Part shown: one piece after another, positions 1 to 64,000 of the stretch
How the letters are laid out: each line of letters starts with the position of its first letter
Numbering within the stretch: position 1 is the stretch's first letter
Assembly: GCA_963718875.1 (NCBI GenBank)
Contig: OY970378.1
Location: 477,373 to 541,372, forward strand
Source of the DNA: Candidatus Parcubacteria bacterium
Lineage (GTDB): Bacteria > Patescibacteriota > Saccharimonadia > UBA4664 > JBIOIQ01
Direction: 5' to 3'
DNA: 64,000 nucleotides
Notes under the pieces: model-generated
The model's database searches: none
What the model was told of the DNA's origin: nothing
The model's input: the letters and a program-made list of their open reading frames with translations, nothing else
Made by a program: the position numbers and the translations under genes

Positions 1-810
1 GAATTAGGGCTTACTGGGTTATCGCTTCAGCTTAATAGTATTGGTGATGAAGCCTGTCGACCTCAGTATAAAAAAATCTTGGTGAGCTATTTGGAGGCGA
101 GTAAGTCGAAATTATGCGAAGTAGATCAAGCCCGGCTAAGTAAAAATCCCTTACGCGTGCTTGATTGTAAAGAACCTGGGTGCCAAGAAATTATTGCTCA
201 AGCCCCCCAAACGCTGAATCATCTATGCAAAGATTGCCAAGACCATTTTGCCAGCGTGCTGGAGTACCTTGATGCCCAAGAAGTTAGTTATGAGCTGAAT
301 CCCACTCTGGTAAGAGGTTTGGATTATTATACTCGAACGGTTTTCGAGTTTTTTGGTATGCGCGAAGGCGCGCAAAGCAGCGTTGGAGGTGGCGGCCGGT
401 ACGATGGGCTGGTTGAGTTGTTGGGAGGTCAGTCGACTCCGGCTGTTGGGTTTGGACTTGGAATTGAGCGGATTATGTTGGAGCTCAGCGCAGAGAATAG
501 CTTGTTGCCCGCTATCAATCCCGTACAGGTTTTTGTGGCTAGTCTGGGTGAACCGGCTCGTTTGGTAGCTTTTAAATTGGTAGAATCGTTGCTTGACTCT
601 GGGGTTGGAGCGGCGGGAGCGGTAGACAAAAATGGTATTGCTTCTCAGCTGGGCCGAGCGGATCGTTGGGGAGTGCCCTATGCTGTTATTATTGGACAAA
701 AAGAGGTACAGGACCGGGCAGTTATTTTGCGAGACATGGCTTCGGGAGCTCAAGAGATAGTTTTCTTAAATAAAATTGTGGGTGAGCTACAAAAACGCTT
801 TAAAACTTAA
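1..810 (+). CDS. hisS: histidyl-tRNA synthetase, C-terminal portion (5' end lies outside the window)
   Basis: Frame 1 is open from base 1. Class II motif [12 protein letters not shown] and motif 3 GGGRYDGL are present, followed by an anticodon-binding-like C-terminus. Confidence 0.85.
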
Positions 811-820
811 GGGAGATGAT

Positions 821-1579
821 ATGATTTGGTTTATTTTGACCATAGTATTTCTGGTAGTGGTTTTCGGTATTCGCATCGTTCAGCAGTACGAGCGGGGGGT
901 GGTGTTTAGGTTGGGTCGTGTGCAATCTGGAGTTAAAGGGCCAGGGCTAACAGTAATTATTCCTTTGATTGATGTCATGCGTAAGGTTAGCCTGCGGATT
1001 GTAACCTTGCCTATTCAGTCCCAAAAAATTATTACCAGAGATAGCGTATCGATAGACGTGGCGGCTGTGGCATACTACCAGATTAACGATCCAACTAAGT
1101 CGATTGTAGAGATTGAAAACGTGGTATCGGCTATTTATCAGGTAGCGCAAACCACCGTTCGTAATATTGTAGGACAGTCGACGCTTGATCACGTGTTGTC
1201 CAATACGGAGGACATAAACGAATCGATTAAAAAGATTCTAGATATAACTACCGAGCGGTGGGGAGCGGTTATTAATACCGTTGAACTTAAAGACATCCAG
1301 CTGCCAGATAGCATGCAGAGAGCAATGGCCAAAGAAGCAGAGGCTGAAAGGGAGAAGCGGGCCAAAATTATTGCAGCAGATGGTGAAAAACTTAGTGCCA
1401 AGGCTTTGGGAGAAGCAGCCGATATTATCTCGGCCCATCCGGTGGCAATGCAACTAAGAAACTTACAGGTCTTAAGCGAGATTGCAGTTGAGAAGAATTC
1501 AACAATCATCTTTCCTGCCCAGCTTATGGACTCGATTAACGATGTGCGGAACTTTGTTGCTGGCGAAAAGCCTAAATAG
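821..1579 (+). CDS. SPFH/band-7 (stomatin/HflC-like) membrane protein
   Basis: An N-terminal TM helix is followed by [14 protein letters not shown], typical of stomatin/QmcA-like proteins. A GGGAG Shine-Dalgarno precedes the ATG at 821. Confidence 0.75.
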
Positions 1580-1704
1580 GGAACAACAGATTTTGAAAGT
1601 TTTTTCGTGAATCCCTAAACCTCCAAGCATGTAAAACCTTCTTGTCATCTTCGATCGGAAGTTTTTGCCCTGGTGGGACGCTCCGGATCGGTCGATGTTT
1701 TGCT

Positions 1705-1731
1705 TTGACGCTAAGGTTCATTTAGCGTCAA
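1705..1731. promoter_or_regulatory. 10-bp perfect inverted repeat TTGACGCTAA-N7-TTAGCGTCAA (operator-like), upstream of a small membrane ORF
   Basis: Perfect palindrome seen directly in the sequence; TATGAT lies just downstream. Confidence 0.4.
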
Positions 1732-1790
1732 ATGATATGATTGTTTTGCTCATGCTTGCCTAGTTTTGGGGTGGTTGATACGATTGGTGC

Positions 1791-2048
1791 ATGAGTTTTT
1801 ATGACTTTTTTGTAAACTTATATAACCAGTTTTTGGCTTTGTTCCCGGAGCCATTGCAGTGGCTTATAACCTTGATTGTGGTGATAAGCCTGGTAATTGC
1901 ATTCATTAGCCTGATTCGTTCCAACTGGCTGTTTTTAATTGTTTTGATTTTGTTGCTGCCAGTGGTCTTTCCAGTGTTGCAGCGTTTCTTTGCTGATGTT
2001 TATAACTTTTTTCTGTATTTGCTCAGTTTGCTGCATTTTACGGGCTAG
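1791..2048 (+). CDS. hypothetical small integral membrane protein (85 aa)
   Basis: ORF encoding two hydrophobic helices; no recognisable motif. Confidence 0.45.
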   Translation: MSFYDFFVNLYNQFLALFPEPLQWLITLIVVISLVIAFISLIRSNWLFLIVLILLLPVVFPVLQRFFADVYNFFLYLLSLLHFTG

Positions 2049-2087
2049 CATGATTGGCGTATCTAACGAGTCTTACTCTAGGCTATC

Positions 2088-2130
2088 TTGATAATTACGA
2101 TTGACATAATTATCAAAATGCTCTTATAAT
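2088..2130 (+). promoter_or_regulatory. near-consensus sigma70 promoter (TTGACA-N18-TATAAT) overlapped by a perfect 10-bp palindrome TTGATAATTA-N9-TAATTATCAA
   Basis: TTGACA at 2101-2106 and TATAAT at 2125-2130. Palindrome arms at 2088-2097 and 2107-2116. Confidence 0.6.
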
Positions 2131-2136
2131 CAGCCT

Positions 2137-2842
2137 AACCAGGTGAGGTGATCTGGTAGTCCGCAACTCGGCGGATGATTTGACTGTGGGGGTAGCTACG
2201 TGCAGTGCAGATCCAGTAAGGCTGTGATTTTAAGGCGAGCGTCCGTCAGGATCATACGACTTAGAGAGGAGCTTGATGCTATCCGGCGTGCGATTCGGGA
2301 TGTTCACCCTGGTCTCAAGATGGAAGATCTGGAGGGAATGAGTGGCAGTGAGCTACTTGAGCTTTGCGCTCTGGGCTTGATGGGTGAGCCCAGTTCACTC
2401 CGAACGGTTTATCCGGGTTGCGACCAGGAGGACTTTTCGATCACAGCTACTCGGCTCGCATGACCGCTCGCAGGGGTGGCCTTGTGCTGGTGCGAGTTGA
2501 AGGAGCGAAGGGCATTGGTTTCACGTTCCGAACCCTTGTTCCTGGCATCTGCCCGACCGACCGCATCAAGCCGGTGAGTGCACCGAGCGGGAAGCAGAAG
2601 TGGCGGCCGTGAAAGGTCAAGTCACGCTCCAGCAGGTGCGAGATCTCAGGGAAGGGCTGGTGGCGGCACTTGAGGCTGCCTTTCCAGGTTCGATGTTCTG
2701 CCACCTTTCCCTCAAAGAGCTCGCTCTTCTGGAATACGGGGACATTGACTGGCATCAGTACGTTTCCAGTCCATAAAGCATCAACGGATGCAGTCCCGCC
2801 ACCCCTGGGCTACCAAGCTCGGGGGTGGCGGGTTTCGCTTTT
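2137..2842 (+). other. GC-rich (~60%) transcription unit with four serially overlapping small ORFs (21, 41, 50 and 55 aa); either a small-ORF operon or a frameshifted foreign pseudogene
   Basis: AGAGGAG precedes an ATG at 2276 (21 aa, frame 2). ATGA overlap at 2338 starts a 41-aa ORF (frame 1). ATGA overlap at 2460 starts a 50-aa ORF (frame 3). GTGA overlap at 2609 starts a 55-aa ORF (frame 2). An intrinsic terminator closes the unit at 2795-2842. Confidence 0.4.
2795..2842 (+). terminator. rho-independent terminator (11-bp GC stem cccgccacccc/ggggtggcggg followed by a T-run)
   Basis: Perfect inverted repeat followed by TTTCGCTTTT. Confidence 0.7.
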
Positions 2843-2861
2843 AATGAGTTATTATTGGGTT

Positions 2862-3212
2862 ATGAATGATTGTTTATTTTGTTCGATTGCCAATGGCGAT
2901 GTTGAAAAGTTGGTGTGGAGTAATGATGTGGCAGCGGCTTTTAATGATATTAACCCCAAGGCACCTGTACACATCCTGGTGGTGCCCAAGCAACATATTG
3001 AAAATCTCGATGAACTAGACGATCCGGGGCTCGCCGGTAAGCTTTTGATGGCAGTAAGGGAAGTGGCCGTGCAGGCGGGGGTAAAAGGGGCGTATCGCGT
3101 GCATTTGAATAACGGAGAAGCGGCTGGACAGGTTATTCCGCATCTGCATTGGCATATATTGGCGAGAAGTTCTGTAAATGAGTTGGATAAATTACGGGAT
3201 CAAGGGTTGTAA
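2862..3212 (+). CDS. HIT (histidine triad) family protein
   Basis: HLHWHIL histidine-triad motif. The N-terminus MNDCLFCSIANGD is typical of Hint proteins. Confidence 0.85.
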   Translation: MNDCLFCSIANGDVEKLVWSNDVAAAFNDINPKAPVHILVVPKQHIENLDELDDPGLAGKLLMAVREVAVQAGVKGAYRVHLNNGEAAGQVIPHLHWHILARSSVNELDKLRDQGL

Positions 3213-3232
3213 GCTCAAAACGATCGTTTTTA

Positions 3233-3261
3233 TTGACCTTATGTGGATTCTAGCTTAGTAT
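3233..3261 (+). promoter_or_regulatory. sigma70-like promoter TTGACC-N17-TAGTAT
   Basis: Hexamers with 17-nt spacing, immediately upstream of a GC-rich non-coding block. Confidence 0.5.
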
Positions 3262-3267
3262 ATTTCT

Positions 3268-3606
3268 TGCTTTACAACTCAACCGAACCAGGGGGTCTTC
3301 GCTGTGTCAGGCAGAATCGACCGGCCAAGAAGCGGCAAGCATGCGGCGCACGATTCTACGAGGCATTACCGCAACTGGAGAGCTCTTCCCGATCAGGGTT
3401 CGGAAGCATCGACAGCTTCTGAGCTACAGAGTGGAGGTTCTTCGTCAACACCGGCGGTCCGTATTGACCGGAGGCGGTCTCTGAGCGCACTTCTGTCACC
3501 GCAACAGCTTCGTCGGCTTTCGTCGTAACCAACAACAGCCTGGGTTCTCGAGCTTTTGCCACCTGGCCTGCACGAAGTTGTGTGGGTCAGGTGGCTGTTC
3601 TTTTTT
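3268..3606 (+). ncRNA. candidate structured ncRNA (~340 nt; class undetermined, RNase P RNA/tmRNA/SRP-like not confirmed)
   Basis: A promoter lies at 3233-3261. The block is ~57% GC in an AT-rich intergenic region. Its only ORF is a low-complexity R/S-rich 74-codon frame. The 3' end carries an 8-bp stem (gccacctg/caggtggc) plus TTCTTTTTT. Confidence 0.35.
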
Positions 3607-3723
3607 AGGTTGATTGAACGCATGTTTTGTTGTAAAATGCTTTAGTCGTAAGAGCATTGTCTCTTGGAAGCCATATAATAACTAATATGGCTTTATATCA
3701 CACTTTTGAAGGAGGTGATTGTA

Positions 3724-3936
3724 TTGTTGCAAGTAGTCCGCAAGGATGAAAAAGAGTCTCTAGAAAATCTAATTCGCCGCTTTAATAAAAAAGTTCAGCA
3801 ATCGGGAATTCTAGGTATAGCTCGTCGTAAAAAATATTTTGAGAAGCCTTTAAGTAAGCGTGAACAGCGCGAAATTGCCATTCGCAAATCTGCCCGTAAG
3901 GAGCTTAAAGCTAAACAATATTTGGGTGTAAAATAA
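3724..3936 (+). CDS. rpsU: 30S ribosomal protein S21
   Basis: IRRFNKK...YFEKP signature. GAAGGAGG Shine-Dalgarno at 3709-3715 with a TTG start (exact start codon uncertain). Confidence 0.85.
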   Translation: MLQVVRKDEKESLENLIRRFNKKVQQSGILGIARRKKYFEKPLSKREQREIAIRKSARKELKAKQYLGVK

Positions 3937-4379
3937 TGTCATTATTTTCGCAAATTGAATCCGATCTCGTAACGGCTATGAAGGAGCATAATGAAGCTCG
4001 CACGGCCGTTTTGCGCTTGCTAAAAAATGCGCTCAAGAACGAAGAAATTAAGTTGCGCCGTGAACTTACGCCCGAGGAGTCATTAAAAATACTCCAGCGC
4101 GAATCAAAGCAGCGCCGTGATTCAATTACGGCTTATGAACAAGGAGGTAGGGTGGATTTGGCTGATGAAGAAAAGGCCGAACTTGTAGTAATATCGTCGT
4201 ATTTGCCCACCCTAATGAGTGAAGAAGAATTGAATACAATTATTGCTCAAGTAGTAAACGAAACCGGTGCACAGAGCATGAATCAAATGGGTGAGGTGAT
4301 TGGTAAGGTTATGGCTATAACGGCCGGCAAAGCCGAGGGTGGAACTGTATCACGCCTGGTAAAGCAAAAACTTGGCTAG
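3936..4379 (+). CDS. GatB/YqeY domain protein
   Basis: YqeY-like sequence; the conserved position downstream of rpsU supports the call. Confidence 0.75.
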   Translation: MSLFSQIESDLVTAMKEHNEARTAVLRLLKNALKNEEIKLRRELTPEESLKILQRESKQRRDSITAYEQGGRVDLADEEKAELVVISSYLPTLMSEEELNTIIAQVVNETGAQSMNQMGEVIGKVMAITAGKAEGGTVSRLVKQKLG

Positions 4380-4857
4380 TTTAGAGCTTATTGTCGTGGG
4401 CGAAATTCCTGCTGCACTTGAATTAACGCCTACCTATGTAGTTATAAAACTGCTTAATGAAATAGCAGCCGAACGGCATCTAAGCGGGGTAATTAATCTC
4501 AAGCTAGTTGACGACAAGACTATACAAGCATTAAATGATACATATAGCGGTAATGATTACGCTACTGATGTATTAACTTTTAGCTATATTGAAAGTATGG
4601 AAAGTAAAAACCAAGTGCTAAATCATGAACCAGATGAACTGGGGGATATGCTAATAAGCATCGAGACGGCTCAGCGACAGGCGGATGTGGCCGGTACAAC
4701 TTTAGCCGATGAGCTGGCTACCCTGGTTTTACATGGAGTGTTGCATATATTTGGGTATGACCATGCTGAACCTAGAGATAGAGAGGCTATGGATTTACTC
4801 CAATCAGAGTTGCTCCAGCAAGCTAACGTAACTTATAGGAATTTTAATTGGGCCTAA
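4372..4857 (+). CDS. ybeY: endoribonuclease YbeY (rRNA maturation factor)
   Basis: HGVLHIFGYDH metal-binding motif. Confidence 0.85.
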   Translation: MASLELIVVGEIPAALELTPTYVVIKLLNEIAAERHLSGVINLKLVDDKTIQALNDTYSGNDYATDVLTFSYIESMESKNQVLNHEPDELGDMLISIETAQRQADVAGTTLADELATLVLHGVLHIFGYDHAEPRDREAMDLLQSELLQQANVTYRNFNWA

Positions 4858-5234
4858 GTCGTTTAGTTAAAGGCTTTAAGTATGCTTTTATAGGCTTGGG
4901 GAATATTTTGCGCACCGAGCAGAATGCTCGGGTTCATTTGGCGATTGCCGTAATTGTGCTGGCGTTAGGTTTTGCGTTTGGAATAAGTCCGGCCGAGCTA
5001 GCAGCTATATTCTTTGCTATTATTATTGTTTTTGTAGCGGAAGTTCTTAATACGGCCATTGAAAAAACACTTGATTTAATTGAGCCTGAGCACAACGGTA
5101 AGGTGGCAATTATCAAGGACATGGCAGCTGGTGCTGTTCTTGTGGCAGCTGGTGGAGCGATTATTATTGGTGCAGTTATCTTTTGGCCATATATACTGCC
5201 ATTTACGTTTGGAGCATCATGGCTGCCCCTGTAA
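4848..5234 (+). CDS. dgkA: diacylglycerol/undecaprenol kinase
   Basis: Three TM helices and a DgkA-like NTAIE motif. Confidence 0.75.
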   Translation: MGLSRLVKGFKYAFIGLGNILRTEQNARVHLAIAVIVLALGFAFGISPAELAAIFFAIIIVFVAEVLNTAIEKTLDLIEPEHNGKVAIIKDMAAGAVLVAAGGAIIIGAVIFWPYILPFTFGASWLPL

Positions 5235-5758
5235 TTATTGTTTTAGGTCCTCCTGGAGCTGGCAAGGGTACGCAATGTATACTTCTGGCTGATAGACTCG
5301 GTGCTGTGCATTTATCTAGCGGCGAAATACTACGCAAAAGTAAGGATCCATTGGTGCTGGACCGCCTTGCGTCAGGCAAGTTGATGCTTGTAAACCTATT
5401 TCGCCGAGCAGTTGAAGAAGCCTTGAATCAAATCCCTGATTCACAGCCAATCATATTGGATGGAGTTGGGCGTATGAGAAGTGAGGTTAAGTGGCTGTTG
5501 CGGCAATTACAACAACGAAAGCGGTCAATTAAAGCTGTAATAAACTTAGTCGTTGGGCAGAATGAGGCTTTGAAGCGTAATGCGGTACGGGGGCGTTTAG
5601 ATGACAATGCCGAGGTCCAAGGTGAGAGATGGAGAGAATATAATCGTCATATGCTGCAAACTATGGAGGTCTATCGACAACAAGGGTTATTGAGGGATGT
5701 GGACGGCATGGGTAGTGTCGAAGAGGTGGCCGAAAGAGTTCGGAGGGAGTTGGGTTGA
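5219..5758 (+). CDS. adk: adenylate kinase family protein (short, no obvious lid domain)
   Basis: P-loop GPPGAGKGTQ; start taken at the ATG preceding this motif. Confidence 0.7.
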   Translation: MAAPVIIVLGPPGAGKGTQCILLADRLGAVHLSSGEILRKSKDPLVLDRLASGKLMLVNLFRRAVEEALNQIPDSQPIILDGVGRMRSEVKWLLRQLQQRKRSIKAVINLVVGQNEALKRNAVRGRLDDNAEVQGERWREYNRHMLQTMEVYRQQGLLRDVDGMGSVEEVAERVRRELG

Positions 5759-6519
5759 AACCTAAAACGGCACAGGAAATCGTCAATATTCGTGAGAGCG
5801 GAAGCATATTAGCAACAATATTAAAGTTCCTAAAGAGTCAGGCTGTTGTGGGTATTACAACAGGTGAGCTGGCTGATATAGCATCAAGTGAACTTGAAAA
5901 GTACGGTGCGAGTTCGCCGTTTTTGCATTATGGCGCAGGTAGAGGTATACCACCATTTCCTAGTGTTATCTGCATATCTTTGAATGATGAAGTGGTTCAT
6001 GGCATACCTGGGGAACGGGAAATAAACTCAGGCGACATTGTCAGTTTAGATTTTGGCGTCAATTACAGCGGTATGATTACCGATAGCGCGGTTAGTTTTG
6101 GCGTGGGGAAGGTTCCGGCTGATGTGAAGCGCTTGTTGAGGGCTACATCTGACTCTTTGATGGAAGGGATTATGCAGGTTCGGGCTGGTGCAAGAGTTGG
6201 AGATATTTCGGCTGCGGTGGAAACTAGATTGCGTCAGGACAAGCTGGGTGTGGTAGAAGATTTGGCTGGTCATGGTGTGGGCCATTCATTACACGAGGAG
6301 CCTTGGATCCCCAATTTTGGGAAGGCTGGTAAAGGGATGAAGCTTAAAGCTGGCATGACCATTGCCATAGAGCCAATGGCTACTTTGGGTCGAAAGGATG
6401 TTTTGTGGGGGATGGATGGATGGACCATTACTACCTTGGATGGTTCGTTGGCGGCGCATTTTGAGCATTCAATTTTAGTAACGGACGAGGGTTATGAGGT
6501 CCTAACCGAGTGGAAGTAA
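5755..6519 (+). CDS. map: methionine aminopeptidase type I
   Basis: Metal-binding residues in D...D...HGxGH...E...E context (HGVGHSLHEEP, AIEPM). Confidence 0.9.
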   Translation: MKPKTAQEIVNIRESGSILATILKFLKSQAVVGITTGELADIASSELEKYGASSPFLHYGAGRGIPPFPSVICISLNDEVVHGIPGEREINSGDIVSLDFGVNYSGMITDSAVSFGVGKVPADVKRLLRATSDSLMEGIMQVRAGARVGDISAAVETRLRQDKLGVVEDLAGHGVGHSLHEEPWIPNFGKAGKGMKLKAGMTIAIEPMATLGRKDVLWGMDGWTITTLDGSLAAHFEHSILVTDEGYEVLTEWK

Positions 6520-6623
6520 GTCAAAAGGTTTGATTAAAAGAAGTGCTATACTAGAAAAGCTTTAAAGGCTGTGCTTTTAGGGCATAAGCGTTATGATATA
6601 ATAAACTTAAGAAAAAAATTATT

Positions 6624-7859
6624 ATGGCAGCTAAACCGCAGGAACAAACCTACATAGGCCTTGATATAGGCAGCACAAAAGTGTGTTGTATTGTTGGTTT
6701 ACACGAAGAAGGCTCACCAACGCCTAGTGTTATTGGTGTGGGTATTGCACCTACTAACGGTATGCGGCGTGGCGTGGTTGTAGATATTGAAGAAACGGTC
6801 AGCTCTATAACAGCGGCGGTTGATGAAGCCGAGCGTATTTCGGGTATTGCGATTGATCGGGCTACTATAAGTATTGATGGTGCAAATGTTACCAGTATGA
6901 ACTCCAAAGGAGTAATAGCTGTAGGGAGGGCTGATCAAGAGATTACAGTAGAGGATTTACACCGGGCCGAAGAAGCGGCTACGGCGGTGCATTTGCCTCC
7001 TAATCGAGAAATTTTACAAGTATTTCCGCGGAGTTATACCGTAGACGGCCAAGTAAACATTAAGGACCCAGTTGGTATGAATGGGGTGCGACTTGAGGTT
7101 GAAACTCATATTATTACTGGAGCTACACCGGCGATAAAAAATCTTAACAGAAGTATTTACCAAGCGGGGATAGACATTGAAGGTCAGGTGTTAGTGCCAC
7201 TCGCCGCTGCACGGGCCGTGTTATCGAAACGCCAAAAAGAGCTTGGCGTGGCTTTGGTTGACATTGGAGGCGGTACCACGGGAGTAGCGGTTTATGAAGA
7301 GGGCGACGTGCTGTACAGTAGTGTTTTGCCGGTTGGTTCGTCTCATATTACTAATGATTTGGCTATAGGGCTAAGGACAAACGTTGATATTGCGGAAAAA
7401 ATTAAGCTTCGATATGCCAAGGCTGATCATCACAAATCAGGTGGTACTGAAAAAATTAGGATCGAAGAGCTTGAAGGGGATGAAGTGTTAGTTAGTCGGA
7501 GGGAGCTTAATAAAATTGTTGGTGCCCGGCTTGACGAGATATTTCAAATGGTGAGGGCGGAATTGCGCCAGGCTTCAAAGGATGTAATGTTACCGGCCGG
7601 AATCGTGCTCACGGGTGGAGGGGCCAAGCTAGAGGGGATAGAGGAATACGCACGAGAATCGCTTAAGCTGCCTGTGATTATAGGCAAGCCTGAAGGGCTG
7701 TCTGGAATGATTGATAAGATTAGTGATCCGGCTTTTGCTGCGCCTGTAGGTTTAATGCTCGAGAATATTGGCTATACTGGGTCTACCGACCGGACTAATG
7801 CCAAACTTGGCGCAACGGTCGATAAGATTAAACAGACTTTGCGCAATCTACTGCCATAA
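6624..7859 (+). CDS. ftsA: cell division protein FtsA
   Basis: Actin-fold N-terminus YIGLDIGSTKV; adjacent to ftsZ. Confidence 0.9.
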   Translation: MAAKPQEQTYIGLDIGSTKVCCIVGLHEEGSPTPSVIGVGIAPTNGMRRGVVVDIEETVSSITAAVDEAERISGIAIDRATISIDGANVTSMNSKGVIAVGRADQEITVEDLHRAEEAATAVHLPPNREILQVFPRSYTVDGQVNIKDPVGMNGVRLEVETHIITGATPAIKNLNRSIYQAGIDIEGQVLVPLAAARAVLSKRQKELGVALVDIGGGTTGVAVYEEGDVLYSSVLPVGSSHITNDLAIGLRTNVDIAEKIKLRYAKADHHKSGGTEKIRIEELEGDEVLVSRRELNKIVGARLDEIFQMVRAELRQASKDVMLPAGIVLTGGGAKLEGIEEYARESLKLPVIIGKPEGLSGMIDKISDPAFAAPVGLMLENIGYTGSTDRTNAKLGATVDKIKQTLRNLLP

Positions 7860-7930
7860 TATTTTTACATCTGATAATAAAATTAGTTTCAAAAAACAAA
7901 CATTGGCTTTTTTCTTTTCCCAATGCTAAA

Positions 7931-7962
7931 AAACATATTTTTTGAATAAAAAATATGTTCAG
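7931..7962. promoter_or_regulatory. AT-rich 12-bp perfect inverted repeat (AACATATTTTTT-N4-AAAAAATATGTT) in the ftsA-ftsZ intergenic region
   Basis: Seen directly. A TTGCAT-N17-TATACT promoter follows at 7994-8022. Confidence 0.4.
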
Positions 7963-8099
7963 AAAATTTATAAAATAAAACTGAATAAACTATTTGCATT
8001 ATTGTAACGCTAGTCATATACTGGTGATTGTACTTTTGACGCTTGTATTAAGCGATGTCCAGTCAAACTAAGTACTTGTGGTAAGGAGCCCTCACGTTT

Positions 8100-9416
8100 A
8101 TGGCGGAAATACTTCCAGAAGTCGAGACTTTTGCTCGAATCAAGGTGATCGGTGTTGGTGGCGGTGGTGGAGCCGCTGTCGAACGAATGATAAAGAGCAA
8201 GGTACAAGGCATAGAGTTCGTGGCCGTGAATACAGACGCGCAAGCTTTGCATTATTCACACGCACAAAGAAAGCTTAATATTGGGAAGCAAACAACCCGC
8301 GGGTTGGGAGCCGGAGCAGATCCAGAAGTTGGTCGAAAAGCAGCCGAAGAGAGCGAGAATGAAATTGCCGAGCTGCTCAAAGGTGCCGATATGGTTTTTA
8401 TTACAATTGGTGCTGGCGGTGGTACCGGTACCGGGGCGGCTCCTATAATTGCAGCAACAGCTCGTGAAACTGGGGCTTTAGTTGTTGGTATAGCTACTAA
8501 GCCATTTACCTTTGAAGGTGAGCGTCGTAGGCGTATTGCAGATGCTGGTATTATTGAGCTTAAAGACAATGTTGATACGCTAATAACAATTCCTAATGAT
8601 CGATTGTTGCAGATGATTGACCGAAAAACGTCGCTTTTGGACGCATTTAGTGTGGTTGATGAAGTTTTGCAACAAGGTGTACAAGGTATATCAGATCTTA
8701 TAACCATTAATGGGTTAATAAACTTAGACTTTGCTGATGTCAAAGCTATTATGCATAATGCGGGTTCGGCATTAATGGGAATCGGCCGTGCCTCTGGAGA
8801 CAATCGAGCGATTGAGGCTGCTCGTCAAGCTATCGATTCTCCTTTACTAGAAGTATCTATTGATGGCGCCAAAGGTGTCTTACTTAATATTACGGGTGGT
8901 CGTAATATGACCATGCATGAGATTGATGAGGCAGCTAAAACAATTACTGGCGCCGTTGATCCTGATGCCAATATTATTTTTGGAGCTGTTCTTGACGAGT
9001 CGTTGGATGATGATATAAAAATTACGGTAGTGGCAACCGGTTTTGAAAATAAGCCCCGTGAAAGGCTTGATCACCATCGAGTTCCTGAGCAAGAACCCGA
9101 ACCCGAGGTCTACACGAGTCCCGTGCTGGCGGAAAACCGTAAGCCCTTTATTGACGAACGCCCCCGCTTTAGTGAGCCGGATGAGGTTGTGGACGAGCCA
9201 GTCATTAGCCCAAGAACAGTTAGCCCACTTGGTAGCATTGAACCAGAGCCCGAAAATTACGATGAGCCGGATAGCTTTTTAAATGATACTCCTCGTCGAA
9301 TGCTGGAAGGGCCTATGATTGAAAAGGCTGAAGAACCCGCTGCTACGGCTAACCGTGATATACCTAGTGATGATGATTTAGATATACCTGCCTTTATTCG
9401 CCGCAAGGTTGAGTGA
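8100..9416 (+). CDS. ftsZ: cell division GTPase FtsZ
   Basis: Tubulin signature [10 protein letters not shown] and an acidic C-terminal tail. Confidence 0.95.
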
Positions 9417-9420
9417 TAGA

Positions 9421-9540
9421 CGCTTTCTAAGTGCGCTCTACAGGATCACTCCTGCGGCTATGCACTCCGCGTACCTAGTGTACGTCTCGCTTGCGTTGCT
9501 CGTCGTTCTTTGCAGTGCATCACTTAGAAATCCTCTATGA
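9421..9540. repeat. palindromic repeat family, copy A
   Basis: Shares the core ...cactccgcgtacc...gtacgtctcgcttgcgttgctcgtcgttctttgcag... with the copies at 10196, 51181 and 55491. Confidence 0.55.
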
Positions 9541-9574
9541 AGATTGCTTGCTCTTTTGTTCGCCAAGGGTGTTC

Positions 9575-9850
9575 ATCTTTTTCCAATGTCGTCCCGACAC
9601 CTTGCCTTGATTAAGATAGGTACCACCAAACTGTCAGTACTTTTTATTTTTAGCTCTTTAGTCCAGCCTAAGACCGTTTGAGATGATTTATGTCTTTTTT
9701 GGTGTTATCTCAAGTTTATGGCATTCAAAGTCTAAGTTCTGTAGCGAGGGTAACTTATAATCCTTTTGGCTGCCTAAGGTAGTACTTTGACTACTGACAG
9801 TTTGGTGGTGCCTAGTTAAAACACCACCAGTGGATGTGTCTGGTTGATAC
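9575..9850. mobile_element. MITE-like element, copy 1 (internal 22-bp terminal inverted repeats GGTACCACCAAACTGTCAGTAC)
   Basis: Its reverse complement matches 26831-27085 almost base for base. It has internal TIRs and no ORF. Confidence 0.7.
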
Positions 9851-10002
9851 TTTTATAAATGGTATTCGTGATGAATCCCGGCGTTAATTTAAAGAGAGCT
9901 CAAGGCCATTAAAAAGCCACCGTGAGCTCTTTGAAGATCCATTTCGCTACTTAAAAGTATGGCCGTTTTTCGTTTAAGTGGACAGAACCGAAGCCTTTGT
10001 GC

Positions 10003-10031
10003 TTGACAGGCTTAATGGGTTTCGCTAATAT
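10003..10031 (+). promoter_or_regulatory. consensus sigma70 promoter TTGACA-N17-TAATAT
   Basis: TTGACA at 10003-10008 and TAATAT at 10026-10031. Confidence 0.6.
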
Positions 10032-10038
10032 AGCATTC

Positions 10039-10140
10039 ATGAAGTCTCAAAAAATGTGTGTACAACTAACCACGACTCGCCGACAAGCTTTGGCTCTTGG
10101 CGTTTTAATTGTGGCCGCACGCAGTGAGAGGCTTTTGTAA
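10039..10140 (+). CDS. putative leaderless 33-aa hydrophobic peptide (MKSQKMCVQLTTTRRQALALGVLIVAARSERLL); the unit could instead be an sRNA
   Basis: The ATG lies ~8 nt downstream of the -10 hexamer with no Shine-Dalgarno. A terminator hairpin follows at 10168-10195. Confidence 0.3.
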   Translation: MKSQKMCVQLTTTRRQALALGVLIVAARSERLL

Positions 10141-10167
10141 CTTTTCCTAAAGAGTAGAATTTTTGCA

Positions 10168-10195
10168 AGAGCCTCCAACCGGAGGCTCTTTTTAG
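10168..10195 (+). terminator. rho-independent terminator (agagcctcc-aacc-ggaggctct + TTTTT)
   Basis: Perfect 9-bp stem followed by a T-run. Confidence 0.7.
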
Positions 10196-10322
10196 TTTTA
10201 CAACTTACGTACTTGGCACATTTCTGCGGCAGCACTTGTGTTTCTCGCTCAACGTACTTTCGTGTACGTCTCGTTGCGATACTCGGTGCTTTCTTGAACT
10301 GTACTCAAGTGCATAAGTTGTA
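10196..10322. repeat. palindromic repeat family, copy B
   Basis: Its ends aacttacgtacttggcacatttc...actcaagtgcataagtt form an imperfect long palindrome, closely matching the copy at 55491-55628. Confidence 0.6.
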
Positions 10323-10335
10323 AGAATAGCGTTAT

Positions 10336-10411
10336 GGGGACTAGGTGTCTGGGCTATGACACGTCTTGCATTATCGGTGCAAGGAAGGAGGTTCAAATCC
10401 TCAAGTCTCCA
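10336..10411 (+). tRNA. tRNA-like element (non-canonical; possible pseudo-tRNA or integration-site remnant)
   Basis: 7-bp acceptor pairing (GGGGACU/AGUCUCC). T-arm GGAGG-TTCAAAT-CCTC. D-arm GUGU/ACAC. Anticodon arm with a 7-nt loop UUAUCGG. Three extra nucleotides between the D and anticodon arms, and no encoded CCA. Confidence 0.35.
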
Positions 10412-10419
10412 CTGCAGTA

Positions 10420-10890
10420 CCTACCAAAACCAAAAAAGGGGAAAGTAGTGAGAAATTCTGTTCGAAGCCTCCCTGGATGGACCACCTGTTCTCTTCACTT
10501 TGGGGCGAGTTCTATCGCAGAAGCTCGGGTGAAAGCTCTAGGGTTGGTGGGCATGGCCGATGACGCCTCAGTTAAGGCGGCATTAAGGGGCTGGACCATC
10601 AGGCAGGTGATAGTTCGGGATGAGCGTTTCATCGCTTTGGTCGCAGAGCTAGAAGTTCTTGGAGTACATCTCAAAGAAAAGGGCGTTCCGCGCTCGTGGA
10701 GGGTCTCGAAAGAAGAAGCTTCAACTCTCGCTGCTCAGTAGTACAGGGAGTCGTCCATCTGATGGGAGGAAGCCCAAACAGGGTGGACAAGGGTGCTGCA
10801 AAAAGTTTTAAAGTTGGCGATCCTAACTTTGAGACTTGGCCTCCGAAAGACGTGATAACAGCGTGTCTTTTGGGGGCCTTACCCATGTTA
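10420..10890 (+). other. GC-rich (~55-58%) foreign-looking segment with protein-like but fragmented frames (e.g. MADDASVKAALRGWTIRQVIVRDERFIALVAELEVLGVHLKEKGVPRSW)
   Basis: GC content is elevated. Overlapping ORFs on both strands with no clean gene; it sits beside the tRNA-like element. Confidence 0.35.
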
Positions 10891-10900
10891 TAATTTACGT

Positions 10901-11162
10901 CATGATAGCCTACATTTTGTACAATAAAGATACCCCAATGGAGCGCGATGTACGGTATTTTGCCAAGCGTCTCGAATCGTTACAGGTGCAAAGCAAACTA
11001 GTTGAAGCCGATTCAGTTGAAGGAATTAGTTTTACGGAAAATTATGACTTACTTGCTCGACCGTCGCTTGTTTTAGCTACAGACAATGGCGTACTTATTG
11101 AGCGTTGGCAGGGTGAGCTACCTTTGGTGGAAAATGTAAGTTATTTGGCTCACCAATCGTGA
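10901..11162 (+). CDS. hypothetical small protein (~87 aa)
   Basis: ORF with native AT-rich composition; no recognisable motif. Confidence 0.4.
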
Positions 11163-11227
11163 CGCAAAAATGCTCTTGTCGCTCAATGGGCTGTCCCGGC
11201 AAGTACTTTCAAGAAAGTTGGTCGTAG

Positions 11228-11500
11228 GTGAGCCAGTTTGTAAGCATTCTGTTAGTGTTTTTTAACTTATTTGTTATTGCCTTTAATGCTATTTTGATTA
11301 TACGGATTGTTGTAAGCTGGATTATGCCCGACATGCAGGCAAATTGGTTTGGTCGCTTATTGATTGATACAACTGAACCAATATTGGCACCGGTGAGGAA
11401 AATTTTACCGGGGGGTGGAATGATTGATTTGGCGCCGATGGTGACAATAATTGGTCTTTACGCCTTGCGAACATTGATATTTAGTTTGCTATTTCGCTAG
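11228..11500 (+). CDS. yggT: YggT family membrane protein
   Basis: SWIMP...TEPILAPVRKILP...IDLAPMV pattern typical of YggT. Confidence 0.75.
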   Translation: MSQFVSILLVFFNLFVIAFNAILIIRIVVSWIMPDMQANWFGRLLIDTTEPILAPVRKILPGGGMIDLAPMVTIIGLYALRTLIFSLLFR

Positions 11501-11534
11501 CAATGCGTCATTATGTGGGTACAAAGTAAAAGCG

Positions 11535-11715
11535 TGTCGACTAAATGACAAGTGGTTATCAGCCACTAGCTAGCGAGAAGAACAGCAAGCTAATTGCCTA
11601 CTAGACCTTGCCGGTGTGCCCCGTAAGAGCACAAATGAAGTGTCCATCTGGATAAGCAGGGTGGTACCTCCCGTTAGAAGTAATGGGACCCTGCAAACGG
11701 ATGGTTTTTTTATTG
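11535..11715 (+). promoter_or_regulatory. T-box leader upstream of ileS
   Basis: T-box-like AGGGTGGTACC. A terminator/antiterminator helix (ACCTCCCGTT...AACGGATGGT) plus a U7 run lies just before the ileS start. Confidence 0.55.
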
Positions 11716-11728
11716 TAGGAGATGAAGA

Positions 11729-14700
11729 ATGAAAAAAGTCGAACAAGCTAACTTTCCCGAATTTGAGCAAGAGATGCTTAAAATATGGGATAAGGAAAAG
11801 ACTTTTGAACAAAGCCTAGAGCTACGAAAAGGATCCAAGCGGTTTAGTTTTTACGATGGGCCTCCTTTTGCTAATGGCCTGCCACATTATGGACACGTTG
11901 TAGCAATCACCGAAAAGGATTCGATGACACGTTACAAAACTATGCGTGGGTATTTTGTGCCTCGCCGGAATGGTTGGGACACTCATGGGCTACCGGTAGA
12001 GTATGAAGTCGAAAAACAGTTAGGTATTTCAGGGAAAAAACAGATACAGGAAATGGGAGTAGATAAGTTTAATGAAGCCGCCAGGGCCAGTGTCTTTAAA
12101 TACAAAGAGCATTGGGAAGATTTTATGACTCGTATTGGCCGATGGGCCGATAAAAACTCGTATGCTACTTTGGACGATAGCTATATTGAAAGTGTTTGGT
12201 GGGTTTTAGGTCAGCTTCATGAAAAGGGTTTGATATATCGAGGATTCCGCTCTAACCCGTATTGCCCACGATGCGCCACTCCTCTTTCTAATTTTGAGGT
12301 GAACCAGAATTATAAGGACAATGTGTTGGACCCAAGCGTTTTTGTGAAGTTCGCTTTGGTTGAAGATCCGAACACAAGCCTGCTGGCTTGGACGACGACT
12401 CCATGGACGCTTCCGGCCAATGCGGCTTTGGCTGTTGATTCGGCGGCTGAATACGTGACGGTAGAATTGTTGGCGGATGGTGATGGTTGGGAAAAGGGGG
12501 AGAAGCTGATACTCGCGAAGAAGCGGATTGGTGAACTGGATCTGAGGAAGGCTGAGTATAAGGTAGTTAAAACACAGCAGGGCAAAGAGTTAGTCAATAA
12601 AATGTACTCTTCATTGTATGACTTGGCGATGAAAAGGCCTCCCGTTGAGTGGTCAGGTGCATCCGAAGGTCAACCTGGCCGCCCCAGAGCCAACCAAGTT
12701 TATGAGGATGACTCGGTTAGTCTTGAGGATGGGACCGGTATTTTACATATTGCTCCAAGATATGGAGAAGCCGATCTAGATTTGGGCATTAGGGAAGACT
12801 TGCCACTAATAGAAAGCGTTGATGGTAATGGACTTATGGCGGAGTCTTTTAAAGAAATTTCCGGGCTTGAAGACATTGTCGGGATGTTTTTTAAGAAGGC
12901 TGACCCGTTAATTATCGAGGATCTAGCTAAAAAAGGTCGCATCTTTGCCGCCGAATCTTTTGAGCATACTTACCCGTTTTGTTGGCGCTGCGAAACGCCG
13001 TTGATGTATTTTGCTATGCCGAGCTGGTTTGTAAAGGTAACAGAATTAAGAGACAAGCTGGTGGCTAACAACGAAAAAATCAATTGGGTGCCTAAGCATA
13101 TTAAGACTGGTCGTTTTGGTAATTGGCTGGCCGAGGCGCGCGACTGGAATTTTAGCCGCAATCGGTTTTGGGGTGCGCCTATCCCAATTTGGGTTAATGT
13201 GGACGACGAAACTGACTTGATCATAATCAAGTCAGTCCAAGAGCTGGAAGAGCTTTCTGGAGTTAAAGGAATTGATTTGCATCGTCCGAGTATAGATGTG
13301 GTTATACTCGAGCGCGACGGCAAAACATATAAACGAGTGGAAGAGGTGTTTGACTGCTGGTTTGAAAGCGGGTCAATGCCTTATGCCCAAGATCATTATC
13401 CGTTTGATGATAAAGAGAATTTTGATGATAAATTTCCGGCGGAGTTTATAGCCGAAGGCTTGGATCAGACGCGGGGCTGGTTTTACACCCTCCATGTTCT
13501 TGGCACGGCTTTGTTTGACAAGCCGGCGTTTAAGAATGTTATTGTTCACGGAATGGTTCTGGCGGCAGACGGGAAAAAGCTTAGTAAAAGATTAAGAAAT
13601 TACCCTGAACCATCAGAAATTTTTAATGGGACTGGAGCTGATAGTCTAAGGTTTTTCCTTATGAGTAGCCCAGTTGAAAATGGCGAAGATGTTCGTTTTA
13701 GCTACGATGCAGTCAATGAAGTTAAGCGCAACGTCTTTATGACGCTATGGAACGTCTTATCCTTCTTTACGACCTATGCCGAAATTGATAAATGGAAACC
13801 GAATACAAAAATTGTACAGCCTAAATCAAATAATGTCTTAGACGAATGGATGCTTGTAAGGCTAAACCAAACAACAGCCATCATGACGAAAGCGGCGGAT
13901 AGCTACCAGATTTCAAAAGCCGTAGAACCTTTAAAGGACTTGATTGACGATTTATCCAATTGGTACGTAAGACGTAGTAGGCGAAGGTTTGCCAAGAACG
14001 AAAGTAAGGCTGATAAGCTTCAAGCATTTGAAACGTTGCACTACGTATTGTTGCGAACTTCACAACTACTTGCACCTTGGTCGCCGTTTGTAAGCGATAA
14101 GGTGTGGCGAATTATTACCGAGGGAATGGATATTCCCCGCTCTGTGCATTTGAGTGACTGGCCGGAAGTTGGAGAAATTAGTAATGGAATATTACTCAAT
14201 GACATGAAAGAAATGCGTGATTTAGTTACCGAAGGTTTGGCTCAGAGGGCGGCAGCAGGAATTAAGGTGCGCCAGCCTTTAGCAGATGCACGATACGCAG
14301 GCAAAAAGCTGGATGATAGGTTAGTTGAAATTGCGGCCGAAGAGCTCAACGTCAAGCGACTTATAAATGACCCCACAGAAGAGGAAATTTCAAGTCGATT
14401 TGAAAAGATTGTTCCCGGTTCGACTGGTTTCAAACATGAGCCAGGGTTGCCGTCCAAACTGGTTTCCGTAAGTCGATTGGATAATCTTGTTGATCAAGAT
14501 TCTGGTGTCGAACAACTTGAAGAAAGTTTGAGTATAAAAAAAATAATATTGAATACTGAAATGACTCAAGAGTTAAAGCTGGAAGGCTTGGCGCGGGATC
14601 TTATACGCCAAGTGCAAGTTGCGCGCAAAGAGGCCGATCTTCAAGCCAATGACGTCATAAATCTGCTACTTGGAGTTGAAGGCGAGGCTGCAGAGGCGGC

Positions 14701-14830
14701 AAAGGCTTATGCTGAGATGATAGGCCGCGAGACTCTTGCCCAAGACTTTAAGGTCAGTAACATTGATCCGAGTGTTGTTCCGATACGGTTGGCGGGACAC
14801 GATATTACAATTGATTTAAGTAAGGCCTGA
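11729..14830 (+). CDS. ileS: isoleucyl-tRNA synthetase
   Basis: HIGH motif (PHYGHV), KMSKS-like KLSKRL, and CP1 editing-domain length. Confidence 0.95.
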   Translation: MKKVEQANFPEFEQEMLKIWDKEKTFEQSLELRKGSKRFSFYDGPPFANGLPHYGHVVAITEKDSMTRYKTMRGYFVPRRNGWDTHGLPVEYEVEKQLGISGKKQIQEMGVDKFNEAARASVFKYKEHWEDFMTRIGRWADKNSYATLDDSYIESVWWVLGQLHEKGLIYRGFRSNPYCPRCATPLSNFEVNQNYKDNVLDPSVFVKFALVEDPNTSLLAWTTTPWTLPANAALAVDSAAEYVTVELLADGDGWEKGEKLILAKKRIGELDLRKAEYKVVKTQQGKELVNKMYSSLYDLAMKRPPVEWSGASEGQPGRPRANQVYEDDSVSLEDGTGILHIAPRYGEADLDLGIREDLPLIESVDGNGLMAESFKEISGLEDIVGMFFKKADPLIIEDLAKKGRIFAAESFEHTYPFCWRCETPLMYFAMPSWFVKVTELRDKLVANNEKINWVPKHIKTGRFGNWLAEARDWNFSRNRFWGAPIPIWVNVDDETDLIIIKSVQELEELSGVKGIDLHRPSIDVVILERDGKTYKRVEEVFDCWFESGSMPYAQDHYPFDDKENFDDKFPAEFIAEGLDQTRGWFYTLHVLGTALFDKPAFKNVIVHGMVLAADGKKLSKRLRNYPEPSEIFNGTGADSLRFFLMSSPVENGEDVRFSYDAVNEVKRNVFMTLWNVLSFFTTYAEIDKWKPNTKIVQPKSNNVLDEWMLVRLNQTTAIMTKAADSYQISKAVEPLKDLIDDLSNWYVRRSRRRFAKNESKADKLQAFETLHYVLLRTSQLLAPWSPFVSDKVWRIITEGMDIPRSVHLSDWPEVGEISNGILLNDMKEMRDLVTEGLAQRAAAGIKVRQPLADARYAGKKLDDRLVEIAAEELNVKRLINDPTEEEISSRFEKIVPGSTGFKHEPGLPSKLVSVSRLDNLVDQDSGVEQLEESLSIKKIILNTEMTQELKLEGLARDLIRQVQVARKEADLQANDVINLLLGVEGEAAEAAKAYAEMIGRETLAQDFKVSNIDPSVVPIRLAGHDITIDLSKA

Positions 14831-14873
14831 TTCGGGTCGGCTTGATGCATAAAAAGCTGTACAATATACGGTA

Positions 14874-15983
14874 ATGCTTCGTAAACGGTTTTGGAAAAAC
14901 TTTGATTTTATTTTGCTAGTAGTAGCTTTGTTGCTGGCGCTTGTAGGCATATTGGTTTTGTACTCTATTGGTTTTAAGGTAGCGAACTTGGCTTCTCCTG
15001 TGGCTGTGCGTAACCAGATAGTTTTTGCCGTGATTGGTGTTGTGGGGCTGCTTGTTTTCGCGGTGGTTGATTATAGAAGTTGGACTAAGTTCACACCGTT
15101 CCTTTACGTTGCAATGGTAGTACTCCTAGGAGTTGTACTTATAGCAGGAAAGTCTGCACTGGGAGCAACCAGGTGGATCAACTTAGGGTTTTTCCAGTTT
15201 CAGCCTTCAGAATTAGCAAAATTGGTGTTGATTGTGATATTAGCGCGCTTTTTTGCAACACACTATGATCAAATGGACAAGCCTCGCTATATTATCCAAT
15301 CGGCTATTTATATGCTTATTCCAGCAGTCCTAGTTCTTACGCAACCCGATCTTGGTACAGCCATGGTTTTGGGCGTTATTTGGCTGGTAATGATTCTAAC
15401 CACAAAAGCGCCAAAAATGTTGTTTGTGGTGTTAGGAGTTGTGGGCTCAATGTTACTACCTACTGCATATCATTTTTTAGGCGACTATCAAAAAGCCCGC
15501 ATCGCGGTGTTTCTAAATCCTTCGGTTGATCCTCAAGGGCGTGGGTTCAATGTTATCCAATCGACTATTGCAGTAGGGAGTGGGCAGCTTTTTGGCCGGG
15601 GTCTAGCTGCTGGTAGCCAGAGCCAACTCAACTTTTTGCCCAGCCAGCATACTGACTTTATATTTGCGGTCTTGACCGAGAAGATGGGGTTTATCGGTGG
15701 TTCCTTGTTGCTGTTAATGTTTGGCTTGTTACTCGCCAGAGGACTATTAATAGCTTATCGTGCCCAAGATCGTTTTGGGCTATTTCTAGCGGTTGGTATA
15801 GTAACGATGTTTGCGTTTCATGTTTTTATTAATGTAGGGATGAACATGGGGATTATGCCGGTTACAGGGATACCATTGCCGTTTGTCAGCTACGGTGGCA
15901 CCAGCTTACTGATAGGAATGATTGGAGTGGGACTATTGGAGTCTGTTAATGTTCGGCGCAAAAAACTGGAGTTTGGAAACTAA
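14874..15983 (+). CDS. SEDS-family peptidoglycan glycosyltransferase (FtsW/RodA)
   Basis: Ten TM helices. FtsW/RodA signatures PSEL and GSGQL-like motifs. Confidence 0.85.
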   Translation: MLRKRFWKNFDFILLVVALLLALVGILVLYSIGFKVANLASPVAVRNQIVFAVIGVVGLLVFAVVDYRSWTKFTPFLYVAMVVLLGVVLIAGKSALGATRWINLGFFQFQPSELAKLVLIVILARFFATHYDQMDKPRYIIQSAIYMLIPAVLVLTQPDLGTAMVLGVIWLVMILTTKAPKMLFVVLGVVGSMLLPTAYHFLGDYQKARIAVFLNPSVDPQGRGFNVIQSTIAVGSGQLFGRGLAAGSQSQLNFLPSQHTDFIFAVLTEKMGFIGGSLLLLMFGLLLARGLLIAYRAQDRFGLFLAVGIVTMFAFHVFINVGMNMGIMPVTGIPLPFVSYGGTSLLIGMIGVGLLESVNVRRKKLEFGN

Positions 15984-16013
15984 AAATTTATAAAACACTG
16001 GCTTTGTTTTTTT

Positions 16014-16022
16014 TGATATAAT
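16014..16022 (+). promoter_or_regulatory. extended -10 promoter (TGaTATAAT)
   Basis: TGnTATAAT motif directly upstream of the GC-rich block. Confidence 0.4.
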
Positions 16023-16028
16023 CGAGGT

Positions 16029-16534
16029 GGCGAAGAGGAGGAAGGTGGATCTATGCAGACGAATGCTGTGCGTTTACGCCAGTTACGTCCGCGCAAGAAA
16101 GACTTGAATTTCTTCACGGTTGAGGACATGCAACGATGGGCTCGGAACCGCCGCAAACCTCCTTACATACCAGTGCAAACGGCAACAGCTGCTTTTGGCC
16201 TGATTTTGCAGCAGGCTAATATACTGGAAATTGAGGTGAGGTGTGCACTAGGCAGTAACTGTAGAATCAAGGTAGGGTGGACTCTAGGCAAGAAAAGATA
16301 TTGCACGGCGGTCCACTGGGTGAATCGTCGTGATTTTGTCCGCTGTCGGTTCGAAACGTTCCGCTCAGTTAAACGAGGTGGGCCTGTACTCGCCGGAACG
16401 CTTTGCCGCTACCAGGAGTACCTGAGGCATGGAGGGGGGAGGAAGGTCGCTTAAGGGCTACCTTCCTCCCATGGTCTTTACATACGAGGCCAAACCTGGT
16501 ATTATTCCAAGGTTATCAATTTAAGAAAAGTTAT
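16029..16534 (+). ncRNA. candidate structured RNA or long rplU leader (weak RNase P RNA-like resemblance); alternatively a 133-aa Arg-rich foreign ORF
   Basis: ~52-57% GC block between the promoter and rplU. The only ORF (16053..16454) is very basic and low complexity. A strong 11-bp hairpin lies at 16437-16470. GAGGAAGGUGGAUCUAUGCAG loosely resembles the P4 region of rnpB. Confidence 0.3.
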
Positions 16535-16834
16535 ATGCAAGCAATTATCACCACTGGTGGCAAACAATACATCGTAGCCAAGGACCAAACTCTAGAGGTA
16601 GAGTTATTGGGCGAAGTCAAAAAACTTGAATTTGACGTACTTATGACTATGGATGGGGATAAATTTCAAGTTGGCGCACCTTTTGTGGCTGGTGTTAAAG
16701 TAAAGGCCGAAGTGTTAGAGGAAACAAAGGGTGAAAAAATTAAAGTTTTAAAGTTTAAGGCGAAAAAGCGCGTCAAAAAGCTTACTGGCCACCGTCAGCA
16801 CTATTCCAAGATTAAAATCGTCTCCATCGGTTAA
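16535..16834 (+). CDS. rplU: 50S ribosomal protein L21
   Basis: MQAIITTGGKQY...; start taken at the ATG at 16535. Confidence 0.9.
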   Translation: MQAIITTGGKQYIVAKDQTLEVELLGEVKKLEFDVLMTMDGDKFQVGAPFVAGVKVKAEVLEETKGEKIKVLKFKAKKRVKKLTGHRQHYSKIKIVSIG

Positions 16835-16860
16835 AAAGCCGCCCAACCGGGCGGTTTTTT
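16835..16860 (+). terminator. rho-independent terminator (gccgcccaaccgggcgg + T6)
   Basis: GC stem followed by TTTTTT immediately after the rplU stop. Confidence 0.75.
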
Positions 16861-16888
16861 AGTTAAGGCTCAAATATTGGATTGCTAC

Positions 16889-16917
16889 TTGAAATATTTA
16901 TAATCAACACATATAAT
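16889..16917 (+). promoter_or_regulatory. sigma70 promoter TTGAAA-N17-TATAAT
   Basis: Hexamers at 16889-16894 and 16912-16917. Confidence 0.55.
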
Positions 16918-16953
16918 GGTGGTACCGTCAATCAAGCCTTAGGAGGCCGACGA

Positions 16954-17499
16954 ATGCTCAAGAGACCCCTTATCACGCGTCCGATTGAGGATGTTGTCGC
17001 GGACATCCTCGATCTCGATCTCGGACCGATCAGGTTCACGCTCGTTCGTCGAGGCTGGACCGGAGGTCTGGCTGACCGCTTCATCACGGAGTACCGCCGC
17101 CTTCTTGAGCTGATGGTGCGGTTTCCAGATGATGTCATCGTCCCTTCGGAGGACGTGGATACCGTCTGGCACACCCACATCCTCGACACGGCCAGGTACC
17201 GCGATGACTGCATGCGGATCTTCGGCTTCTTCCTCGACCATTTCCCGTATTTGGGCACGCGTGGATCTGACGACGAGGATGAACTTCGTCGGCTGTACAC
17301 CCGATCGCGGGAGCTGTATGAGCAGACGTTCGGCCATCGGACGGTGTCTACGGCATCGGCCTGCTCCGCGTTCGGAGCTGGGAATGGAGATGTACCCGTT
17401 CCAGCTCTGGTTGGAGCAGCCACAGTGGCGTATTGTGGCGGGGGTGGCGGAAAGCCGTCGTCTGCTCCTAGCTACCACCAAGGTGGTAGCTGTGGCTGA
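16954..17499 (+). CDS. GC-rich (~62%) foreign gene: glycine-rich-domain (GRDP/DUF1399-like) protein with a Gly/Cys-rich tail
   Basis: AGGAGG Shine-Dalgarno. Motif DTVWHTHILDTARYRDDCMRIFGFFLDHFPY. GC3-rich codon usage unlike neighbouring genes. A hairpin lies at 17515-17548. Confidence 0.6.
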   Translation: MLKRPLITRPIEDVVADILDLDLGPIRFTLVRRGWTGGLADRFITEYRRLLELMVRFPDDVIVPSEDVDTVWHTHILDTARYRDDCMRIFGFFLDHFPYLGTRGSDDEDELRRLYTRSRELYEQTFGHRTVSTASACSAFGAGNGDVPVPALVGAATVAYCGGGGGKPSSAPSYHQGGSCG

Positions 17500-17628
17500 G
17501 GGTCTTGAAGTAAGGTTGATGGTGGCGGTTACGGCCGCCACCATCAACTTGATACAAATGTTTATGAAGTTAGCTCGTTCGCACCATAACCGGTAATCTG
17601 GTACAATCTACTCTAGAAACGAGGGATT

Positions 17629-18387
17629 TTGAGTAAGATAATTGCCATCACAAATCAAAAAGGTGGAGTGGGTAAGACTACTACGACTATTAATTTGGGT
17701 ACGTATTTGGCTAAGGCCAAAAAGAAGGTCTTGATTGTTGATCTAGACCCACAAGGCAATACCTCTAGTGGATTAGGAATTGATAAACAAAGCTTGAAGC
17801 AAGATTTGTACAGCGTGATGGTTGATGGCTTGGACCCAGGCAAAGTGATTATCCGTACGCCTTTTCACGGTCTTGAGGTTTTGCCATCAGCACCGGTTCT
17901 CGCGGCAGCTGAGCTAGAGCTGGTGTCGGCTCCGGCAAGGGAGTTTCGTCTGAGTAAGGCTATTCGAGAGCTTCCATACGATTACGTTTTGATTGACTGT
18001 CCTCCGTCACTAGGGCTATTAACTATAAATGGTTTGGTTGCGGCACATTCCGTGATGATACCCGTGCAAGCTGAATTTTATGCGCTAGAGGGTTTAGGGC
18101 AGCTTATTACAACAGTCCAAAGGGTTAAGAAAGCCTTAAATCCTAATTTGGACCTTTTGGGTGTGCTTGTAACCATGCATAATGGACGTACTACTTTAAG
18201 CACTCAGGTGCATGATGAGGTGAAACGGCATTTTCCCGATAAGATTTTTTCAACAGTCATTCCACGAAATGTTCGCTTGGCTGAAGCGCCTAGCTACGGC
18301 AAGCCGATTAGCCACTACGATAAATGGAGCAAGGGTGCTAAAGGGTATAAGCAGCTAGCGACAGAAGTGATTAAGCGTACGAAATGA
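17629..18387 (+). CDS. parA: chromosome partitioning ATPase ParA/Soj
   Basis: Deviant Walker A motif KGGVGKTTT. Confidence 0.9.
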   Translation: MSKIIAITNQKGGVGKTTTTINLGTYLAKAKKKVLIVDLDPQGNTSSGLGIDKQSLKQDLYSVMVDGLDPGKVIIRTPFHGLEVLPSAPVLAAAELELVSAPAREFRLSKAIRELPYDYVLIDCPPSLGLLTINGLVAAHSVMIPVQAEFYALEGLGQLITTVQRVKKALNPNLDLLGVLVTMHNGRTTLSTQVHDEVKRHFPDKIFSTVIPRNVRLAEAPSYGKPISHYDKWSKGAKGYKQLATEVIKRTK

Positions 18388-18543
18388 CGAGCTTGCAAGG
18401 TAAGAGCATTAAGTCTTTATGTCCGCGTTCGACCACAGGGAATTTTATTAGTCATTCTCTCTGTAACAAACAAAACTTGCATAGGCTTAATGTTTTTAAC
18501 CGCATAGGTTATACTTGAAGCATGAGCAGTACAGAGGCACGAT

Positions 18544-19446
18544 ATGGGAGGTAATAAAGGTTTAGGACGAGGGTTTGATTCACTAATACCTACGCAGTTG
18601 GTGGAGGAAGAGTTTGACCCGACTGCTAGCACGAGTAATAGCGAAGGGTCTAGACCTTCGGCCGACTCTATTTATCAAATTGATTTAAAGTTGGTGGATC
18701 CAAACCCGCACCAGCCGCGGTTAGTGTTTGATGATGCGGCACTAGACGAACTTGCTGCATCGATAAGACAACACGGCATACTACAGCCAATTATTGTTAC
18801 CGAACAAGGCGAGGGACGTTATCAGTTGATTGCGGGCGAGCGGCGTCTGCGAGCAGCGAAATTAGCGAGCCTTAAAACAATCCCTGGCATAGTGCGTAGT
18901 TTTACCGATCAACAGAAGCTTGAGCTGGCTTTGATTGAAAATCTCCAACGCCAAGATCTTAACCCTATCGAAACAGCCACAGCTTACCGTAAACTGGTTG
19001 ATCAATTTAACCTTACGCTAGACACTATTGGAAAAAAAGTTGGGAAGGATACTTCAACTATCTCAAACAGTATGAGATTGCTTAATTTGCCGCTTGAAGC
19101 CAAGAGGGCGGTGGCTAGCGGCCAGATGACTGAGGGGCATGGGCGGACGATTCTAACAGTTCTTAATCCTGAAAAGCAGCTGGTGTTATGTAGGATGATT
19201 ATTGCTAATGATTGGTCTGTGCGTCAAGCTGAGGAGTTTGCTCGCGGATTTAAAGAGCCGAGTGCAACAAAAGACACGGCTTTGAAAAGGATTGCCGAGA
19301 CCAATGAAGTTACCCAGTCTCTGAGTAACTATTTGGGCGCAAAGGTAACCTTGCGTCATACTGCAAGAGGGGGGCGTTTAACAATTGAATACTACTCTGA
19401 AGAGGAATTAGATCGCATTTACCGGGCGATTAAATCGGATAGCTAA
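18544..19446 (+). CDS. parB: ParB/Spo0J partition protein
   Basis: ParB box GERRLRAA and an HTH region. Confidence 0.9.
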   Translation: MGGNKGLGRGFDSLIPTQLVEEEFDPTASTSNSEGSRPSADSIYQIDLKLVDPNPHQPRLVFDDAALDELAASIRQHGILQPIIVTEQGEGRYQLIAGERRLRAAKLASLKTIPGIVRSFTDQQKLELALIENLQRQDLNPIETATAYRKLVDQFNLTLDTIGKKVGKDTSTISNSMRLLNLPLEAKRAVASGQMTEGHGRTILTVLNPEKQLVLCRMIIANDWSVRQAEEFARGFKEPSATKDTALKRIAETNEVTQSLSNYLGAKVTLRHTARGGRLTIEYYSEEELDRIYRAIKSDS

Positions 19447-19452
19447 GATTTG

Positions 19453-20298
19453 CTACAGCAGGGATTGAACTAGCTTTGGTAGGTCTTGAGATACTAGAGA
19501 AAAGAGGCGGAACTTGTCGAGTGGCAGCAACCGAACAGCAGCAGTGCCAACAATTTGTTTTGAGGGTAAAAATCCCCATTCTCGAGAGTCAAAAGATCCA
19601 TTTGGACTGCGGTTATCTCCGAGGACAAAAATACTTCCTTCGGGAACGATGTCGTCAAAAGTGCCTTGAGTGGTCTCGGTTGCGCGTTGGTAAGTTGTAA
19701 GGTCCGGGTCGATACCCTGTGGGTTGAGTTTATTAAAAACTCTGACACGGCCATCTTTTATAACTACATGCTCACCCGGCAGACCAATAACTCGTTTTAC
19801 AAAAATTAGGTTAGGATCTCTAGGGTAGTGGAACACAACGACGTCATAGCGATTAGGTATATAGGCGGAGTTCTTAAATCCGCTAATAGATTTTCCAATT
19901 TTTGACACTATGAGGTAATCAGTGTCATGGAGCGTTGGGTCCATGCTTTGGCCTACAACGTGAAAGGCTTGAAAGACAAAATTGTGCAGAATAAATACTA
20001 TGATAATCGGTATAATAACCCAGTTTAAGATACCAAAGAATATTGACGATATGGCCGAGAAGGCAGTTGATCCCATGTGATTTGACTTGGCCTCGGGTTC
20101 GCTCGAAACACTTTCTGCTGCACCTACTGGGTTTGCCGGGCTGTTACTTTGTTCGTTGTCTGGTGGACTGGGCGGATTGGTTATAGGCTGAGGTGTGGAG
20201 GGTAAAGGCTCCACTTGGCTCGCGAGAGAATTGGTATTCACCGGCTGAGTTGGCGGTACTTGGTTTGGGTTCGGGTTGGTGGGAGTATCGTCATTCAT
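19453..20298 (-). CDS. lepB: signal peptidase I with a Pro-rich N-terminal extension
   Basis: GQSMDPTL (serine box), VKRVIGLPGE, GDNRSPNGSFDSREWGF. Confidence 0.9.
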   Translation of the reverse strand: MNDDTPTNPNPNQVPPTQPVNTNSLASQVEPLPSTPQPITNPPSPPDNEQSNSPANPVGAAESVSSEPEAKSNHMGSTAFSAISSIFFGILNWVIIPIIIVFILHNFVFQAFHVVGQSMDPTLHDTDYLIVSKIGKSISGFKNSAYIPNRYDVVVFHYPRDPNLIFVKRVIGLPGEHVVIKDGRVRVFNKLNPQGIDPDLTTYQRATETTQGTFDDIVPEGSIFVLGDNRSPNGSFDSREWGFLPSKQIVGTAAVRLLPLDKFRLFSLVSQDLPKLVQSLL

Positions 20299-20425
20299 AC
20301 TTAAACTACTATACGCGTTGCATAGATTTGCAGCAAGCTACGAGCTAAGGCTAGTTGTGCTTTTTGGTAAATTATAGCTGTTAATGGTTTACTCTTAACG
20401 GTTATGTCGTTTATACTTAAGCGTA

Positions 20426-21862
20426 ATGGATGAACTCAGCCGACAAAAAATGCGTCGCGCCAACGGCTTCGCAAGGACTACTTTTGGTGGATTTGAACAT
20501 ACTAGAGCAGCAGAAAGGATTGCGCCTGCGGTAGTAGCCTCGCCAAAGGAAGTCTTTGATTATAAAAAAACCAAAATGCCTAAAGTGCATCGATATCGTT
20601 CGACAAAAACGATTGCAGTTATGTCCGCTGCCGTACTAGGCATAACAGTGGTATTTTTTGGGGTAAAAATTGTTTTAGCGACTAATAAGGTTATAACTCG
20701 GAATAATACTGGTGGAGCGCCGGCGCTTTCTAGTGGTACCGTGGTACCAAGTAAACTAAAAGGGGAAGGTGACGGTCGGGTAAACATTTTGCTTATGGGT
20801 ATTGGTGGTGCTGGACATCCCGGAGGATTGCTTAGTGACACCATGATGGTTGTAAGTATTGACCCAAATACCAAAGACACAGCAATGTTAAGCATCCCGA
20901 GAGACTTATGGGTGCAAATTCCCGGTAAGGGAATGAGTAAAATTAATGCCGCGAACGCTTATGGAGGGCCTGAGGTGGCCAAGACGGTGGTCGCTAAAAC
21001 ACTAGATATACCAATACATTACTACGTTCAGCTTGATTTCCAGGGTTTCAAACTGGCAGTTGATCAAGTGGGGGGGATAAACGTTGTGAATGCGACGGCA
21101 TTAAATGATTCTGGGTATCCATGTGATGATGGCGGCGCCTGTCCTTATTATTTGGCCGCTGGAGAGCATTTGCTCAATGGTGCGCAAGCACTTAAGTTTG
21201 CGCGTTGTCGCGAAGGTACATGTGGTAGTAACTATGGTCGGGAAGATCGGCAGCGTCAAAGTTTGCTGGCTTTACGCCAAAAAGCTATGGCTATTTCAAC
21301 TCTCACAAATCCGGTAAAAATTGCCAGCTTAATTGACATTGTTGGCGGGCATCTAAAAACTGATTTACAAATAGCTGATATGGCTAAATTGGCAACTATT
21401 GCAAAATTAGTGGATCCGGATTCTGTTGTGATGAAGGGTCTTGATGATTATACCCTTAGTGGTATGGTGGCTGGTCAAAGTGTAGTGTTGCCAAAGACTG
21501 GAAACTTTGGCGAGATTCGTAATTTTGCTCATTCGATCTTTATCGACACTTATATAAAGCAAGAAAACGCTAGTATAGCGGTGCAAAACGGTACTTCAAG
21601 ATCAGGGTTAGCGGCTACGGTAGGGGCGTTATTAGAAGATACGTACAAATATAACGTAGTTTCAACTACGACTGCTGACAACCAAAACTACCCCACGACT
21701 ATAATTTTTGATTACAGTAATGGTAAAAAGCCCTACACGGTCAATTATTTGGCAACAAGGTTTGGTGTCAAGGTTCAGCGTGCTACGGCTCCGGCTGGAA
21801 ATGTTGCTGACATAAAAATTATTCTTGGAGCCGATTATCATCCTACCGTCATTTCTCGTTAA
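20426..21862 (+). CDS. LytR-CpsA-Psr (LCP) family protein
   Basis: LCP core LLMGIGGAG...SDTMMVVSIDP...MLSIPRDLWV; N-terminal TM helix. Confidence 0.85.
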   Translation: MDELSRQKMRRANGFARTTFGGFEHTRAAERIAPAVVASPKEVFDYKKTKMPKVHRYRSTKTIAVMSAAVLGITVVFFGVKIVLATNKVITRNNTGGAPALSSGTVVPSKLKGEGDGRVNILLMGIGGAGHPGGLLSDTMMVVSIDPNTKDTAMLSIPRDLWVQIPGKGMSKINAANAYGGPEVAKTVVAKTLDIPIHYYVQLDFQGFKLAVDQVGGINVVNATALNDSGYPCDDGGACPYYLAAGEHLLNGAQALKFARCREGTCGSNYGREDRQRQSLLALRQKAMAISTLTNPVKIASLIDIVGGHLKTDLQIADMAKLATIAKLVDPDSVVMKGLDDYTLSGMVAGQSVVLPKTGNFGEIRNFAHSIFIDTYIKQENASIAVQNGTSRSGLAATVGALLEDTYKYNVVSTTTADNQNYPTTIIFDYSNGKKPYTVNYLATRFGVKVQRATAPAGNVADIKIILGADYHPTVISR

Positions 21863-21909
21863 CGACTATAAAGCTACGGTAGGTAAATGTAGTATAATCG
21901 TAAAAACAG

Positions 21910-22662
21910 ATGAAATCGTGGAAGTTAAATTTCTCTTCGGCAACTATTTATAACAGCCTACTTACTTTTATAATAGTGCTACTAGCTATCGCCCATCAAC
22001 CGGCTTTAGCAGTCGGTGTGTTGCTTGCAGATGAGGCGTGGCGCTGGTGGCGACATGATGAGCGGAGCTTGGAATTTATACAAGCTGATAGCTGGTTATG
22101 GCTTAGCGGCATCGCTAGTATAATAATTATTAGCCTTAGCCCAAATTTTGCGATGCAGTTAATATTGTCTATTCTGTTTAGTACCTGGCGCTGGTGGCTC
22201 TTGGCTCGTTTTGAGGTTTCGGAAAATCCCCCTATGATCGTAGCCGCTATTACTCAATCACTAGTGTTGTGGGCGGTGTTTCTAGCTACCGCGGTTTGGC
22301 ATTGGCCAACTATTTTAGTATTAGTCATCATATGGGGGTGCAGCTGGACTATAGCTTGGCAGGTGTTTGCATCCGTAAAGGACAGGGCGGCTGGAGCCTT
22401 AGCTTTGACTTGGGCTTTGATTGTGGCAGAGAGCTCTTGGGTGTTCTCGCTTTGGCTGGTTAATTACGTGGTCTTTAATGGACTACTTATAATTCCTCAG
22501 CCGGCGCTTGTAATAAGTGCCTTGGGTTATTGCTTGGCGGGTATTTATACCTCGCATCGCCGAAGCCAGTTGACTCGCAAACGTTTAGTTGAGTATCTGA
22601 CCATCGGTTTGGTGATCTTGGTTATTGTCATAGCTGGGACTAAATGGAATGGGGTTATTTAG
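21910..22662 (+). CDS. hypothetical Trp-rich polytopic membrane protein
   Basis: Multiple hydrophobic helices; no recognisable motif. Confidence 0.45.
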   Translation: MKSWKLNFSSATIYNSLLTFIIVLLAIAHQPALAVGVLLADEAWRWWRHDERSLEFIQADSWLWLSGIASIIIISLSPNFAMQLILSILFSTWRWWLLARFEVSENPPMIVAAITQSLVLWAVFLATAVWHWPTILVLVIIWGCSWTIAWQVFASVKDRAAGALALTWALIVAESSWVFSLWLVNYVVFNGLLIIPQPALVISALGYCLAGIYTSHRRSQLTRKRLVEYLTIGLVILVIVIAGTKWNGVI

Positions 22663-22798
22663 AATTTTTAACTTAAATAGTTTTTATTTGTGAAAGCTTA
22701 AGTTCAAAAACTGGAATGTAGGTGGGTTAAAGTAAGGTCTTTCTCAGCTCATTGTTGGTATAATAAGTTTGTAATCATTTTGTAAACGAAGGACTCTC

Positions 22799-23998
22799 AT
22801 GGAAGTACATCAGGACGACGGATCCGAGCATAAATTAGATGAAAAACCAAGGTTATCTTCCAATGATAATGTTTTGCCTAGAAACGTTTCTAGCCCTGCC
22901 GGACAACTGGTCTTACTAAGCCTAATTTTTGGTCTTTTGGGTGGGCTTGGAGGAGGGTTTTTAATAGCAAAGTATGGCTCAAGCATCTCTAAGGCAGACC
23001 AAAAAAAGGTGGTCTTGCAAGATAGTTCCGCCATTATTGATGTAGTAAAATCGACTTCTCCAAGTGTCGTTAGTATAAGTTCGCAAACAACCGGGATAGG
23101 CTTATTTGGGCTGCAAACTAGTCAAACAGGGGCAGGAACGGGAATCATTGTCAGCTCGGATGGCTTAATATTAACCAACAATCATGTCGTGAGTGATCAG
23201 GGGGCTACTTTTAGTGTCTTTACGTCGAATGGCCAGGAATATAAGGATGCAACGGTTGTTGCGACTGACCCAACCAGAGATATAGCTTTCATCAGAATTA
23301 AAGCTAAAGGGCTAAAGGCTGCTACATTGGGAGACTCTAGTAATTTAGTAGTAGGGGCTAGGGTTATTGCTATTGGAAACGCCCTGGGCCAGTTTCAGAA
23401 TAGTGCTACTGAAGGGATTATTTCTGGCTTAGGCAGACCGATTGAAGCAGCGAGTGGCAGTAGTGACGGGAGCGGTGTAGAGTCTCTGGATAACCTTATC
23501 CAAACAGATGCTGCCATTAACCCTGGTAACTCTGGTGGTCCACTTGTAAATATTAGTGGGCAGGTGATTGGCATGAATACAGCCATTGCCGGACAAGCTC
23601 AAAATATCGGTTTTGCTATACCAATTAATCTTGCTAAAACGGCCCTCGAAAGTGTCAAGAGTAAAGGCAGGATCACGCGACCTTACTTAGGGGTGCGATA
23701 TCTCGATATTACACCAAGCTTTGCTGCCAGGAATAATATTAAGCAGACTGCTGGTGCTTATGTTTCAGGAGACCGAAACAACTTGGCGGTTTTGCCGGAT
23801 AGTCCTGCTGCTAAAGCTGGCCTCAGAGAAGGAGATATTATTATCAAAATCAATAAGGATACTATTGATGCCAATCACCCCTTGTCTGGCCTGGTGTCGA
23901 AATATGGTATCGGCGACAAGCTAACTATTACCTATATCAGGGACGGTAAGACTCAAACTGTCACCGCCACTCTTGCTGAAGCACCAAGTAATGGCTAA
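22799..23998 (+). CDS. htrA: HtrA/DegP-family serine protease with PDZ domain
   Basis: Catalytic GNSGGPLVN; PDZ-like C-terminus. Confidence 0.9.
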   Translation: MEVHQDDGSEHKLDEKPRLSSNDNVLPRNVSSPAGQLVLLSLIFGLLGGLGGGFLIAKYGSSISKADQKKVVLQDSSAIIDVVKSTSPSVVSISSQTTGIGLFGLQTSQTGAGTGIIVSSDGLILTNNHVVSDQGATFSVFTSNGQEYKDATVVATDPTRDIAFIRIKAKGLKAATLGDSSNLVVGARVIAIGNALGQFQNSATEGIISGLGRPIEAASGSSDGSGVESLDNLIQTDAAINPGNSGGPLVNISGQVIGMNTAIAGQAQNIGFAIPINLAKTALESVKSKGRITRPYLGVRYLDITPSFAARNNIKQTAGAYVSGDRNNLAVLPDSPAAKAGLREGDIIIKINKDTIDANHPLSGLVSKYGIGDKLTITYIRDGKTQTVTATLAEAPSNG

Positions 23999-24360
23999 AC
24001 TTGTTTAAGTTGAGCAATTTCCGCTTGAAGTTTAGTGGCTTTTTCTAAGCTAACATCGTAAATGTTCTTGCCATAGGCCTCGACAATGACATGGTCATGT
24101 CTGAGTAAGTAGTGCTCCACCTTTGAACTTACCTTGATGGTTATTTCGGCTTTCCATTCAAATCTAGGATTTGCATAAGGGGTAGTCAGGGTTAATTCAA
24201 TGGTGCCGTCAAGGTAGTCGAGCTTAGTCCCATATAAAATAAGCTTGTCATCTGGCAAGTCAATTAAGTCCCGTCCATAAACCTTGTTTGCTTTACCACT
24301 ATTGGGACTTTTTAAAATCTCAACAATATCGGCATAAATAATGTTCCAAATCTGCTCCAT
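23995..24360 (-). CDS. hypothetical protein (121 aa)
   Basis: ORF of native composition immediately preceding prmC on the minus strand; no recognisable motif. Confidence 0.4.
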   Translation of the reverse strand: MEQIWNIIYADIVEILKSPNSGKANKVYGRDLIDLPDDKLILYGTKLDYLDGTIELTLTTPYANPRFEWKAEITIKVSSKVEHYLLRHDHVIVEAYGKNIYDVSLEKATKLQAEIAQLKQV

Positions 24361-24364
24361 TAGG

Positions 24365-25168
24365 TTATTTTAGTTGGAATCCCAAAATAAAGTAACCTTG
24401 TTCTGTTAAGGCTAGGCCTGCCTGTGCGGCTTCGTGTATAAGTTCTGGCTGTTGCCAAGGGTCGGATTCGATAAAAACGTATCCGTTGGGGGCTAAGTGG
24501 TTGCCAAGTTGATGAAAAAAACGGCGGTATAGTTCCAAGCCATCGTTTCCGCCAAATAAAGCTACGGCAGGCTCACGCCGTACTTCTGGCATAAGTTCGG
24601 CATCGTTTTTAAGGTAGGGGAGGTTGGTTACGATGGTGGAGAACTTCCCTGAAATATCATCAAATAAGTCTGATTGAATAAACTTAGTATTCAATTTAAG
24701 CTGAGCTGCATTTTTCTTTGCAAGTGTCATTGCTGTGGGTGAAATTTCGGTGGCTGTAATACTTAGATCAGGACGGTGGTGGGCTATGCTCAAAGCTATG
24801 GCGCCTGATCCGGTTCCAATATCAATAAGATCTGAATTTTTAAATGCATATTGAATGGCCCATTCAACCATTTGTTCAGTTTCAACCCTGGGGGTTAAAA
24901 CATCGGGAGTAATCATAAACATTAAACCATAAAACTCTCGCTGATTTATAAGGTGGACGAGAGGGACGCGCTGCGCACGTTGGGCGATAAAAAAATTGAA
25001 CTCTGTTACGATCTTTTTGTCTAAATCGCTATTTGGGTTGGCTAGCAGATGCTCTCTAGACCGGTTGGAAGCATATTCTAATAATACGAGCGTATCAAGG
25101 CGGTGACTAGATATCCCGGCTTTTTCAAGAGTCTGTGATGAATTTTTTAATACATGTCCAATTGTCAT
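24365..25168 (-). CDS. prmC: release-factor glutamine methyltransferase PrmC/HemK
   Basis: SAM motif [11 protein letters not shown] and an NLPY (NPPY-like) motif; downstream of prfA. Confidence 0.85.
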
Positions 25169-26241
25169 AGAGCGGCTGCGTTTAAAGCTGATTCAAGTTC
25201 GGTTTTTCGCAAAGCTTCAATCATTTCGCCAATGTTGCCATCCATATAGCCGGGTAAATTGTGTCGGCTTATACCAATGCGATGGTCCGTTACTCTATCC
25301 TGAGGAAAATTGTAAGTCCGAATTTTTTCGCTGCGATCGCCTGAGCCAATTTGGCTACGACGTGCTGAATCAGTTTCGCTACGTTCTTGTTCAAGTTTCA
25401 TTGCTAGCAGACGCGAGCGTAGTACCCCCATGGCCTTGGTCTTGTTTTTTAGTTGGCTTTTTTCGTCTTGGCAGGTAACTACTAGTCCTGTGGGAAGATG
25501 GGTTATTCGAACTGCAGAATCGGTGGTATTTACAGATTGTCCTCCGTTGCCGCCTGATCGATATACATCAATTCGCAAGTCATTAGGATTTATTTCAAGC
25601 TCAGTTTCTTCGGCTTCGGGAAGAACTGCTACTGTAACGGTAGATGTGTGTATTCGGCCTCCAGATTCTGTGACGGGTATACGCTGAACCCTATGAACTC
25701 CTGATTCAAATTTAAGCTCTCCATAGGCGTTTGAGCCGTGGATACCAAAGATTATTTCTTTAAAACCACCGACATCACTAGGGCTTTCTGAGATAAGCTC
25801 TAAGCGCCAGCCTTTGCTTTCCGAATAGTGGCTATACATGCGAAAAAGTTCTCCAGAAAATAATGATGCCTCGTCTCCACCAGCGCCTGCGCGAATTTCG
25901 ACAATGGCATTCTTGGCATCATGAGGGTCAGTCGGTACTAGAGCAAGCTTAAGCGCCTCTTGAGTTTGATTAAGCTGATGCTCAAGCTCGGGGATTTCTG
26001 CTTCGGCTAGATCGTGCAATTCTGGATCGGATAGTGCTTGCCGGTTTTCTTCTAGGTCTGAGCTTAACTTAGCCCTTCGGTCGTACAGCTCAATCGTAGA
26101 GGCTAGTTCAACCTGCCTCTTGCCGAGGTTGGCCGCTTCAGGTGTACCATAAACTGTGGGATCTTGCATCCGCTCGTTTAACTGGGTGTATTCGTCTCGT
26201 AGTTTACGTTCTGTTTCGTCCATGGTTTTTACTCTAATCAA
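25165..26241 (-). CDS. prfA: peptide chain release factor 1
   Basis: GGQ motif [24 protein letters not shown]. Confidence 0.95.
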
Positions 26242-26289
26242 AATGCGCTGCTTCTATTGTAGCAGCGCATTTTGATTAATTTCTGTTAA

Positions 26290-26631
26290 TTACTTATTGT
26301 TTTCGAGCTGCTTTATATCCACAGTTTCTGTGGCCAGCTCCGCTTCTATTTTTTCAATTGAATCTTCGACTAAAGCCTCGGAATTGCCCTTTCTTGGAGC
26401 TTTTGGCTTTGACTTAGATTTTAACTTTTCAGCTTGACTGCGGCGGGCGTTAAATTTATCGACTCGGCCAGCAGTGTCGATTAGTTTTTGCTTACCGGTA
26501 TAGAAAGGATGACAATTTGAGCAAATTTCAACAGTAATTTCTGGAACCGTTGAATGGGTTTGGAATGTCGTGTTACAGCCGTTGCAATGTACCTTGGTGT
26601 CGATGTAATTTGGATGGATTCCGGTTTTCAT
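26290..26631 (-). CDS. rpmE: 50S ribosomal protein L31 with a Lys-rich C-terminal extension
   Basis: MKTGIHPNY...[12 protein letters not shown] signature; start taken at the internal Met of the listed ORF. Confidence 0.8.
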
Positions 26632-26830
26632 GGATAGGAGTATATCAGGAAATCGCTCGGCAGGCAACATTAGTGGGTCTGGGTGCTGTCCACTTAAATG
26701 GAACGACCAAGCTTTTAAGTGGCGTAAATGGATCTTCAAAGCGCTCTCGGCGGCTTCTTCTTGGCCCTAAGCTCTCTTATAATTCCGGGAATCATCACTA
26801 ATGTCATCTCTAAAAGTATCAACCAGACAC

Positions 26831-27085
26831 ATCCACTGGTGGTGTTTTAACTAGGTACCACCAAACTGTCAGTAGTCAAAGTACTGCCTTAGGCAGCCAA
26901 AAGGATTATAAGTTACTCTCGCTTTAAAGCTTAGACTTTAAATGCCATAAACTTGAGATAACACCAAAAAAGACATAAATCATCTCAAGCGGTCTTAGGC
27001 TGGCCTAAAGAGCTAAAAATAAAAAGTACTGACAGTTTGGTGGTACCTGCCTTAATCAAGGTAAGATGGCAGGGCGACATAGGAA
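26831..27085. mobile_element. MITE-like element, copy 2 (inverted relative to copy 1)
   Basis: Reverse-complement match to 9575-9850, including the GTACTGACAGTTTGGTGGTACC ends. Confidence 0.7.
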
Positions 27086-27246
27086 CTTAAAAGGATGCCG
27101 CCAACCAACTGTTGGTATTGTTTGAGTAGTAAAAACCTGGTATAGTGGTTTGACATTACAAACTAACCATCAACTTTGGGTTATTAATTCCTCCGCGGCC
27201 TTAAACGAAAGGTGCGGCTGCCTGAAGTGAAGATAAGGAAAAAATT

Positions 27247-28062
27247 ATGACAGAAGTAAGCCTTAAAGAGCTACTCGAGGCTGGTGCGCACTTTGGCCAT
27301 CAGACAAGGCGTTGGAACCCCAAGATGAAACAATATATTTATGGGGAGCGTGGTGGGGTTCATATCATTGATTTAACTCAAACGGCAACCGGTTTAACTG
27401 AGGCTGCTAAATTTGCCCAAGATGTAACTGCTAGTGGGGGTTTAATTCTATTTGTTGGTACTAAGCAACAAGTTCGAACGATTGTTAGGCAAGCAGCAGT
27501 GGATGCTAATATGCCGTTTGTGACGGAGCGTTGGTTGGGTGGAATGTTAACCAATTACCGCACTATCAAAGCACGTATTAATCGTTTAGTTAAACTTGGA
27601 GCTCAGGCTGATTCGGGTGAGTTAGCGGCAAATTATAATAAAAAAGAACAAAGTGTATTAAACGAAGAAATGAGTAAGCTAGAAAATATTTTTGGTGGTA
27701 TCAAGGCTATGGAAGGCTTACCCAAGGCATTATATGTGATTGATGCGCCGCGAGAGCACATTGCCATAGCTGAGGCAAAAAAATTGGGGATAAAAGTTAT
27801 TGCAATTGCCGATTCGAATGCCAACCCTGACCTAATTGACTATTTAATACCTGCAAATGATGACGCGCTTCGTTCCGTAGCCGTTATAACAGGGGTTATT
27901 TCGGAAGCCGCAAAGTCGGGGCGGTCTAGCTATAAGGCCAAGTCGGCTGAGCCAGATCAAGAAAAACCTGATAAATTAATTGCGGCTAATTCGACCGCAA
28001 AAGCGACGGAGCCAAAAAAAGTTAGCGAGAAAGAATCAGTCGCATCTGGGGAAAAAAAATAG
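27247..28062 (+). CDS. rpsB: 30S ribosomal protein S2
   Basis: LLEAGAHFGHQTRRWNPKM. Confidence 0.95.
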   Translation: MTEVSLKELLEAGAHFGHQTRRWNPKMKQYIYGERGGVHIIDLTQTATGLTEAAKFAQDVTASGGLILFVGTKQQVRTIVRQAAVDANMPFVTERWLGGMLTNYRTIKARINRLVKLGAQADSGELAANYNKKEQSVLNEEMSKLENIFGGIKAMEGLPKALYVIDAPREHIAIAEAKKLGIKVIAIADSNANPDLIDYLIPANDDALRSVAVITGVISEAAKSGRSSYKAKSAEPDQEKPDKLIAANSTAKATEPKKVSEKESVASGEKK

Positions 28063-28064
28063 CT

Positions 28065-28649
28065 ATGGTAGACATTCAAGATATAAAAAAATTACGTGAC
28101 CAAACCGGAGCTGGCATGATGAGCGCAAAAAAGGCTTTGGAAGAAGCGGGTGGAGATTTTGAGCAAGCTGTAACGCTATTGCGAAAAGCTGGAGAGGCTA
28201 GTGCTGCCAAAAAAGCTGACCGCGAGGCTAGCCAAGGGGCTATTGAAGCTTACGTGCACTCCAGTCGTATTGGCGTGTTAGTCGAAATTAACTGTGAAAC
28301 GGATTTTGTTGCTCGAACAGAAGATTTTAAGCAGTTTGTTCATGACATTGCTATGCATATAGCTGCAGCTGATCCTAAATACGTTTTACCATCGGAGGTG
28401 CCGGAGCCGGTGATTGAAAAAGAAAAAGAGATTTACTTATCAGAAGTGGCAGACAAGCCTGCCGAAGTCGTAGAAAAAATCGTAATGGGTAAACTGGATA
28501 AATTTTATTCAAGTATTTGTTTGGTGCGCCAACCGTTTGTAAAAGATCCAGAGAAGACTATTGAAGCCCTCACTACCGAACTAATTGCAAAATTGGGTGA
28601 AAATATTGTTATTCGTCGGTTCGAACGTCTTGAACTAGGGGTCTTGTAA
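28065..28649 (+). CDS. tsf: elongation factor Ts (short form)
   Basis: LRDQTGAGMMSAKKAL signature. Confidence 0.9.
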   Translation: MVDIQDIKKLRDQTGAGMMSAKKALEEAGGDFEQAVTLLRKAGEASAAKKADREASQGAIEAYVHSSRIGVLVEINCETDFVARTEDFKQFVHDIAMHIAAADPKYVLPSEVPEPVIEKEKEIYLSEVADKPAEVVEKIVMGKLDKFYSSICLVRQPFVKDPEKTIEALTTELIAKLGENIVIRRFERLELGVL

Positions 28650-28693
28650 TAGTAAGTTTGGTTTTTTGAGCTTCCCGGGCTAGAATTAATATT

Positions 28694-29257
28694 ATGGACG
28701 TAAGAACGCTTATAAATTCTGCTGATGCTAAAATGTTAAAAGCCATTGGTCACTTGCGTGAGGAGCTGAATGGTTTAAGGACTGGAAGAGCGAGTGTTGT
28801 AATGGTTGATGGAGTAATCGTGGACTATTATGGGCAGTCGATGCAACTCAAAACCCTAGCTACTATCGGAACGCCAGATGCAAAAACGATTTCGATTACC
28901 CCATGGGATAGGAATGCACTGGAGCCGATCGAAAAAGCTATTCGGGAAACGCAGTCCCTTGGTCTTGTACCAAACAGCGATGGACACACTATTAGGCTTA
29001 ATATACCGCCTATGACAGAGGAAAGGCGACGTGATGTTGTAAAACAATTGGGTGAAAAGGTAGAGGCTTGTCACATTAGTTTACGAAATGTGCGCCATGA
29101 AATCCTTAATGACGTCAAAAAAATGGAGAAGAATAAGCAGGCTACGCAAGATGATGTAAAATTCGCGGAAGGTGAGCTAAATAAAAAAATTGACGGTCAT
29201 AGGTTGGTTATCAATGAAATTGAAGCTATAAAAACTACTGAAATAATGCAGGTATAG
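28694..29257 (+). CDS. frr: ribosome recycling factor
   Basis: RTGRASVVMVDGV...IRLNIPPMTEERRRD. Confidence 0.9.
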   Translation: MDVRTLINSADAKMLKAIGHLREELNGLRTGRASVVMVDGVIVDYYGQSMQLKTLATIGTPDAKTISITPWDRNALEPIEKAIRETQSLGLVPNSDGHTIRLNIPPMTEERRRDVVKQLGEKVEACHISLRNVRHEILNDVKKMEKNKQATQDDVKFAEGELNKKIDGHRLVINEIEAIKTTEIMQV

Positions 29258-29262
29258 CAAGC

Positions 29263-30366
29263 ATGATAATTACTACTCTCTTGGTAGTTGCGATTTTTTC
29301 GCTGTTGGTCTTTGTACACGAGTTGGGGCATTTTTTGGTTGCTAGACGCAATGGCGTTGAAGTTGACGAATTTGGTTTTGGGTTTCCACCCCGTGTAGTG
29401 GGGAAAAAGGTAGGAAAGACCCTTTATAGCATTAACGCTATACCACTGGGTGGGTTTGTACGCTTAAGAGGCGAAGATATGCGTGATACTTCGCCCGGTA
29501 GTTTTGGAAGTGCGAGTATGTGGGTAAAAACCAAAATAATGTTGGCTGGGGTAGTTATGAATACCCTCCTTGCTTATTTATTATTGCTCGTGCTGTGCCT
29601 AACGGGGTTGCCGTCGGCTTTTACAGCTGGTTTTAAGTTACCTGCTCCGATAACTTCGACAGCTAAGCAGGTTATGGTTTTAAATGTTAGCGAGGACACA
29701 CCGGCAGGGAAGGCAGGACTATCGAAGGGGGATATAATTGTGGCGGTTAATGGTAAGAGCTTAAGTAGTGAGTCGGATTTAACCAGTTTCACGAAAGCTC
29801 ATGCCGGCGAAACGGTTAAGTTTAGTCTTGAACAAGACGGAAAGAGTCGAGTAATTGACATTAAGCTAAATGATAAGGAAGTGGGTAAAAAAGCCGGCTA
29901 TTTAGGAGTGCTGCCACTTCAAGTACACAACCAGCGTTATGGACTCAACTCTATTTGGGTAGCAGCATCATTGACTGTTCAAATGTTGGGGTTGACAGCT
30001 TTAGGAGTATTACAAATGTTTGCCAATTTGCCAGGGCTCATGGCTGGGGTTTTTCAAGCTGGGGTGCCGCAAGCAGCAGAGACAGTTGCTGGTCCGATTG
30101 GTATTTTTACGGCTCTGCAAAATATCAAGCTTTTAGGCTTCAATTATTTAGTGTTCTTTATAACCACTATATCTATAGCCTTGGCCGTTTTTAATGTTTT
30201 ACCAATTCCTGTTTTAGACGGGGGAAAACTGGCTTTGATTTGGTTACAGCGCTTGTTAAAGCGGACATTTTCGCCAGAAACGGAAGGAAAAATTTATGCT
30301 ATTAGCTTTGCTTTGTTGGGTGTATTGGTCCTGGTTGTCAGCGTTTTTGACATTCGGAGATTGTAA
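29263..30366 (+). CDS. rseP: RseP-type site-2 zinc metalloprotease with PDZ domain
   Basis: HELGH motif in TM1; PDZ region; C-terminal LDGG. Confidence 0.85.
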   Translation: MIITTLLVVAIFSLLVFVHELGHFLVARRNGVEVDEFGFGFPPRVVGKKVGKTLYSINAIPLGGFVRLRGEDMRDTSPGSFGSASMWVKTKIMLAGVVMNTLLAYLLLLVLCLTGLPSAFTAGFKLPAPITSTAKQVMVLNVSEDTPAGKAGLSKGDIIVAVNGKSLSSESDLTSFTKAHAGETVKFSLEQDGKSRVIDIKLNDKEVGKKAGYLGVLPLQVHNQRYGLNSIWVAASLTVQMLGLTALGVLQMFANLPGLMAGVFQAGVPQAAETVAGPIGIFTALQNIKLLGFNYLVFFITTISIALAVFNVLPIPVLDGGKLALIWLQRLLKRTFSPETEGKIYAISFALLGVLVLVVSVFDIRRL

Positions 30367-30371
30367 AACCG

Positions 30372-31097
30372 ATGAAAAAACTGGCTGCGCTTGAAGTTCC
30401 TTGGCGCCCAATCGACGCCATCGTGGCGTTTTTACTTGCTTGGATAGGCGCTCCTATTGCTATTGTGTATGGGTTAAAGCTAACCTCACCCTATGTTCCA
30501 GTTTTCAATGCTTTTTTGGTGGGTTTGCGCGGTGGGGGCATTGAGGTAAGCTTTATTTTTGCTGTCATTAACGGCCTAGTAACCTTATCTATATTGGCAC
30601 TATATTTGAGGAAATATACTGCTCGGTGGCGGGATTTGGGCTGGAAAAAATTTAACGTTTTTAAAGCGGCACTATATATTGTTCTGGCGTTTGTATTGTT
30701 TATAGCATCAGTTGAAGCTGCATTTTGGCTTGTAACGTACGTTTTTCCCCAGTTCAACGCCAACCAGGCCCAGACCAATGAGTTTACCAGCCCTACTTCG
30801 TCCACCGCTCGTACGCTAAGCTTGATTGCCTTGGTGGCATTGCCACCGGTTATCGAAGAAACTTTGTTTAGAGGTTTTATTTTTCCGGCTCTTTCCAAAT
30901 GGGGGGGTGTAGTGGTTGGGGCGGTACTTACTAGCTTAATGTTTGGTTTTGCGCATCTTCAGTACAACGTGGGGCTTTATACCATAATTTTGAGTTTAAT
31001 TTTGTGTGCCATGTACTATCGTTTACGCAGTATATGGCCGGGTGTATTACTACATATGATAAACAACTACATTGCTTTCATGGCTAACATCAAGTAA
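30372..31097 (+). CDS. CPBP (CAAX) family intramembrane metalloprotease
   Basis: EETLFRG, FGFAH and HMINN motifs. Confidence 0.8.
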   Translation: MKKLAALEVPWRPIDAIVAFLLAWIGAPIAIVYGLKLTSPYVPVFNAFLVGLRGGGIEVSFIFAVINGLVTLSILALYLRKYTARWRDLGWKKFNVFKAALYIVLAFVLFIASVEAAFWLVTYVFPQFNANQAQTNEFTSPTSSTARTLSLIALVALPPVIEETLFRGFIFPALSKWGGVVVGAVLTSLMFGFAHLQYNVGLYTIILSLILCAMYYRLRSIWPGVLLHMINNYIAFMANIK

Positions 31098-31384
31098 GAG
31101 CGAGCTTGATATTTAGAGTCTAACTCGCTTACTGTAAGAGGGCGAGCTATTTCACTTGAAGGTACTTAGCTTTCTATAGGTCTAAAGCACACACGTTTAA
31201 AGTGCTTAAAAACCAGTCTACATTAGACTTATAGTTTAAATGATAACAACCACACTTCCTTGAATTTAGAGCCTAGCCTGTCAGTTGGCGGTTTAGGACG
31301 GCAGCGGCGGAGGGGTTTTGAGTTTAGGGATTATGATAAATATATTTAGATGTCCTTAATTAACCTCATCGTTTAGATCGATGT

Positions 31385-31545
31385 AGCTTAGATTTGACGG
31401 GGTGACGGGGGTTTGATAGGCTAGAGTCAAAGCTGTGAAGGGGTATCCCGCCCTGGAGCCGTCGCCGATGGCGAGGCGAGCTGCCGGTGATGAGCCGAGC
31501 CGGACCCCAACCGTTATAGTGGGGCTGAAAGTATGTTTCAGCATT
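31385..31545. other. GC-rich non-coding patch within a 560-bp intergenic region (possible small structured RNA)
   Basis: Local GC is elevated. A gctgaaa...tttcagc hairpin is present. Only a 62-codon minus-strand ORF. Confidence 0.2.
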
Positions 31546-31661
31546 AAGGCTGTATTAGTAATAATGCAGTGAAGGCAAGATGGTACCGCGACTCTTTAAT
31601 CGCTCTTGCTAAACACTTTTTGTGTTTAGAGAAGAGTGGTTTTTTAATTGGGAGAGGTTTT

Positions 31662-31997
31662 ATGACTATAAGTTACGCAGACTTTGAAAAGGTGGATATC
31701 AGGAGTGGAAAAATTATTGGAGTTGAGGACTTTCCGGAAGCCCGCAAGCCTGCCTTCAAATTAACGATTGATTTTGGCCCTGAGATTGGAGTAAAACGAT
31801 CATCGGCGCAGATAACCGAGTACTATAGTAAAGCTGATCTTGAAGGAAAAATGGTTTTGGGCGTGGTTAATTTTGCTCCAAAACAAATAGGGCCATTTAT
31901 TTCTGAGTGTTTAACTTTAGGACTACCTGATGATAATAATAATGTAATTTTGGTTACTCCTGAGAGGGATGTAGCCGTAGGAAGGAAACTGTTTTAA
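31662..31997 (+). CDS. csaA: tRNA-binding protein CsaA/Trbp111-like (EMAP fold)
   Basis: DFEKVDIRSGKI...ARKPAFKLTIDFG...NFAPKQIGPF. Confidence 0.8.
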   Translation: MTISYADFEKVDIRSGKIIGVEDFPEARKPAFKLTIDFGPEIGVKRSSAQITEYYSKADLEGKMVLGVVNFAPKQIGPFISECLTLGLPDDNNNVILVTPERDVAVGRKLF

Positions 31998-33244
31998 TGA
32001 GATTATCGCAAACGTTTGGTTCGACAATCAAAAATGTATCTAAAGAAGGTGGAGATAGCTTAAATTACCAGTTTTTGACTCGAGGTGGCTTTGTAAATCA
32101 GCTAATGGCTGGGGTTTACTCATATCTACCTTTAGGGTTAATGGTTCTAAGAAACATTGAGCAGGTCGTGCGCGAAGAGATGGATGCTTTGGGCTCCAGC
32201 GAGATTCTCATGCCAACGCTTCATCCAAAAGTTAACTGGGCCACTACTGGTGGCTGGGACAATATCGATGTCTTATTTAAAATTAAAAGTCGCACTGGCC
32301 ATGAATACGCATTAGGGCAAAGCGAAGAAGAAGTTGTGACGCCTCTCGTAATGAGCAGAGCTGTTTCTTATAAGGATTTTCCAATAAGTGTTTATCAAAT
32401 TCATTGGAAATACCGCGACGAGTTGAGGGCGAAATCTGGCATCATGCGAGGTCGTGAATTCTTGATGAAGGATATGTATAGTTTTCATGCAACTCAAGAG
32501 GATTTTTTAGCATACTATGAGCGAGCAAAAAAGGCTTATTTACGTATTTACGATCGTTTGGGGTTGGTGGCGAAAGTAACAGAGGCTTCGGGGGGCAATT
32601 TTTCGGAAAAAATTTCCTATGAGTTCGAGGTTCTTACTGAGGCCGGGGAAGATGTTATCTACTATTGCGATGAGTGTGATTTTTGCGTGGAAGATGAGAT
32701 TGCCAAGGTAAAGCCGGGTGATAAATGCCCATCGTGTGGCAAAAGTGAGCTTAAGGAGGCTAAAGCTAGTGAAGTAGGCAACGTTTTTGATCTCGGACAA
32801 AAATATGGTAAAGACTTTGATTTAGGGTTTGTTGACGAGCATGACCAAAAACAATATCCAGTCATGGGCTGCTACGGTATTGGCGTTTCGCGAATTATGG
32901 GGGTAATTGTTGAAAAATACAATGATGAACGCGGAATTATATGGCCAGAAAGCGTGGCCCCAGCGAAGGTACACCTCGTATCTCTGGGAGAAGATAAGAC
33001 AATCAACGATGAGGCGGAAAGGTTGTACGAAAAATTAATAGCTTCCGGAGTAGCGGTAGTCTACGATGATCGCTCTGGCGTTGGAGCAGGAACTAAATTT
33101 GCAGACGCTGATCTGATTGGCTGCCCAATTCGTGTTGCAGTGAGCGCAAAAACTTTGAATCAAAATTCGGTTGAGCTCAAAAAGCGCAATAGCGTTGATA
33201 GTGAGCTAATAAAGATTTCTGACGCTGTAAAGTTTTTGTCATAG
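31997..33244 (+). CDS. proS: prolyl-tRNA synthetase (no INS editing domain; contains a CxxC...CxxC knuckle)
   Basis: Class II core. RLSQ...KNVSKEGGDSLNYQFLTRGGFV N-terminus. MKDMYSFH motif 2 region. Confidence 0.85.
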   Translation: MRLSQTFGSTIKNVSKEGGDSLNYQFLTRGGFVNQLMAGVYSYLPLGLMVLRNIEQVVREEMDALGSSEILMPTLHPKVNWATTGGWDNIDVLFKIKSRTGHEYALGQSEEEVVTPLVMSRAVSYKDFPISVYQIHWKYRDELRAKSGIMRGREFLMKDMYSFHATQEDFLAYYERAKKAYLRIYDRLGLVAKVTEASGGNFSEKISYEFEVLTEAGEDVIYYCDECDFCVEDEIAKVKPGDKCPSCGKSELKEAKASEVGNVFDLGQKYGKDFDLGFVDEHDQKQYPVMGCYGIGVSRIMGVIVEKYNDERGIIWPESVAPAKVHLVSLGEDKTINDEAERLYEKLIASGVAVVYDDRSGVGAGTKFADADLIGCPIRVAVSAKTLNQNSVELKKRNSVDSELIKISDAVKFLS

Positions 33245-33394
33245 TGCTCATGCAACCATGATCTGGCAAGCAGCATGGATTTTTGAATAAAATAGTTGTG
33301 CTTATTTAGGTCAAAACAAAGCATAATCATATTGAACACTTTATTTAACCTTGTTATGCTCTAAGCCCCACGGTAAACTACAGATATGCTCTGG

Positions 33395-33422
33395 CAAGAT
33401 ACAAGATACAAGATACAAGATA
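33395..33422. repeat. (CAAGATA)4 perfect tandem heptamer array immediately upstream of the mreB start codon
   Basis: Seen directly; it occupies the region where the ribosome-binding site would normally sit. Confidence 0.8.
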
Positions 33423-33429
33423 CAAAGTC

Positions 33430-34482
33430 ATGATTAATCGTTTTCTAGGACTGTTTTCGCACGACATTGGTATTGACTTAGGTACAGCTAATACGCTGGT
33501 CTATGTCCGTGGTAAAGGCATAGTCATCAACGAGCCGAGCGTGGTGGCGATCAATTCCAAAACTAACCAAGTTTTGGCTATTGGTGACGAAGCAAAGAAA
33601 ATGGTGGGACGCACACCGGCTAATATTGTAGCGACCCGACCGCTGGTAGATGGAGTTGTGAGCGATTTTGAAGTGACCGAACAAATGTTGAAATACTTCA
33701 TTGATAAGGTACATAAAGAGACGTTTAGCATTTTGCCTCGTCCCAGAGTGGTAATTGGTATACCTAGCGGTGTTACTGAGGTAGAAAAACGGGCCGTGGA
33801 AGACGCTGCTACTAATGCTGGTGCGCGTCAAACTTTTTTAATTGAGGAACCAATGGCAGCAGCGATTGGCAGTCGGTTGCCAATTCAAGATGCCGCCGGG
33901 AGTTTGATTGTTGATATTGGAGGAGGCACCACTGAAGTAGCAGTAATATCATTGGGTGGCATTGTGTCGTCGCGCAGCTTGAGAATTGCTGGAGACGAGC
34001 TGTCTGAGGATATAATCCAATATGCTCGTGATGAGTTTAGCCTGCAGATAGGCGAGAGAACGGCTGAAAATATTAAGATTGCCATAGGGTCGGCTTATCC
34101 ACTCCAAACAACGATGGAGGCTCCTATGCGGGGACGGGATCTAGTAACTGGTTTGCCAAAGGAAATTATCGTTAATTCGGATCAAATTCGGTCAGCCTTA
34201 GCTAAGAGCGTGCGGACAATTGTAGAAGCGATTAAAATTACGGTTGAAGAAACACCGCCAGAGCTAGTGGCCGACATTATGGATCGGGGGATTATTTTGG
34301 CTGGTGGAGGTGCGTTATTGAAAGGTCTAGACCTTTTGATTCATCGCGAGACTAAAATGCCAGTATACATAACTGACGATCCGTTGACGGCGGTGGCGCG
34401 CGGGACGGGGTTGGTTTTAGAGGACATTGATAGCTTGAAAGATGTGCTGGTATCAACGCAATTTGGAAAAGTTCCGCGATGA
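33430..34482 (+). CDS. mreB: rod shape-determining protein MreB
   Basis: DIGIDLGTANTLVYV actin-fold signature. Confidence 0.95.
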   Translation: MINRFLGLFSHDIGIDLGTANTLVYVRGKGIVINEPSVVAINSKTNQVLAIGDEAKKMVGRTPANIVATRPLVDGVVSDFEVTEQMLKYFIDKVHKETFSILPRPRVVIGIPSGVTEVEKRAVEDAATNAGARQTFLIEEPMAAAIGSRLPIQDAAGSLIVDIGGGTTEVAVISLGGIVSSRSLRIAGDELSEDIIQYARDEFSLQIGERTAENIKIAIGSAYPLQTTMEAPMRGRDLVTGLPKEIIVNSDQIRSALAKSVRTIVEAIKITVEETPPELVADIMDRGIILAGGGALLKGLDLLIHRETKMPVYITDDPLTAVARGTGLVLEDIDSLKDVLVSTQFGKVPR

Positions 34483-34524
34483 AATTGCTTGGGCTAGCGA
34501 GATTGGTCGGGTTTCGGAGGGTAG

Positions 34525-35319
34525 ATGAAAAAACGTCCGGCTAATCGCATAATCATTATTGTAGCTATTGGAGTTGCCTTGGTTGGGCTAGGCAGATTGG
34601 GCGCATTACGGCCAATAACACAGACGTTGGGAGTCGTTACATCTCCGGTGATGAAGCTCATGGCTGGTAGTGGGAGTAGTGTAAGTAATTTTTTTGATTT
34701 TATGGGGAAAATAAAAGATCTAAACCGACGCAATATTGAGCTTACAAGTGAAGTGCGGGATTTAAAACAACAGCTGGCGGCTGATGTTGAAATGAGGGTT
34801 CAAAATACTGCCTTAAGAAAGCAGCTTGGGTTCTCAAATCCAAGTAATCAAGCCGTTGTGCCGGCTGAAATCGTGGCCTATCAGCCTGATAACTTTCGGG
34901 CATTTGTTACCATCAACCGTGGTAGGCGTGACGGTTTGCGCAATGGTATGGCTGTAACAAGCCAAGGATCGTTGTTGGGTAAACTTGTAAATACCCAAGA
35001 AAACACTTCCCAAGTTTTTTTACTTAATGATCCGGATTTTAAAGTAGCTGCTATTGACCAGAATACGCGCACTACAGGTATTGTACACGGACAGATAGGT
35101 AAAGGATTGGTCTTAACAAATGTGCCTCAAGATCAAATAGTTAAGACTGGTGACATGCTGGTCACAAGCGGATTGGGTGGGGACTTTCCTAAGGGACTTA
35201 TTATTGGGAAAATCGAGACAATTAGCCGTCAAGACAACGCCATCTTTCAGAGTGCCGCGGTAGTACCAAGCGTTAAGATAAACCAGCTTGAGTTAGTGTT
35301 TATTATGATTTCGCCATGA
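34525..35319 (+). CDS. mreC: rod shape-determining protein MreC
   Basis: N-terminal TM helix, coiled coil and beta-rich C-terminus; positioned after mreB. Confidence 0.8.
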   Translation: MKKRPANRIIIIVAIGVALVGLGRLGALRPITQTLGVVTSPVMKLMAGSGSSVSNFFDFMGKIKDLNRRNIELTSEVRDLKQQLAADVEMRVQNTALRKQLGFSNPSNQAVVPAEIVAYQPDNFRAFVTINRGRRDGLRNGMAVTSQGSLLGKLVNTQENTSQVFLLNDPDFKVAAIDQNTRTTGIVHGQIGKGLVLTNVPQDQIVKTGDMLVTSGLGGDFPKGLIIGKIETISRQDNAIFQSAAVVPSVKINQLELVFIMISP

Positions 35320-35834
35320 GGTATTTAAGGCTACTAGGCTTAACTGTTTTAACGGTATGGTTGGGTGTAAGTTTTTTGGGAGCCTGGCGTCCATTAGGGG
35401 TTGTTCCGGACTTATTTTTAGTGGTTTTAGTAGTAGCAGCAAGCTCAAAGATTCATGCGAGTGAGCTTATGTCCATGGCAATAGGCGGCGGGTTTTTGCT
35501 CGATTATGTGAGCGGGATAGATTTTGGTTTAAGAATAGCTTTTTTTTGCTTCATTGCGCTTCTAATGGTAATTATAAGGCGTACGGGTGCCGATTTTGAA
35601 CGGTTGAGCACGAAGCTTGTGGCTGTGTTGGGGTTTACCGTGCTTTATGACGCAGTTATTTTGGTGCCTTTGCTTTGGCTAAAAAATTCAATTAGTTTGA
35701 GCACTGTTTTAAATAGAGTCGGTATGCAGCTTGTCCTTAATGCAGTGCTGTTAGGTTTGCTTTATTGGCCGTTACGCCGACTATTTGACATTGGAGCCGG
35801 GACTGCGCCGGTTATTAATCAAAGACATCCATAA
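35316..35834 (+). CDS. mreD: rod shape-determining protein MreD
   Basis: Small polytopic membrane protein following mreC with overlapping stop/start. Confidence 0.7.
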   Translation: MRYLRLLGLTVLTVWLGVSFLGAWRPLGVVPDLFLVVLVVAASSKIHASELMSMAIGGGFLLDYVSGIDFGLRIAFFCFIALLMVIIRRTGADFERLSTKLVAVLGFTVLYDAVILVPLLWLKNSISLSTVLNRVGMQLVLNAVLLGLLYWPLRRLFDIGAGTAPVINQRHP

Positions 35835-37906
35835 TGGCAAAACAGCGCTTCAGTTATGGCAACGAAAGCCTCTCCCATAAGCGGTGGCGGATAAAACATA
35901 AGTTGGCTGGGACGGAACAGTGGGCAGATGCTATTATGCCGTCAGAGAGAGGGGTTGGATCGGTAGAAGAGGAGACCAATCGTCGGCCATTACTCATGAT
36001 TGGGGTTGTGTCCGTGTTGGCTTTTTCCATTTTGGCCGCAAGGCTAGCCATGTTGCAGCTGCTAGACGGAGGTCGCAACCTTAGCTTGGCTGACTCGCAG
36101 CGAATCCGCCAAAAAGTCATCAGGGCTCCTCGCGGGGTGGTGTATGATCGCAACCGATCTATTTTGATCCAAAATGAGTCCAACTATGATATTACGGTAG
36201 TCCCTCAAGTGCTTCCAAAGTCTGAATCAAGCCGTCTGAATTTGTATCAGAAAGTCAGCGCTGCGGCTGGTGTGTCGGTAACAGATATAGCCAATGCTGC
36301 AGAAATTACTTGTATTGAAACTAGTAAAAAAAACGGCATAAAGCCCGATGAGGCCAAGCTGGATTGCCTTAGCCGTACTCAGCCTCAGTTAGTGGCGAGT
36401 AATATTAAACGAGATCAGGCGTTATTATTTGACCAAAGGTCCTTGGATTTTCCGGCTTTTGCACTTGACGTTAACCCGATTAGGCGCTATCTCGATAATG
36501 GAGCGCTTGCTCAGACATTGGGCTATGCTGGGCGTATTTCGCCGGACGAATTAAAACATAATCTGACCTATTTACCAACCGACTATATTGGCAAGCTTGG
36601 CATTGAAAAACAGTATGAATCGATATTACGAGGCCTTGATGGAAGCCAGCAAACTGAAGTTGACGTGACGGGGAGGCCGGTTAAGGTGCTGGCAAATCGA
36701 CCGGCTGTGGCAGGAAAAAACTTAGTCCTATCAATTGATATGGGGTTAGAGCAGCATATGACCGAAGCCATAAACCAGCAGCTGGCTGCTGCCCAGGCAA
36801 AGGGCGTGGCCGCCAAACAAGCATCAGGTGTGGCTTTGGATCCTACAACTGGAGAAATATTGGCTTTGGTTAGTTTACCGACTTACGACAATAATTTATT
36901 TGCTCGGGGCATCTCCCAAACCGACTTTTCTAAACTTGTTGAAGATTCGGCGCAACCTTTGTTTAATAAGCCAGTAGATGGAGCTTATCCGACGGGATCA
37001 ATCATTAAGCCCTTAATTGCTTCTGCTGCACTCCAAGAACGCGTTATTTCGACGTCGACTACCGTTAATGATACGGGGTCGTTACAATTGCCCAACCCGT
37101 ATGATCCGGCCAATCCTTATATATTTCGAAGCTATGAACAGGGTGGTTTTGGGGCCATAAATATTACAAATGCGATTCGTCTCAGCTCTAATGTGTTTTT
37201 TTTCACCATGGGCGGTGGGTTTGGTAATTTGGCTGGACTGGGTGTGGATAGGCTGACAAAGTATTATCGCAGCTATGGGCTGGGGAGTAGGCCCGGAATT
37301 GATTTACCGAGCAAAACGTCCGGACTTGTGCCAACTCCTGACTGGAAGAAAAAGAGCCTGGATCAAGATTGGTATGTCGGTGACACTTACAATATTTCGG
37401 TTGGGCAGGGCGATCTCAAGGCCTCGCCATTGCAAATGGCTAATGCAATTGCGGCCGTAGCTAATGGCGGGTTGGTTTATAAACCGCATCTTGTAACCCA
37501 AGTTTTAGACGACCAAAACCGCGTAATAAAGACTATTAAGCCCGAAATAGAACATAAGGTTCCGGTTTCAAATGATGTTTATAAGGTTATTCAAAACGCA
37601 ATGCGATTAGTTATATCTAGCCCTGATGGCACAGGGTGTTGTTTAATGGAAAAAACTTTACCAGGTCTCGTGGCTGGCAAGACCGGAACGGCGGAAACTG
37701 GTGGTTACACTGGTACGGCCTTGCCGCATTCCTGGTTTGAGGCGTATGCGCCGTATAGTAACCCCCGTATTGTGGTGGTTGTCTTGATTCAGAATGCCGG
37801 AGAGGGAGCTCAGTTTGCACTTCCGGCAGTACGTCAAACCTTACAGTATTATTTTACCCGAGGAGCGGGCAAGCAGTATCTGACGGAACCCTTGCCAGCA
37901 TCCTAA
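35834..37906 (+). CDS. mrdA: penicillin-binding protein 2 (class B transpeptidase)
   Basis: STIKP (SxxK), SSN and KTGTAE motifs. Confidence 0.9.
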   Translation: MAKQRFSYGNESLSHKRWRIKHKLAGTEQWADAIMPSERGVGSVEEETNRRPLLMIGVVSVLAFSILAARLAMLQLLDGGRNLSLADSQRIRQKVIRAPRGVVYDRNRSILIQNESNYDITVVPQVLPKSESSRLNLYQKVSAAAGVSVTDIANAAEITCIETSKKNGIKPDEAKLDCLSRTQPQLVASNIKRDQALLFDQRSLDFPAFALDVNPIRRYLDNGALAQTLGYAGRISPDELKHNLTYLPTDYIGKLGIEKQYESILRGLDGSQQTEVDVTGRPVKVLANRPAVAGKNLVLSIDMGLEQHMTEAINQQLAAAQAKGVAAKQASGVALDPTTGEILALVSLPTYDNNLFARGISQTDFSKLVEDSAQPLFNKPVDGAYPTGSIIKPLIASAALQERVISTSTTVNDTGSLQLPNPYDPANPYIFRSYEQGGFGAINITNAIRLSSNVFFFTMGGGFGNLAGLGVDRLTKYYRSYGLGSRPGIDLPSKTSGLVPTPDWKKKSLDQDWYVGDTYNISVGQGDLKASPLQMANAIAAVANGGLVYKPHLVTQVLDDQNRVIKTIKPEIEHKVPVSNDVYKVIQNAMRLVISSPDGTGCCLMEKTLPGLVAGKTGTAETGGYTGTALPHSWFEAYAPYSNPRIVVVVLIQNAGEGAQFALPAVRQTLQYYFTRGAGKQYLTEPLPAS

Positions 37907-38197
37907 TTACACATTTTATTTCGAAGCATAGAAATTAAAAATATAACCTAATAATGAGACTAGAAAGCCACTTAAACATAAGTTAATTTATTTTGACAAT
38001 AGTAACTATTGACACCTTTTTAAGACAGAGTGAAAATGGATGAGCGCTGGGAGATTATCCCAGGTATTTTTTTTCAATCCGCTCATTACCAGCACCGTCA
38101 CGAGGGCATATTGCCGGGAGGGTGAAGCGCTTTGTCGTGGTTTTAAGGGTTGAGATAGTAAGTCTTAAACATTTCAGGAAGGATGGTAATAGCCATG

Positions 38198-38665
38198 CAA
38201 GCCATGAAAAAAGAATTTTATTTAACCGACGAAGGAGTTGTAAGACTCCGAGAAGAGTTGGCTGATTTAGTGCATAACAAGCGGGTAGAAATTGCAGCCC
38301 GTCTCAAAGAAGCAAAAGAATATGGGGATTTGAGTGAAAACATCCAGTGGGACGACGCCAAAGATCAACAGGCTTTTATAGAGGGTCGTATTGCTGAAAT
38401 TGAAAATATTCTTAAGCACTCTAGTAGAATTGAACATCCCAAAGGTTCTAGTGTGGTGGCTCTAGGGTCAACAGTGCACCTTGAGCTAGAAGATGGTGTT
38501 CAACGTTACGTTATTGTAGGCTCGACTGAAGCCAATCCGGAACAGGGAAGAATTTCAAATGAGTCTCCTATAGGCCAAGCGCTATTGGGTAAGAAACCTG
38601 GTGAAGAAGTTGAAGTCGAAGTGCCTTCTGGAACTCTTAAATACAAAATCACCAAAATCGAATAA
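38198..38665 (+). CDS. greA: transcription elongation factor GreA
   Basis: Coiled-coil N-terminus and FKBP-like C-terminus typical of GreA; start taken at the ATG at 38198. Confidence 0.85.
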   Translation, partial: QAMKKEFYLTDEGVVRLREELADLVHNKRVEIAARLKEAKEYGDLSENIQWDDAKDQQAFIEGRIAEIENILKHSSRIEHPKGSSVVALGSTVHLELEDGVQRYVIVGSTEANPEQGRISNESPIGQALLGKKPGEEVEVEVPSGTLKYKITKIE

Positions 38666-38891
38666 AACTTAATCTTTTGCGCACTTCGGCGTCGTAGCCT
38701 CTAGTTCGCATTCGGCGTATGTCTAATACGCCTCTTTCGTCAGCTGACGGATACGATCTTCGGTTCCTCCTTGAATTGCATCAAAACCTTAAGTTTCAAT
38801 AACAATGAATAAATAAAGTATTCAAGCATAAGCGTAATGAAAGGACCCCTACGAGGGTCCTTTCTCGTTATAGGGAGAATGGTTTGCTACA

Positions 38892-41237
38892 ATGGCTAGT
38901 ATGAATTTAGAAAGTAATTATTGGCTCAATTTGGCAGTTCGCCAAATTGTACAAAAATACCCGGAAGGTGATTTGGTAGTTTCAAGTGGGATTTCCCCTT
39001 CGGCGTCCTATCATATAGGCCATTTCCGCGAAACACTAACTGCTGATGCTTTAGCTTGGGGTTTGAGGCAGGCTGGGCGCAAAGTTATCCATAAGCACGT
39101 GGTAGATAATTTTGATCCATTGCGTCGCCGCTATGACTTCCTGCCGGAAGAGTATGAGCAGTATGTGGGTTGGCCAATCTGTCTATTGCCCGACCCGTTC
39201 GAGAAATGTATTGATGAGCACAAAACCTACGCCGAGCATTTTTACCGCGAATTTGAGAAGTATGCAGTCGCTATGGGAGTTGGTGGGGAGAAAGAGGAAA
39301 AAGCCGGAAATTTTGTAGCCATCCGCAGTTATGAGCAACTTTACGCCAGTGGCAAGATGGCTCCTCAGATAGAAAAGGTTGTAGATAAAAGTGATCTTAT
39401 TCGTCAAATTTTCAAAGAAGTCTCGAATCGCGATTTGCGTGAGGGGTGGTTGCCGTTACAGCTACTGGGACCAAATAAAAGCTTTAATGAGCTCAAGTTT
39501 AAATCTATCGATGTAGCTGCAAAGATAATAGTTGGAGTTGACGAAAGTGAACACGAGCATAGCCTAGATTACACACGAGGCGAAGTTAAGTTAAACTGGC
39601 GACTAGATTGGCCTGCTCGGTGGCAGATACTTGGTGTCCAAGTGGAGCCATTTGGGGTTCAGGAGCATGGTGCTGCCGGAAGCTCGTATGATACGGGAGT
39701 GGCTTTTAGCGAAAAAGTTTTTGGCTATCCTGCTCCAATGCCAGCCGCGCCTTACGGCAATATTCACCTGCTGGGTGATAATACTAAGATGAGCTCGTCT
39801 AAAGGTAATTTAATCACTCCAGAGCAGGCACTTCAAATAATGCCGGCCGAAATACTCCGATATTTCATTGTCCGAAGCAAGCCTGAGCGGACACTCTATT
39901 TTGATTCCGGGGTTGGACTATTCAACTTAATCGATGAGTTTTCGCAGATTCAAGAGGCCTTATCGAAAGACTTGACACATGAATTTGCTGATGCTTATTA
40001 CTTTGCTACCGCCAATACTACAGCAGAAAAGGTGATCTCAAGTGTGCCGTTTAACCACTTGGTAACGGCATATCAGACCGCTAGAGGTGATTTGAGTCAG
40101 GTCGTGGATATCCTGGCTAGAACAGGCTGGAAGCCGGCTGATAAGGCCGAGGAAGAGGTCTTGGGACGAGAAATCGTCTTTGTCAGTTCCTGGCTGGAGC
40201 GATATGCTCCGGACAGTATAAAGTTTCAAATCCAGCCAAGTTTGCCCAAGGTGCAGTTATCTGATACTCAGAGAGCTTTTTTAGGCCTGTTAGCGGCAGC
40301 GCTAGATAAAGAGGTAATAGCGGATGGTCAAAAAATGCACAATGAAATTTATACGGCTTCTGAAGGGGCTAAAATCAAACCGGCAGAGGCTTTTGAGGCA
40401 CTATATTTGGTGATTCTGAATAAAAAAGCCGGCCCTAAAGCGGGGTGGTTTTTAGCAAGTCTTGAGCACGAGTGGCTGGTGAAGCGATTACGGGAGGCTA
40501 CAGAACAGACTTCGGTGCAATCCGAGGCGGAACCGGTGCAAGATTTGGTGGCTCAGCTTGATCAAGGTAGGCAATTTAAGGTTGAGAGTGATTTGTTGAA
40601 GGCTTTTCCAAATACAGCCATTGGTTATTGCGTGGCGGATATTGAGGTAGAGGGTCGCTCTGATTATGATTTCGAAGGATTAAAATTGGCGCTGGAAATG
40701 GCGGGAGTGACGCTGGATAATATAGCTAATCAACCAGAAATAAAAGCTTGGCGTGAGGCTTACAAGATTTTTGGCGTAAAACCAAGTGATTATCGCAGCT
40801 CGGTCGAGGCATTAGTGAGGCGGGTGTTGGCTGATAAACCTTGGCATGTAAACAGTATTGTAGATACGTATAACGCTGTCTCGGTTAAGTATGTGGTGGC
40901 TATGGGTGCTATGGATTTGGATGAGGCTCATGGGGATATTAATCTTAGATTTGGCAAAGATGGTGAACTGGCTAATTTGATGGGGGTGGAGGAGCCTGTT
41001 GTTGTGAGCTCAAGACAGCCGGTCTATGCTGATGATGAGCAGATTATTACATGGTTGTGGAATTACCGTGACGCGGCAGCTACAGCTGTTACAGCTAAGA
41101 CTAAAAAGGCGGTTTTCTTTATCGATTCGGTGCGAGGGCGAGAGGCTGTTGAGACGGCTTTGAAAGAGCTAGTCAGAGAGCTGGAGCAGAAGCATAGAGC
41201 AAATGTGTTGACTCAAGGGATTCTATCGGCTAGTTAA
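38892..41237 (+). CDS. lysS: class I lysyl-tRNA synthetase fused to a C-terminal B3/4-type tRNA-binding/editing-like domain (~250 aa)
   Basis: HIGH motif (ASYHIGHFRE). KMSKS-like KMSSSKG. The C-terminal segment carries IKAWREAYKIFGVKPSDYRSSVEALVRRVL, characteristic of B3/4 domains. Confidence 0.8.
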   Translation: MASMNLESNYWLNLAVRQIVQKYPEGDLVVSSGISPSASYHIGHFRETLTADALAWGLRQAGRKVIHKHVVDNFDPLRRRYDFLPEEYEQYVGWPICLLPDPFEKCIDEHKTYAEHFYREFEKYAVAMGVGGEKEEKAGNFVAIRSYEQLYASGKMAPQIEKVVDKSDLIRQIFKEVSNRDLREGWLPLQLLGPNKSFNELKFKSIDVAAKIIVGVDESEHEHSLDYTRGEVKLNWRLDWPARWQILGVQVEPFGVQEHGAAGSSYDTGVAFSEKVFGYPAPMPAAPYGNIHLLGDNTKMSSSKGNLITPEQALQIMPAEILRYFIVRSKPERTLYFDSGVGLFNLIDEFSQIQEALSKDLTHEFADAYYFATANTTAEKVISSVPFNHLVTAYQTARGDLSQVVDILARTGWKPADKAEEEVLGREIVFVSSWLERYAPDSIKFQIQPSLPKVQLSDTQRAFLGLLAAALDKEVIADGQKMHNEIYTASEGAKIKPAEAFEALYLVILNKKAGPKAGWFLASLEHEWLVKRLREATEQTSVQSEAEPVQDLVAQLDQGRQFKVESDLLKAFPNTAIGYCVADIEVEGRSDYDFEGLKLALEMAGVTLDNIANQPEIKAWREAYKIFGVKPSDYRSSVEALVRRVLADKPWHVNSIVDTYNAVSVKYVVAMGAMDLDEAHGDINLRFGKDGELANLMGVEEPVVVSSRQPVYADDEQIITWLWNYRDAAATAVTAKTKKAVFFIDSVRGREAVETALKELVRELEQKHRANVLTQGILSAS

Positions 41238-41315
41238 ACTTGTGAAGACACTTTTTTTGCGCTAAATTAAAGCCAGCGCCGGACCAGCCGTCGCCTGTTT
41301 CGTGGAGGATGAATC

Positions 41316-41723
41316 TTGAGCCCACTTGAGGTTGCCGCTCTGAAGAGCCTGAATAAGGCTCGCAGAGCATGGGGATTGCCTTCGTGGCCGGCGCTGGTTC
41401 CGGCTACACCGTCCGACCCCTGTGGATGCGAGTTCTGGAAGGGGCTGGTCGACGGAGACCCATTGGTCTCGGTCGGAGCAGATCACATCATTGCTGGCCG
41501 AGATGCTGCTCGAGTCATCTATGCCGCCTTTGGCAGACTTGATGACGAGGGGAGAAGATGGGAGGTTCTGAGGGGAGATCTGGTCAAGATCAGGATGAGA
41601 GATACTCTCGCGAGCTTCGTGGAGGCCTTCGACGAGCGCCGTTTTCCTCATCTCATCGACGACGAGGCGGACGAGGCGTACCGGGTTAAGAGGGCGGCCG
41701 AGCAGACATTGGTTTCTGCCTAA
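41316..41723 (+). CDS. GC-rich (~62%) orphan hypothetical protein (135 aa), foreign-looking
   Basis: GGAGG Shine-Dalgarno with a TTG start. GC3-rich, protein-like frame. Followed by a 15-bp perfect hairpin at 41737-41778. Confidence 0.5.
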   Translation: MSPLEVAALKSLNKARRAWGLPSWPALVPATPSDPCGCEFWKGLVDGDPLVSVGADHIIAGRDAARVIYAAFGRLDDEGRRWEVLRGDLVKIRMRDTLASFVEAFDERRFPHLIDDEADEAYRVKRAAEQTLVSA

Positions 41724-41736
41724 TTGCTGCGCAACA

Positions 41737-41778
41737 TGATCCACCGTCGGTGGGGGGTTATCCCTCCACCGACGGTGG
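41737..41778 (+). terminator. 15-bp perfect inverted repeat hairpin (ATCCACCGTCGGTGG...CCACCGACGGTGGAT)
   Basis: Seen directly; GC-rich stem without a strong T-run. Confidence 0.5.
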
Positions 41779-41830
41779 ATTTAAGGTCACGGATTTATTA
41801 TTTAGCTACAAAGACGTATAATAGTAGTCA

Positions 41831-43141
41831 ATGATTGACATTAAACATCTACGAGATCAGCCGAAACTTTATAAAGACTCCGCGCACAGTCGCGGAGTAG
41901 TTGTTGATATCGATAAACTGCTTGAGCTCGATAAGCGACGAACTGAGCTTATTGGCCAGATTGAGGCTTTGCGGGCTAAGCTGAACGTCAAAGGTAAGCC
42001 GAGCGAGGAAGAGCTCAAAGAGCTGCAAGAATTCAAAGCTGAGCTAGGCTCACTCGATAAAGAGTTCAGTAAAATTGACTCTCAGTTCCAGAAGTTGCTT
42101 TATTCAGTGCCAAACCTCCATTCGTCCGATACTCCGATAGGGAAAGATGAGTCAGAAAATGTCGTAGTAAGGCAAGTGGGAGAAATTCCTGTTTTTGATT
42201 TTAGCCCAAAAGAGCATTGGGAGCTTGGTGCTGATTTGGACGTTATAGATAACGAACGTGCTGCCGAAGTTGCAGGCGGCCGGTTTACCTACCTTAAAGG
42301 TGGGTTGGTTAAACTACAGTTTGCACTAATCAGCTTTATTACTCAAAATCTGACCGATCAGGCTACCATTGCGGAGATTATTTCGGATGCGGGTATACCA
42401 GTTGATCCAACGCCCTTTGTGCCGGTCGTACCACCTGTAATGATCCGCAGAAGTATACTGGAGCGTATGGCACGGCTTGACCCCATTGAGGATCGGTATA
42501 GGGTAATTCCTGGAGATGCCAAAACTTTGCCAGATGAATTCGACAACGACCTTTTTTTGGTTGGAAGTGCCGAACATACGTTAGGGCCACTTCATATGGA
42601 TGAAGCCATCTCAGAGTCAAGGCTGCCGCTTCGATATTTAGGCTACTCAACGGCTTTTAGGGGTGAGGCTGGAAGCTATGGAAAAGATGTAAGAGGGATC
42701 TTGCGCGTCCATCAGTTTGATAAACTGGAGATGGAATCGTTTAGCACTCCTGATACATCAATTGCTGAGCAAGACTTTTTTGTAGCCGTCCAAGAGTTTA
42801 TTCTTCAGTCTTTAGAGTTACCTTATCAGGTTGTGGCCATTTCTACTGGCGACATGGGTGATCCCGATTATCGCCAAGTCGATATCGAGACCTGGATGCC
42901 TGGTCAAAATAAGTATCGCGAAACGCATACGGCCGATTTAATGACGGATTATCAATCGAGACGATTGAGAATAAAACTTAAGCGAGAAGATGGTCAAACT
43001 GAATTTGTCCACATGAATGACGCTACAGCATGTGCTGTTGGGCGTCTACTCATAGCTATAATGGAAAACTATCAAACAGCTGAGGGGAAAATTAAGGTCC
43101 CCAAAGTTTTGCAACCATACTATGGAGGTGAGTTTTTATAA
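41831..43141 (+). CDS. serS: seryl-tRNA synthetase
   Basis: N-terminal coiled-coil arm; class II core; C-terminal ...GGEF. Confidence 0.85.
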   Translation: MIDIKHLRDQPKLYKDSAHSRGVVVDIDKLLELDKRRTELIGQIEALRAKLNVKGKPSEEELKELQEFKAELGSLDKEFSKIDSQFQKLLYSVPNLHSSDTPIGKDESENVVVRQVGEIPVFDFSPKEHWELGADLDVIDNERAAEVAGGRFTYLKGGLVKLQFALISFITQNLTDQATIAEIISDAGIPVDPTPFVPVVPPVMIRRSILERMARLDPIEDRYRVIPGDAKTLPDEFDNDLFLVGSAEHTLGPLHMDEAISESRLPLRYLGYSTAFRGEAGSYGKDVRGILRVHQFDKLEMESFSTPDTSIAEQDFFVAVQEFILQSLELPYQVVAISTGDMGDPDYRQVDIETWMPGQNKYRETHTADLMTDYQSRRLRIKLKREDGQTEFVHMNDATACAVGRLLIAIMENYQTAEGKIKVPKVLQPYYGGEFL

Positions 43142-43185
43142 TAAACCAGCACGTAGCTAATAGTAATTAAATCAGGAGGTATGCA

Positions 43186-43557
43186 ATGATTGAGGTACAG
43201 GTTAGTGGTAATAATTACGAGTTGAACGATAAAATTACCGATTACGTGCAGGAAAAAATTGGCAACCTAGAAAAATACTTACCTAAACAAGTTCGAAATG
43301 GCATTAAAGGTAGTGTAACCTTAACCACTGACGTTTCAGGAAAAGAAGGTAATCAATGCGTTTGTGAAGCTATTATTCCGGTAAAAGGAGCGGTGATTGA
43401 GGCTAAGGAAGCCACAATGAATATGTTTGCGGCCGTTGATATTTGCGCTGCTAAGTTAAAAGCTCAAATGGTTAAGTACAAAGACAAAAACAGTCCGCGT
43501 CAAAACCGAGCTAAGGTTTTTGTGGCTAAATTGACCAGGCGTTATGTCGAGGAATAA
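43186..43557 (+). CDS. hpf: ribosome hibernation promoting factor (RaiA/HPF)
   Basis: MIEVQVSGNNYELNDKITDYVQEKIGNLEKY signature. Confidence 0.85.
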   Translation: MIEVQVSGNNYELNDKITDYVQEKIGNLEKYLPKQVRNGIKGSVTLTTDVSGKEGNQCVCEAIIPVKGAVIEAKEATMNMFAAVDICAAKLKAQMVKYKDKNSPRQNRAKVFVAKLTRRYVEE

Positions 43558-43673
43558 CGTGATCTTGAAGTAGAAGTCAGACTTCTAATCTAGAGGTCAT
43601 CTAACTGGATTTATAAGTCTGACTTTCGAAGGATCGCCTGCGTGACCTTGCTTGCCAAAAGCTGTATAATTAC

Positions 43674-46319
43674 TTGAACATGAGTATTTTTACTAAAATA
43701 TTAGGTGATCCCAACGCGCGGGAAGTTAAAAAGGCCCAGCCCCTGGTAACCAAGACTAATGAGCTGGAAGACCAGATAAAAAAGCTATCCGATGCAAAAC
43801 TACGTGATCAAACTAGTTCTTTGCGAGATAGGGTCAAAAAAGGCGAATCGCTTGATAAACTTCTGCCGGAGGCGTTTGCTACTGTACGTGAAGCAGCGCG
43901 AAGGGCTATTGGCCAGCGCCACTTTGATGTGCAGCTGATTGGTGGAATTGTGCTTCATGAAGGTAAAATAGCTGAGATGCGGACTGGTGAAGGTAAGACC
44001 TTGGTTGCAACAGGGCCGGTATATCTTAACGCCTTGGAGGAAAAGGGCGTACATGTTGTAACCGTCAACGATTACCTAGCGAGTTTGCATGGGGCCTGGA
44101 TGGGTCAGGTCTATCATGCTTTAGGGCTAACTACCGGGGTAATTATCCACGACCAAGCTTTTTTGTATGATCCCGAATTTAGCAATGACGACCATTCAGA
44201 TGAGCGCATGAAGCCCTTGCGTCCGGTAAGTCGCCAGGAAGCGTATAAGGCAGATATTACTTATGGTACCAATAATGAGTTTGGGTTTGATTATTTGCGC
44301 GACAACATGGTAGATGACGTCAGCCGGATGGTGCAACGTGACTTACATTACGCCATTGTTGATGAGGTGGACTCAATCTTGATTGATGAGGCGCGTACTC
44401 CTTTGATAATTTCGGCTCCAGCCGAGGAAAGTACCGATAAGTATTTGCGTTTTGCTCAGATTGCTCGACGCTTAATTCCAGACAAGCATTATAGCGTCGA
44501 CGAGAAGCTCAAAGCTGTTAGCCTGACAGATGAAGGTATCATGGAGATCGAGAAAATACTGGGAGTAGAAAACATCTATGAAGCTGGTCGAATAGATGAT
44601 GTCCACCACATAGAGCAGTCACTGAAGGCGGAGGCATTATTTAAAATTGATCGAGATTACGTTGCTCGTGAAGGTGAAATTATTATTGTGGATGAGTTTA
44701 CGGGTAGGTTGATGCCTGGTAGACGGTACAGCGAGGGGCTACATCAGGCAATTGAAGCCAAGGAGAACGTCCAGATTCGTAATGAATCCTTGACGCTAGC
44801 GACAATTACATTTCAAAATTATTTTCGACTGTATAGCAAGCTAGCCGGTATGACAGGTACGGCGGCTACGGAAGCAGAAGAATTTGGAAAAATATACGAA
44901 CTGGACGTAACCAATATTCCCACTCATCGACCAATGGTGCGTCAAGATCTGCCGGATCGAATTTACAAGTCTGAGCTGGGCAAGTTTAAGGCTGTGGCTA
45001 AAGAAGTCGCCGAGCGTCATACTAAGGGACAGCCGGTACTTCTAGGTACGGTCTCGATTGAAAAAAACGAGCTTTTGTCGGAAGTTTTGAGCCAGCTCAA
45101 AGTGCCACATCAGGTATTGAACGCCAAGAATAATGAGGCCGAAGCAGGTATTATTGCCTCGGCTGGGCAAAAAGGTCAAGTAACTCTTGCGACCAACATT
45201 GCCGGGCGAGGTACCGATATTATGCTGGGGGAGGGCGTGTCAGAGCTAGGGGGATTGCATGTCATAGGGACTGAGCGGCACGAATCGCGCCGGATTGACA
45301 ATCAACTTCGAGGAAGAAGTGGCCGGCAAGGGGATCCAGGTTCCAGCCAATTCTATGTATCCCTAGAAGACGATCTGATGCGTATATTTGGTGGCGAGCG
45401 TATAGGTAGCCTTATGAACACTCTGGGCCTTGACGAAGAGACGCCAATCGAGAATGGCATAATCACACGCTCGATCGAAAGTGCCCAAAAGAAGGTGGAA
45501 GGGCATAATTTTGATATTCGTAAGTCCCTAGTGGAATATGATGACGTTATGAATAAGCACCGGACGGCGATATATGTGCGTCGCCGCAAAGCTTTGGAAA
45601 ATGCTGATCTGAGGCCCGAGATTCAGGGGTTTGTGGAGCACGAAGTCGAATTAGCCGTAAATGCACATACCGATAGCCGTACAAGAGTTACTGATATTGC
45701 GGCTGTAGTGGAGGCAGTAGCTGGGATTATGCCTTTGGATCATGATTTGATCAAAAAACTTGAAGCGGCTCATCCCAACGAAGTTATCGATATATTAAAG
45801 AAAACTACTCATGATCTGTATCAGCAACGGATTGTCCAGTTTGGCGAAGAGCACATGCATATACTGGAGAAACTGATCTACCTGCGTATTCTTGATAACC
45901 TTTGGATAGAGCACTTGGAGGCTATGGATAGCCTGCGTAGCGGCATTGGCCTGAGGGCAATTGGGCAGCGGGATCCGTTGGTGGAGTATAAAAGTGAGGG
46001 ATACAAGATGTATCGCAATTTAATTGCCATTATGGAGGCTGAAGTAGCTTCTTCAATCTTTAAAGCTTCAATTGGACCGGCAGAAGGGGCGGAGGTTCCC
46101 TTCGACTCCGCTCAGGGTTTGCAGCCTGTAGAAACGGCTTTAACTAAAGCAGCTCAGGCAGCTGCTACTAACGCTCCTGACGAGCAGGTTAAAAAACCTC
46201 AAAGGTCAAAAGTCAAAAGCGAAGGCAAAAAAGTGGGTAGAAACGATATGTGTCCTTGCGGATCCGGCCTTAAGTACAAGAAATGCGGCATGATAAACTC
46301 GCCGTCGCATAAGGGTTAA
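43674..46319 (+). CDS. secA: preprotein translocase ATPase SecA
   Basis: DEAD-like motor motifs and a C-terminal zinc finger CPCGSGLKYKKC. Confidence 0.95.
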   Translation: MNMSIFTKILGDPNAREVKKAQPLVTKTNELEDQIKKLSDAKLRDQTSSLRDRVKKGESLDKLLPEAFATVREAARRAIGQRHFDVQLIGGIVLHEGKIAEMRTGEGKTLVATGPVYLNALEEKGVHVVTVNDYLASLHGAWMGQVYHALGLTTGVIIHDQAFLYDPEFSNDDHSDERMKPLRPVSRQEAYKADITYGTNNEFGFDYLRDNMVDDVSRMVQRDLHYAIVDEVDSILIDEARTPLIISAPAEESTDKYLRFAQIARRLIPDKHYSVDEKLKAVSLTDEGIMEIEKILGVENIYEAGRIDDVHHIEQSLKAEALFKIDRDYVAREGEIIIVDEFTGRLMPGRRYSEGLHQAIEAKENVQIRNESLTLATITFQNYFRLYSKLAGMTGTAATEAEEFGKIYELDVTNIPTHRPMVRQDLPDRIYKSELGKFKAVAKEVAERHTKGQPVLLGTVSIEKNELLSEVLSQLKVPHQVLNAKNNEAEAGIIASAGQKGQVTLATNIAGRGTDIMLGEGVSELGGLHVIGTERHESRRIDNQLRGRSGRQGDPGSSQFYVSLEDDLMRIFGGERIGSLMNTLGLDEETPIENGIITRSIESAQKKVEGHNFDIRKSLVEYDDVMNKHRTAIYVRRRKALENADLRPEIQGFVEHEVELAVNAHTDSRTRVTDIAAVVEAVAGIMPLDHDLIKKLEAAHPNEVIDILKKTTHDLYQQRIVQFGEEHMHILEKLIYLRILDNLWIEHLEAMDSLRSGIGLRAIGQRDPLVEYKSEGYKMYRNLIAIMEAEVASSIFKASIGPAEGAEVPFDSAQGLQPVETALTKAAQAAATNAPDEQVKKPQRSKVKSEGKKVGRNDMCPCGSGLKYKKCGMINSPSHKG

Positions 46320-46423
46320 AAACAATTTAGCTTTCTTAATCTAGCCGCTGTCAAAAGTCAGTGGGTACATGTCAATTGTTACTTGAGTGCTATAATTAAA
46401 GCATAACTAGGATTTTTACAGAT

Positions 46424-46690
46424 ATGCGTCAGATTGACGCCAAAACTCAAACTACAGGAGAGTTGCAAAAGATTGACGGGACCCCAATCCCGGAAGATGA
46501 GCCGTTAATATTGTTTAGGGGTAAGGACAAGCTATTACCTGATATGTTGCGTAGCTATAATGAGCTCTGTCGAGCTGCTGGGGCTGATGAGGCTCAGCTA
46601 TCGGTGGTCGAGGCTAAGATTAAGTCGATTGAGGCGTGGCAAAGGGCTAACCAAGATAAGGTTAAGGTTCCAGATTATGTCGCGAAGTGA
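46424..46690 (+). CDS. hypothetical protein (88 aa)
   Basis: ORF of native composition overlapping the start of the VanZ-like gene; no recognisable motif. Confidence 0.4.
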   Translation: MRQIDAKTQTTGELQKIDGTPIPEDEPLILFRGKDKLLPDMLRSYNELCRAAGADEAQLSVVEAKIKSIEAWQRANQDKVKVPDYVAK

Positions 46691-47069
46691 TTCTAGCTCT
46701 ACGCTCGGATATCAGATTAGGCACTTTTTTATTTACTTTGCCATTATGGTGAGCGTGATAGTGCTTTTTAAACCTGGTGGCGACGGACCGCTTCCGTTCC
46801 CTCAGGCCGATAAGGTAATTCACGCTTTGACGTTTGCTTTGCTGGCGCTGGGGATGAGGTGGCGAATTCTAAGCTGGAAAGTAATCTTTGTGAGCCTAGC
46901 ATCATATGCCGCATTAAGTGAACTTATTCAGCGTTACTTTGTTCCAGGAAGAGAGTTTGATTTGGTAGATATTACAGCTGATTTGTCGGGCGTGATTTTT
47001 ATCCTGATTTGGGTGATGCTGTCTAAATTGTCATCCCGAGCCGTCGGTCGAAGGACGAGGGAACTATGA
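46679..47069 (+). CDS. VanZ-like family membrane protein
   Basis: DKVIHALTFALLAL...GREFDLVDITADLSG. Confidence 0.7.
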
Positions 47070-47362
47070 AGGAATATAGCGTCTATATCACAACTAATAA
47101 CACAGGCACACTTTATGTGGGTATGACTGGTGACCTGCCACATCGCATGGACCAACATAAGGCGAAAACATTTCCGGGGTTTACCAACAAGTACTGGGTG
47201 GATAAATTGGTATACTTCGAGATGACTTCTGATCCGATCGCTGCAATCTCACGAGAGAAACAACTCAAAGGCTGGCGACGATCGAAAAAGATTAGCTTAA
47301 TAGAATCGATGAATCCTGGCTGGCTAGATCTGTCCATAGATACTTCGGCAGGCTCAGCATGA
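47066..47362 (+). CDS. GIY-YIG nuclease family protein
   Basis: YSVYITTNNTGTLYVGMTGDLPHRMDQHK (GIY-YIG core). Confidence 0.8.
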   Translation: MKEYSVYITTNNTGTLYVGMTGDLPHRMDQHKAKTFPGFTNKYWVDKLVYFEMTSDPIAAISREKQLKGWRRSKKISLIESMNPGWLDLSIDTSAGSA

Positions 47363-49995
47363 CAGGTAAAAAATCTGATATCAAAGAAGGCGTCGTTGGA
47401 GTAAGGGCCGGAGGTATCATGACAGGTCAAAAAGTGGCTATTTTGGGTTTTGGCGTTGAAGGAAAGGCGGCGTATGAATATTGGAATGGCCAAGGGGCTG
47501 AAATTACAATTTGTGATGCCAAAACCGATTTGAAGCTTCCTGGTGGTGTCAAAAGCAATCTTGGGCCAGATTATCTACAAGACCTTGGTTCGTATGACCT
47601 AGTGGTACGCTCCCCAGGAGTGCCATTTTACCAGGTAAAAACGAGTGTGCCTATTACCAGTGTTACCAGGGAGTTCATGGCCAAATGCCCGGCACAGATT
47701 ATCGGGGTTACAGGAACTAAGGGAAAGGGCACAACCGCTACGCTGATTGCAAAGATATTGGAAGCTGATGGGCATAAAGTGTGGTTGGGGGGTAATATTG
47801 GTACGCCAGCTCTTGATTTCCTGGCTTCCGTACAGCCAACAGATTACGTGGTACTAGAGTTATCAAGCTTCCAGCTCGAAGATGTTACACAAAGCCCTCG
47901 GGTAGGAGTTTGCCTGATGATTGCTCCAGATCATCTGGACCACCATCGCCATATGGAGGAGTATATTCAGGCCAAGGGCAACATTTTTCGCTATCAAACC
48001 AAACAAGATGTGGCGGTCTATCATGGTGGCCAGCCTGAAACCGTCAGGTTGGGGCAGCTTTCTGTGGGGAATCACATTCCATACTGTACCCCCGGAGGGG
48101 CTTATATCCGGGACGAGCAGGTGTGGTTTCGCGACCAATCAATTTGCCCTGTGGCGTCGGTTGGATTGTTGGGGAGGCATAATCTGGAAAATGTCTGTGC
48201 GGCGGTGTCGGTTACTTATGGCCTTGTGCGCTCAAAAGAGAGCGTTGCTAGGATGGTCGCTGAGTTCAAAGGCCTGCCGCACCGGCTAGAGGAAGTCGGT
48301 GAGATAAATGGGGTGCGGTTTATCAACGACTCGTTTGCTGCCAATCCGGTTTCGGCAGTGGCGGCATTAAAGGCCTTGTCTGGGCCAAAGGTGGTGATAT
48401 TAGGTGGGTTTGACCGCCATATAGATCAATCTGAGCTTATCCAAACGGTTAAGCATGAGAACGTTCGTCAGGTGGTTTTGGTGGGGCAAACTGCTAAGAA
48501 CCTAGCGGCTTTACTTAAAAGCGAAAACTTTAGCAATTATGAGATGGGCGGGAAAACCATGGCCGAGATTGTTGAGGCTGCCAGTAACCAGGCTAAGCCC
48601 GGTGATACGGTGCTACTTTCTCCCGGAAGCCCAAGTTTTGATATGTTTCAAAATTTTAGTGATAGGGGGAACAAATTTCGGGACGCGGTTAAGCTCCTTG
48701 AGCGACAGCCTGGGGAGTACAATACGTTTATTTTTGAAGGTTACGGCTTTGACCCTGACATAAAGCAACTTGAGCTCAAGTACAGTTTTGATGGTTTGGT
48801 GCAATTTGTCGAGACTTTTAGCTTTGATTTTGAGTTTGCGCCAGACTATGACCAAGCTGCTTTAGAGCGAGCTTGTTTTGGCTTATTTATGATGGCGGGA
48901 GTGTCTTACTATAAGGCGGGTTTACCATCTGAAATTAAGATTCGTCAAGGCAGGCTGTCTCAATCTCAAGCTGATTTTTTTCAAAAGACCTACAGGTTGG
49001 GTTTAGGTGAGTTTTGTTATCGTAACAACTTACCCCTGGTAAAGCTCATGCTCCCAGTTAGCTTAGAAGTGGAGGAAGTAAGTGATATTAATGGTCTTTA
49101 TGGCAGTTTGGTGCCGGTTGGTGGCGGTAAGGACTCGCTAGTAACGATTGAGCTGCTCAGGGAAGCGGGTGAGGATATGGTTACCTGGATGGTCAATCAT
49201 AACGACCAGGTCGAGCCCCTAATAGCTAAAACCGCCCTGCCTCATATGTCGGTAACTAGACAGGTTGCCCCTGAACTGATTAGGCTGAATCAACAAGGGG
49301 CTTTAAACGGTCATGTGCCAATTTCGGCCATTCTTAACTTTGCGGGGGTAATTTCGGCCATCTTATCGGGTAGAGCAAGCCTGGTGTTGTCCAATGAGTG
49401 GTCGGCCGGAGAAGGTAATACCGAATACGAGGGAGTAATGGTCAATCATCAGTATTCAAAAAGCTTTGAGTTTGAGCAGGATTTTCAAGAATATGTAAAA
49501 TCATCGATTTCACCTTCAATTGACGTGTTTTCACTGCTGCGACCGTTGAGTGAGCTCAAAATTGCTGAAACGTTTTGTACTAAACACTTTGATAAATACG
49601 CGGAGGTGTTTTCCTCGTGTAATCGAAATTTTCACCTGGAGGATCATGCTGCTCTGTATTGGTGTGGAGAGTGTCCAAAATGCGCCTTTGTTTTTTTAAT
49701 ATTTTCGCCGTTTTTATCAAAACAAGCCTTAGTCGGCTTGTTTGAGGGTAAAAACTTGTTTGCTTCTGAAGAGCTTGAGCCTACATTTGACGAACTGCTG
49801 GGGCTCTCAGGCCACAAACCCTTTGAGTGTGTAGGTGAAATAAAGGAATGCCGGCAGGCGTTATTAATGGCTAAGGCCAAGGGAGAATACCCTGAACTTG
49901 CTCGCTACAGCTTTCCCGACCCTGAATTTGATTATAAAGAGAAACACTCAAACAATATTCCAGATCAGTTTAAGTCCTTGATTGATAAATTATGA
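47359..49995 (+). CDS. murD: UDP-MurNAc-L-Ala:glutamate ligase (MurD-like) fused to a ~430-aa C-terminal PP-loop-like domain (possible MurD2-MurL-type fusion)
   Basis: N-terminal half: Rossmann GFGVEGKAA, ligase P-loop GVTGTKGKGTT, and a C-terminal ligase domain. C-terminal half: VGGGKDS PP-loop-like motif and WCGECPKC. Confidence 0.75.
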   Translation: MTGKKSDIKEGVVGVRAGGIMTGQKVAILGFGVEGKAAYEYWNGQGAEITICDAKTDLKLPGGVKSNLGPDYLQDLGSYDLVVRSPGVPFYQVKTSVPITSVTREFMAKCPAQIIGVTGTKGKGTTATLIAKILEADGHKVWLGGNIGTPALDFLASVQPTDYVVLELSSFQLEDVTQSPRVGVCLMIAPDHLDHHRHMEEYIQAKGNIFRYQTKQDVAVYHGGQPETVRLGQLSVGNHIPYCTPGGAYIRDEQVWFRDQSICPVASVGLLGRHNLENVCAAVSVTYGLVRSKESVARMVAEFKGLPHRLEEVGEINGVRFINDSFAANPVSAVAALKALSGPKVVILGGFDRHIDQSELIQTVKHENVRQVVLVGQTAKNLAALLKSENFSNYEMGGKTMAEIVEAASNQAKPGDTVLLSPGSPSFDMFQNFSDRGNKFRDAVKLLERQPGEYNTFIFEGYGFDPDIKQLELKYSFDGLVQFVETFSFDFEFAPDYDQAALERACFGLFMMAGVSYYKAGLPSEIKIRQGRLSQSQADFFQKTYRLGLGEFCYRNNLPLVKLMLPVSLEVEEVSDINGLYGSLVPVGGGKDSLVTIELLREAGEDMVTWMVNHNDQVEPLIAKTALPHMSVTRQVAPELIRLNQQGALNGHVPISAILNFAGVISAILSGRASLVLSNEWSAGEGNTEYEGVMVNHQYSKSFEFEQDFQEYVKSSISPSIDVFSLLRPLSELKIAETFCTKHFDKYAEVFSSCNRNFHLEDHAALYWCGECPKCAFVFLIFSPFLSKQALVGLFEGKNLFASEELEPTFDELLGLSGHKPFECVGEIKECRQALLMAKAKGEYPELARYSFPDPEFDYKEKHSNNIPDQFKSLIDKL

Positions 49996-50813
49996 CTTCG
50001 AAACGAGTTGTTATTATAACAGGTGTGTCCCGGGGGATAGGCTTGGCTACGGCTAGGTTGTTTAGCGAGCAGGGCTGGGTAGTGGTGGGAACAGTGCGTA
50101 GCCATCCGTCCAAAGGTGATAATAAAGGCAAAAAATATCCACCTGAGCTGGCGGCTACGGCCATTGATGTGCAGATAGCGGAAATGACTAGTTTGACAGA
50201 TATAGAACGGGTGACAAAAAAAACCTTTACGACCTATGGTCGTATTGACGCTGTAGTGGCAAATGCTGGCTACGGTTTACTGGGGGCCTTGGATACCCTG
50301 GATCATGATCAGATTGTTGATCAAATTGCGGTTAATACTGTGGCTGTAGCTGATCTCGCTCGTGTCGTTTTACCAATTATGCGCAAACAAAAAAATGGTG
50401 TGGTTGTGGCCGTATCGAGCGTGGCGGGTCGTATAGGGTTCCCCGGATATAGCATATACAATGCCAGTAAATTTGCGATTGAGGGCATGTTTGAGGCGCT
50501 CAGCTACGAGGTGGAGGGCAGCGGTATTAGGGTCAAGTTGATAGAGCCGAGTACGGTTAAAACTGATTTTTGGGGTCCGAGCGCTCATTTTAGTAAAATT
50601 GTTAAAAATTACTGGACGCAGCGGACCATGAGACACGCACAGGGAGTTACCCGGGGGCTTTCGAGTGATGGGGTCGCTAAGGTGGTGTATAAAGCCGCAA
50701 CGGATAAAAAAGCTAAATTACACTACCCAGTTGGCTTGACCCGGTGGGGAGTACTGGTAAAGCGTTTTTTACCCGACCGTTGGTTTAGAGGCATTGTTAA
50801 GCGCTTTTTATAA
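49992..50813 (+). CDS. short-chain dehydrogenase/reductase (SDR)
   Basis: TGVSRGIG cofactor motif, NAG, YNASK catalytic motif. Confidence 0.85.
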   Translation: MTSKRVVIITGVSRGIGLATARLFSEQGWVVVGTVRSHPSKGDNKGKKYPPELAATAIDVQIAEMTSLTDIERVTKKTFTTYGRIDAVVANAGYGLLGALDTLDHDQIVDQIAVNTVAVADLARVVLPIMRKQKNGVVVAVSSVAGRIGFPGYSIYNASKFAIEGMFEALSYEVEGSGIRVKLIEPSTVKTDFWGPSAHFSKIVKNYWTQRTMRHAQGVTRGLSSDGVAKVVYKAATDKKAKLHYPVGLTRWGVLVKRFLPDRWFRGIVKRFL

Positions 50814-50963
50814 AGTTTAAATCTGTTGGCACATCCTCCTAAATTAGTTGGCATAGTGCTAGTAAAATTCGCTATAAAAGGTATAAAGTTTGTAATTGTA
50901 ACCAATTATACTTACCGTGTCATTGAATTTTAAAGCTTATGTTTAGCACAAGTACTAAAAGTA

Positions 50964-50992
50964 TTGACTTTAATTACTCAATGTGGTATATT
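50964..50992 (+). promoter_or_regulatory. sigma70 promoter TTGACT-N17-TATATT followed by a ~110-nt structured leader (15-bp enclosing stem GCGGGGATTTGTGAG/CTCACAAACCCCCGC, 51003-51110)
   Basis: Hexamers and the long-range stem were seen directly. Confidence 0.45.
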
Positions 50993-51180
50993 GAATTATC
51001 TTCGTTTTTTGCGGGGATTTGTGAGAGTGGCCAATGCCATATGGCCTTGATGCGAGAGTATCAAATAACTATTTTTCCGAACCGCTAAGATCGTTCGGCT
51101 CACAAACCCCCGCATTAAAGACGGCGACCTTTGACAGTCGAATAATCTAAGATCATTAGAGAAACGGCTTGCAACTTTGG

Positions 51181-51300
51181 CTTATTTCGTCGTTGCAGCT
51201 TGCGCTCCGCACTCACCGTACCATTAAGTACGGTTCGCTTGCGGTGCTCGCTGCGCCTAGAACTAAGTCCAGATTTGCAAGCCTTGCAAGAAGTACAAAT
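51181..51300. repeat. palindromic repeat family, copy C (upstream border of the GC-rich island)
   Basis: Shares gcgctccgcactc...ttcgcttgcggtgctcg with the copies at 9421, 10196 and 55491. Confidence 0.55.
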
Positions 51301-51512
51301 ACAAATCTAATACAAAATACTTGCTTCGCATTAACCTGCAAGCAGTTATTGTTTCGTTAACTAGGGGAGACCTATGATGTTAGCGAAACGTTATCTGCTT
51401 GCATGAAACTGTGCAAGCGAGGATTCGACACTTAGTCGAATTCAGTTGCTCTACCGAACATACAGAAACCACAGACCAGGGTGAGAACTCTGGCAGAGCA
51501 AAGGAAAAGACC

Positions 51513-52448
51513 ATGTCCGACCAGACCGGAGGACCCGGTACCACCGCCCCACCCCGCCGACCCACGCTCCAGGAGCTCGCCGACCAGGCGAGAGCCACGA
51601 TCGAGGAGCAGGCTCGACAGGCGAATGACCTCCAGGGTCAGCGCTCCGCCATCAACGCGATCAGCGGTCGAGTGGCGCAGCACGACGACGCCATCGCTGA
51701 CCTCCGGGACGCTTCGGCCCAGCAGGCCGACGCCGTGGACCGCCTCGGCCAGCGCACGCTGGTGGTCGAGGGACGCACGGACTCGTTGGAGGACTTGGCT
51801 CGCGCCAACGCCGCCGGCGTGGCCGGGCTGACCGCCAACATGGCTGACCTGACCACCAACGTCAACACGCTGGCCACCACGGTGGGCCAGCACGACACCC
51901 GTCTCGACGCCGTCGAGGACGCCGTGACGCCGGCCGCTATGCGGACGGTCGTCACCGAGGTGGTCGAGGAGCGCATGCGCGCTGTTCGGTTCAACTGGGT
52001 GGCCTTCGCCGTGGTGGCGATCGTGGGCTTCATCATCGACCTGTTGGTGTTCTCCGAGATGGGGAGCTTCAACAGCGCCGAGGCGCCGAAGCTCTCCAAG
52101 CACCTCACGGACGTCATGCACACGCAGAACTTCCTGGCCGTCATGCTCGTTGTCCTGGCCCTCGCCATACTCATCGCCCTCATCGTTCCGGTGGTCGGGC
52201 AGGACGAGCGTCCCAGGCAGGACCGCCAGCCCAGGCCGCCTCGGCAGCCCGGATCCGGCGGTGGTTTCATGGCCGGTCTTCGCAACGTTTGGAGGAGGGG
52301 TCGCGGTACGCCCGCTGCCACTGCGCCCATCCCGGCCAACTCCACGCCGGTGGCGACGACGAACCCGTCGGCCTCGTCCAACGCGCCCACTCAGGTGCTG
52401 CCGGCGGTGCCGACGTCCGGTCCGACGCCCTCATCGGGCAACCCGTAG
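51513..52448 (+). CDS. GC-rich (~68%) foreign gene: coiled-coil membrane protein with two TM helices and a Pro/Ser/Thr-rich tail
   Basis: AGGAAAAG precedes the ATG. GC3 ~90%. Ala/Asp-rich heptad-like N-terminal region, then two hydrophobic helices. The overlapping antisense ORFs are GC-shadow ORFs. Confidence 0.6.
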   Translation: MSDQTGGPGTTAPPRRPTLQELADQARATIEEQARQANDLQGQRSAINAISGRVAQHDDAIADLRDASAQQADAVDRLGQRTLVVEGRTDSLEDLARANAAGVAGLTANMADLTTNVNTLATTVGQHDTRLDAVEDAVTPAAMRTVVTEVVEERMRAVRFNWVAFAVVAIVGFIIDLLVFSEMGSFNSAEAPKLSKHLTDVMHTQNFLAVMLVVLALAILIALIVPVVGQDERPRQDRQPRPPRQPGSGGGFMAGLRNVWRRGRGTPAATAPIPANSTPVATTNPSASSNAPTQVLPAVPTSGPTPSSGNP

Positions 52449-52518
52449 TCCACGCGGTTCTTCAAGTGGATTGTCCCAATTCAAATACCTCCTAGCGTCA
52501 AGCAAAGAGGGAACAACC

Positions 52519-52549
52519 CTCTGTCCGCCCTTCGGGGCGGACAGAGGAG
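52519..52549 (+). terminator. 13-bp perfect hairpin (cctctgtccgccc-ttcg-gggcggacagagg)
   Basis: Seen directly, between the two island genes. Confidence 0.55.
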
Positions 52550-52647
52550 CAACTTTTACTTCCATGGATAGTAGTCCGCGTGAGAAGCAATTCTTACTCG
52601 GTTTCTGTTCATGGTGCAATCGGCACCCAAACGATAAGGAGGGTGCC

Positions 52648-53826
52648 ATGAGCACCAGAAGAGGTCCTGTTCTGATCATCGTGTGTCTGCTGATGGCAGC
52701 GGGGGCTTTGCTGTTCAAGTACGGCAACGGCCCAACGCCGGCAGTGGCACAGACGCCGCCCACGGTGCCCGTTTCGGACGTCTGCAAGGACGTCCCGGGC
52801 AACGTGCCGAGGTGGTTTGCCAAGGAGACCGACGGCAACAAGTTCGGTCCGGCGGCTCCGTTTGACCTTGGTCCCGCCAGGAAGGCTCAGCACGAGGTCC
52901 TGTGCCTCGACCCGGCCAACCTGGTGATCACCCAGGAGACCATCGACGGGAAGTTCAGCAGTCCGGCAAACCGGGCTGCCCGGACTCGCGTTCTCGTTGC
53001 CAACCCCACTGCGCGGTTGGCAGCGGTGGCCTATGTGCAGGCAGAGTTGGCCAAGGCCAAGGAGGTTCGGCTGGAGGTCCACACGGGACCCTACCAGACC
53101 TTCTACATGACCACCGACGGCGACGTGCCGGAGGTGTTCCAGTCTGCAGGGAGCTTCACCGAGGCACGGCACGTTCTCGTGTACGACTTCGGTAACGGTC
53201 GCACGGTCAACTTCGTACTGGAGTGCAACTTCCAGGGGGAGTTCCCCGGGCCGGTCAAGAACGTGCCGGTGGCAACGCCGGGCACTGTGCCGGCGCTGGT
53301 TCAGCCGGGGCCCACCAGCCCGCCGCCGACGACGTGCCAGTCGACCAACACCTGTTCGACCGTGACCAGCCCACCGCCCGTGTGCTGCGGACCGCCCCCG
53401 ACGACGTGTCAGGTCAACTGCGGTCCGCCCCCGACGACGTGTCAGGTCAACTGCGGTCCGCCGCCGACGACGTGTCAGGTCAACTGCGGTCCGCCGCCGA
53501 CGACGTGTCAGGTCAACTGCGGTCCGCCGCCGACCGTTTGCACACACAAGTGCGCGGGAGAGGACGTTGCGGTCAGTCCGAGTCTGGATCCTGTCGTTTC
53601 GGGACTGGCTGCGGGCAATGCCGCACCCACTGCGGTGGCAACACCGGTCGTGACGGCGCCTCCGGCGCCGCCTCCGCCCGTGACCACAGCCACGCCACCC
53701 GTGACGGCTCTGCCGTCCTCCGATGGCGTGGCAGCTCCACCGCCTGTAGTGGCTCCACCGTACGTGGCGCCCGATGCGGGCACTCCGTCCAACCCGACGA
53801 CGGGAACCATTCCGCCGCCGCCGTAG
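52648..53826 (+). CDS. GC-rich foreign gene: secreted/membrane-anchored protein with five CGPPPTTCQVN Cys-containing tandem repeats and a Pro-rich tail
   Basis: AAGGAGGG Shine-Dalgarno precedes the ATG at 52648. N-terminal hydrophobic signal/anchor. Repeats of 33 bp at 53386-53553. Confidence 0.6.
   Translation: MSTRRGPVLIIVCLLMAAGALLFKYGNGPTPAVAQTPPTVPVSDVCKDVPGNVPRWFAKETDGNKFGPAAPFDLGPARKAQHEVLCLDPANLVITQETIDGKFSSPANRAARTRVLVANPTARLAAVAYVQAELAKAKEVRLEVHTGPYQTFYMTTDGDVPEVFQSAGSFTEARHVLVYDFGNGRTVNFVLECNFQGEFPGPVKNVPVATPGTVPALVQPGPTSPPPTTCQSTNTCSTVTSPPPVCCGPPPTTCQVNCGPPPTTCQVNCGPPPTTCQVNCGPPPTTCQVNCGPPPTVCTHKCAGEDVAVSPSLDPVVSGLAAGNAAPTAVATPVVTAPPAPPPPVTTATPPVTALPSSDGVAAPPPVVAPPYVAPDAGTPSNPTTGTIPPPP
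53386..53553 (+). repeat. 33-bp tandem repeat x5 (ggtccgcc[c/g]ccgacgacgtgtcaggtcaactgc) encoding GPPPTTCQVNC
   Basis: Four near-identical copies plus one degenerate copy, seen directly. Confidence 0.85.
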
Positions 53827-54037
53827 GACACCACTTCTGCCCATTCGGGCAGGGGTCTACCCCAGGGTCTGGGGTGGTGCGCAAGCGCCACCCCGCCCTG
53901 TGGGTATACATATTCTTAATGATTTTGGATTATTCGATTGCTCCAAGGGTTAGTGCCCTTTAACATTTAGCGTCCAACTTAACTTGTAGATCATATTAAA
54001 TTCATTTTAACGTTCATTATTTAAAAGGAGAGCACAT

Positions 54038-55318
54038 ATGAAAGCTCAAATTCTCAAGCGAATTGCTGCTAGTGTTGCAGTGCTCGCTATCGGCCTGGTT
54101 CCTTTTGTTGCTGGCGCTGCTAGCAACTGGGGTCCTGCCCGTCCTGCTCTAACCTACAATGGCAACAACACTCCAGGTGCTGACCATGTAGTGTTTAACT
54201 CATTTACCAATAACCCTAACTATGGTGATGAGCGTGCGTTTTTTGATGGTAAGTCTGCCACTAACACCACAACTGGTGGTTACCAAGACACCATTAACGT
54301 AGATACTAATGGCGAATATCTGTTACGCATTTACGTTCACAACAATGCCGATCCTACGCTTAACGCTGGTGGTACCGGTATTGCTCGTAACACTAAAGTT
54401 CGGGTAGCTTTGCCGACCAATACAGATCGTAGCCTACGGGCCAACGCCTTTATTTCGGCTGACAATGCTAATCCAGGTACGGTGTTTGACTCAGTCGATT
54501 TCCAGACTACTGGAGCTTCAAACTTTGGTTTAAGCTATGTGCCTGGCTCGGCTAAAATCTACACTAATGTTACCCCCGCTGGCCGGGCTGTTAACGATAG
54601 TATCGTTGGCGCCGGTGCCCCTATTGGTTACGAAACCAACGATGGCAATATGCCTGGATGTTTCCAGTTTACTGCCTTCGTGACCTTGAAAGTTAGGGTT
54701 AACGCCCCTTTGTTAACGCTCAAAAAACAAGTTAAGTTAAACGACAGTGACGCTTGGACCTCAAGCGTTAACGCTAAACCCGGTGATTCAGTTTCATGGT
54801 TGATAACATTTAACAACACTGGAACTGCTCAAGTTGACAACATGATTGTCCGTGACCAATTACCTCCTCATGTAACGGTGGTCCCTGGATCAGTTATGTG
54901 GTTCGACACCCGCCGCCCTAATGGTCAACAGATGCCAGATGGTGCGCTGTTTACCACGGGAGGTATAAATGTCGGTAGCTACGCTGCTGGTGGTGGCGGT
55001 TACATCCGTTTCCGTACCACGTTGAACAATGACTTTACTGCTTGCAGTACAACCATTAACAACAACAGCTTTGTAAAAGCTACTAACATGCCTGAGATTT
55101 CAGCTTCAGCTGGAGTGGTAGTAACAAAGGTTTGTACAACTACAACTACTGTTACTCCTCCTCCTGTAGTGACCCCTCCTCCGGTAACCCCTCCCGCTCT
55201 TCCTGCTACTGGTGCCGAAGGTGCCTTAGCTGGAATATTCGGTACAGCCGGTATCGGTTACAGTCTGCGCTCATACTTGCGCAGCAAACGTGGCCTTATC
55301 GATTCTTTGAAACGATAA
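54038..55318 (+). CDS. LPXTG-anchored cell-surface protein (sortase substrate)
   Basis: Signal peptide. C-terminal LPATG followed by a hydrophobic stretch and a basic tail, after a TTTTVTPPPVVTPPPVTPP linker. Terminator hairpin at 55441-55475. Confidence 0.8.
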   Translation: MKAQILKRIAASVAVLAIGLVPFVAGAASNWGPARPALTYNGNNTPGADHVVFNSFTNNPNYGDERAFFDGKSATNTTTGGYQDTINVDTNGEYLLRIYVHNNADPTLNAGGTGIARNTKVRVALPTNTDRSLRANAFISADNANPGTVFDSVDFQTTGASNFGLSYVPGSAKIYTNVTPAGRAVNDSIVGAGAPIGYETNDGNMPGCFQFTAFVTLKVRVNAPLLTLKKQVKLNDSDAWTSSVNAKPGDSVSWLITFNNTGTAQVDNMIVRDQLPPHVTVVPGSVMWFDTRRPNGQQMPDGALFTTGGINVGSYAAGGGGYIRFRTTLNNDFTACSTTINNNSFVKATNMPEISASAGVVVTKVCTTTTTVTPPPVVTPPPVTPPALPATGAEGALAGIFGTAGIGYSLRSYLRSKRGLIDSLKR

Positions 55319-55490
55319 GCATCAAAGTCGAGAGTCGAAAGTTGTGAGCTGGGGTTTGTCCCTCACTCATGACTCAACACTCAAAACTCATGACGTTTAG
55401 GATCGGGGCTTGCCCCGTAACAGGCGCTTGCCGCAAAGCAAGTAATCAAAAAGACTCCCCATTGAACGGGAGTCTTTTTGTGTCTGAGGC

Positions 55491-55628
55491 AGAACTTACG
55501 CACGTGGCACATTTCGGCGCAAAGACTGCGCTCCGCACTCGTCCCCGGATCAAGTCCGGGGCAGGCTAGCGCTTGTTGCGGTGCTCGTCTTTGCATCCGA
55601 ACTGCACTCACGTGCGTAAGTTCTGGGG
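55491..55628. repeat. palindromic repeat family, copy D (ends aacttacgcacgtg / cacgtgcgtaagtt form a perfect 14-bp inverted repeat)
   Basis: Matches copy B end to end and shares the core with copies A and C. Confidence 0.6.
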
Positions 55629-55773
55629 CAGGATCTGGACGCTCATCCGGCTAAGAGTTACTGAAACGGAGCATCCTCACCAGGGCGGGGACTTCCTGTT
55701 TAGCATGACAATTGGAGGTTAGATGCTCTTAAAACGAAGGTGATTTAGTCGTTGCTAGGGTATAATTAGGCTT

Positions 55774-56895
55774 ATGGCAGATTTAACCGAAATTAGTTCT
55801 CAGCTCAAAAGCTTACTCGCTCGCGTGCAGCAGGCTATTTTGCAACTCGATGTTACAAGCGACGAAGTTAAAATTGCGGAGCTGACAAAGATTACACTCG
55901 AACCCACATTTTGGAACGACCAAGCTAAAGCTACCGAAATTTCTCAGGAACTAGCCCAGCTTACAAAACATGTAGGCGGTTGGCGAGATTTGGAAAAGAC
56001 GGTGGCTGAAGCGCTAGAACTAGTGACTTTAAGCCGAGAAGAAGAGAATCTGGACGAGTCTCTGGTGGCCGAAATAGCCTCGCAGCTTGAATGGGCGGAG
56101 GGCGAATTTCGTGAACGGGAATTTGAATTAAAACTATCGGGACCGTACGACAAAAACTCAAGTATCGTATCTATTTATGCAGGTACTGGCGGTACTGATG
56201 CTCAAGATTGGGCTGAGATGCTGTTGCGTATGTATTTGCGCTATGGCGAAAAAGCTGGTTTCAAAACTGCCATATTGGATCAATCGCCGGGCGAAGAAGC
56301 CGGCATAAAGAGCGTTACTTTTGAGGTAAATGGCTCCTTTGCTTACGGAAAACTCAAAAGCGAGAAGGGTGTACATAGGCTGGTACGATTAAGTCCTTAT
56401 AATGCCGATAATTTACGTCAGACGTCATTTGCGCTAGTGGATGTTTTGCCGCAGCTAGACGCACAGCATGAATTTGAAATTGACCCCAAAGAGTTAAGGA
56501 TAGATGTCTATCGTTCTGGAGGACATGGCGGACAGTCAGTTAATACCACCGATTCAGCTGTGCGAATTACTCATATTCCTACAGGAGTGGTGGTGGCAAT
56601 TCAAAACGAACGCTCCCAGCTGCAAAATAAAGAAAAAGCCATGGCGATTCTGAAAGCTCGTTTGACCGTTTTGATGATAGAGCAGCAAAAGGCGGCCGTG
56701 TCGGAGATTCGCGGCGAAACGCAATCGGCGGCTTGGGGCAATCAAATCCGTTCTTATGTTTTGCATCCGTATACCAAGGTGAAGGATCACCGGACTGGGG
56801 CGGAGACGTCCCAAGCACACGAAGTGCTAGAAGGCGATATAGATATGTTTATAGAGGCTTATTTGCAGAGTCAAATTGGGCAAAGAGACATTTAA
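55774..56895 (+). CDS. prfB: peptide chain release factor 2 (single ORF, no +1 frameshift site)
   Basis: [24 protein letters not shown] and an SPF-like region. Confidence 0.9.
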   Translation: MADLTEISSQLKSLLARVQQAILQLDVTSDEVKIAELTKITLEPTFWNDQAKATEISQELAQLTKHVGGWRDLEKTVAEALELVTLSREEENLDESLVAEIASQLEWAEGEFREREFELKLSGPYDKNSSIVSIYAGTGGTDAQDWAEMLLRMYLRYGEKAGFKTAILDQSPGEEAGIKSVTFEVNGSFAYGKLKSEKGVHRLVRLSPYNADNLRQTSFALVDVLPQLDAQHEFEIDPKELRIDVYRSGGHGGQSVNTTDSAVRITHIPTGVVVAIQNERSQLQNKEKAMAILKARLTVLMIEQQKAAVSEIRGETQSAAWGNQIRSYVLHPYTKVKDHRTGAETSQAHEVLEGDIDMFIEAYLQSQIGQRDI

Positions 56896-57018
56896 CTTTT
56901 AACATCTGGCCCTTCGACTTCGCTCAGGGCAGGTATTTGACACTTCAGTTCCTAAAAAATCAAAAGGTCAAATATAACTGTTACGCTTCATATCTTAAAT
57001 TTGTGGTAGAATAGCAGC

Positions 57019-57699
57019 GTGATTTTGTTTGATCGTGTGACAAAAATGTATGCCAATAAAAGTGTTGCCTTAAGTGGTGTGAATTTGCACATTCAGCCCA
57101 AGGAGTTTGTAACCATTGTGGGATCAAGTGGGGCGGGTAAATCCACGCTTATAAAGCTGTTGACGAGGGAAGAAACCCAGACTTCTGGAAAAATAATTGT
57201 TGGGGGGATTGATTACGACACTATTGATAAAGCTCATGTGCCGCAGCTAAGACGCAAAATCGGGGTAGTGTTTCAAGATTTTAAATTACTACCTAATCGC
57301 AGTGTATTTGAGAACGTTTCATTTGCATTGGAGGTCTCTGGAACGCGCAGTCGTGAAATTAAGCGGAGTGTGCCAAAAGTGCTCCAGCTGGTGGGCTTGC
57401 GCGGTAAGGATAAAAATTTCCCCGAAGAACTTTCAGGGGGGGAGCGACAAAGGGTAGCAATCGCCAGAGCGTTGATTCGCCAGCCCAAGATCTTGATCGC
57501 TGACGAGCCAACCGGGAACTTGGATCCTAAAAATGCTTGGGAAATTATCGAGTTATTGCTTAAAATTAATCGTTTTGGAACAACGGTATTGCTGACAACT
57601 CATAATAAAGAGATAGTTAATGCCTTGAAAAGGCGCGTCATAACGATTAATCGAGGTAGGATTGTGAAGGACGAAGAACAGGGTCGCTATGCTATTTAG
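57019..57699 (+). CDS. ftsE: cell division ABC ATPase FtsE
   Basis: Walker A GSSGAGKST, ABC signature LSGGERQR, Walker B ILIADEPT. Confidence 0.9.
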   Translation: MILFDRVTKMYANKSVALSGVNLHIQPKEFVTIVGSSGAGKSTLIKLLTREETQTSGKIIVGGIDYDTIDKAHVPQLRRKIGVVFQDFKLLPNRSVFENVSFALEVSGTRSREIKRSVPKVLQLVGLRGKDKNFPEELSGGERQRVAIARALIRQPKILIADEPTGNLDPKNAWEIIELLLKINRFGTTVLLTTHNKEIVNALKRRVITINRGRIVKDEEQGRYAI

Positions 57700-57708
57700 G
57701 ATTGTGAA

Positions 57709-57842
57709 TCAAGATACAAGATACAAGATGCAAGATGCAAGCAAACCACAAGTAGCAAGTCTCAAACTGCAATTGTTTGGATCTTGGGGATTTGAAGCCA
57801 GGGCGTTGTTTGTGTCTTGTGTTTTGTTTCTTGTTTCTTGCA
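57709..57842. repeat. (CAAGATR)4-5 heptamer array (57709-57743) and a downstream inverted-complement (YYTCTTG)4 array (57808-57842) in the ftsE-ftsX spacer
   Basis: Seen directly; the two arrays can base-pair into a long hairpin. Confidence 0.7.
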
Positions 57843-57852
57843 GGAGGGCTGC

Positions 57853-58755
57853 ATGATTACTTTTTGGCGGATTTTGCAAGCGGGTGGACATAATTTCTTG
57901 CGTAATGCTTGGTTGTCAACCGCAGCTACAGCGGTAATGACCATTACGCTGATTTTGATGACGTTTTCTTTTATTTCTAGTTCAACATTAACGGCGACTA
58001 TTAAAAACGAGACCGATAAGATAGATATATCGGTGTATTTAAAAGATGATGTAACGTCGGAACAAGTTAAGGCGTTACAGGCAAAGCTGCGCGCAAATGC
58101 CAATGTCGGAAGAGTTCAATATTTAACTAAGGCTGAAGTTAATGCAAATTTTAAGGCTACGGCCGACAAAGGTACTCAACAAGCCATAACAGTTACCGGT
58201 AACCCGCTTCCTGCCACTATGAAGATTAAAGTTAAGGATCCAAATAATTTAAATGCCGTAGCAGCAGTTATTAATGAACCAAGTATTAAAGAGATCCAAA
58301 GCGACGCCCCCAGCTATAGTGGCACGCAAAAAACGACGGTTGATCGAATAGTGCATGTCAGTAATTTCTTTAAGAGCACCAGCTTAATTGCCAGTATTAT
58401 TTTTGTGGTAGTGTCGGTTTTGATAATTTTTAACACTATTCGGATGGCAATCTTTACTAGACGAAGCGAGATTGAAATTATGCAGTTGGTGGGTGCGACA
58501 AACTGGTTTATTCGCGGACCTTTTATTATCGAGGCGGCCTTATACGGGATTATAGCCGCCATATTGGCGTTGTTCTTTTGTTATAGCTTGCTTTTAGTTG
58601 GCGCTTCAAAATTGAGTAGCTTTATTGATATTCAGTCTACTGTGTCTTTATTTCAAACCCACTCCTTGTTAGTAATACTAGCGGAGGTTGGGGCGGGAGT
58701 TTTGATTGGAATTGGCGCTAGCTTATTCGCAATGAGTCGGCATTTGAAGCTGTAG
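57853..58755 (+). CDS. ftsX: cell division permease FtsX
   Basis: N-terminal TM helix, large extracellular domain, three C-terminal TM helices; follows ftsE. GGAGGG Shine-Dalgarno. Confidence 0.85.
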   Translation: MITFWRILQAGGHNFLRNAWLSTAATAVMTITLILMTFSFISSSTLTATIKNETDKIDISVYLKDDVTSEQVKALQAKLRANANVGRVQYLTKAEVNANFKATADKGTQQAITVTGNPLPATMKIKVKDPNNLNAVAAVINEPSIKEIQSDAPSYSGTQKTTVDRIVHVSNFFKSTSLIASIIFVVVSVLIIFNTIRMAIFTRRSEIEIMQLVGATNWFIRGPFIIEAALYGIIAAILALFFCYSLLLVGASKLSSFIDIQSTVSLFQTHSLLVILAEVGAGVLIGIGASLFAMSRHLKL

Positions 58756-58904
58756 GAGTTAGGGACTAGTAGATCGTAGAGTAGATAGGTAAATTTCTCA
58801 ACACTAGCTACACAATCTCTGGATCAAATAAAGCAATAGCGGTTTGACAGCGTAACTGTTATGGATATAATGTAAAGCGTGTGATGAACCTGGGGGAGGA
58901 ATAG

Positions 58905-60017
58905 TTGAACGCAATGTCGAAGAATATTAGATTAAAAAAATTATTTACAACACTGATGGCAGCATCGGTGTTATTGTCTTTGGGTTTCCCGGTACACGCC
59001 GATGATTTTGATACCCAAATTAATAATTTACAGGCTAAAATTAGTGAGCAAAAGGCTGCTTTGGGTGCGTTGCAAACCCAAGCTGATACACTGGAAAACA
59101 AGTTAGCTGGAATAAATGCCCAGGTAACAGCTATTACTAACCAACTGGAACTAACATCGGCTCAGCTACGGCAAGTCAATATTCGCATAGAACAGCTGAA
59201 TCAACAGATGGCCAAACAAAAAGCTTTCTTAGCCAATAATATTAAAACTATGTATTTGCAAAGTTCAACTTCGCCACTAGAGGTTTTGCTATCCAGTGAG
59301 AGCCTGAGTGACTATTATAATAAGCAAGAATATCTAGAAAAGATCAAGGAAAAGATTCAGGAGACTTTAGAAAGTTTACTGGCTACCAAGAAAGACCTGG
59401 ACGGGCAGCAGAAACAGCTGGCTGATTTAACTGATCAACAAAAAACCCAGCAACAAGCGTTAGTAGCCCAACAGCAAGAGGCTAGCAATCTCCTAGCCCA
59501 GACGCAAGGGCAAGAAGCGGCTTATCAATCGATGGTGGTGGAAACCAATAAACAGCTGCAAGGAATTGTGGCTGCTCGTGCCGAAGCTATCCGTAGGGCT
59601 GGTATTAAGTTTTCATCGTCGGGCTGTGGAGGGTACCCGGCCGTTTGGTGTAATGCCGTTCAAGATTCAATGGTAGACGACTGGGCTTTTTATAATCGAG
59701 AGTGCGTTAGTTATGTAGCCTGGAAGCGTTGGGCGTTAGGTATGAAGCCTCAGCCAAACTACTGGGGTAATGCGGCTGACTGGTATCGATATGTAAACTC
59801 CAGCACACCTCACAGCGGCGATATAATTGTTTGGCGGGCCTATGCCAACCCATACGTAGGGTGGGCTGGTCACGTAGCGTTTGTAGAATCGGTAAATGGG
59901 TCAACTGTCACAATGAGCCAATTCAATTTTGATGTCGGGACTGGCCCAGGTAGGTTCAGTATTCTAACATTGAATATTGGCGATCCAATCCTTCAGGGCG
60001 CTGGATACATCCGTTAA
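58905..60017 (+). CDS. PcsB-like peptidoglycan hydrolase (coiled-coil domain + C-terminal CHAP domain)
   Basis: Signal peptide. Long Q-rich coiled coil. CHAP motifs CGGYPAVWCNAV...GHVAFVESV. Confidence 0.8.
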   Translation: MNAMSKNIRLKKLFTTLMAASVLLSLGFPVHADDFDTQINNLQAKISEQKAALGALQTQADTLENKLAGINAQVTAITNQLELTSAQLRQVNIRIEQLNQQMAKQKAFLANNIKTMYLQSSTSPLEVLLSSESLSDYYNKQEYLEKIKEKIQETLESLLATKKDLDGQQKQLADLTDQQKTQQQALVAQQQEASNLLAQTQGQEAAYQSMVVETNKQLQGIVAARAEAIRRAGIKFSSSGCGGYPAVWCNAVQDSMVDDWAFYNRECVSYVAWKRWALGMKPQPNYWGNAADWYRYVNSSTPHSGDIIVWRAYANPYVGWAGHVAFVESVNGSTVTMSQFNFDVGTGPGRFSILTLNIGDPILQGAGYIR

Positions 60018-60039
60018 GAAAGAAGGAAACCCAAAAGAA

Positions 60040-61197
60040 ATGCCCAAAACGATTCAGATAAAAGCTGAAACGCTGGTAATTATTGTCCTGGCAGGCTTAG
60101 CCCTCTTTACTGGTGGGTACTATACTAGGGGCTATTTGGCTACATATGGCGCCAAGGCCAATCTAACCGGTTTACAAGAGCTCGAGTCAGTTTTACGGAG
60201 CAAGTTTGATGGAAATATTGACACCAATAAATTAGTTGATGGCGCTAAAAGTGGATTAGTTGGAGCCGCCGGGGATCCTTACACGGCTTATTTGAATGCC
60301 AAAGCCGCTAAAACACTTAAAGATGACCTGGAGGGTACGTTGTCAGGCATAGGTGCTGAGGTGGGAATCCGAAAAAACCAGTTGACGGTGATTTCACCAG
60401 TACCTGGTGCTCCGGCTGCTAAAGCCGGTTTACGCAGCGGTGACGTGATATTAAAAATTAATGGGACGGATCCGTCGAACTTAAGTTTAGATGAGGCAGT
60501 TTCCAAGATTCGTGGTCCGCAAGGCTCCAAAGTAACTTTAAATATAAGTCGCGGCAAAGGTGCTCCTTACGATCTTGTTATAACCCGTGAAAACATTAAT
60601 GTACCAAGCGTAAATTACAGTCTCAAAAATGATTCGGTTGGTTATATCCAGTTAGTGCGGTTTGGGCCTGACACTGGCACTAAAGTTGAACAGGCGGCGG
60701 TTGACTTGTTGGCTCAAGGAGCGAAAAAAATTATTTTGGATGTACGTGACAATCCGGGTGGATATTTAGACGAAGCCACTAAGGTAGCTAGTCAATTCAT
60801 GGCCAGCGATAAAATGGTAGTAGAGGTGCGTCGTGGGGGTAAAACAACCGAACGTGAATACTCAACTGGTGGAGGTAAGCTTGTAGGTGTTACTACCGTG
60901 GTTTTAATAAATGGCGGAAGTGCCTCTGCCAGCGAAATATTAGCCGGGGCCTTGCATGATAACGTAGGGGCAAAACTGGTGGGGGTAAAAAGTTTTGGTA
61001 AAGGGAGTGTGCAGGAAATCGTTAATTTGGCCGGCGGCGCAGAACTAAAGGTTACAATAGCTCATTGGTATACGCCAAACGGCATAAACATAAACAAAGA
61101 AGGTATTAAGCCTAACATCTCGGTAGAGCTAACCGAGGATGATTTCAGCGCCGGGCGAGATCCGCAGCTCGACAAGGCCTTGGAGCTGCTTAAGTAA
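60040..61197 (+). CDS. ctpA: C-terminal processing (S41) peptidase with PDZ domain
   Basis: PDZ domain; catalytic region GGSASASEILAGAL. Confidence 0.85.
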   Translation: MPKTIQIKAETLVIIVLAGLALFTGGYYTRGYLATYGAKANLTGLQELESVLRSKFDGNIDTNKLVDGAKSGLVGAAGDPYTAYLNAKAAKTLKDDLEGTLSGIGAEVGIRKNQLTVISPVPGAPAAKAGLRSGDVILKINGTDPSNLSLDEAVSKIRGPQGSKVTLNISRGKGAPYDLVITRENINVPSVNYSLKNDSVGYIQLVRFGPDTGTKVEQAAVDLLAQGAKKIILDVRDNPGGYLDEATKVASQFMASDKMVVEVRRGGKTTEREYSTGGGKLVGVTTVVLINGGSASASEILAGALHDNVGAKLVGVKSFGKGSVQEIVNLAGGAELKVTIAHWYTPNGININKEGIKPNISVELTEDDFSAGRDPQLDKALELLK

Positions 61198-61288
61198 GGC
61201 GTTGTGCTAAAAAAGAAAAGGTGGTTGGTCTCTGCTTGCGCCTGGGTTAGCGACTGGGGTATAGTGTATACAATTGTTTTAAACGGTA

Positions 61289-62962
61289 ATGTTTGGAGGA
61301 GGGCTATTGGCCAGTCGTAAGCAAACAAAATACGTGTTTGTTACAGGGGGTGTTATATCGGGCTTGGGCAAAGGGATTACAGCGGCTTCAATTGGCAACC
61401 TCTTAAAATCACGCGGTTTGTCCGTAAACATTCAAAAATGCGACCCTTATTTAAATGTTGATGCTGGGACATTAAATCCTAGAGAACATGGTGAGTGTTT
61501 TGTGACTAAGGACGGAGCTGAAACAGACCTGGACCTTGGTCATTATGAGCGTTTTTTGGATGTTGAGTTAAGCAACACTAGCTCACTTATGGCAGGGAGG
61601 GTGCTTCAGAAAGTTATTCAAGACGAGCGAGCAGGCAAGTATGAGGGCGAAGATGTGCAAATCATCCCTCATCTGACAGCGGCAATCCAAGATTATTTTT
61701 TGGCTGCTGGCAGTGGTTTCGATATTCATATCGTGGAGATTGGCGGTACAGTGGGTGATTATGAGTCGTTGAGCTTTTTGGAAGCAATTAGAGAATTTGG
61801 GCTCAAGGTGGGGCAAAAGAATTGTTTGTATGTACATCTTGTATATTTGCCGTTTTTGGGTGCCAGTCAAGAAATTAAAACTAAACCAGCTCAAAACTCG
61901 GTGCGAGATTTACGGGGCTTGGGTATTACCCCTGATATTCTGGTGGCCCGAAGCGAGCAGGCGGCCAATCCAAGCGTAAAGCGAAAGCTTAGTCAGTTTT
62001 GTGGGGTTGATGAAGCGGCCATTGCGTTATTGCCGAATGCACAAAGTATTTATCAGGTGCCACTAACTTTGGAAGATACCGAGATTGCGGATGTGATGTG
62101 TCGTAAGTTGGGTATAAAAGTTTTACGTCCAAATCACCGGGTGTGGCGAGAAATGGTTACCAGATCAATGCAGCCGTACGAACACAGAGTAAAAATTGGG
62201 GTTGTAGCTAAGTACATGGATAACCAAGACACCTATTTGTGTGTGTTTGAGGCTTTAAAAGCCGCTGGGTGGTGGAACGAGGTTATTGTTGACATTGAGT
62301 GGATTGATTCCGAAGTATTGGAACGCAAAGGCAATTTTAAGGAACTTGTCGGGTCAATGGATGGGATTGTGGTGCCTGGAGGGTTTGGAGTGAGAGGGCT
62401 TGAAGGAAAGATTCAAGCGGCTGGTTATGCATTAGAACATAAGATCCCGTATTTAGGGCTGTGCCTTGGGCTGCAAATGGCGGTAATTGCAGCAGCTCGT
62501 CGGGCTGGTTTTAAAAGTGCAACCACGTTTGAGCTTGATCGTAATAGCACCGATCAAGTTATTACTACTATGTCGGATCAATTAGGCAAAGAAAATACCG
62601 GTGGTACTATGAGACTTGGTGATTATCCTTGCGTCATTGCAAAAGGCAGCGTAGCGGCCAAAGCATACGGAAAAATGGACGCAGTTGAGCGTCATCGCCA
62701 TCGAGGTGAGTGTAATAATGATTATCGGTCACTATATGAACAATGGGGGATAAGAGTCGTTGGCACTAGTCCTGATGGAAATTTGGTTGAAATAATTGAA
62801 GGTATCAACCATCCGTTTTTCTTAGCAAGCCAGTTTCACCCTGAATTTAAATCGCGTCCAAATCGTCCACACCCTATGTTTGACGGTTTTATAAAAGCCT
62901 CTGCAGCCGGTAACGGCAACAAAAAACCTAAGAAAGTTCCCTCTGTAGCAAAAATCGCCTAA
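61289..62962 (+). CDS. pyrG: CTP synthase
   Basis: KYVFVTGGVISGLGKG N-terminus; glutamine amidotransferase GLCLGLQ. Start could be the TTG at 61307. Confidence 0.95.
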   Translation: MFGGGLLASRKQTKYVFVTGGVISGLGKGITAASIGNLLKSRGLSVNIQKCDPYLNVDAGTLNPREHGECFVTKDGAETDLDLGHYERFLDVELSNTSSLMAGRVLQKVIQDERAGKYEGEDVQIIPHLTAAIQDYFLAAGSGFDIHIVEIGGTVGDYESLSFLEAIREFGLKVGQKNCLYVHLVYLPFLGASQEIKTKPAQNSVRDLRGLGITPDILVARSEQAANPSVKRKLSQFCGVDEAAIALLPNAQSIYQVPLTLEDTEIADVMCRKLGIKVLRPNHRVWREMVTRSMQPYEHRVKIGVVAKYMDNQDTYLCVFEALKAAGWWNEVIVDIEWIDSEVLERKGNFKELVGSMDGIVVPGGFGVRGLEGKIQAAGYALEHKIPYLGLCLGLQMAVIAAARRAGFKSATTFELDRNSTDQVITTMSDQLGKENTGGTMRLGDYPCVIAKGSVAAKAYGKMDAVERHRHRGECNNDYRSLYEQWGIRVVGTSPDGNLVEIIEGINHPFFLASQFHPEFKSRPNRPHPMFDGFIKASAAGNGNKKPKKVPSVAKIA

Positions 62963-63006
62963 GCCAAATAGGGATGTGTAATTTTAATAATTTTACAGTA
63001 GTGTTA

Positions 63007-63291
63007 TTAGGTGCTGATAGGTTTAATTGTGACGATGGTGTGTCGGACTGGCTTGCCAGTAAAATTTTTGATTTTGGATGTTTTGAAATCGACTGTACCT
63101 GCATTTTGGGCGTAGATAGTATGATCTTTCCCTATACCGGTGCCGTTGCCGGCAATCATACGGGTGCCGCGCTGGCGGACAATTATATTTCCACTTTTAA
63201 CTACCTGACCACCAAAAAGCTTAACCCCTAAACGTTGGGATTGGCTATCTCGGCCAAGTTTTGTTGATCCGCCGGCTTTTGTATGGGCCAT
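63007..63291 (-). CDS. rpmA: 50S ribosomal protein L27
   Basis: [31 protein letters not shown]...IVRQRGT. Confidence 0.9.
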
Positions 63292-63295
63292 GGCT

Positions 63296-64000
63296 CTATG
63301 CGCTCCTTAATGCAATTAACTCTCGGCCAACTAGTTGATCTTCTCTCGAGTAGAGAAGATCGGTTTGTTTGACCGGTAAAAACTGTTTTAAAGTATAACC
63401 TAAAGCCTCAATCCGGTCAATGATATTAAGTCGCTCAAAGCTTTTTCCGCTACGCCAAGCAGGCAAGGATAAGCAGACTGGAGTATTTATATCAATTTGC
63501 TTGCGTAAGTTACTTAAAAAATTTAGCGTGAGGCTCTTGGCTTCGTTTGAGAGGTTGGTTAGCTCAGAGGCAGAGGGCTGAGAGGAAAGGGCTGGCCCTA
63601 AATAACCCTCGGTTACGACTGCCTGAAAGGGCTGGCGCCAAGACATTGAGGTAGCGTCACCGGTATCAAGTTGATAGGTGTCAGTAAAGTTAAAGTTTGT
63701 AGCTAGCCATTCTAGATTACGTTTAGTCATATCCATGAGATCGCTACTTATATCACTACCTAGTACCGGATGACCAATCAAAAGCGCCTCTTGGAGTATG
63801 ACACCAGTACCGCAAAAAGGGTCTAAGATAGTGCTCCCAGCATCAGGGTTGGCTAAGTTTATCATTATCTGAGCTAATTTGGGTGGTAACATGCCAACTT
63901 TGGAGCTTCTAGCGGGGCGGCCGTAGTCGCGTAGACCGTAGTTGGCAATGTCTTGGACGGCAATGGTTTGGCCGATATAAATATCAGAGCTAGAAGCTAC
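63296..64000 (-). CDS. THUMP-associated RNA methyltransferase (UPF0020/RlmL-like), 5' end outside the window
   Basis: SAM motif [10 protein letters not shown]. The frame stays open upstream of the first Met to the window edge. Confidence 0.7.

What the first reader, a model, noticed from the sequence alone, without database searches (positions are those of the whole stretch)
38892..41237. Class I lysyl-tRNA synthetase carrying a C-terminal B3/4-type domain
The first ~530 residues are a canonical class I LysRS (HIGH/KMSKS). The last ~250 residues contain the hallmark B3/4 motif (AWREAYKIFGVKPSDYRSSVEALVRRVL) otherwise known from PheT and from stand-alone putative tRNA-binding or editing proteins. 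I am not aware of such a fusion being described. It may add a tRNA-handling or editing function to LysRS-I.
Basis: partly seen in the sequence, partly recalled or inferred. Interest (0 to 1): 0.65.

Follow-up and report, generated by a model that had tools for sequence, protein, structure and literature searches.

The report
Lysine tRNA synthetase with proofreading domain
A Saccharimonadia (candidate-phylum) bacterium's enzyme that loads lysine onto tRNA carries a complete extra domain of the recently discovered CtdA type, which removes wrongly attached amino acids from tRNA, suggesting a proofreading step not described for lysyl-tRNA synthetases.

Summary
Window 38892-41237 (+) is one uninterrupted 781-aa ORF. 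Residues 1-538 are a bona fide class I LysRS (HIGH 41-44, KMSSS 299-303; TIGR00467 356 bits, cut-off 148). Residues 552-781 are a complete B3/4 module (PF03483, 82 bits, cut-off 29).

The module is not PheT-like. Its nearest solved relatives, by sequence and by predicted fold, are the stand-alone canavanyl-tRNA(Arg) deacylases CtdA (9mkl, 9f7e).

The fusion is not an assembly artefact. It recurs in at least nine independent Patescibacteria assemblies, always in the conserved GreA-lysS-serS slot.

In sister lineages the same module clade takes three other forms:
- a separate gene after a class I lysS;
- a separate gene after a class II LysRS::AlaX fusion;
- an insert between a class II LysRS and its AlaX domain.

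Among the 150 best database representatives, the only synthetases fused to this module family are LysRS (both classes, either end) and ArgRS.

The catalytic Asn and the pocket Gly of CtdA are kept. Four of CtdA's six pocket residues differ (E118M, C166T, Q173D, I189F).

Best reading, not tested biochemically: a tethered post-transfer editing domain that clears a non-lysine, probably basic, amino acid from tRNA(Lys). I found no paper describing this.

The parts
38892..41237 (+). Whole gene: 781-aa LysRS-I::B3/4 fusion (stop codon 41235-41237)
   Evidence: Single ORF; the identical protein is on record from a 1.19-Mb contig
38892..40505 (+). Class I lysyl-tRNA synthetase core, residues 1-538 (Rossmann catalytic domain plus helical anticodon-binding domain)
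   Evidence: PF01921 E 4.5e-78; TIGR00467 355.7 bits against 147.55, residues 10-535; the AF2 model's last core helix is 526-538
39012..39023 (+). HIGH signature (H41-I-G-H44)
   Evidence: Sequence
39786..39800 (+). KMSKS-type signature (K299-M-S-S-S303)
   Evidence: Sequence
40506..40544 (+). Short linker, residues 539-551 (TEQTSVQSEAEPV), between the two domains
   Evidence: Residues 541-546 are one of only four stretches of the full-length AF2 model with pLDDT below 50, the others being the N-terminus and two loops inside the core; no secondary structure across 539-551
40545..41234 (+). Complete CtdA-like B3/B4 aminoacyl-tRNA deacylase module, residues 552-781
   Evidence: AF2 pLDDT 90.5; Foldseek to CtdA 9f7e/9mkl E ~2e-15, TM 0.72-0.74 over 226-231 columns; phmmer to 9mkl E 7e-14
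40746..41138 (+). Stretch matched by Pfam B3_4 (PF03483), residues 619-749
   Evidence: 82.3 bits against a cut-off of 29.3
40872..40874 (+). N661, equivalent of CtdA N105 / PheRS-beta N254 (essential in CtdA)
   Evidence: Alignments; invariant in alignment A1; role from PMC12449066 section 25
40905..40913 (+). G672-A-M674: G672 = CtdA G116 (kept); M674 = CtdA E118 (changed)
   Evidence: CtdA pocket definition from PMC12449066 section 24
41049..41072 (+). T720-W-L-W-N-Y-R-D727 pocket strand: T720 = CtdA C166 (specificity residue), W721 L722 = R167 R168, D727 = Q173
   Evidence: W, L, W, N and D are invariant in the Patescibacteria module clade
41118..41120 (+). F743, equivalent of CtdA pocket residue I189
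   Evidence: Alignment; residue numbering

Best explanation
The gene encodes the housekeeping class I lysyl-tRNA synthetase of a Saccharimonadia (Patescibacteria) bacterium. A short linker joins it to a complete CtdA-type B3/B4 aminoacyl-tRNA deacylase.

Proposed mechanism:
1. The LysRS-I core charges tRNA(Lys).
2. If a non-cognate amino acid has been attached, the aminoacylated CCA end is captured by the tethered module. Capture happens either by translocation in cis or straight after release.
3. The module hydrolyses the ester bond, using the conserved Asn661 and the pocket formed by G672, M674, T720-W-L-W-N-Y-R-D727 and F743.
4. Lys-tRNA(Lys) is spared.

The pocket differs from canavanine-specific CtdA at four of six positions, so the substrate is probably not canavanine on tRNA(Arg). 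It is more likely a near-cognate, probably basic, amino acid on tRNA(Lys). Candidates are arginine, ornithine, or a lysine or arginine antimetabolite.

Shown here: the architecture, the family assignment, the fold, the conservation, and the genomic and fusion linkage to LysRS. Inferred: hydrolytic activity, tRNA(Lys) as the carrier, the identity of the substrate, and cis versus tethered-trans action.
For: Architecture and family.

The family has a demonstrated deacylase function (CtdA; PMC10018355, PMC12449066).

N105 is essential in CtdA, and replacing G116 with a bulkier residue (His or Trp) inactivates CtdA. Both are conserved here as N661 and G672. Across Patescibacteria modules that are only ~50% identical, 38 columns are invariant, including W-L-W-N and D of the pocket strand.

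Linkage to LysRS regardless of synthetase class. One monophyletic module clade occurs in four forms:
- fused to the LysRS-I C-terminus (window; P0002, P0009, P0019, P0028, P0029, P0091; L006-L008);
- as a separate gene after class I lysS (L002);
- as an overlapping separate gene after LysRS-II::AlaX (L001);
- inserted between LysRS-II and AlaX (P0376/L087).
Wherever enough flanking sequence was recovered to see it, the locus is the same MreBCD-PBP2-GreA-lysS-serS slot.

Partner census. Among the 150 best representatives of 2412 homologues, the only synthetase partners are LysRS (11 proteins; both classes; N- and C-terminal) and ArgRS (5 proteins). The ArgRS-fused modules keep the CtdA pocket (E118, C166, R167-R168), which matches CtdA's known tRNA(Arg) substrate. 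This acts as a positive control for reading the fusion partner as the tRNA acted upon.

Supporting context:
- In Synergistaceae the same T-W-L-W-N pocket type overlaps a YbaK-type tRNA_edit gene.
- In Saccharimonadales LysRS-II is very often fused to an AlaX-type domain, and sometimes to DUF2000. Appended extra domains on LysRS, at least two of them of known editing type, are therefore a lineage-wide theme.
Against: - There are no biochemical data for this protein or for any LysRS-linked module.
- Four of the six CtdA pocket residues differ, so neither the activity nor the substrate can be transferred by homology.
- The closest LysRS-I relatives (60-70% identical cores, for example P0003/L003) lack the module altogether. 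It is therefore dispensable in most of the clade.
- The match between pocket type and partner is imperfect. Some LysRS fusions (P0233, P0248, P0189, P0223, P0229) carry a CtdA-like C-R-x-W-N-W pocket.
- The mischarging evidence is for class II LysRS, not class I.
- The geometry between the synthetic site and the module pocket could not be measured with the available tools.
- Whether the genome has a second lysS is unknown.
Confidence: 0.6

Rival explanations
1. The module is a deacylase that works in trans on the product of a different synthetase, for example canavanyl- or another analogue-tRNA(Arg) as CtdA does. Its fusion to LysRS then only secures co-expression with a translation gene.
For: CtdA is a free-standing trans-acting enzyme (PMC10018355). 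The module also exists as a separate gene in L001 and L002. Several LysRS fusions elsewhere carry a CtdA-like pocket. The linker is short and disordered, so the module could also act on released substrates.
Against: Independent fusions involve two unrelated LysRS classes, at either end, in at least six architectures, and otherwise only ArgRS. That pattern is hard to explain by co-expression alone. The window's pocket lacks the CtdA residues E118, C166, R167, R168 and Q173, whereas the ArgRS-fused modules keep them apart from a conservative Q173E change. The module stays beside lysS even when the class of lysS is replaced.
Confidence: 0.17
2. The module is catalytically silent. It serves as an appended tRNA-binding or chaperoning domain that raises the affinity of LysRS-I for tRNA(Lys), or helps the tRNA-dependent amino-acid activation typical of LysRS-I.
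For: The B3/B4 fold binds the tRNA acceptor end. LysRS-I needs tRNA for activation (PMC7373986). Four of the six CtdA pocket residues are changed. Appended tRNA-binding domains are common in synthetases; P0287 carries both tRNA_bind and B3/4.
Against: The Asn that is essential for catalysis in CtdA, and the pocket Gly, are invariant. The pocket strand (W-L-W-N..D) is the best-conserved part of the module. That pattern is expected for a ligand pocket, not for a generic RNA-binding surface. The same pocket type sits in an operon with a YbaK-type editing gene in Synergistaceae, and next to or inside LysRS-II::AlaX fusions.
Confidence: 0.13
3. The module hydrolyses cognate or stereo-variant products (Lys-tRNA(Lys) or D-Lys-tRNA(Lys)). 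It would then regulate charging levels or remove D-amino acids, and would not be removing a different amino acid.
For: Compared with CtdA, the pocket is more hydrophobic and aromatic (M674, W721, L722, W723, F743), with a single invariant acidic residue (D727). This could suit a long aliphatic cation such as lysine itself. This is inference only.
Against: Hydrolysis of the cognate product by a domain tethered to the synthetase would be a futile ATP-consuming cycle in an organism with a very small genome. No member of the fold is known to do this. CtdA hydrolyses Arg-tRNA(Arg) only weakly, and ArgRS and EF-Tu block even that (PMC12449066 section 26).
Confidence: 0.07
4. The fusion is an artefact: a missed stop codon, a frameshift or a chimeric assembly that joins lysS to a downstream B3/4 gene.
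For: In one relative (L002) the two parts are separate genes, so an adjacent-gene state exists.
Against: The ORF is uninterrupted. The identical protein is held by three sources. The same architecture occurs in at least nine other independent assemblies at only 42-55% identity. Composition is equal across the junction. The full-length AF2 model is confident on both sides of a short linker.
Confidence: 0.02

Closest known systems
CtdA, canavanyl-tRNA(Arg) deacylase (stand-alone B3/4 protein; PDB 9f7e, 9mkl; PMC10018355, PMC12449066)
   Same: Same fold over the full ~230 residues, including the CtdA-specific helical insert (Foldseek TM 0.72-0.74). Significant sequence similarity (E 7e-14). The essential Asn (N105 -> N661) and the pocket Gly (G116 -> G672) are conserved.
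   Different: It is covalently fused to a synthetase, whereas CtdA is free-standing. The partner is LysRS, not ArgRS. Four of the six pocket residues differ (E118M, C166T, Q173D, I189F), and R167-R168 become W-L. Identity is only 22-24% in the Foldseek structural alignment. It is therefore not a canavanine-specific CtdA in the strict sense.
B3/B4 editing domain of bacterial PheRS beta subunit (PheT)
   Same: Same general B3/B4 fold (Foldseek E 1e-8 to 1e-9, TM about 0.6). The catalytic-water Asn is shared. It is the precedent for this fold working as a cis post-transfer editing domain inside a synthetase.
   Different: The pheT_bact model scores 20 bits against a cut-off of 403. The PDB sequence hit is only E 0.23. 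PheT has different inserts and pocket residues. CtdA, the closest relative of our module, cannot replace PheRS editing (PMC12449066 section 25). In PheRS the domain is internal to a multi-domain beta subunit, not a C-terminal appendage.
Canonical class I LysRS (TIGR00467; Pyrococcus horikoshii 1IRX type) and the ~525-aa Saccharimonadia orthologues
   Same: Residues 1-538 are orthologous, up to 70% identical to P0003, in the same GreA-lysS-serS locus. The HIGH and KMSKS motifs are intact.
   Different: Canonical LysRS-I ends at about residue 525-530 and has no editing domain. This protein continues for another 243 residues.
Synthetases with appended AlaX-type editing domains (AlaRS, ThrRS), and the Saccharimonadales LysRS-II::AlaX fusions seen here
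   Same: The same design principle: a hydrolytic editing module of a family that also exists free-standing, covalently attached to a synthetase. In L001 and P0376 the AlaX-type domain and the B3/4 module serve the same LysRS.
   Different: A different fold and a different synthetase class. AARS Online lists AlaX only in AlaRS and ThrRS (PMC11580382). The AlaX-like part of the L001 protein scores 96 bits against the AlaXM cut-off of 300, so it is a divergent relative.

Membership tests
Class I lysyl-tRNA synthetase (TIGR00467 / PF01921) | Whole-protein score above the curated family cut-off | tested here: met
   TIGR00467 355.7 bits against 147.55, model positions 2-513 of 515; PF01921 263 bits against 27
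Class I lysyl-tRNA synthetase (TIGR00467 / PF01921) | HIGH and KMSKS class I signature motifs | tested here: met
   HIGH at residues 41-44 and KMSSS at 299-303
Class I lysyl-tRNA synthetase (TIGR00467 / PF01921) | Orthology with the housekeeping lysS of the lineage (conserved locus) | tested here: met
   The same MreBCD-PBP2-GreA-lysS-(~135 aa ORF)-serS-S30AE-secA order as in L003 and L004. It nests inside Saccharimonadia LysRS-I in the NJ tree
Class I lysyl-tRNA synthetase (TIGR00467 / PF01921) | tRNA-dependent lysine activation and lysylation of tRNA(Lys) | not testable with these tools
   Needs enzyme assays
Pfam B3_4 (PF03483) | Score above the gathering threshold | tested here: met
   82.3 bits (85.2 for the isolated C-terminus) against 29.3
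CtdA-like stand-alone B3/B4 deacylase family (broad sense) | Full-length B3/B4 fold with the CtdA-type helical insert, closer to CtdA than to PheT | tested here: met
   Foldseek: CtdA 9f7e/9mkl E ~2e-15, 226-231 aligned columns of 226-231 residues, TM 0.72-0.74; best PheRS-beta E 9e-10, TM 0.61. phmmer: E 7e-14 against 0.23
CtdA-like stand-alone B3/B4 deacylase family (broad sense) | Essential Asn (CtdA N105) and small residue at G116 | tested here: met
   N661 and G672, invariant in alignment A1
CtdA in the strict sense (canavanyl-tRNA(Arg) deacylase, CtdA-1 clade) | Pocket residues E118, C166, Q173 and I189 (C166 strictly conserved and governing specificity) | tested here: not met
   M674, T720, D727 and F743; R167-R168 replaced by W721-L722 (definition in PMC12449066 sections 24, 27)
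CtdA in the strict sense (canavanyl-tRNA(Arg) deacylase, CtdA-1 clade) | Hydrolysis of canavanyl-tRNA(Arg) | not testable with these tools
   Needs deacylation assays
PheRS beta-subunit editing domain (PheT) | Membership of pheT_bact, and the PheRS editing-site residues (E. coli R244, N254, Y255, H265, F267, A312, G318, E334) | tested here: not met
   TIGR00472 20.2 bits against a cut-off of 402.65. H265 corresponds to Gly, as in CtdA. By transitivity through the published CtdA alignment, G318 corresponds to D727 (PMC12449066 section 25)

The most novel reading that the evidence does not exclude
LysRS is treated in the literature as lacking any post-transfer editing domain. In Patescibacteria it has repeatedly acquired dedicated hydrolytic proofreading modules. 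The window protein would be the first class I LysRS with a cis-editing domain.

Its T-W-L-W-N pocket would define a new specificity branch of the CtdA family. That branch would clear a lysine-mimicking or basic amino acid from tRNA(Lys). Candidates are Arg, ornithine, or a lysine or arginine antimetabolite made by the host or the community.

More broadly, CtdA-type modules would be a general proofreading cassette for basic amino acids. They have been recruited independently by both unrelated LysRS classes and by ArgRS.
Probability: 0.45. Interest if true: 0.8.

Novelty: new variant of a known kind. Interest (0 to 1): 0.62.

Why it matters
Reviews describe LysRS as having only active-site pre-transfer editing, and the mBio paper states that it lacks post-transfer editing (PMC7373986, PMC4173786). 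ArgRS was said in 2023 to have no known editing domain (PMC10018355).

A LysRS with a tethered deacylase would add a new entry to the catalogue of synthetase quality-control mechanisms. So would the wider pattern seen here: LysRS of both classes, and ArgRS, fused to CtdA-type modules, with AlaX and DUF2000 also fused to LysRS-II.

The pattern would also give the largely uncharacterised CtdA-like family (2412 database representatives) a second, testable substrate class. Only the canavanine-specific branch has been characterised so far.

It would further point to a specific selective pressure on lysine decoding in ultra-small, amino-acid-scavenging episymbionts.

In practical terms, the module is a compact, separately folding unit. 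It could be assayed or transplanted to probe lysine-analogue toxicity and to engineer fidelity.

Tried and rejected
- **Artefact or misassembly:** rejected.
- **PheT-derived domain:** rejected in favour of the CtdA-like family.
- **Canavanine-specific CtdA:** rejected on pocket residues.
- **Recent lateral insertion of the module:** no compositional signal. The module tree roughly follows the core tree, so an old association with many losses is favoured. The NJ trees have no support values, and gain by recombination is not excluded.
- **Source genome:** The look-up of encoding contigs had no record for the exact protein. The genome is not among the species representatives that were hit. The listing of cluster members gave no accession. 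The whole-genome check for a class II lysS was therefore impossible; the window itself has none.
- **Substrate clues from gene context:** the more distant stand-alone homologues have no LysRS or ArgRS within ±6 kb. The Synergistaceae neighbourhoods gave a YbaK-type editing gene but nothing specific to lysine.
- **Literature searches for LysRS with B3/B4 or AlaX:** found nothing. The Nat Chem 2026 paper on deacylase-guided discovery covers only AlaX.
- **Promoter and terminator scan around the gene:** not above the shuffled expectation, and no internal signal at the junction.
- **Rfam:** no family in the window at gathering thresholds.
Full report
**1. The observation.**

Window 38892-41237 (+) is a single 781-aa ORF with an ATG start. 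Pfam places tRNA-synt_1f (class I LysRS) on residues 11-363 (E 4.5e-78). It places B3_4 on residues 619-749 (82 bits against a gathering score of 29.3). NCBIfam's lysS_arch equivalog covers residues 10-535 at 356 bits against a cut-off of 148. The class I signatures are intact: HIGH at 41-44 and KMSSS at 299-303. A full-length AlphaFold2 model is confident (mean pLDDT 90.6). The last helix of the synthetase ends at residue 538. Residues 541-546 fall below pLDDT 50, and the first strand of the C-terminal module starts at 552.

**2. It is not an artefact.**

- The identical protein is on record from a 1.19-Mb contig held by NCBI, ENA and Logan.
- Six other full-length proteins of 755-813 aa, only 42-53% identical overall, have the same two Pfam domains.
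- A pattern scan of 185,579 species-representative genomes found the fusion in three Saccharimonadia MAGs and, on a truncated contig, in a Doudnabacteria MAG (L005-L008).
- GC and GC3 are the same in the core and the module.

**3. What the C-terminal module is.**

It is not PheT-like. The pheT_bact model scores 20 bits against a cut-off of 403. Against all PDB sequences, the best hits are two stand-alone B3/4 proteins: 9mkl (E 7e-14) and 9f7e, named 'CtdA canavanyl tRNA deacylase' (E 4e-12). PheRS-beta reaches only E 0.23.

The module (residues 550-781) was modelled from an 11-sequence alignment and folds with pLDDT 90.5. Foldseek aligns it over its full length to CtdA (E ~2e-15, TM 0.72-0.74). 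PheRS-beta B3/B4 domains come second (TM about 0.6).

CtdA hydrolyses canavanyl-tRNA(Arg) and protects cells from canavanine (PMC10018355, PMC12449066). These lie in the helical insert that the CtdA structure paper describes as specific to CtdA and absent from PheRS (PMC12449066 section 24).

**4. The pocket.**

The CtdA paper defines the aminoacyl pocket by N105, G116, E118, C166, Q173 and I189. N105 is essential. G116 must stay small, because replacing it with His or Trp inactivates CtdA. C166 tunes specificity for canavanine against arginine.

| CtdA residue | Window protein |
|---|---|
| N105 | N661 (kept) |
| G116 | G672 (kept) |
| E118 | M674 |
| C166 | T720 |
| R167-R168 | W721-L722 |
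| Q173 | D727 |
| I189 | F743 |

Across Patescibacteria modules that are only ~50% identical, 38 columns are invariant. They include N, G, W-L-W-N and D. The catalytic core therefore looks preserved and under selection, but the specificity pocket has been rebuilt. This is a CtdA-family enzyme, but not a canavanine CtdA.

**5. Genomic context.**

Saccharimonadia share the gene order MreB-MreC-MreD-PBP2-GreA-lysS-(~135-aa ORF)-serS-S30AE-secA. At the lysS position I found the following states:

- plain LysRS-I of ~525 aa, which is the majority, including the closest relative P0003 with a 70% identical core (L003);
- LysRS-I::B3/4 (the window; L004);
- LysRS-I, then a 66-aa ORF, then a separate 231-aa B3/4 gene (L002);
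- LysRS-II fused to an AlaX-type domain, followed by an overlapping separate B3/4 gene (L001);
- LysRS-II::B3/4::AlaX in one 1005-aa polypeptide (P0376/L087);
- plain LysRS-II;
- LysRS-II::AlaX, which accounts for 87 of the best 120 hits;
- LysRS-II with DUF2000, with or without AlaX.

All the B3/4 modules in these loci belong to one clade with the pocket type (T/S)-W-L-W-N-(Y/H)-R-D-A. The module therefore stays with lysS even where the unrelated class II enzyme occupies the slot.

**6. Evolution.**

In an NJ tree of LysRS-I cores, the fused forms sit in at least four places:
- P0001 beside unfused P0003;
- P0002 beside unfused P0117;
- an all-fused P0009/P0019/P0028/P0029 clade;
- P0091 alone.

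The module tree is monophyletic for Patescibacteria and roughly mirrors the core tree. L008 pairs with P0091, and P0019, P0028 and P0123 group together. I read this as an old association with lysS followed by many losses, plus fission, fusion and class replacement. The trees have no support values, so repeated gain is not excluded.

**7. Wider survey.**

An exhaustive HMMER search of 1.84 billion representatives with the module gave 2412 hits, 943 of them below 1e-10. Most are ~230-aa stand-alone proteins. Among the best 150, the multi-domain proteins resolve as follows:

| Architecture | Proteins |
|---|---|
| LysRS-I with C-terminal module | P0009, P0121, P0248 |
| Module followed by LysRS-I | P0233 |
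| Module followed by LysRS-II | P0148, P0153, P0189, P0223, P0229 |
| LysRS-II followed by module | P0265, P0287 |
| Module followed by ArgRS | P0204, P0219, P0246, P0252, P0262 |
| Module with ankyrin repeats | about 13 proteins |
| ATP-grasp amino-acid ligase with module | P0165 |

All four full-length class II partners pass the curated LysRS cut-offs, and the truncated P0153 matches the same LysRS models. P0189 and P0223 were assigned by local phmmer only. No other synthetase family appears as a partner.

The ArgRS-fused modules keep the CtdA pocket (G-A-E-D and C-R-R/K-W-N-W-R-E). This matches CtdA's known tRNA(Arg) substrate and supports reading the fusion partner as the tRNA acted upon. 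The LysRS fusions use at least three pocket types: (C/T/S)-W-L-W-N, a CtdA-like C-R-x-W-N-W, and T-C-(I/L)-x-F-N-Y. They therefore arose several times. It also means the substrate need not be the same in all of them.

**8. Mechanism.**

Best-supported reading (confidence about 0.6): the protein is the housekeeping LysRS-I with a tethered post-transfer editing domain. After transfer, the aminoacyl-CCA end reaches the module pocket. A non-cognate aminoacyl ester is then hydrolysed with the help of N661, and Lys-tRNA(Lys) is spared.

Shown:
- the architecture, the family and the fold;
- conservation of the catalytic positions;
- linkage to LysRS regardless of class;
- the restriction of synthetase partners to LysRS and ArgRS.

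Inferred:
- the activity;
- tRNA(Lys) as the carrier;
- the substrate;
- cis versus tethered-trans action.

Published work gives a rationale. [quoted passage not shown] It edits homocysteine, homoserine and ornithine only before transfer (PMC7373986).

One possible division of labour is that the AlaX-type domains clear small residues and the CtdA-type modules clear long basic ones. This is my speculation.

**9. Rivals.**

- A trans-acting deacylase for another tRNA, fused only for co-expression (0.17).
- A non-catalytic tRNA-binding appendage (0.13).
- Hydrolysis of cognate or D-lysyl products (0.07).
- Artefact (0.02).

Evidence and refutation tests for each are given in the structured fields.

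**10. Novelty.**

- The three CtdA papers contain none of the words fusion, fused, LysRS or lysyl.
- Hauth et al. state that no ArgRS editing domain was known.
- AARS Online lists AlaX domains only in AlaRS and ThrRS.
- Full-text searches combining LysRS or lysyl-tRNA synthetase with B3/B4 found nothing. Searches combining LysRS with AlaX, Saccharibacteria or editing terms found no paper describing such a fusion.
- Databases annotate these proteins simply as 'lysine--tRNA ligase'.

The components are known: a class I LysRS and a CtdA-family deacylase fold. The principle of appending an editing domain to a synthetase is classical. I therefore rate this a new variant of a known kind. The combination, the rebuilt pocket and the lineage-wide pattern are new to the literature I could search.

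**11. Limits.**

- There is no biochemistry.
- The NJ trees have no support values.
- The genome scan was pattern-limited and capped at 80 loci.
- Most of the other fusion architectures come from unnamed metagenome contigs, some seen only once.
- The source genome outside the 64-kb window could not be examined.

Noticed in passing
L001:2156-4471 (also L085:4001-6322, L086:4001-6313): Class II LysRS fused to a C-terminal AlaX-type (AlaRS editing-domain-like) region, ~770 aa. It is very common in Saccharimonadales (87 of the best 120 hits) and always sits downstream of GreA. I found no paper describing it. The AlaXM model scores only 96 bits against a cut-off of 300, so the domain is divergent.
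   Followed up: partly
L087:4001-7018 (P0376, 1005 aa): A single polypeptide with LysRS-II, a B3/4 module (residues 587-711, pocket VLTWLWNHRDA, 43% identical to the window's module) and an AlaX-type domain. It occupies the same MreBCD-PBP2-GreA slot.
   Followed up: yes
P0375, P0377 (909 aa) and P0403 (664 aa): LysRS-II fused to PF09391 (DUF2000), with or without a further AlaX-type domain. This is a third kind of appended domain on Saccharimonadia LysRS, and its function is unknown.
   Followed up: partly
P0204, P0219, P0252, P0262 (868-1154 aa) and P0246 (1124 aa, two module copies): ArgRS proteins with N-terminal CtdA-type B3/4 modules. Those of P0204, P0219, P0252 and P0262 keep the canavanine-type pocket (C166, R167, E118); the two copies in P0246 lack Cys166. 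These would be ArgRS enzymes with a built-in editing domain, which Hauth et al. 2023 said was unknown. The source organisms were not identified.
   Followed up: partly
P0141, P0142, P0144, P0157, P0161, P0163, P0170, P0180, P0222 and others: About 13 proteins with an N-terminal B3/4 module (C-W-L-W-N pocket type) followed by ankyrin repeats. Outside Patescibacteria these are the closest relatives of the window's module (40-46% identity). Organisms and function are unknown.
   Followed up: no
P0165 (696 aa): An ATP-grasp amino-acid ligase (it matches a DdaF-like dapdiamide-synthase model, below that model's cut-off) fused to a T-W-L-W-N-type B3/4 module. This may be a self-resistance deacylase attached to a non-proteinogenic amino-acid or peptide pathway.
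   Followed up: no
L011:5998-6702 and L011:6699-7214 (Synergistaceae): A stand-alone T-W-L-W-N-type B3/4 gene overlaps by 4 nt a downstream YbaK/ProX-type aminoacyl-tRNA editing gene (PF04073). This looks like an operon of two editing factors. An ornithine cyclodeaminase gene lies nearby in L009.
   Followed up: partly
L002:602-802: A 66-aa ORF with no family match lies between the class I lysS and the separate B3/4 gene. It was not examined as a possible remnant of the linker, or as the product of a frameshift in a formerly fused gene.
   Followed up: no
window 41316-41723 (+), overlapping a 160-aa ORF on the minus strand at 41262-41744: A GC-rich ORF (0.59 against 0.46 for the window) of 135 aa between lysS and serS. 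A weakly similar ORF (23-30% identity, E ~1e-7) occupies the same position in L003 and L004, and is also GC-rich relative to its locus. It has no Pfam family and no Rfam match.
   Followed up: partly
window 51400-54000: A block with GC 0.64 in a window of 0.46, with long overlapping ORFs on both strands (558 aa on + and 411 aa on -). They have no significant Pfam match and no Rfam match. It may be a foreign or repetitive segment.
   Followed up: no
window 10336-10412: ARAGORN calls a tRNA-Asp with the unusual anticodon ATC. It lies inside the ORF 10334-10741, and Rfam finds no tRNA there at its gathering threshold. It is probably a false positive.
   Followed up: partly

Follow-up and report, generated by a model that had tools for sequence, protein, structure and literature searches.

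A MurD-type ligase fused to a predicted MurL epimerase in a CPR-like bacterium

A gene in the 64-kb stretch of DNA that we analyzed (the window) is likely to encode a bifunctional enzyme for the synthesis of peptidoglycan precursors, formed by the in-frame fusion of adjacent murD2-like and murL genes. Although genuine, the fusion is a fairly ordinary variation on an alternative pathway that is already known: the pathway has been described before, while the fused architecture has not. The gene is a single open reading frame of 878 amino acids with no internal stop codons, and the database has one identical protein (P0001), encoded on a 1.19-Mb contig. RodA/FtsW, PBP2, MreBCD, an LCP transferase, and FtsEX are encoded in the window as well; the organism makes peptidoglycan. 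No RNA families from Rfam were found in the 64-kb window.

In the predicted pathway, the N-terminal Mur ligase would join L-glutamate to UDP-MurNAc-L-Ala, converting ATP to ADP via an acyl-phosphate. The MurL domain, a putative QueC-like PP-loop ATP pyrophosphatase, would adenylate the alpha-carboxylate of the terminal L-glutamate. Homology and the published biochemistry of MurL suggest that this step consumes a second ATP and forms AMP, which is the reported stoichiometry for MurL (PMC8788868, PMC5808125). The adenylated carboxylate would acidify the alpha-proton, so that the terminal glutamate would be epimerized, in one direction only. Because D-glutamate would be formed on the precursor, neither free D-glutamate nor a glutamate racemase would be needed. 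With the fusion, ligase and epimerase would be present at 1:1, and the hand-over of the L-glutamate intermediate may be favored. A model of the full-length protein with both halves had a pTM of just 0.58; it did not show how the halves are arranged relative to each other, and so gives no structural support to channeling.

The protein probably begins at M21 (Table 1), and residues 1 to 20 are probably not part of it. The consensus of the homologues begins at the equivalent of M21, the ATG is preceded by GGAGG, and residues 1 to 20 had pLDDT below 50 in the full-length predicted model.

Table 1. Features of the fusion gene (positions are those of the window)
Feature	Position	Strand	Evidence or comment
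Whole MurD-MurL fusion ORF	47359..49995	+	878 codons plus stop; identical to database protein P0001
Putative real start codon, M21	47419..47421	+	GGAGG Shine-Dalgarno sequence upstream at 47410-47414
MurD-type Mur ligase half, aa 22-447	47422..48699	+	PF08245, PF02875, PF21799; TIGR01087; PDB MurD chains
ATP-binding P-loop GTKGKGT; K123 = E. coli MurD K115	47713..47733	+	Alignment to E. coli MurD
PDHLD motif; D191, H192 = E. coli D182, H183	47926..47940	+	Alignment; PMC8788868
GGFDR motif; R353 = E. coli K348, X. oryzae MurD2 R358	48403..48417	+	Alignment; PMC8788868
SPGSPSF motif; P425, S426, F427 = E. coli A414, S415, L416	48619..48639	+	Alignment
Linker ERQPGE, six residues	48700..48717	+	Between AVKLL (MurD end) and YNTFIFEGY (MurL start)
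MurL half, aa 454-878	48718..49992	+	NF041275; PF26299 and PF26298 on P0001; AlphaFold; Foldseek
PP-loop motif GGGKDS, aa 588-593	49120..49137	+	Strand-helix junction; conserved in MurL domains
SSC754N ... C769-G-E-C772-P-K-C775	49612..49683	+	Conservation; QueC fold match; putative metal site
ECVGE motif with invariant C824	49825..49839	+	Conservation; putative role

The N-terminal half is a MurD-type Mur ligase, as an earlier note on this DNA had proposed. It has an N-terminal Rossmann-like domain, a central ATPase domain, and a C-terminal domain. Amino acids 25-445 matched the murD model of NCBIfam (TIGR01087) with 354 bits, as compared to a cutoff of 212, and within amino acids 25-422, PF08245 (Mur_ligase_M) and PF02875 (Mur_ligase_C) both exceeded their cutoffs. 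The match to PF21799 (MurD-like_N) was weak and below the threshold (22.5 bits versus a cutoff of 27). MurD chains in PDB matched with E = 1e-62 to 1e-42. In an alignment with MurD from E. coli, all five catalytic residues (K115, N138, E157, H183, and the carbamylated K198) are conserved, with the signature KNE-x-HK.

For the C-terminal half, the earlier note's suggestion of MurL was also supported. The MurL model of NCBIfam (NF041275; 447 positions) matched amino acids 454-845 through its positions 7-400, with E = 2.7e-115. The score of 385 bits is below the equivalog cutoff of 700 bits, which was presumably tuned to the Xanthomonadales (the model is named MurL_Xanthmoales). The precomputed Pfam matches of P0001, which is identical, are to MurL_N (PF26299) and MurL_epimerase_C (PF26298). 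The set of Pfam models that we used, which apparently lacks MurL models, gave no MurL family for this half or for 45 relatives. The MurL half is just 39-40% identical to the MurLs of a Lysobacterales MAG (L078) and of Actinoplanes sp. (L069), which belong to an order or genus in which the activity or presence of MurL has been reported. The best MurL locus in a scan of GTDB species genomes had 53% identity.

All of the motifs of MurL ([G/S]GGKDS, NGH, NHQYSK, SSCN, CxxC, and ECVGE) are present, and each of them was at least 93% conserved across 429 MurL domains from the CPR, Proteobacteria, Actinobacteria, and Bacillota. The earlier note had pointed to a PP-loop-like motif and a CxxCxxC cluster. 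The PP-loop-like motif (VGGGKDS at amino acids 587-593) is real: [G/S]GGKDS was over 99% conserved in the 429 domains, and 43 of them have the canonical SGGKDS. The cluster is present as CGECPKC (amino acids 769-775, nucleotides 49663-49683), but the best-conserved cysteines are not the strict triplet. Instead, C754, C772, C775, and C824 were each over 99% conserved, and C769, the first cysteine of the cluster, was 93% conserved, with Asp in 6% of the domains. The C-x14-C-x2-C-x2-C spacing resembles that of the zinc site of QueC, and the cysteines may form a metal site. C824 may be a catalytic residue or an additional metal ligand.

In the AlphaFold model of the MurL half (pLDDT 94.4), a MurL_N beta-sheet domain is followed by a PP-loop Rossmann-like core and a cysteine-rich helical C-terminal region. 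GGGKDS (138-143 in the numbering of this model) lies between a strand (131-136) and a helix (141-152). A PP-loop mechanism agrees with the ATP-to-AMP stoichiometry published for MurL. A search of PDB by sequence gave no matches up to E = 10, so no structure of MurL is detectable by sequence. When we compared the model to PDB with Foldseek, the best matches were QueC (2pg3, with a probability of 1.00, E = 2.2e-4, and a TM-score by target of 0.61; 3bl5, with a TM-score of 0.64), Cap9 (9nto_B; 0.66, rmsd 3.7), TtuA, argininosuccinate synthase, and GMP synthetase. All of these matches cover the core alone (TM-score of 0.34 when normalized by the query). QueC, TtuA, Cap9, argininosuccinate synthase, and GMP synthetase share the nucleotide-binding core fold and an SGGxDS-type loop with the MurL half, and like MurL, the PP-loop ATP pyrophosphatases form an adenylated intermediate and convert ATP to AMP. 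In contrast to these enzymes, MurL has an additional N-terminal beta domain and C-terminal helical region, acts on the carboxylate of a UDP-muramyl dipeptide, and yields an epimer.

We considered whether the C-terminal half might be an unrelated PP-loop enzyme, similar to QueC or to a tRNA thiolase, that became fused to MurD by chance. The presence of the PP-loop motif and the cysteine cluster and the fold matches to QueC and TtuA are compatible with this reading, but it is effectively refuted, and we give it almost no weight. The MurL model matched over most of its length, the MurL domains of Pfam matched as well, the similarity to other folds is limited to the core, and the homologues are consistently linked to murD. 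Also, the earlier note had named QueC and tRNA thiolase as alternatives, and no such family matched by sequence. Among 45 members, there were no matches to the PP-loop families of Pfam up to E = 10, except for one member with PF01171 (ATP_bind_3, E = 0.24), and a QueC profile was not found in Pfam or among the best 25 of the 28 NCBIfam matches.

The fusion arose from a two-gene murD-murL operon. In a relative without the fusion (P0124), which has 66% identity across the MurL portion, murD and murL are separate genes with an overlap of 4 nucleotides, and the order of the locus is SerRS-HPF-SecA-VanZ-MurD-MurL-SDR. Genes in the window follow this order too, except that murD and murL are joined, and AVKLL, at the end of the MurD half, is the site of the stop codon in relatives. 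We looked for a remnant stop or start codon in the linker and recognized none. In species representatives of the Saccharibacteria, murD and then murL are adjacent on the same strand at 22 loci; across all 80 MurL loci, 62 have an adjacent murD. The Saccharibacterial operons (for example, L001-L021 and P0124) share the gene order and the SerRS-HPF-SecA-VanZ ... SDR synteny with the fusion, at 45-66% identity, and the residue signature [E/D]-H-K-F-R-[A/P]-S-F is common to both. They differ in having two genes, and the called genes overlap by 4 nucleotides in P0124, P0084, and P0101, whereas the fusion has lost the stop codon and has the six-residue linker instead.

Could the fusion be an artefact of assembly or sequencing, in which an indel or a base error at the junction merged overlapping murD and murL genes? 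The two genes are very close in the closest unfused relatives, with the 4-nucleotide overlap, and this protein is known from one database entry on one contig. Nevertheless, we consider an artefact to be very unlikely. The junction is a clean in-frame linker of six codons; its 18 nucleotides contain no ATG, GTG, or TTG in any frame, and none lies just upstream in the frame of MurL. If we suppose that a single T was deleted at the junction, there is still no start codon. In the unfused relative with known coordinates, the 4-nucleotide overlap puts the genes in different frames, so one substitution would not suffice to fuse them. Furthermore, another protein with 63% identity (P0002) shares the synteny and is likewise fused, but has GQT as its linker, and it is present in both an ENA assembly and a Logan assembly, which may share reads. 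Dozens of further fusions each have a distinct linker. The earlier note had mentioned that the two activities are fused in some taxa, and this is correct for both domain orders: among 243 retrieved proteins, we found 26 MurD-MurL fusions and 68 MurL-MurD fusions. The MurD-MurL fusions occupy three or more distinct positions in a neighbor-joining tree of MurL domains, and 18 of the best 150 cluster representatives (at 50% identity) are fused.

From its aligned residues, the ligase half is predicted to add L-glutamate, probably. In MurD2 from X. oryzae, R358 was shown experimentally to determine the specificity for L-glutamate; R358K and E197D together switch the enzyme to D-glutamate, E197D by itself changed the stereospecificity, and mutations at positions 433 and 435 left the specificity unchanged (PMC8788868). 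The earlier note had asked whether the ligase belongs with MurD or MurD2, and at most of these positions the ligase resembles MurD2. The ligase has the MurD2 state, Arg (R353), at the position of E. coli 348 and X. oryzae 358, and P425 and F427 are the MurD2-like states at E. coli 414 and 416 (X. oryzae 433 and 435). On the other hand, D191 is the canonical MurD state at E. coli 182, where MurD2 from X. oryzae has Glu (E197). Also, in a rough neighbor-joining ordering, the ligase lies with the Saccharibacteria-type MurDs, including the forms with Lys348, and apart from the clade of proteobacterial and actinobacterial MurD2s.

Arg348 covaries with MurL. Arg is present at this position in 158 of 161 MurL-linked MurDs and in none of the five racemase-linked Saccharibacteria-type MurDs, all of which have Lys; these five comprise a MurI-MurD fusion plus four genes that are convergent to an Asp_Glu_race gene. 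We rejected two other positions as classifiers of these ligases. Position 182 is uninformative in this lineage because 27 of the 161 MurL-linked MurDs have the minority state, Asp, and the racemase-linked CPR MurDs have Glu. A residue other than Lys at position 319 does not mark MurD2: the racemase-linked CPR MurDs also have Phe.

Alternatively, the ligase might be an ordinary MurD that uses D-glutamate from a racemase encoded elsewhere, and MurL might repair the mis-incorporation of L-glutamate or act on another substrate. D191 and the clustering with MurDs that include racemase-linked Lys348 forms would fit this explanation. In addition, streptococcal MurD has Arg348 yet uses D-glutamate (alignment for S. 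agalactiae; PMC8788868 for S. mutans), and a title cited in PMC11974145 refers to an active glutamate racemase in some Saccharibacteria. Our search for a racemase covered the 64-kb window of this genome, and no MurI-like open reading frame was found there or at any of the 80 MurL loci. The near-perfect split at position 348 argues against an ordinary MurD, as does the racemase gene that adjoins each of the four Lys348 MurDs that we examined (4/4), and the repeated fusion in both orders argues for an obligate coupling of the activities. Overall, we consider the D-glutamate ligase to be unlikely, and a ligase for L-glutamate to be the better explanation.

A MurI-MurD fusion (P0120) and pairs of murD and murI in other Saccharibacteria (P0104, P0108, P0099, and P0090) also couple a closely related MurD to a supplier of D-glutamate; the MurD of P0090 is about 41% identical to the fusion's ligase. 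In these systems the partner is instead a PLP-independent Asp/Glu racemase that gives free D-glutamate, and the ligase has Lys348.

MurD2 and MurL from X. oryzae belong to the same two protein families as the fusion and have the same tight genetic linkage. The PP-loop motif and the cysteines of MurL are conserved in the fusion, and, as in MurD2, the residues of its ligase that align with X. oryzae positions 358, 433, and 435 are Arg, Pro, and Phe. The fusion differs in being one polypeptide, with the ligase followed by the epimerase, and in having Asp in place of E197. In the Lysobacterales relative of Xanthomonas (L078), whose MurL is about 39% identical to the MurL half, murL is upstream of murD, unlike the order in the fusion. 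At the position of E. coli 319, the Saccharibacteria-type MurDs, including the fusion, have Phe, whereas proteobacterial and actinobacterial MurD2s have Ile or Leu. The host, a CPR-like bacterium with a small genome, belongs to none of the taxa that the reviews list; its nearest relatives and the synteny suggest that it is Saccharibacteria-like. The MurL-MurD fusions (P0025-P0083 and P0096), which are from Peribacteria, Parcubacteria, Moranbacteria, Daviesbacteria, Bacillota, and others, also combine these two domains in a single protein, and they have Arg348 as well. They differ from the present fusion in their reverse domain order, in belonging to another MurD2 subgroup, in which residue 319 is Ile or Leu, and in being an independent fusion event.

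Reviews describe the MurD2/MurL route as limited to a few genera, propose it as a target for narrow-spectrum drugs, and state that MurL has "no known conserved domains." Neither fusions nor CPR hosts are mentioned in the two reviews by the Dairi group that our literature search found. MurL forms 3,443 clusters at 50% identity and has at least 597 matches among the GTDB species genomes. This broad distribution weakens the claim that only a few pathogens have the pathway. Public labels obscure how many uncultivated bacteria supply their D-glutamate: the fused proteins that have names are called "UDP-N-acetylmuramoylalanine--D-glutamate ligase," most are unnamed, and several standalone MurLs are labeled "endonuclease domain-containing protein" by NCBI.

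The fusion does not alter the known chemistry of peptidoglycan synthesis. It is natural "Rosetta-stone" evidence that the L-glutamate ligase and the epimerase are an obligate pair, and the QueC-like PP-loop fold explains in structural terms why MurL would convert ATP to AMP. With slightly better than even confidence, we propose the following combination: that MurD2/MurL is a major route to D-glutamate in Saccharibacteria, other CPR, many Alphaproteobacteria, Bacillota, and others; that several independent fusions have arisen, in both orders; and that residue 348 is a natural specificity switch among closely related Saccharibacterial MurDs, with Lys accompanying a neighboring racemase and Arg accompanying MurL. 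The covariation of Lys or Arg at 348 with the partner is a simple, testable rule for stereospecificity. If it is true, residue 348 would predict from sequence alone whether a ligase uses D-glutamate or L-glutamate.

The fusion gene is a single ORF of 878 codons with no internal stops, as the earlier note had read it, and its N-terminal half is a MurD-type ligase, as was proposed there. TIGR01087 (murD, NCBIfam) matches residues 25-445 with 354 bits (cutoff 212); the Pfam domains Mur_ligase_M, Mur_ligase_C, and a sub-threshold MurD-like_N all lie within residues 25-422; and solved MurD structures match this half with E values of 1e-62 to 1e-42. Counting residues from the annotated start, the protein probably begins at M21 and is 858 residues long, because the annotated ATG shares bases with the stop codon of the ORF before it, the N-termini of homologues start at the counterpart of M21, GGAGG lies immediately 5' of the ATG at 47419, and low confidence in the AlphaFold model is confined to residues 1-20.

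The C-terminal half is MurL, based on the family profile, the Pfam domains, motif conservation, and the predicted fold. NF041275, the NCBIfam model for MurL (UDP-N-acetyl-alpha-D-muramoyl-L-alanyl-L-glutamate epimerase), matches residues 454-845 (profile positions 7-400 of 447) with E=2.7e-115 and 385 bits. This is below the model's equivalog cutoff of 700 bits, which is presumably tuned to Xanthomonadales. Precomputed matches to PF26299 (MurL_N) and PF26298 (MurL_epimerase_C) are present on P0001, a database protein that is identical to the fusion, and on its relatives. No MurL family matched in our older local copy of Pfam, from which these two models are apparently absent. The motifs that had been noticed from the sequence are at residues 587-593 (VGGGKDS) and 769-775 (CGECPKC). 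In a set of 429 MurL domains covering CPR bacteria, Proteobacteria, Actinobacteria, and Bacillota, [G/S]GGKDS is over 99% conserved, as is each of C754, C772, C775, and C824; position 769 is Cys in 93% and Asp in 6%; and H652, H697, Q698, K701, E706, and R728 are near-invariant too.

MurL has been said to have "no known conserved domains" (PMC8788868, PMC5808125). The AlphaFold2 model of the MurL half is very confident (pLDDT 94.4, pTM 0.94); in it, GGGKDS connects a strand to a helix within a Rossmann-like core. The top Foldseek matches in the PDB are all PP-loop ATP pyrophosphatases, namely QueC (2pg3 and 3bl5, probability 1.00), TtuA, Cap9, argininosuccinate synthase, and GMP synthetase. 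A sequence search of the PDB with the MurL half matched no chain. The earlier note had also considered that this half might belong to an unrelated PP-loop family, but the PP-loop families of Pfam gave no significant match to it. MurL is thus a divergent PP-loop enzyme, which agrees with the published finding that it uses one ATP and releases AMP (PMC8788868, PMC5808125).

The fusion derives from a two-gene operon. The nearest relatives of its MurL half are the standalone MurLs P0124-P0126 (about 65% identity) and one fused protein, P0002. The unfused P0124 locus reads SerRS-HPF-SecA-VanZ-MurD (428 aa)-MurL (432 aa)-SDR, with a murD/murL overlap of 4 nt. The P0002 locus, found in one ENA assembly and one Logan assembly, reads PBP2-GreA-LysRS-x-SerRS-HPF-SecA-NUDIX-fusion (852 aa)-SDR. 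The order in the window is PBP2-GreA-LysRS-SerRS-HPF-SecA-VanZ-GIY-YIG-fusion-SDR, so the fusion occupies the exact site of its relatives' operon. In relatives, MurD ends in AV(x)(x)L just before the stop and MurL begins with M(x)(x)Y(x)(x)F(x)F; at the junction in the window, AVKLL is joined to YNTFIFEGY by the linker ERQPGE. An assembly or sequencing artefact could in principle join two such neighbors, but it is very improbable here, because the junction is clean: the 18-nt linker lacks ATG, GTG, and TTG in every frame, and so does the sequence immediately before it in the frame of MurL. Furthermore, other fusions have their own distinct linkers (GQT in P0002, NP in P0003, and KQGGR in P0007).

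The features that we located around the fusion are listed in the table. The SDR gene lies directly 3' of murL in both the P0124 and P0002 loci and is not kept in more distant Saccharibacteria. The site of the GIY-YIG ORF is empty in the P0124 locus and holds a NUDIX gene in the P0002 locus. A 16-nt near-repeat, CATGACAGGTNAAAAA, could have been duplicated when the GIY-YIG cassette inserted.

Features of the window discussed in the text
Feature	Coordinates	Strand	Remarks
Class-I (archaeal-type) LysRS	38892-41237	+	781 aa; family model spans residues 10-535 only; C-terminal extension of ~245 residues beyond the model
GIY-YIG nuclease-domain ORF	47066-47362	+	98 aa; between VanZ-like gene and fusion; Pfam E=6.8e-14
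Near-repeat, first copy	47358-47373		At annotated start of fusion
Near-repeat, second copy	47418-47433		At probable true start of fusion
MurD-MurL fusion	47359-49995	+	Coordinates from annotated ATG
SDR-family oxidoreductase gene	49992-50813	+	Overlaps fusion stop codon by 4 nt
GC-rich stretch	51399-53963		GC 0.56 vs ~0.45 elsewhere in window; both strands crowded with overlapping spurious ORFs

The earlier note mentioned fusion of the two activities in some taxa, and this proved correct. The 243 proteins that we retrieved fall into four architectures: MurD-MurL fusion (26), MurL-MurD fusion (68), standalone MurL (120), and MurD domain without a MurL domain (29). A rough neighbor-joining tree built from MurL domains has MurD-MurL fusions at no fewer than three positions, beside unfused relatives. 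When GTDB species genomes were scanned with a MurL profile, at least 597 loci matched. Of the best 80, 62 have murD as a same-strand neighbor: murD precedes murL in 22 pairs, essentially all from Saccharibacteria, and follows it in 40, from Alphaproteobacteria, Gammaproteobacteria, Gracilibacteria, Peribacteria, and others. The same 80 loci include six MurL-MurD fusions and no MurD-MurL fusions. Searched exhaustively by profile, 1.84 billion cluster representatives yielded 3,443 MurL clusters at E≤1e-3 and 1,523 at E≤1e-30; 18 of the 150 best representatives are of fusion length (4 MurD-MurL and 14 MurL-MurD).

We then considered whether the ligase half is MurD or MurD2. Published mutagenesis, in which X. 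oryzae MurD2 was set against E. coli MurD, identified four differences (E197/D182, R358/K348, P433/A414, and F435/L416), and the E197D/R358K double mutant switched completely to D-Glu (PMC8788868). The fusion has D191, R353, P425, and F427 at these sites, and F326 corresponds to E. coli K319. A murL-adjacent MurD from Lysobacterales served as a check on the alignment: its positions 182, 348, and 414 (E. coli numbering, as below) are E, R, and P, and its position 416 is Y, versus Phe in X. oryzae MurD2.

Position 348 covaries with gene linkage. Arg348 is present in 158 of the 161 MurDs that are linked to MurL, be it by fusion, adjacency, or presence in one locus, whereas all five of the closely related Saccharibacteria-type MurDs that are linked to a racemase have Lys348 (p=5.7e-8 by Fisher's exact test, which ignores phylogeny). 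These five are the MurI-MurD fusion P0120 and P0104, P0108, P0099, and P0090, whose genes are convergent to an Asp_Glu_race gene. Two standalone Arg-type MurDs that we examined, P0084 and P0101, each have murL directly downstream. Exceptions to Arg348 are a Saccharibacteria MAG (L070) whose murD adjoins murL yet encodes Lys348, locus L006 (Ser), and the MurL-MurD fusion P0030 (Thr348, with Ala at 182). At the four convergent loci (L085-L088), which are from separate assemblies, the tail-to-tail layout is kept, and a folD-like gene comes after it within one or two genes. From their Pfam matches, P0107 and P0115 seem to join MurD to MurB-like domains.

We rejected positions 182 and 319 as markers of MurD versus MurD2, as neither discriminates in the Saccharibacteria-type lineage. 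In a rough neighbor-joining ordering, the ligase half groups with Saccharibacteria-type MurDs, which have Phe319, and lies outside the MurD2 group of Proteobacteria and Actinobacteria, where position 319 is Ile or Leu. Given this grouping, the change between Lys348 and Arg348 seems to have taken place within closely related ligases.

Mechanistically, the PP-loop domain of MurL would adenylate the alpha-carboxylate of the ligated Glu, converting ATP to AMP; it would then epimerize the Glu residue in one direction and hydrolyze the adenylate. The spacing C754-x14-C769-x2-C772-x2-C775 resembles that of the zinc site in QueC, and this analogy suggests a putative structural metal site at these cysteines. 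Acid/base roles may fall to C824, H652, H697, and K701. In the full-length model, the individual domains fold well (pLDDT 90.2), yet the pTM is 0.58, which makes the model uninformative about channeling.

The host makes peptidoglycan, as the window is rich in genes for the wall and for division: FtsA, FtsZ, RodA/FtsW, an LCP transferase, MreBCD, PBP2, FtsEX, a PcsB-like protein, and a Ctp protease. The class-I LysRS is at the same position as in the syntenic P0002 locus. No MurI-like ORF was found in the 64-kb window. A title cited in PMC11974145 refers to an active glutamate racemase in some Saccharibacteria. Our literature searches turned up no account of MurL in CPR bacteria or of MurD2 fused to MurL.

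Nearly all genes in the window are on the + strand, and GC skew is strongly positive throughout, with a near-monotonic rise in cumulative skew. Rfam gave no family at the gathering threshold across the 64 kb, tRNA included. The GC-rich stretch seems to encode two proteins without family matches. The first is Ala/Thr/Pro-rich with a hydrophobic segment; the second looks secreted (MSTRRGPVLIIVCLL...) and carries CGPPPTTCQVN five times in tandem, plus a Pro-rich tail. This stretch may be a horizontally acquired island.

Several standalone MurLs, including P0128, P0152, P0178, and P0227, are named "endonuclease domain-containing protein" by NCBI, and those fused proteins that bear a name are called plain D-glutamate ligases. 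These names are probably systematic misannotations. Other standalone homologues in the same match list were named as epimerases by JGI. Overall, our results confirm what the earlier note observed and support its interpretation: the gene represents a known two-enzyme pathway in fused form. This variant is of modest interest; it is well represented yet poorly labeled in the databases.

Follow-up and report, generated by a model that had tools for sequence, protein, structure and literature searches.

The human IgG3 hinge is built from tandem EPKSCDTPPPCPRCP units and is held by inter-chain disulfides between the two heavy chains. The Cys-rich domains of cnidarian minicollagens, with the pattern CX3CX3CX3CX3CC beside polyproline, form compact 6-Cys knots that flank a collagen helix, and they polymerise via disulfide reshuffling. 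In the secreted proteins of Gram-positive bacteria and actinobacteria, Pro/Thr-rich linkers and the Pro-rich regions that span the wall are normally free of cysteine and often precede an LPXTG signal.

A 33-bp tandem array within a gene for a 392-aa exported protein was analysed in a stretch of 64,000 nucleotides (the window). The encoded array resembles the IgG3 hinge in its short, tandemly duplicated units, each placing two or three Cys on a polyproline scaffold; the unit number of the hinge varies between alleles, and the hinge serves as a rigid spacer held by disulfides. However, the disulfides are inter-chain in the hinge and probably local here, the two have no sequence relationship, and the present protein is bacterial and exported. 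The likeness to minicollagen lies in the periodic C-x3-C by polyproline with a CC pair at the end, and the tail of one relative, P0002, is similarly continuous, but here Pro/Thr linkers of six residues separate the units and the protein lacks a collagen repeat. An extended low-complexity segment of an exported protein, with tandem units and potential length variation, is shared with the Pro/Thr linkers, from which the tail differs in its paired Cys, its lack of LPXTG and its position C-terminal to the sole globular domain. We favour, with a probability of about 0.6, the reading that the array is a recently amplified, disulfide-stapled stalk of an exported Saccharibacteria protein within a three-gene envelope module. 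The features of the locus are collected in Table 1.

Table 1. Features of the repeat-bearing gene and its surroundings, with positions in the window.
Feature	Position	Strand	Basis
Promoter-like site preceding the entire unit, TTGACT-17-TATATT (TG-extended)	50964-50992	+	consensus scan, 10/12 match only
Very stable three-way-junction leader fold	51005-51120	+	predicted RNA fold, -47.8 kcal/mol, z = -6.6
Inverted repeat, left arm	51135-51158	+	24 nt, 88% complementary to 53917-53940
Strong hairpin just before UP, 25-nt arms	51337-51403	+	predicted fold, -34.9 kcal/mol, z = -8.2
Upstream partner gene (UP) for a 311-aa protein with coiled coil, Pro-rich tail and two hydrophobic helices; GC3 0.88	51513-52448	+	ORF and translation
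GC-rich hairpin, perfect over 13 bp, between UP and the repeat-bearing gene	52518-52547	+	predicted fold, -30.1 kcal/mol
Repeat-bearing gene, 392 aa, GC3 0.78	52648-53826	+	ORF and translation; upstream AAGGAGG ribosome-binding site
Putative signal peptide or N-terminal anchor, residues 1-34 (MSTRR, hydrophobic 8-23, AVA/Q)	52648-52749	+	inspection of translation; model helix 9-21
Conserved domain, residues 41-205, fold unknown, with four helices and six-stranded sheet	52768-53262	+	pLDDT 93-98
Invariant C193-x-x-Q196 motif (family: C-G-[FY]-Q-P)	53224-53235	+	C193 in 104/104, Q196 in 102/104 members
Two older decayed proto-units, PPPTTCQSTNTC / STVTSPPPVC	53320-53385	+	64% identity to reference unit pair, in register
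Four 33-bp units, nearly identical, each encoding CGPPPTTCQVN	53386-53517	+	repeat searches and in-frame reading
Degenerate fifth unit CGPPPTVCTHK and closing Cys	53518-53553	+	repeat search, in-frame reading
Cys-free Pro/Ala/Thr/Val-rich C-terminal tail, residues 303-392	53554-53823	+	translation; pLDDT 55-69
Two strong GC-rich hairpins following the stop codon; terminator-like, lacking a T run	53830-53905	+	-56 kcal/mol, z = -5.9
Inverted repeat, right arm	53917-53940	+	repeat search
Neighbouring gene downstream; product with signal peptide, DUF11 repeat and LPATG sorting signal; GC3 0.41; three Cys	54038-55318	+	Pfam, NCBIfam DUF11

The 33-bp array and the protein that carries it

Tandem Repeats Finder located the 33-bp unit at 53385-53534 (4.5 copies, 98% matches, no indels, score 279), and a separate repeat search returned the identical register. 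The first unit (53386-53418) reads TGC GGA CCG CCC CCG ACG ACG TGT CAG GTC AAC; the second (53419-53451) has GGT in place of GGA, and the third and fourth (53452-53484 and 53485-53517), which are mutually identical, have CCG in place of CCC. The four good units vary synonymously only, by one GGA/GGT and one CCC/CCG difference. Together with the degenerate fifth unit they make up residues 247-302 of the protein, closed by the TGC codon at 53551-53553, and the alignment of homologues in the array reading frame confirms that frame as genuine. The preliminary description had given the coordinates, unit sequence, count (4+1) and CxxxC spacing correctly, as judged by the repeat searches and in-frame reading. 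The recent expansion that it proposed also agrees with the 98% identity and purely synonymous differences of the units, as against the old array of P0002, a 41% identical relative (period 24, 67% match).

Since the units are long, almost the same in DNA sequence and 11 codons (33 bp) each, they can be gained or lost with the frame intact, and on/off switching of the reading frame does not arise. As in variable tandem-repeat loci, the near-identical tandem units (98%, two of them identical) are able to misalign. The exact copy number rests on one 1.19-Mb assembly; an independent short-read assembly (Logan, ERR12037361) stops within the gene at about residue 260, inside unit 2. The protein is identical to database protein P0001, whose protein cluster has a single member. 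No close relatives were found in any collection searched, and a scan of metagenome contigs for DNA encoding CQVNCGPPPTTC gave 0 matches.

The basic and then hydrophobic N-terminal segment, which ends in A-V-A/Q, was recognised by inspection of the translation as an export signal, and together with the modelled helix it suggests that the protein is secreted, as had been proposed at the outset. A lipoprotein was rejected, there being no lipobox and the only N-terminal Cys being C13, inside the hydrophobic helix, and C46 (...SDVCKD). The full protein holds no sortase motif such as the preliminary description had suggested looking for, and the LPXTG motif belongs to the next gene. The C-terminus (...TGTIPPPP), which has neither that motif nor a hydrophobic segment, led to rejection of a sortase substrate, and a conserved C-terminal sorting motif was likewise rejected, a G-x-[IV]-P-like end being common to only 29 of 128 family members. 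The array lies in a Pro/Thr-rich region without a confident fold (pLDDT <50), consistent with the Pro/Thr scaffold described earlier, and AlphaFold gave no confident structure over residues 227-332.

The preceding domain (165 aa) was modelled confidently. The 392-aa protein had no match in Pfam-A, NCBIfam or PHROGs; a Pfam search over 104 family members left the domain without any match and revealed no recurrent Pfam family. The Cys count of the domain is odd in 131/136 family members, implying one unpaired Cys, which from the invariance of its motif is likely to be C193. The thioester motif of complement C3 and alpha-2-macroglobulin is CGEQ, set in an alpha/alpha toroid. The present domain would be comparable in the invariant spacing of its Cys and Gln (i and i+3), its extracellular location and its one unpaired Cys. 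It differs in the third residue, which is F, Y or L (aromatic in the C-G-[FY]-Q form) and not Glu, and in its fold of four helices and a sheet, for which neither sequence searches nor Foldseek found a relative among PDB chains.

Cysteine pairing in the tails of the family

A homology search with the full protein gave 4 matches and was swamped by Pro-rich words; a profile search with the domain only yielded 157 family representatives, which keep the layout of export signal, domain and Pro/Thr-rich tail. All six matches in the genome collection were Candidatus Saccharibacteria genome bins, viral contigs gave 0 matches, and metagenome contigs added only two short loci. The family has so far been found only in Saccharibacteria genomes.

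The tails contain 24% Pro and 15% Thr, and their Cys number is even in 127 of 128 members, with counts of 2, 4, 6, 8, 10, 14 and 16 and with no tail Cys at all in 15/128. Loops closed by consecutive pairs of tail Cys would range from 0 to 28 residues, the commonest being 3 residues (CxxxC, 56 cases). Even counts with CxxxC as the commonest loop are what local disulfides predict. The preliminary description had left the choice between a disulfide-bonded and a metal-binding stalk, and of the two it is the former that the pairing of the cysteines supports. Chelation of Cu, Zn or Fe outside the cell by the CxxxC pairs is very unlikely: CxxxC and CxxC motifs are capable of binding metals, but the tail counts show no preference for multiples of four, the loops vary widely in length, no conserved His, Asp or Met partners occur, and the location is extracytoplasmic.

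Even parity would fit the pairing of identical chains as well as it fits intra-chain loops. In that case bonds between two or more copies of the protein, or bonds reshuffled to become intermolecular, would produce covalently joined dimers or polymerise the protein into a surface layer. On polyproline the array repeats its Cys regularly as C-x3-C-x6, which resembles the IgG3 hinge and minicollagen; this periodicity and the nearly continuous C-x3-C-x3-C pattern of the P0002 tail point the same way. In most members, however, the Cys pairs are isolated, with loops of 1 to 28 residues and long Pro/Thr spacers, as is typical of local loops, and such an inter-chain ladder is considered possible but unlikely. 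Within the array itself, pairing as CQVNC loops would leave C246 and C247 as a vicinal pair; C-GPPPTT-C loops are equally even.

Arrays of similar modules occur independently in P0002 (x8), P0016 (CVENCTPPP x3), P0082 (x4) and P0122 (x4), and distant members carry the module in single copy (CTRNCGP, CKSDCVP). The arrays differ in age at the DNA level, with identities of 98% in the window, 81% in L014 and 67% in L001. The independent amplification of similar modules supports repeated birth and decay of arrays; together with the even Cys parity, it also speaks for disulfides that staple an extended stalk locally. Neutral slippage in a disordered spacer, with Cys of no specific role, appears improbable. 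The region is indeed predicted to be disordered, and arrays come and go in the family, some members having no tail Cys; yet the Cys positions are retained in the old, DNA-diverged array of P0002, and the near-perfect even parity across 128 proteins shows selection on pairing.

In the favoured stalk reading, a small module consisting of C-x-x-N-C and a Pro/Thr linker, native to the tail of an exported Saccharibacteria family, would have undergone a young in-frame amplification. Each CxxxC would most likely close a small local disulfide loop, and the GPPPTT linkers that join the loops would be extended. Loops and linkers together would form a semi-rigid, protease-resistant, disulfide-stapled stalk behind the conserved globular domain, its length being set by the number of modules, so that gain or loss of a unit would alter stalk length and not on/off expression. 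The protein may act alongside the coiled-coil membrane protein encoded upstream and the sortase-anchored DUF11 protein encoded downstream.

A GC-rich gene pair in a conserved gene order

The order of UP, repeat-bearing gene and LPXTG gene was kept in all loci examined. The UP architecture recurs upstream of the family gene in other loci, although a family search with UP itself gave none above threshold. The DUF11/LPXTG gene lies directly 3' of the family gene in all loci examined; its product ends in LPATG, a hydrophobic segment and RSKRG in the window, and has an odd Cys count in 9/9 complete orthologues.

The repeat-bearing gene and UP are set apart by their composition. Their GC3 of 0.78-0.88 compares with about 0.43 (about 0.39-0.46) for the neighbouring genes, and their codons are of actinobacterial style (AAG, GAG and CAG 100%, TTC 89%, ATC 88%). 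Across deep divergence, the pair has a GC3 of 0.5-0.95 versus about 0.25-0.5 for the neighbouring genes of the same loci, and the value is raised in 12 of the 12 loci with conserved gene order. Translational selection for high expression was rejected, since the ribosomal protein L21 gene (16403-16834) has an ordinary GC3 of 0.43.

The GC content of the pair, 65-72% versus about 44% across the rest of the window, and its high-GC-type codon usage would suit foreign DNA, either recently acquired from an actinobacterial host or phage of high GC or joined in an assembly chimera, with the array as part of it. This origin is nevertheless highly improbable. The pair occupies the same position, with raised GC3, in all 12 independently assembled loci, the genome matches are all Saccharibacteria, and no relative was found on viral contigs. 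No tRNA, integrase or direct repeats were found at the borders, the non-coding parts within the unit have ordinary GC, and the orthologues are so diverged (28-41% identity) that a neutral GC3 would have decayed. Among the hallmarks of genomic islands, atypical composition was observed; patchy distribution, donor homologues, mobility genes and tRNA/att sites were not.

GC-rich antigenic-variation loci, such as Borrelia vls and the Mycoplasma genitalium MgPa repeats, use silent donor cassettes and gene conversion. The present pair resembles them in that surface-protein genes are far GC-richer than the rest of the genome and fast-evolving. It differs in that no paralogous cassette was seen at the locus.

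Flanking inverted repeats and the biology of the module

An inverted repeat of 24-26 nt flanks the gene pair in six loci (the window, L001, L003, L010, L013 and L017), the arms in the other loci having been sought by an ungapped scan; it was not found in L004, L006, L007, L008 or L009, also when longer flanks were scanned. When the window is compared with L001, the left arm is the best-conserved block of the leader and the right arm that of the 3' spacer. The three-way-junction fold of the leader had no Rfam match and its sequence is not conserved in L001; Rfam searches of the leader, the spacer before prfB and other GC-rich patches found nothing.

Inverted repeats flanking a segment, as in invertons, are present in these six loci, and the inverted orientation was not seen, all 12 loci sharing one orientation relative to the DUF11 gene. 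The arm duplex is predicted at -27 to -38 kcal/mol on the + strand versus -18 to -24 kcal/mol on the - strand in 6/6 loci, with arm ends chosen partly in a G-U-aware manner. The arm mismatches comprise 17 G-U versus 3 A-C, a bias towards the G-U type that the positive GC skew of the strand alone could favour. When the arms are compared with processing stems of the RNase III type, as in rRNA operon flanks, the left arm is seen to overlap, at its outer edge, a -35-like TTGACA (TTGACA/TTAACA across loci).

A tentative and rather doubtful reading is that the pair, delimited by the inverted repeats, is a specialised cassette in which an active process holds high-GC, actinobacterial-style codons in genomes of about 30-50% GC. 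The pair may be replaced often by recombination, with conversion biased towards GC, or its mRNA or codons may be under selection; if the reading is true, either process would make the Cys-stapled protein a rapidly exchangeable host-attachment determinant. That the cassette is tuned for expression in an actinobacterial host is scarcely credible. The unpaired Cys of C-G-[FY]-Q could tether the protein covalently to its odd-Cys LPXTG neighbour or to the host surface.

Saccharibacteria live attached to other bacteria, chiefly Actinobacteria. Their contact-making surface proteins are largely unknown beyond type IV pili and the type IV secretion system (PMC10633639, PMC12857230). The literature searched held no description of the protein family, the GC anomaly or the inverted repeats. 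The GC-rich two-gene unit with its flanking inverted repeats is more surprising than the repeat, and the pair adds an unusual case to the debate on bacterial GC content, in which selection, biased conversion and transfer are weighed.

In summary, the three genes emerge as an envelope module that is as yet uncharacterised and is conserved among the Saccharibacteria loci examined. The module contains a new domain, what is probably a length-adjustable disulfide-stapled stalk, and a pattern of Cys parity that predicts a specific covalent partner. These predictions can be tested in those Saccharibacteria strains that are now culturable and genetically manipulable.

The repeat array and its protein

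Tandem Repeats Finder detected a single strong array with a period of 33, 4.5 copies, 98% matches, no indels and a score of 279, and a separate repeat search of the window returned 33-bp units in the identical register. In the reading frame of the repeat gene, the unit is TGC GG(A/T) CCG CC(C/G) CCG ACG ACG TGT CAG GTC AAC (C-G-P-P-P-T-T-C-Q-V-N). Units 3 and 4 were identical, with one base change in unit 2 and two in unit 1, every one of them synonymous. Unit five was degenerate (CGPPPTVCTHK) and was followed by one further Cys, and two older decayed units (PPPTTCQSTNTC and STVTSPPPVC) lay 5' of the array. Together with the in-frame reading, the Tandem Repeats Finder result agrees with the preliminary description of an 11-residue Cys repeat in its coordinates, unit sequence and count of five.

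Features of the repeat gene and its surroundings (nucleotide positions on the window except in rows that name a locus, a site that carries a family gene)
Feature	Position	Strand	Description
Repeat-protein ORF	52648-53826	+	392 codons; AAGGAGG seven bases 5' of ATG
N-terminus	residues 8-23 (hydrophobic)		basic start, hydrophobic residues, then A-V-A|Q
Domain	residues ~41-205
C193-x-x-Q196 motif	53224-53235
Pro/Thr-rich region	residues 230-302		14 Cys; array = 247-302
Array	53385-53534		33-bp units
C-terminal tail			Cys-free, Pro/Ala/Thr
DUF11/LPXTG gene	54038-55318		next gene downstream
GC-rich block	51400-53900		UP (upstream partner) and repeat gene
Window arms	51135-51158/53917-53940		inverted repeat
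L001 arms	369-392/3666-3689		inverted repeat
L003 arms	8493-8517/11355-11379		inverted repeat
L010 arms	8489-8511/11022-11044		inverted repeat
L013 arms	2160-2185/4555-4580		inverted repeat
L017 arms	3695-3719/6455-6479		inverted repeat
L007 repeat	2870-2892/4272-4294		inverted repeat round another gene
Leader, first element	51005-51120		three-way-junction fold
Leader, second element	51169-51403		TTGCAAG-like repeats, hairpin
Other GC-rich patches	2301-2850, 3301-3600, 41251-41800, 55351-55700		GC 0.56-0.61
tRNA-Asp	10336-10412		anticodon ATC

No match to the repeat protein was found in Pfam, PHROGs or NCBIfam. AlphaFold2, run with a 104-sequence alignment, modelled residues 41-205 at pLDDT 93-98 as four helices followed by six strands, and residues 227-332, array included, at pLDDT below 50. 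In a Foldseek comparison of the domain model, PDB chains gave no match at E < 0.7 and viral models none that was convincing, and no related solved structure was found by sequence profile.

The search with the full-length protein was swamped by Pro-rich words and returned only the query itself and three relatives; an exhaustive search with a domain-only profile gave 157 family representatives at E <= 1e-3. Family members are mostly 300-400 aa long, with the domain immediately behind an N-terminal hydrophobic segment. All six matches in the species-representative genome collection were labelled Candidatus Saccharibacteria, or 'bacterium' with identical gene order. Viral contigs yielded no relatives, and no Pfam family recurred among 104 family members. 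About a fifth of the family, including P0018, P0019, P0025, P0048, P0071, P0098, P0128 and P0136, carries a C-x(4-8)-C loop at the extreme C-terminus; the repeat protein of the window ends in TGTIPPPP, not in such a loop.

Cysteines of the tail and of the domain

Tail cysteines, defined as those after the conserved C-x-[FYWLM]-Q motif, were counted in the 128 members whose tail was intact (24% Pro, 15% Thr). Their number was even in 127 (0, 2, 4, 6, 8, 10, 14 or 16), and when neighbours were paired in order, the three-residue loop CxxxC was the commonest (56 cases; range 0 to 28). This pattern supports local disulfide loops dispersed on an extended linker, of which it would be the signature. 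The family-wide even parity thus backs the disulfide reading of the stalk proposed in the preliminary description; the metal-binding stalk offered beside it is not supported, since the pattern does not fit metal sites, for which fixed-spacing sets of four would be favoured. The module C-x-x-[ND]-C-[GTKS]-P-P occurs in single copy in distant members, as CTRNCGP in the protein of L007 and as CKSDCVP in that of L009, and was amplified independently in others (CVENCTPPP x3 in P0016, C[KR]xDCKPxxE x4 in P0082, four units in P0122 and eight in P0002).

Within the window array, pairing in CQVNC loops would leave over the vicinal C246-C247 pair; with C-GPPPTT-C loops, C246 and C302 would remain and close round the array. 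Inter-chain pairing, for which the IgG3 hinge and minicollagen are analogies, would likewise give even Cys counts. We favour local loops over the other pairings because long linkers free of Cys flank the isolated Cys pairs of other family members.

DNA identity among units was 98% in the window array, 81% in the L014 array and 67% in the L001 array, in which the Cys residues were retained despite this divergence. From these differing ages and the Cys retention in L001, it appears that arrays of the family arise, persist for their Cys pattern and then decay, and the window array is a young one. Since the unit comprises 11 codons, its gain or loss alters length, not frame. The 90% cluster of the repeat protein had one member, and the coding DNA of the unit had no match in the metagenome contigs scanned. 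A Logan contig of the short-read assembly ERR12037361, apparently from the same organism, encodes an identical upstream protein and breaks off near residue 260 of the repeat protein, in unit 2, which fits with the repeat being in that read set and is uninformative on copy number. The window array breaks short-read assemblies. In substance, the core of the earlier claim, a recently expanded Cys-paired Pro/Thr stalk of an exported protein, holds; as a repeat, the array is a fresh variation on a well-known type of spacer.

Of 136 members, 131 had an odd Cys number in the domain (109 with three, 13 with five and 9 with one). Among the 104 aligned members, C193 was kept in all and Q196 in 102, within the motif C-G-[FY]-Q-P; C46 was kept in 103, and C86 was usually present, often misaligned. 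The simplest reading would be a C46-C86 disulfide with a conserved unpaired C193. The protein encoded directly downstream, with its signal peptide, DUF11 repeat and LPXTG sorting signal, also had an odd Cys number in 9/9 complete orthologues (3, 5, 5, 5, 3, 7, 3, 5 and 5). Odd numbers in both proteins suggest either a covalent link between them or a reactive cysteine. An intermolecular disulfide, which would tether the repeat protein to its wall-anchored neighbour, is worth testing, as is a putative reactive centre at C193/Q196. In complement and alpha-2-macroglobulin, the CGEQ thioester has Cys and Gln at i, i+3; C193 and Q196 have this spacing, but the third residue and the fold differ.

A GC-rich, repeat-flanked gene pair in a conserved locus

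The gene order of the window is serS, secA, VanZ-like, Mur ligase, short-chain dehydrogenase, a 700-bp spacer, UP (whose product is a coiled-coil/two-helix membrane protein of 311 aa), the repeat gene, the DUF11/LPXTG gene, a release factor gene (PCRF/RF-1-domain peptide chain release factor, labelled prfB here), ftsE, ftsX, PcsB-like CHAP hydrolase, S41 protease and pyrG. The order from the family gene through the DUF11 gene, release factor, ftsEX, CHAP and S41 to pyrG was also found in L004, L006, L007, L008 and L009, and the triad of UP, family gene and DUF11 gene in every locus examined, even that of a very distant member. The conserved order and triad indicate that the repeat gene is a long-standing resident of Saccharibacteria genomes.

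UP and the repeat gene together make up a 2.5-kb block with 65-72% GC, against ~44% for the window. GC3 was 0.88 in UP and 0.78 in the repeat gene (0.84 over its domain-coding part), compared with 0.39-0.46 in eleven other genes and about 0.43 across the neighbour genes. High-GC codons prevailed in the pair (AAG, GAG and CAG 100%, TTC 89%, ATC 88%) relative to the neighbour genes (AAG/GAG/CAG 44-48%, TTC 16%, ATC 17%), Arg stood in place of Lys (36:12 versus 347:418), and the codon usage of the pair is of the actinobacterial type. Expression-linked codon bias was ruled out as the cause by the ordinary GC3 of a ribosomal protein gene within the window.

In 12/12 loci with conserved order (the window, L001, L003, L004, L006-L010, L013, L016 and L017), GC3 was higher in the family gene than in the DUF11 gene beside it, with an excess of 0.22 to 0.50, and that of UP was usually higher still, reaching 0.95. 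The orthologues are merely 28-41% identical, so that synonymous sites are saturated and a neutral foreign composition would have decayed; the GC3 excess thus appears to be maintained by something, not recently imported. The conserved position, the Saccharibacteria-only distribution, the ordinary GC of the unit's non-coding stretches and the lack of mobility signatures speak against recent transfer from an actinobacterial host and against an assembly chimera. Candidate causes are biased gene conversion at a surface-protein locus prone to recombination, mRNA selection or something else.

The gene pair is enclosed by inverted-repeat arms of 24-26 nt, 88% complementary in the window. L001, L003, L010, L013 and L017 have equivalent arms, one ~300-400 nt 5' of UP and the other in the spacer that separates the family gene from the DUF11 gene; none were detected in L004, L006, L007, L008 and L009. 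Arm scores were above all shuffles in the window, L001, L003, L010 and L013, whereas one shuffle scored higher in L017 (21.0 against a maximum of 24.0), so the L017 arms rest on arm-sequence homology and equivalent position.

When the window was compared with L001, no blocks of the flanking spacers were better conserved than the arms, and manual comparison of the arm sequences revealed two double, pair-preserving changes. Sense-strand mismatches were mostly G-U-compatible (17 G-U versus 3 A-C), and duplex energies were -27 to -38 (sense) versus -18 to -24 kcal/mol. This asymmetry is a hint of an RNA helix that would close a transcript of both genes; however, the arm ends were partly picked with a G-U-aware score, and replication-strand mutation bias, implied by the positive GC skew of the window, could give an equal asymmetry. 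A promoter or operator element would fit the outer edge of the left arm, which lies on a conserved -35-like TTGACA/TTAACA absent from the right arm. A recombination site is another candidate; frequent inversion of the flanked segment is opposed by the single orientation in all loci.

The untranslated regions of the pair were unusually structured (z-scores -5.8 to -8.2). The first leader element folds very stably, at -47.8 kcal/mol (z -6.6), and its sequence is not conserved in L001; the second contains several TTGCAAG-like repeats and a hairpin with 25-nt arms (z -8.2). Neither matched Rfam. The 23-nt, 91%-complementary repeat in L007 surrounds a gene of 434 aa with raised GC upstream of the family gene; flanking repeats may be more widespread among the genes of this region.

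Elsewhere in the window, the four other short GC-rich patches had no convincing ORF and no Rfam match at permissive thresholds, and are possibly divergent structured RNAs. The only tRNA found by ARAGORN in the 64 kb was the tRNA-Asp, with the anticodon ATC, not the usual GTC.

The context of the array deserves follow-up as an envelope triad that is specific to Saccharibacteria and includes a new domain, for the matched odd cysteines in two neighbouring proteins, and as a persistently GC-rich, repeat-flanked gene pair.
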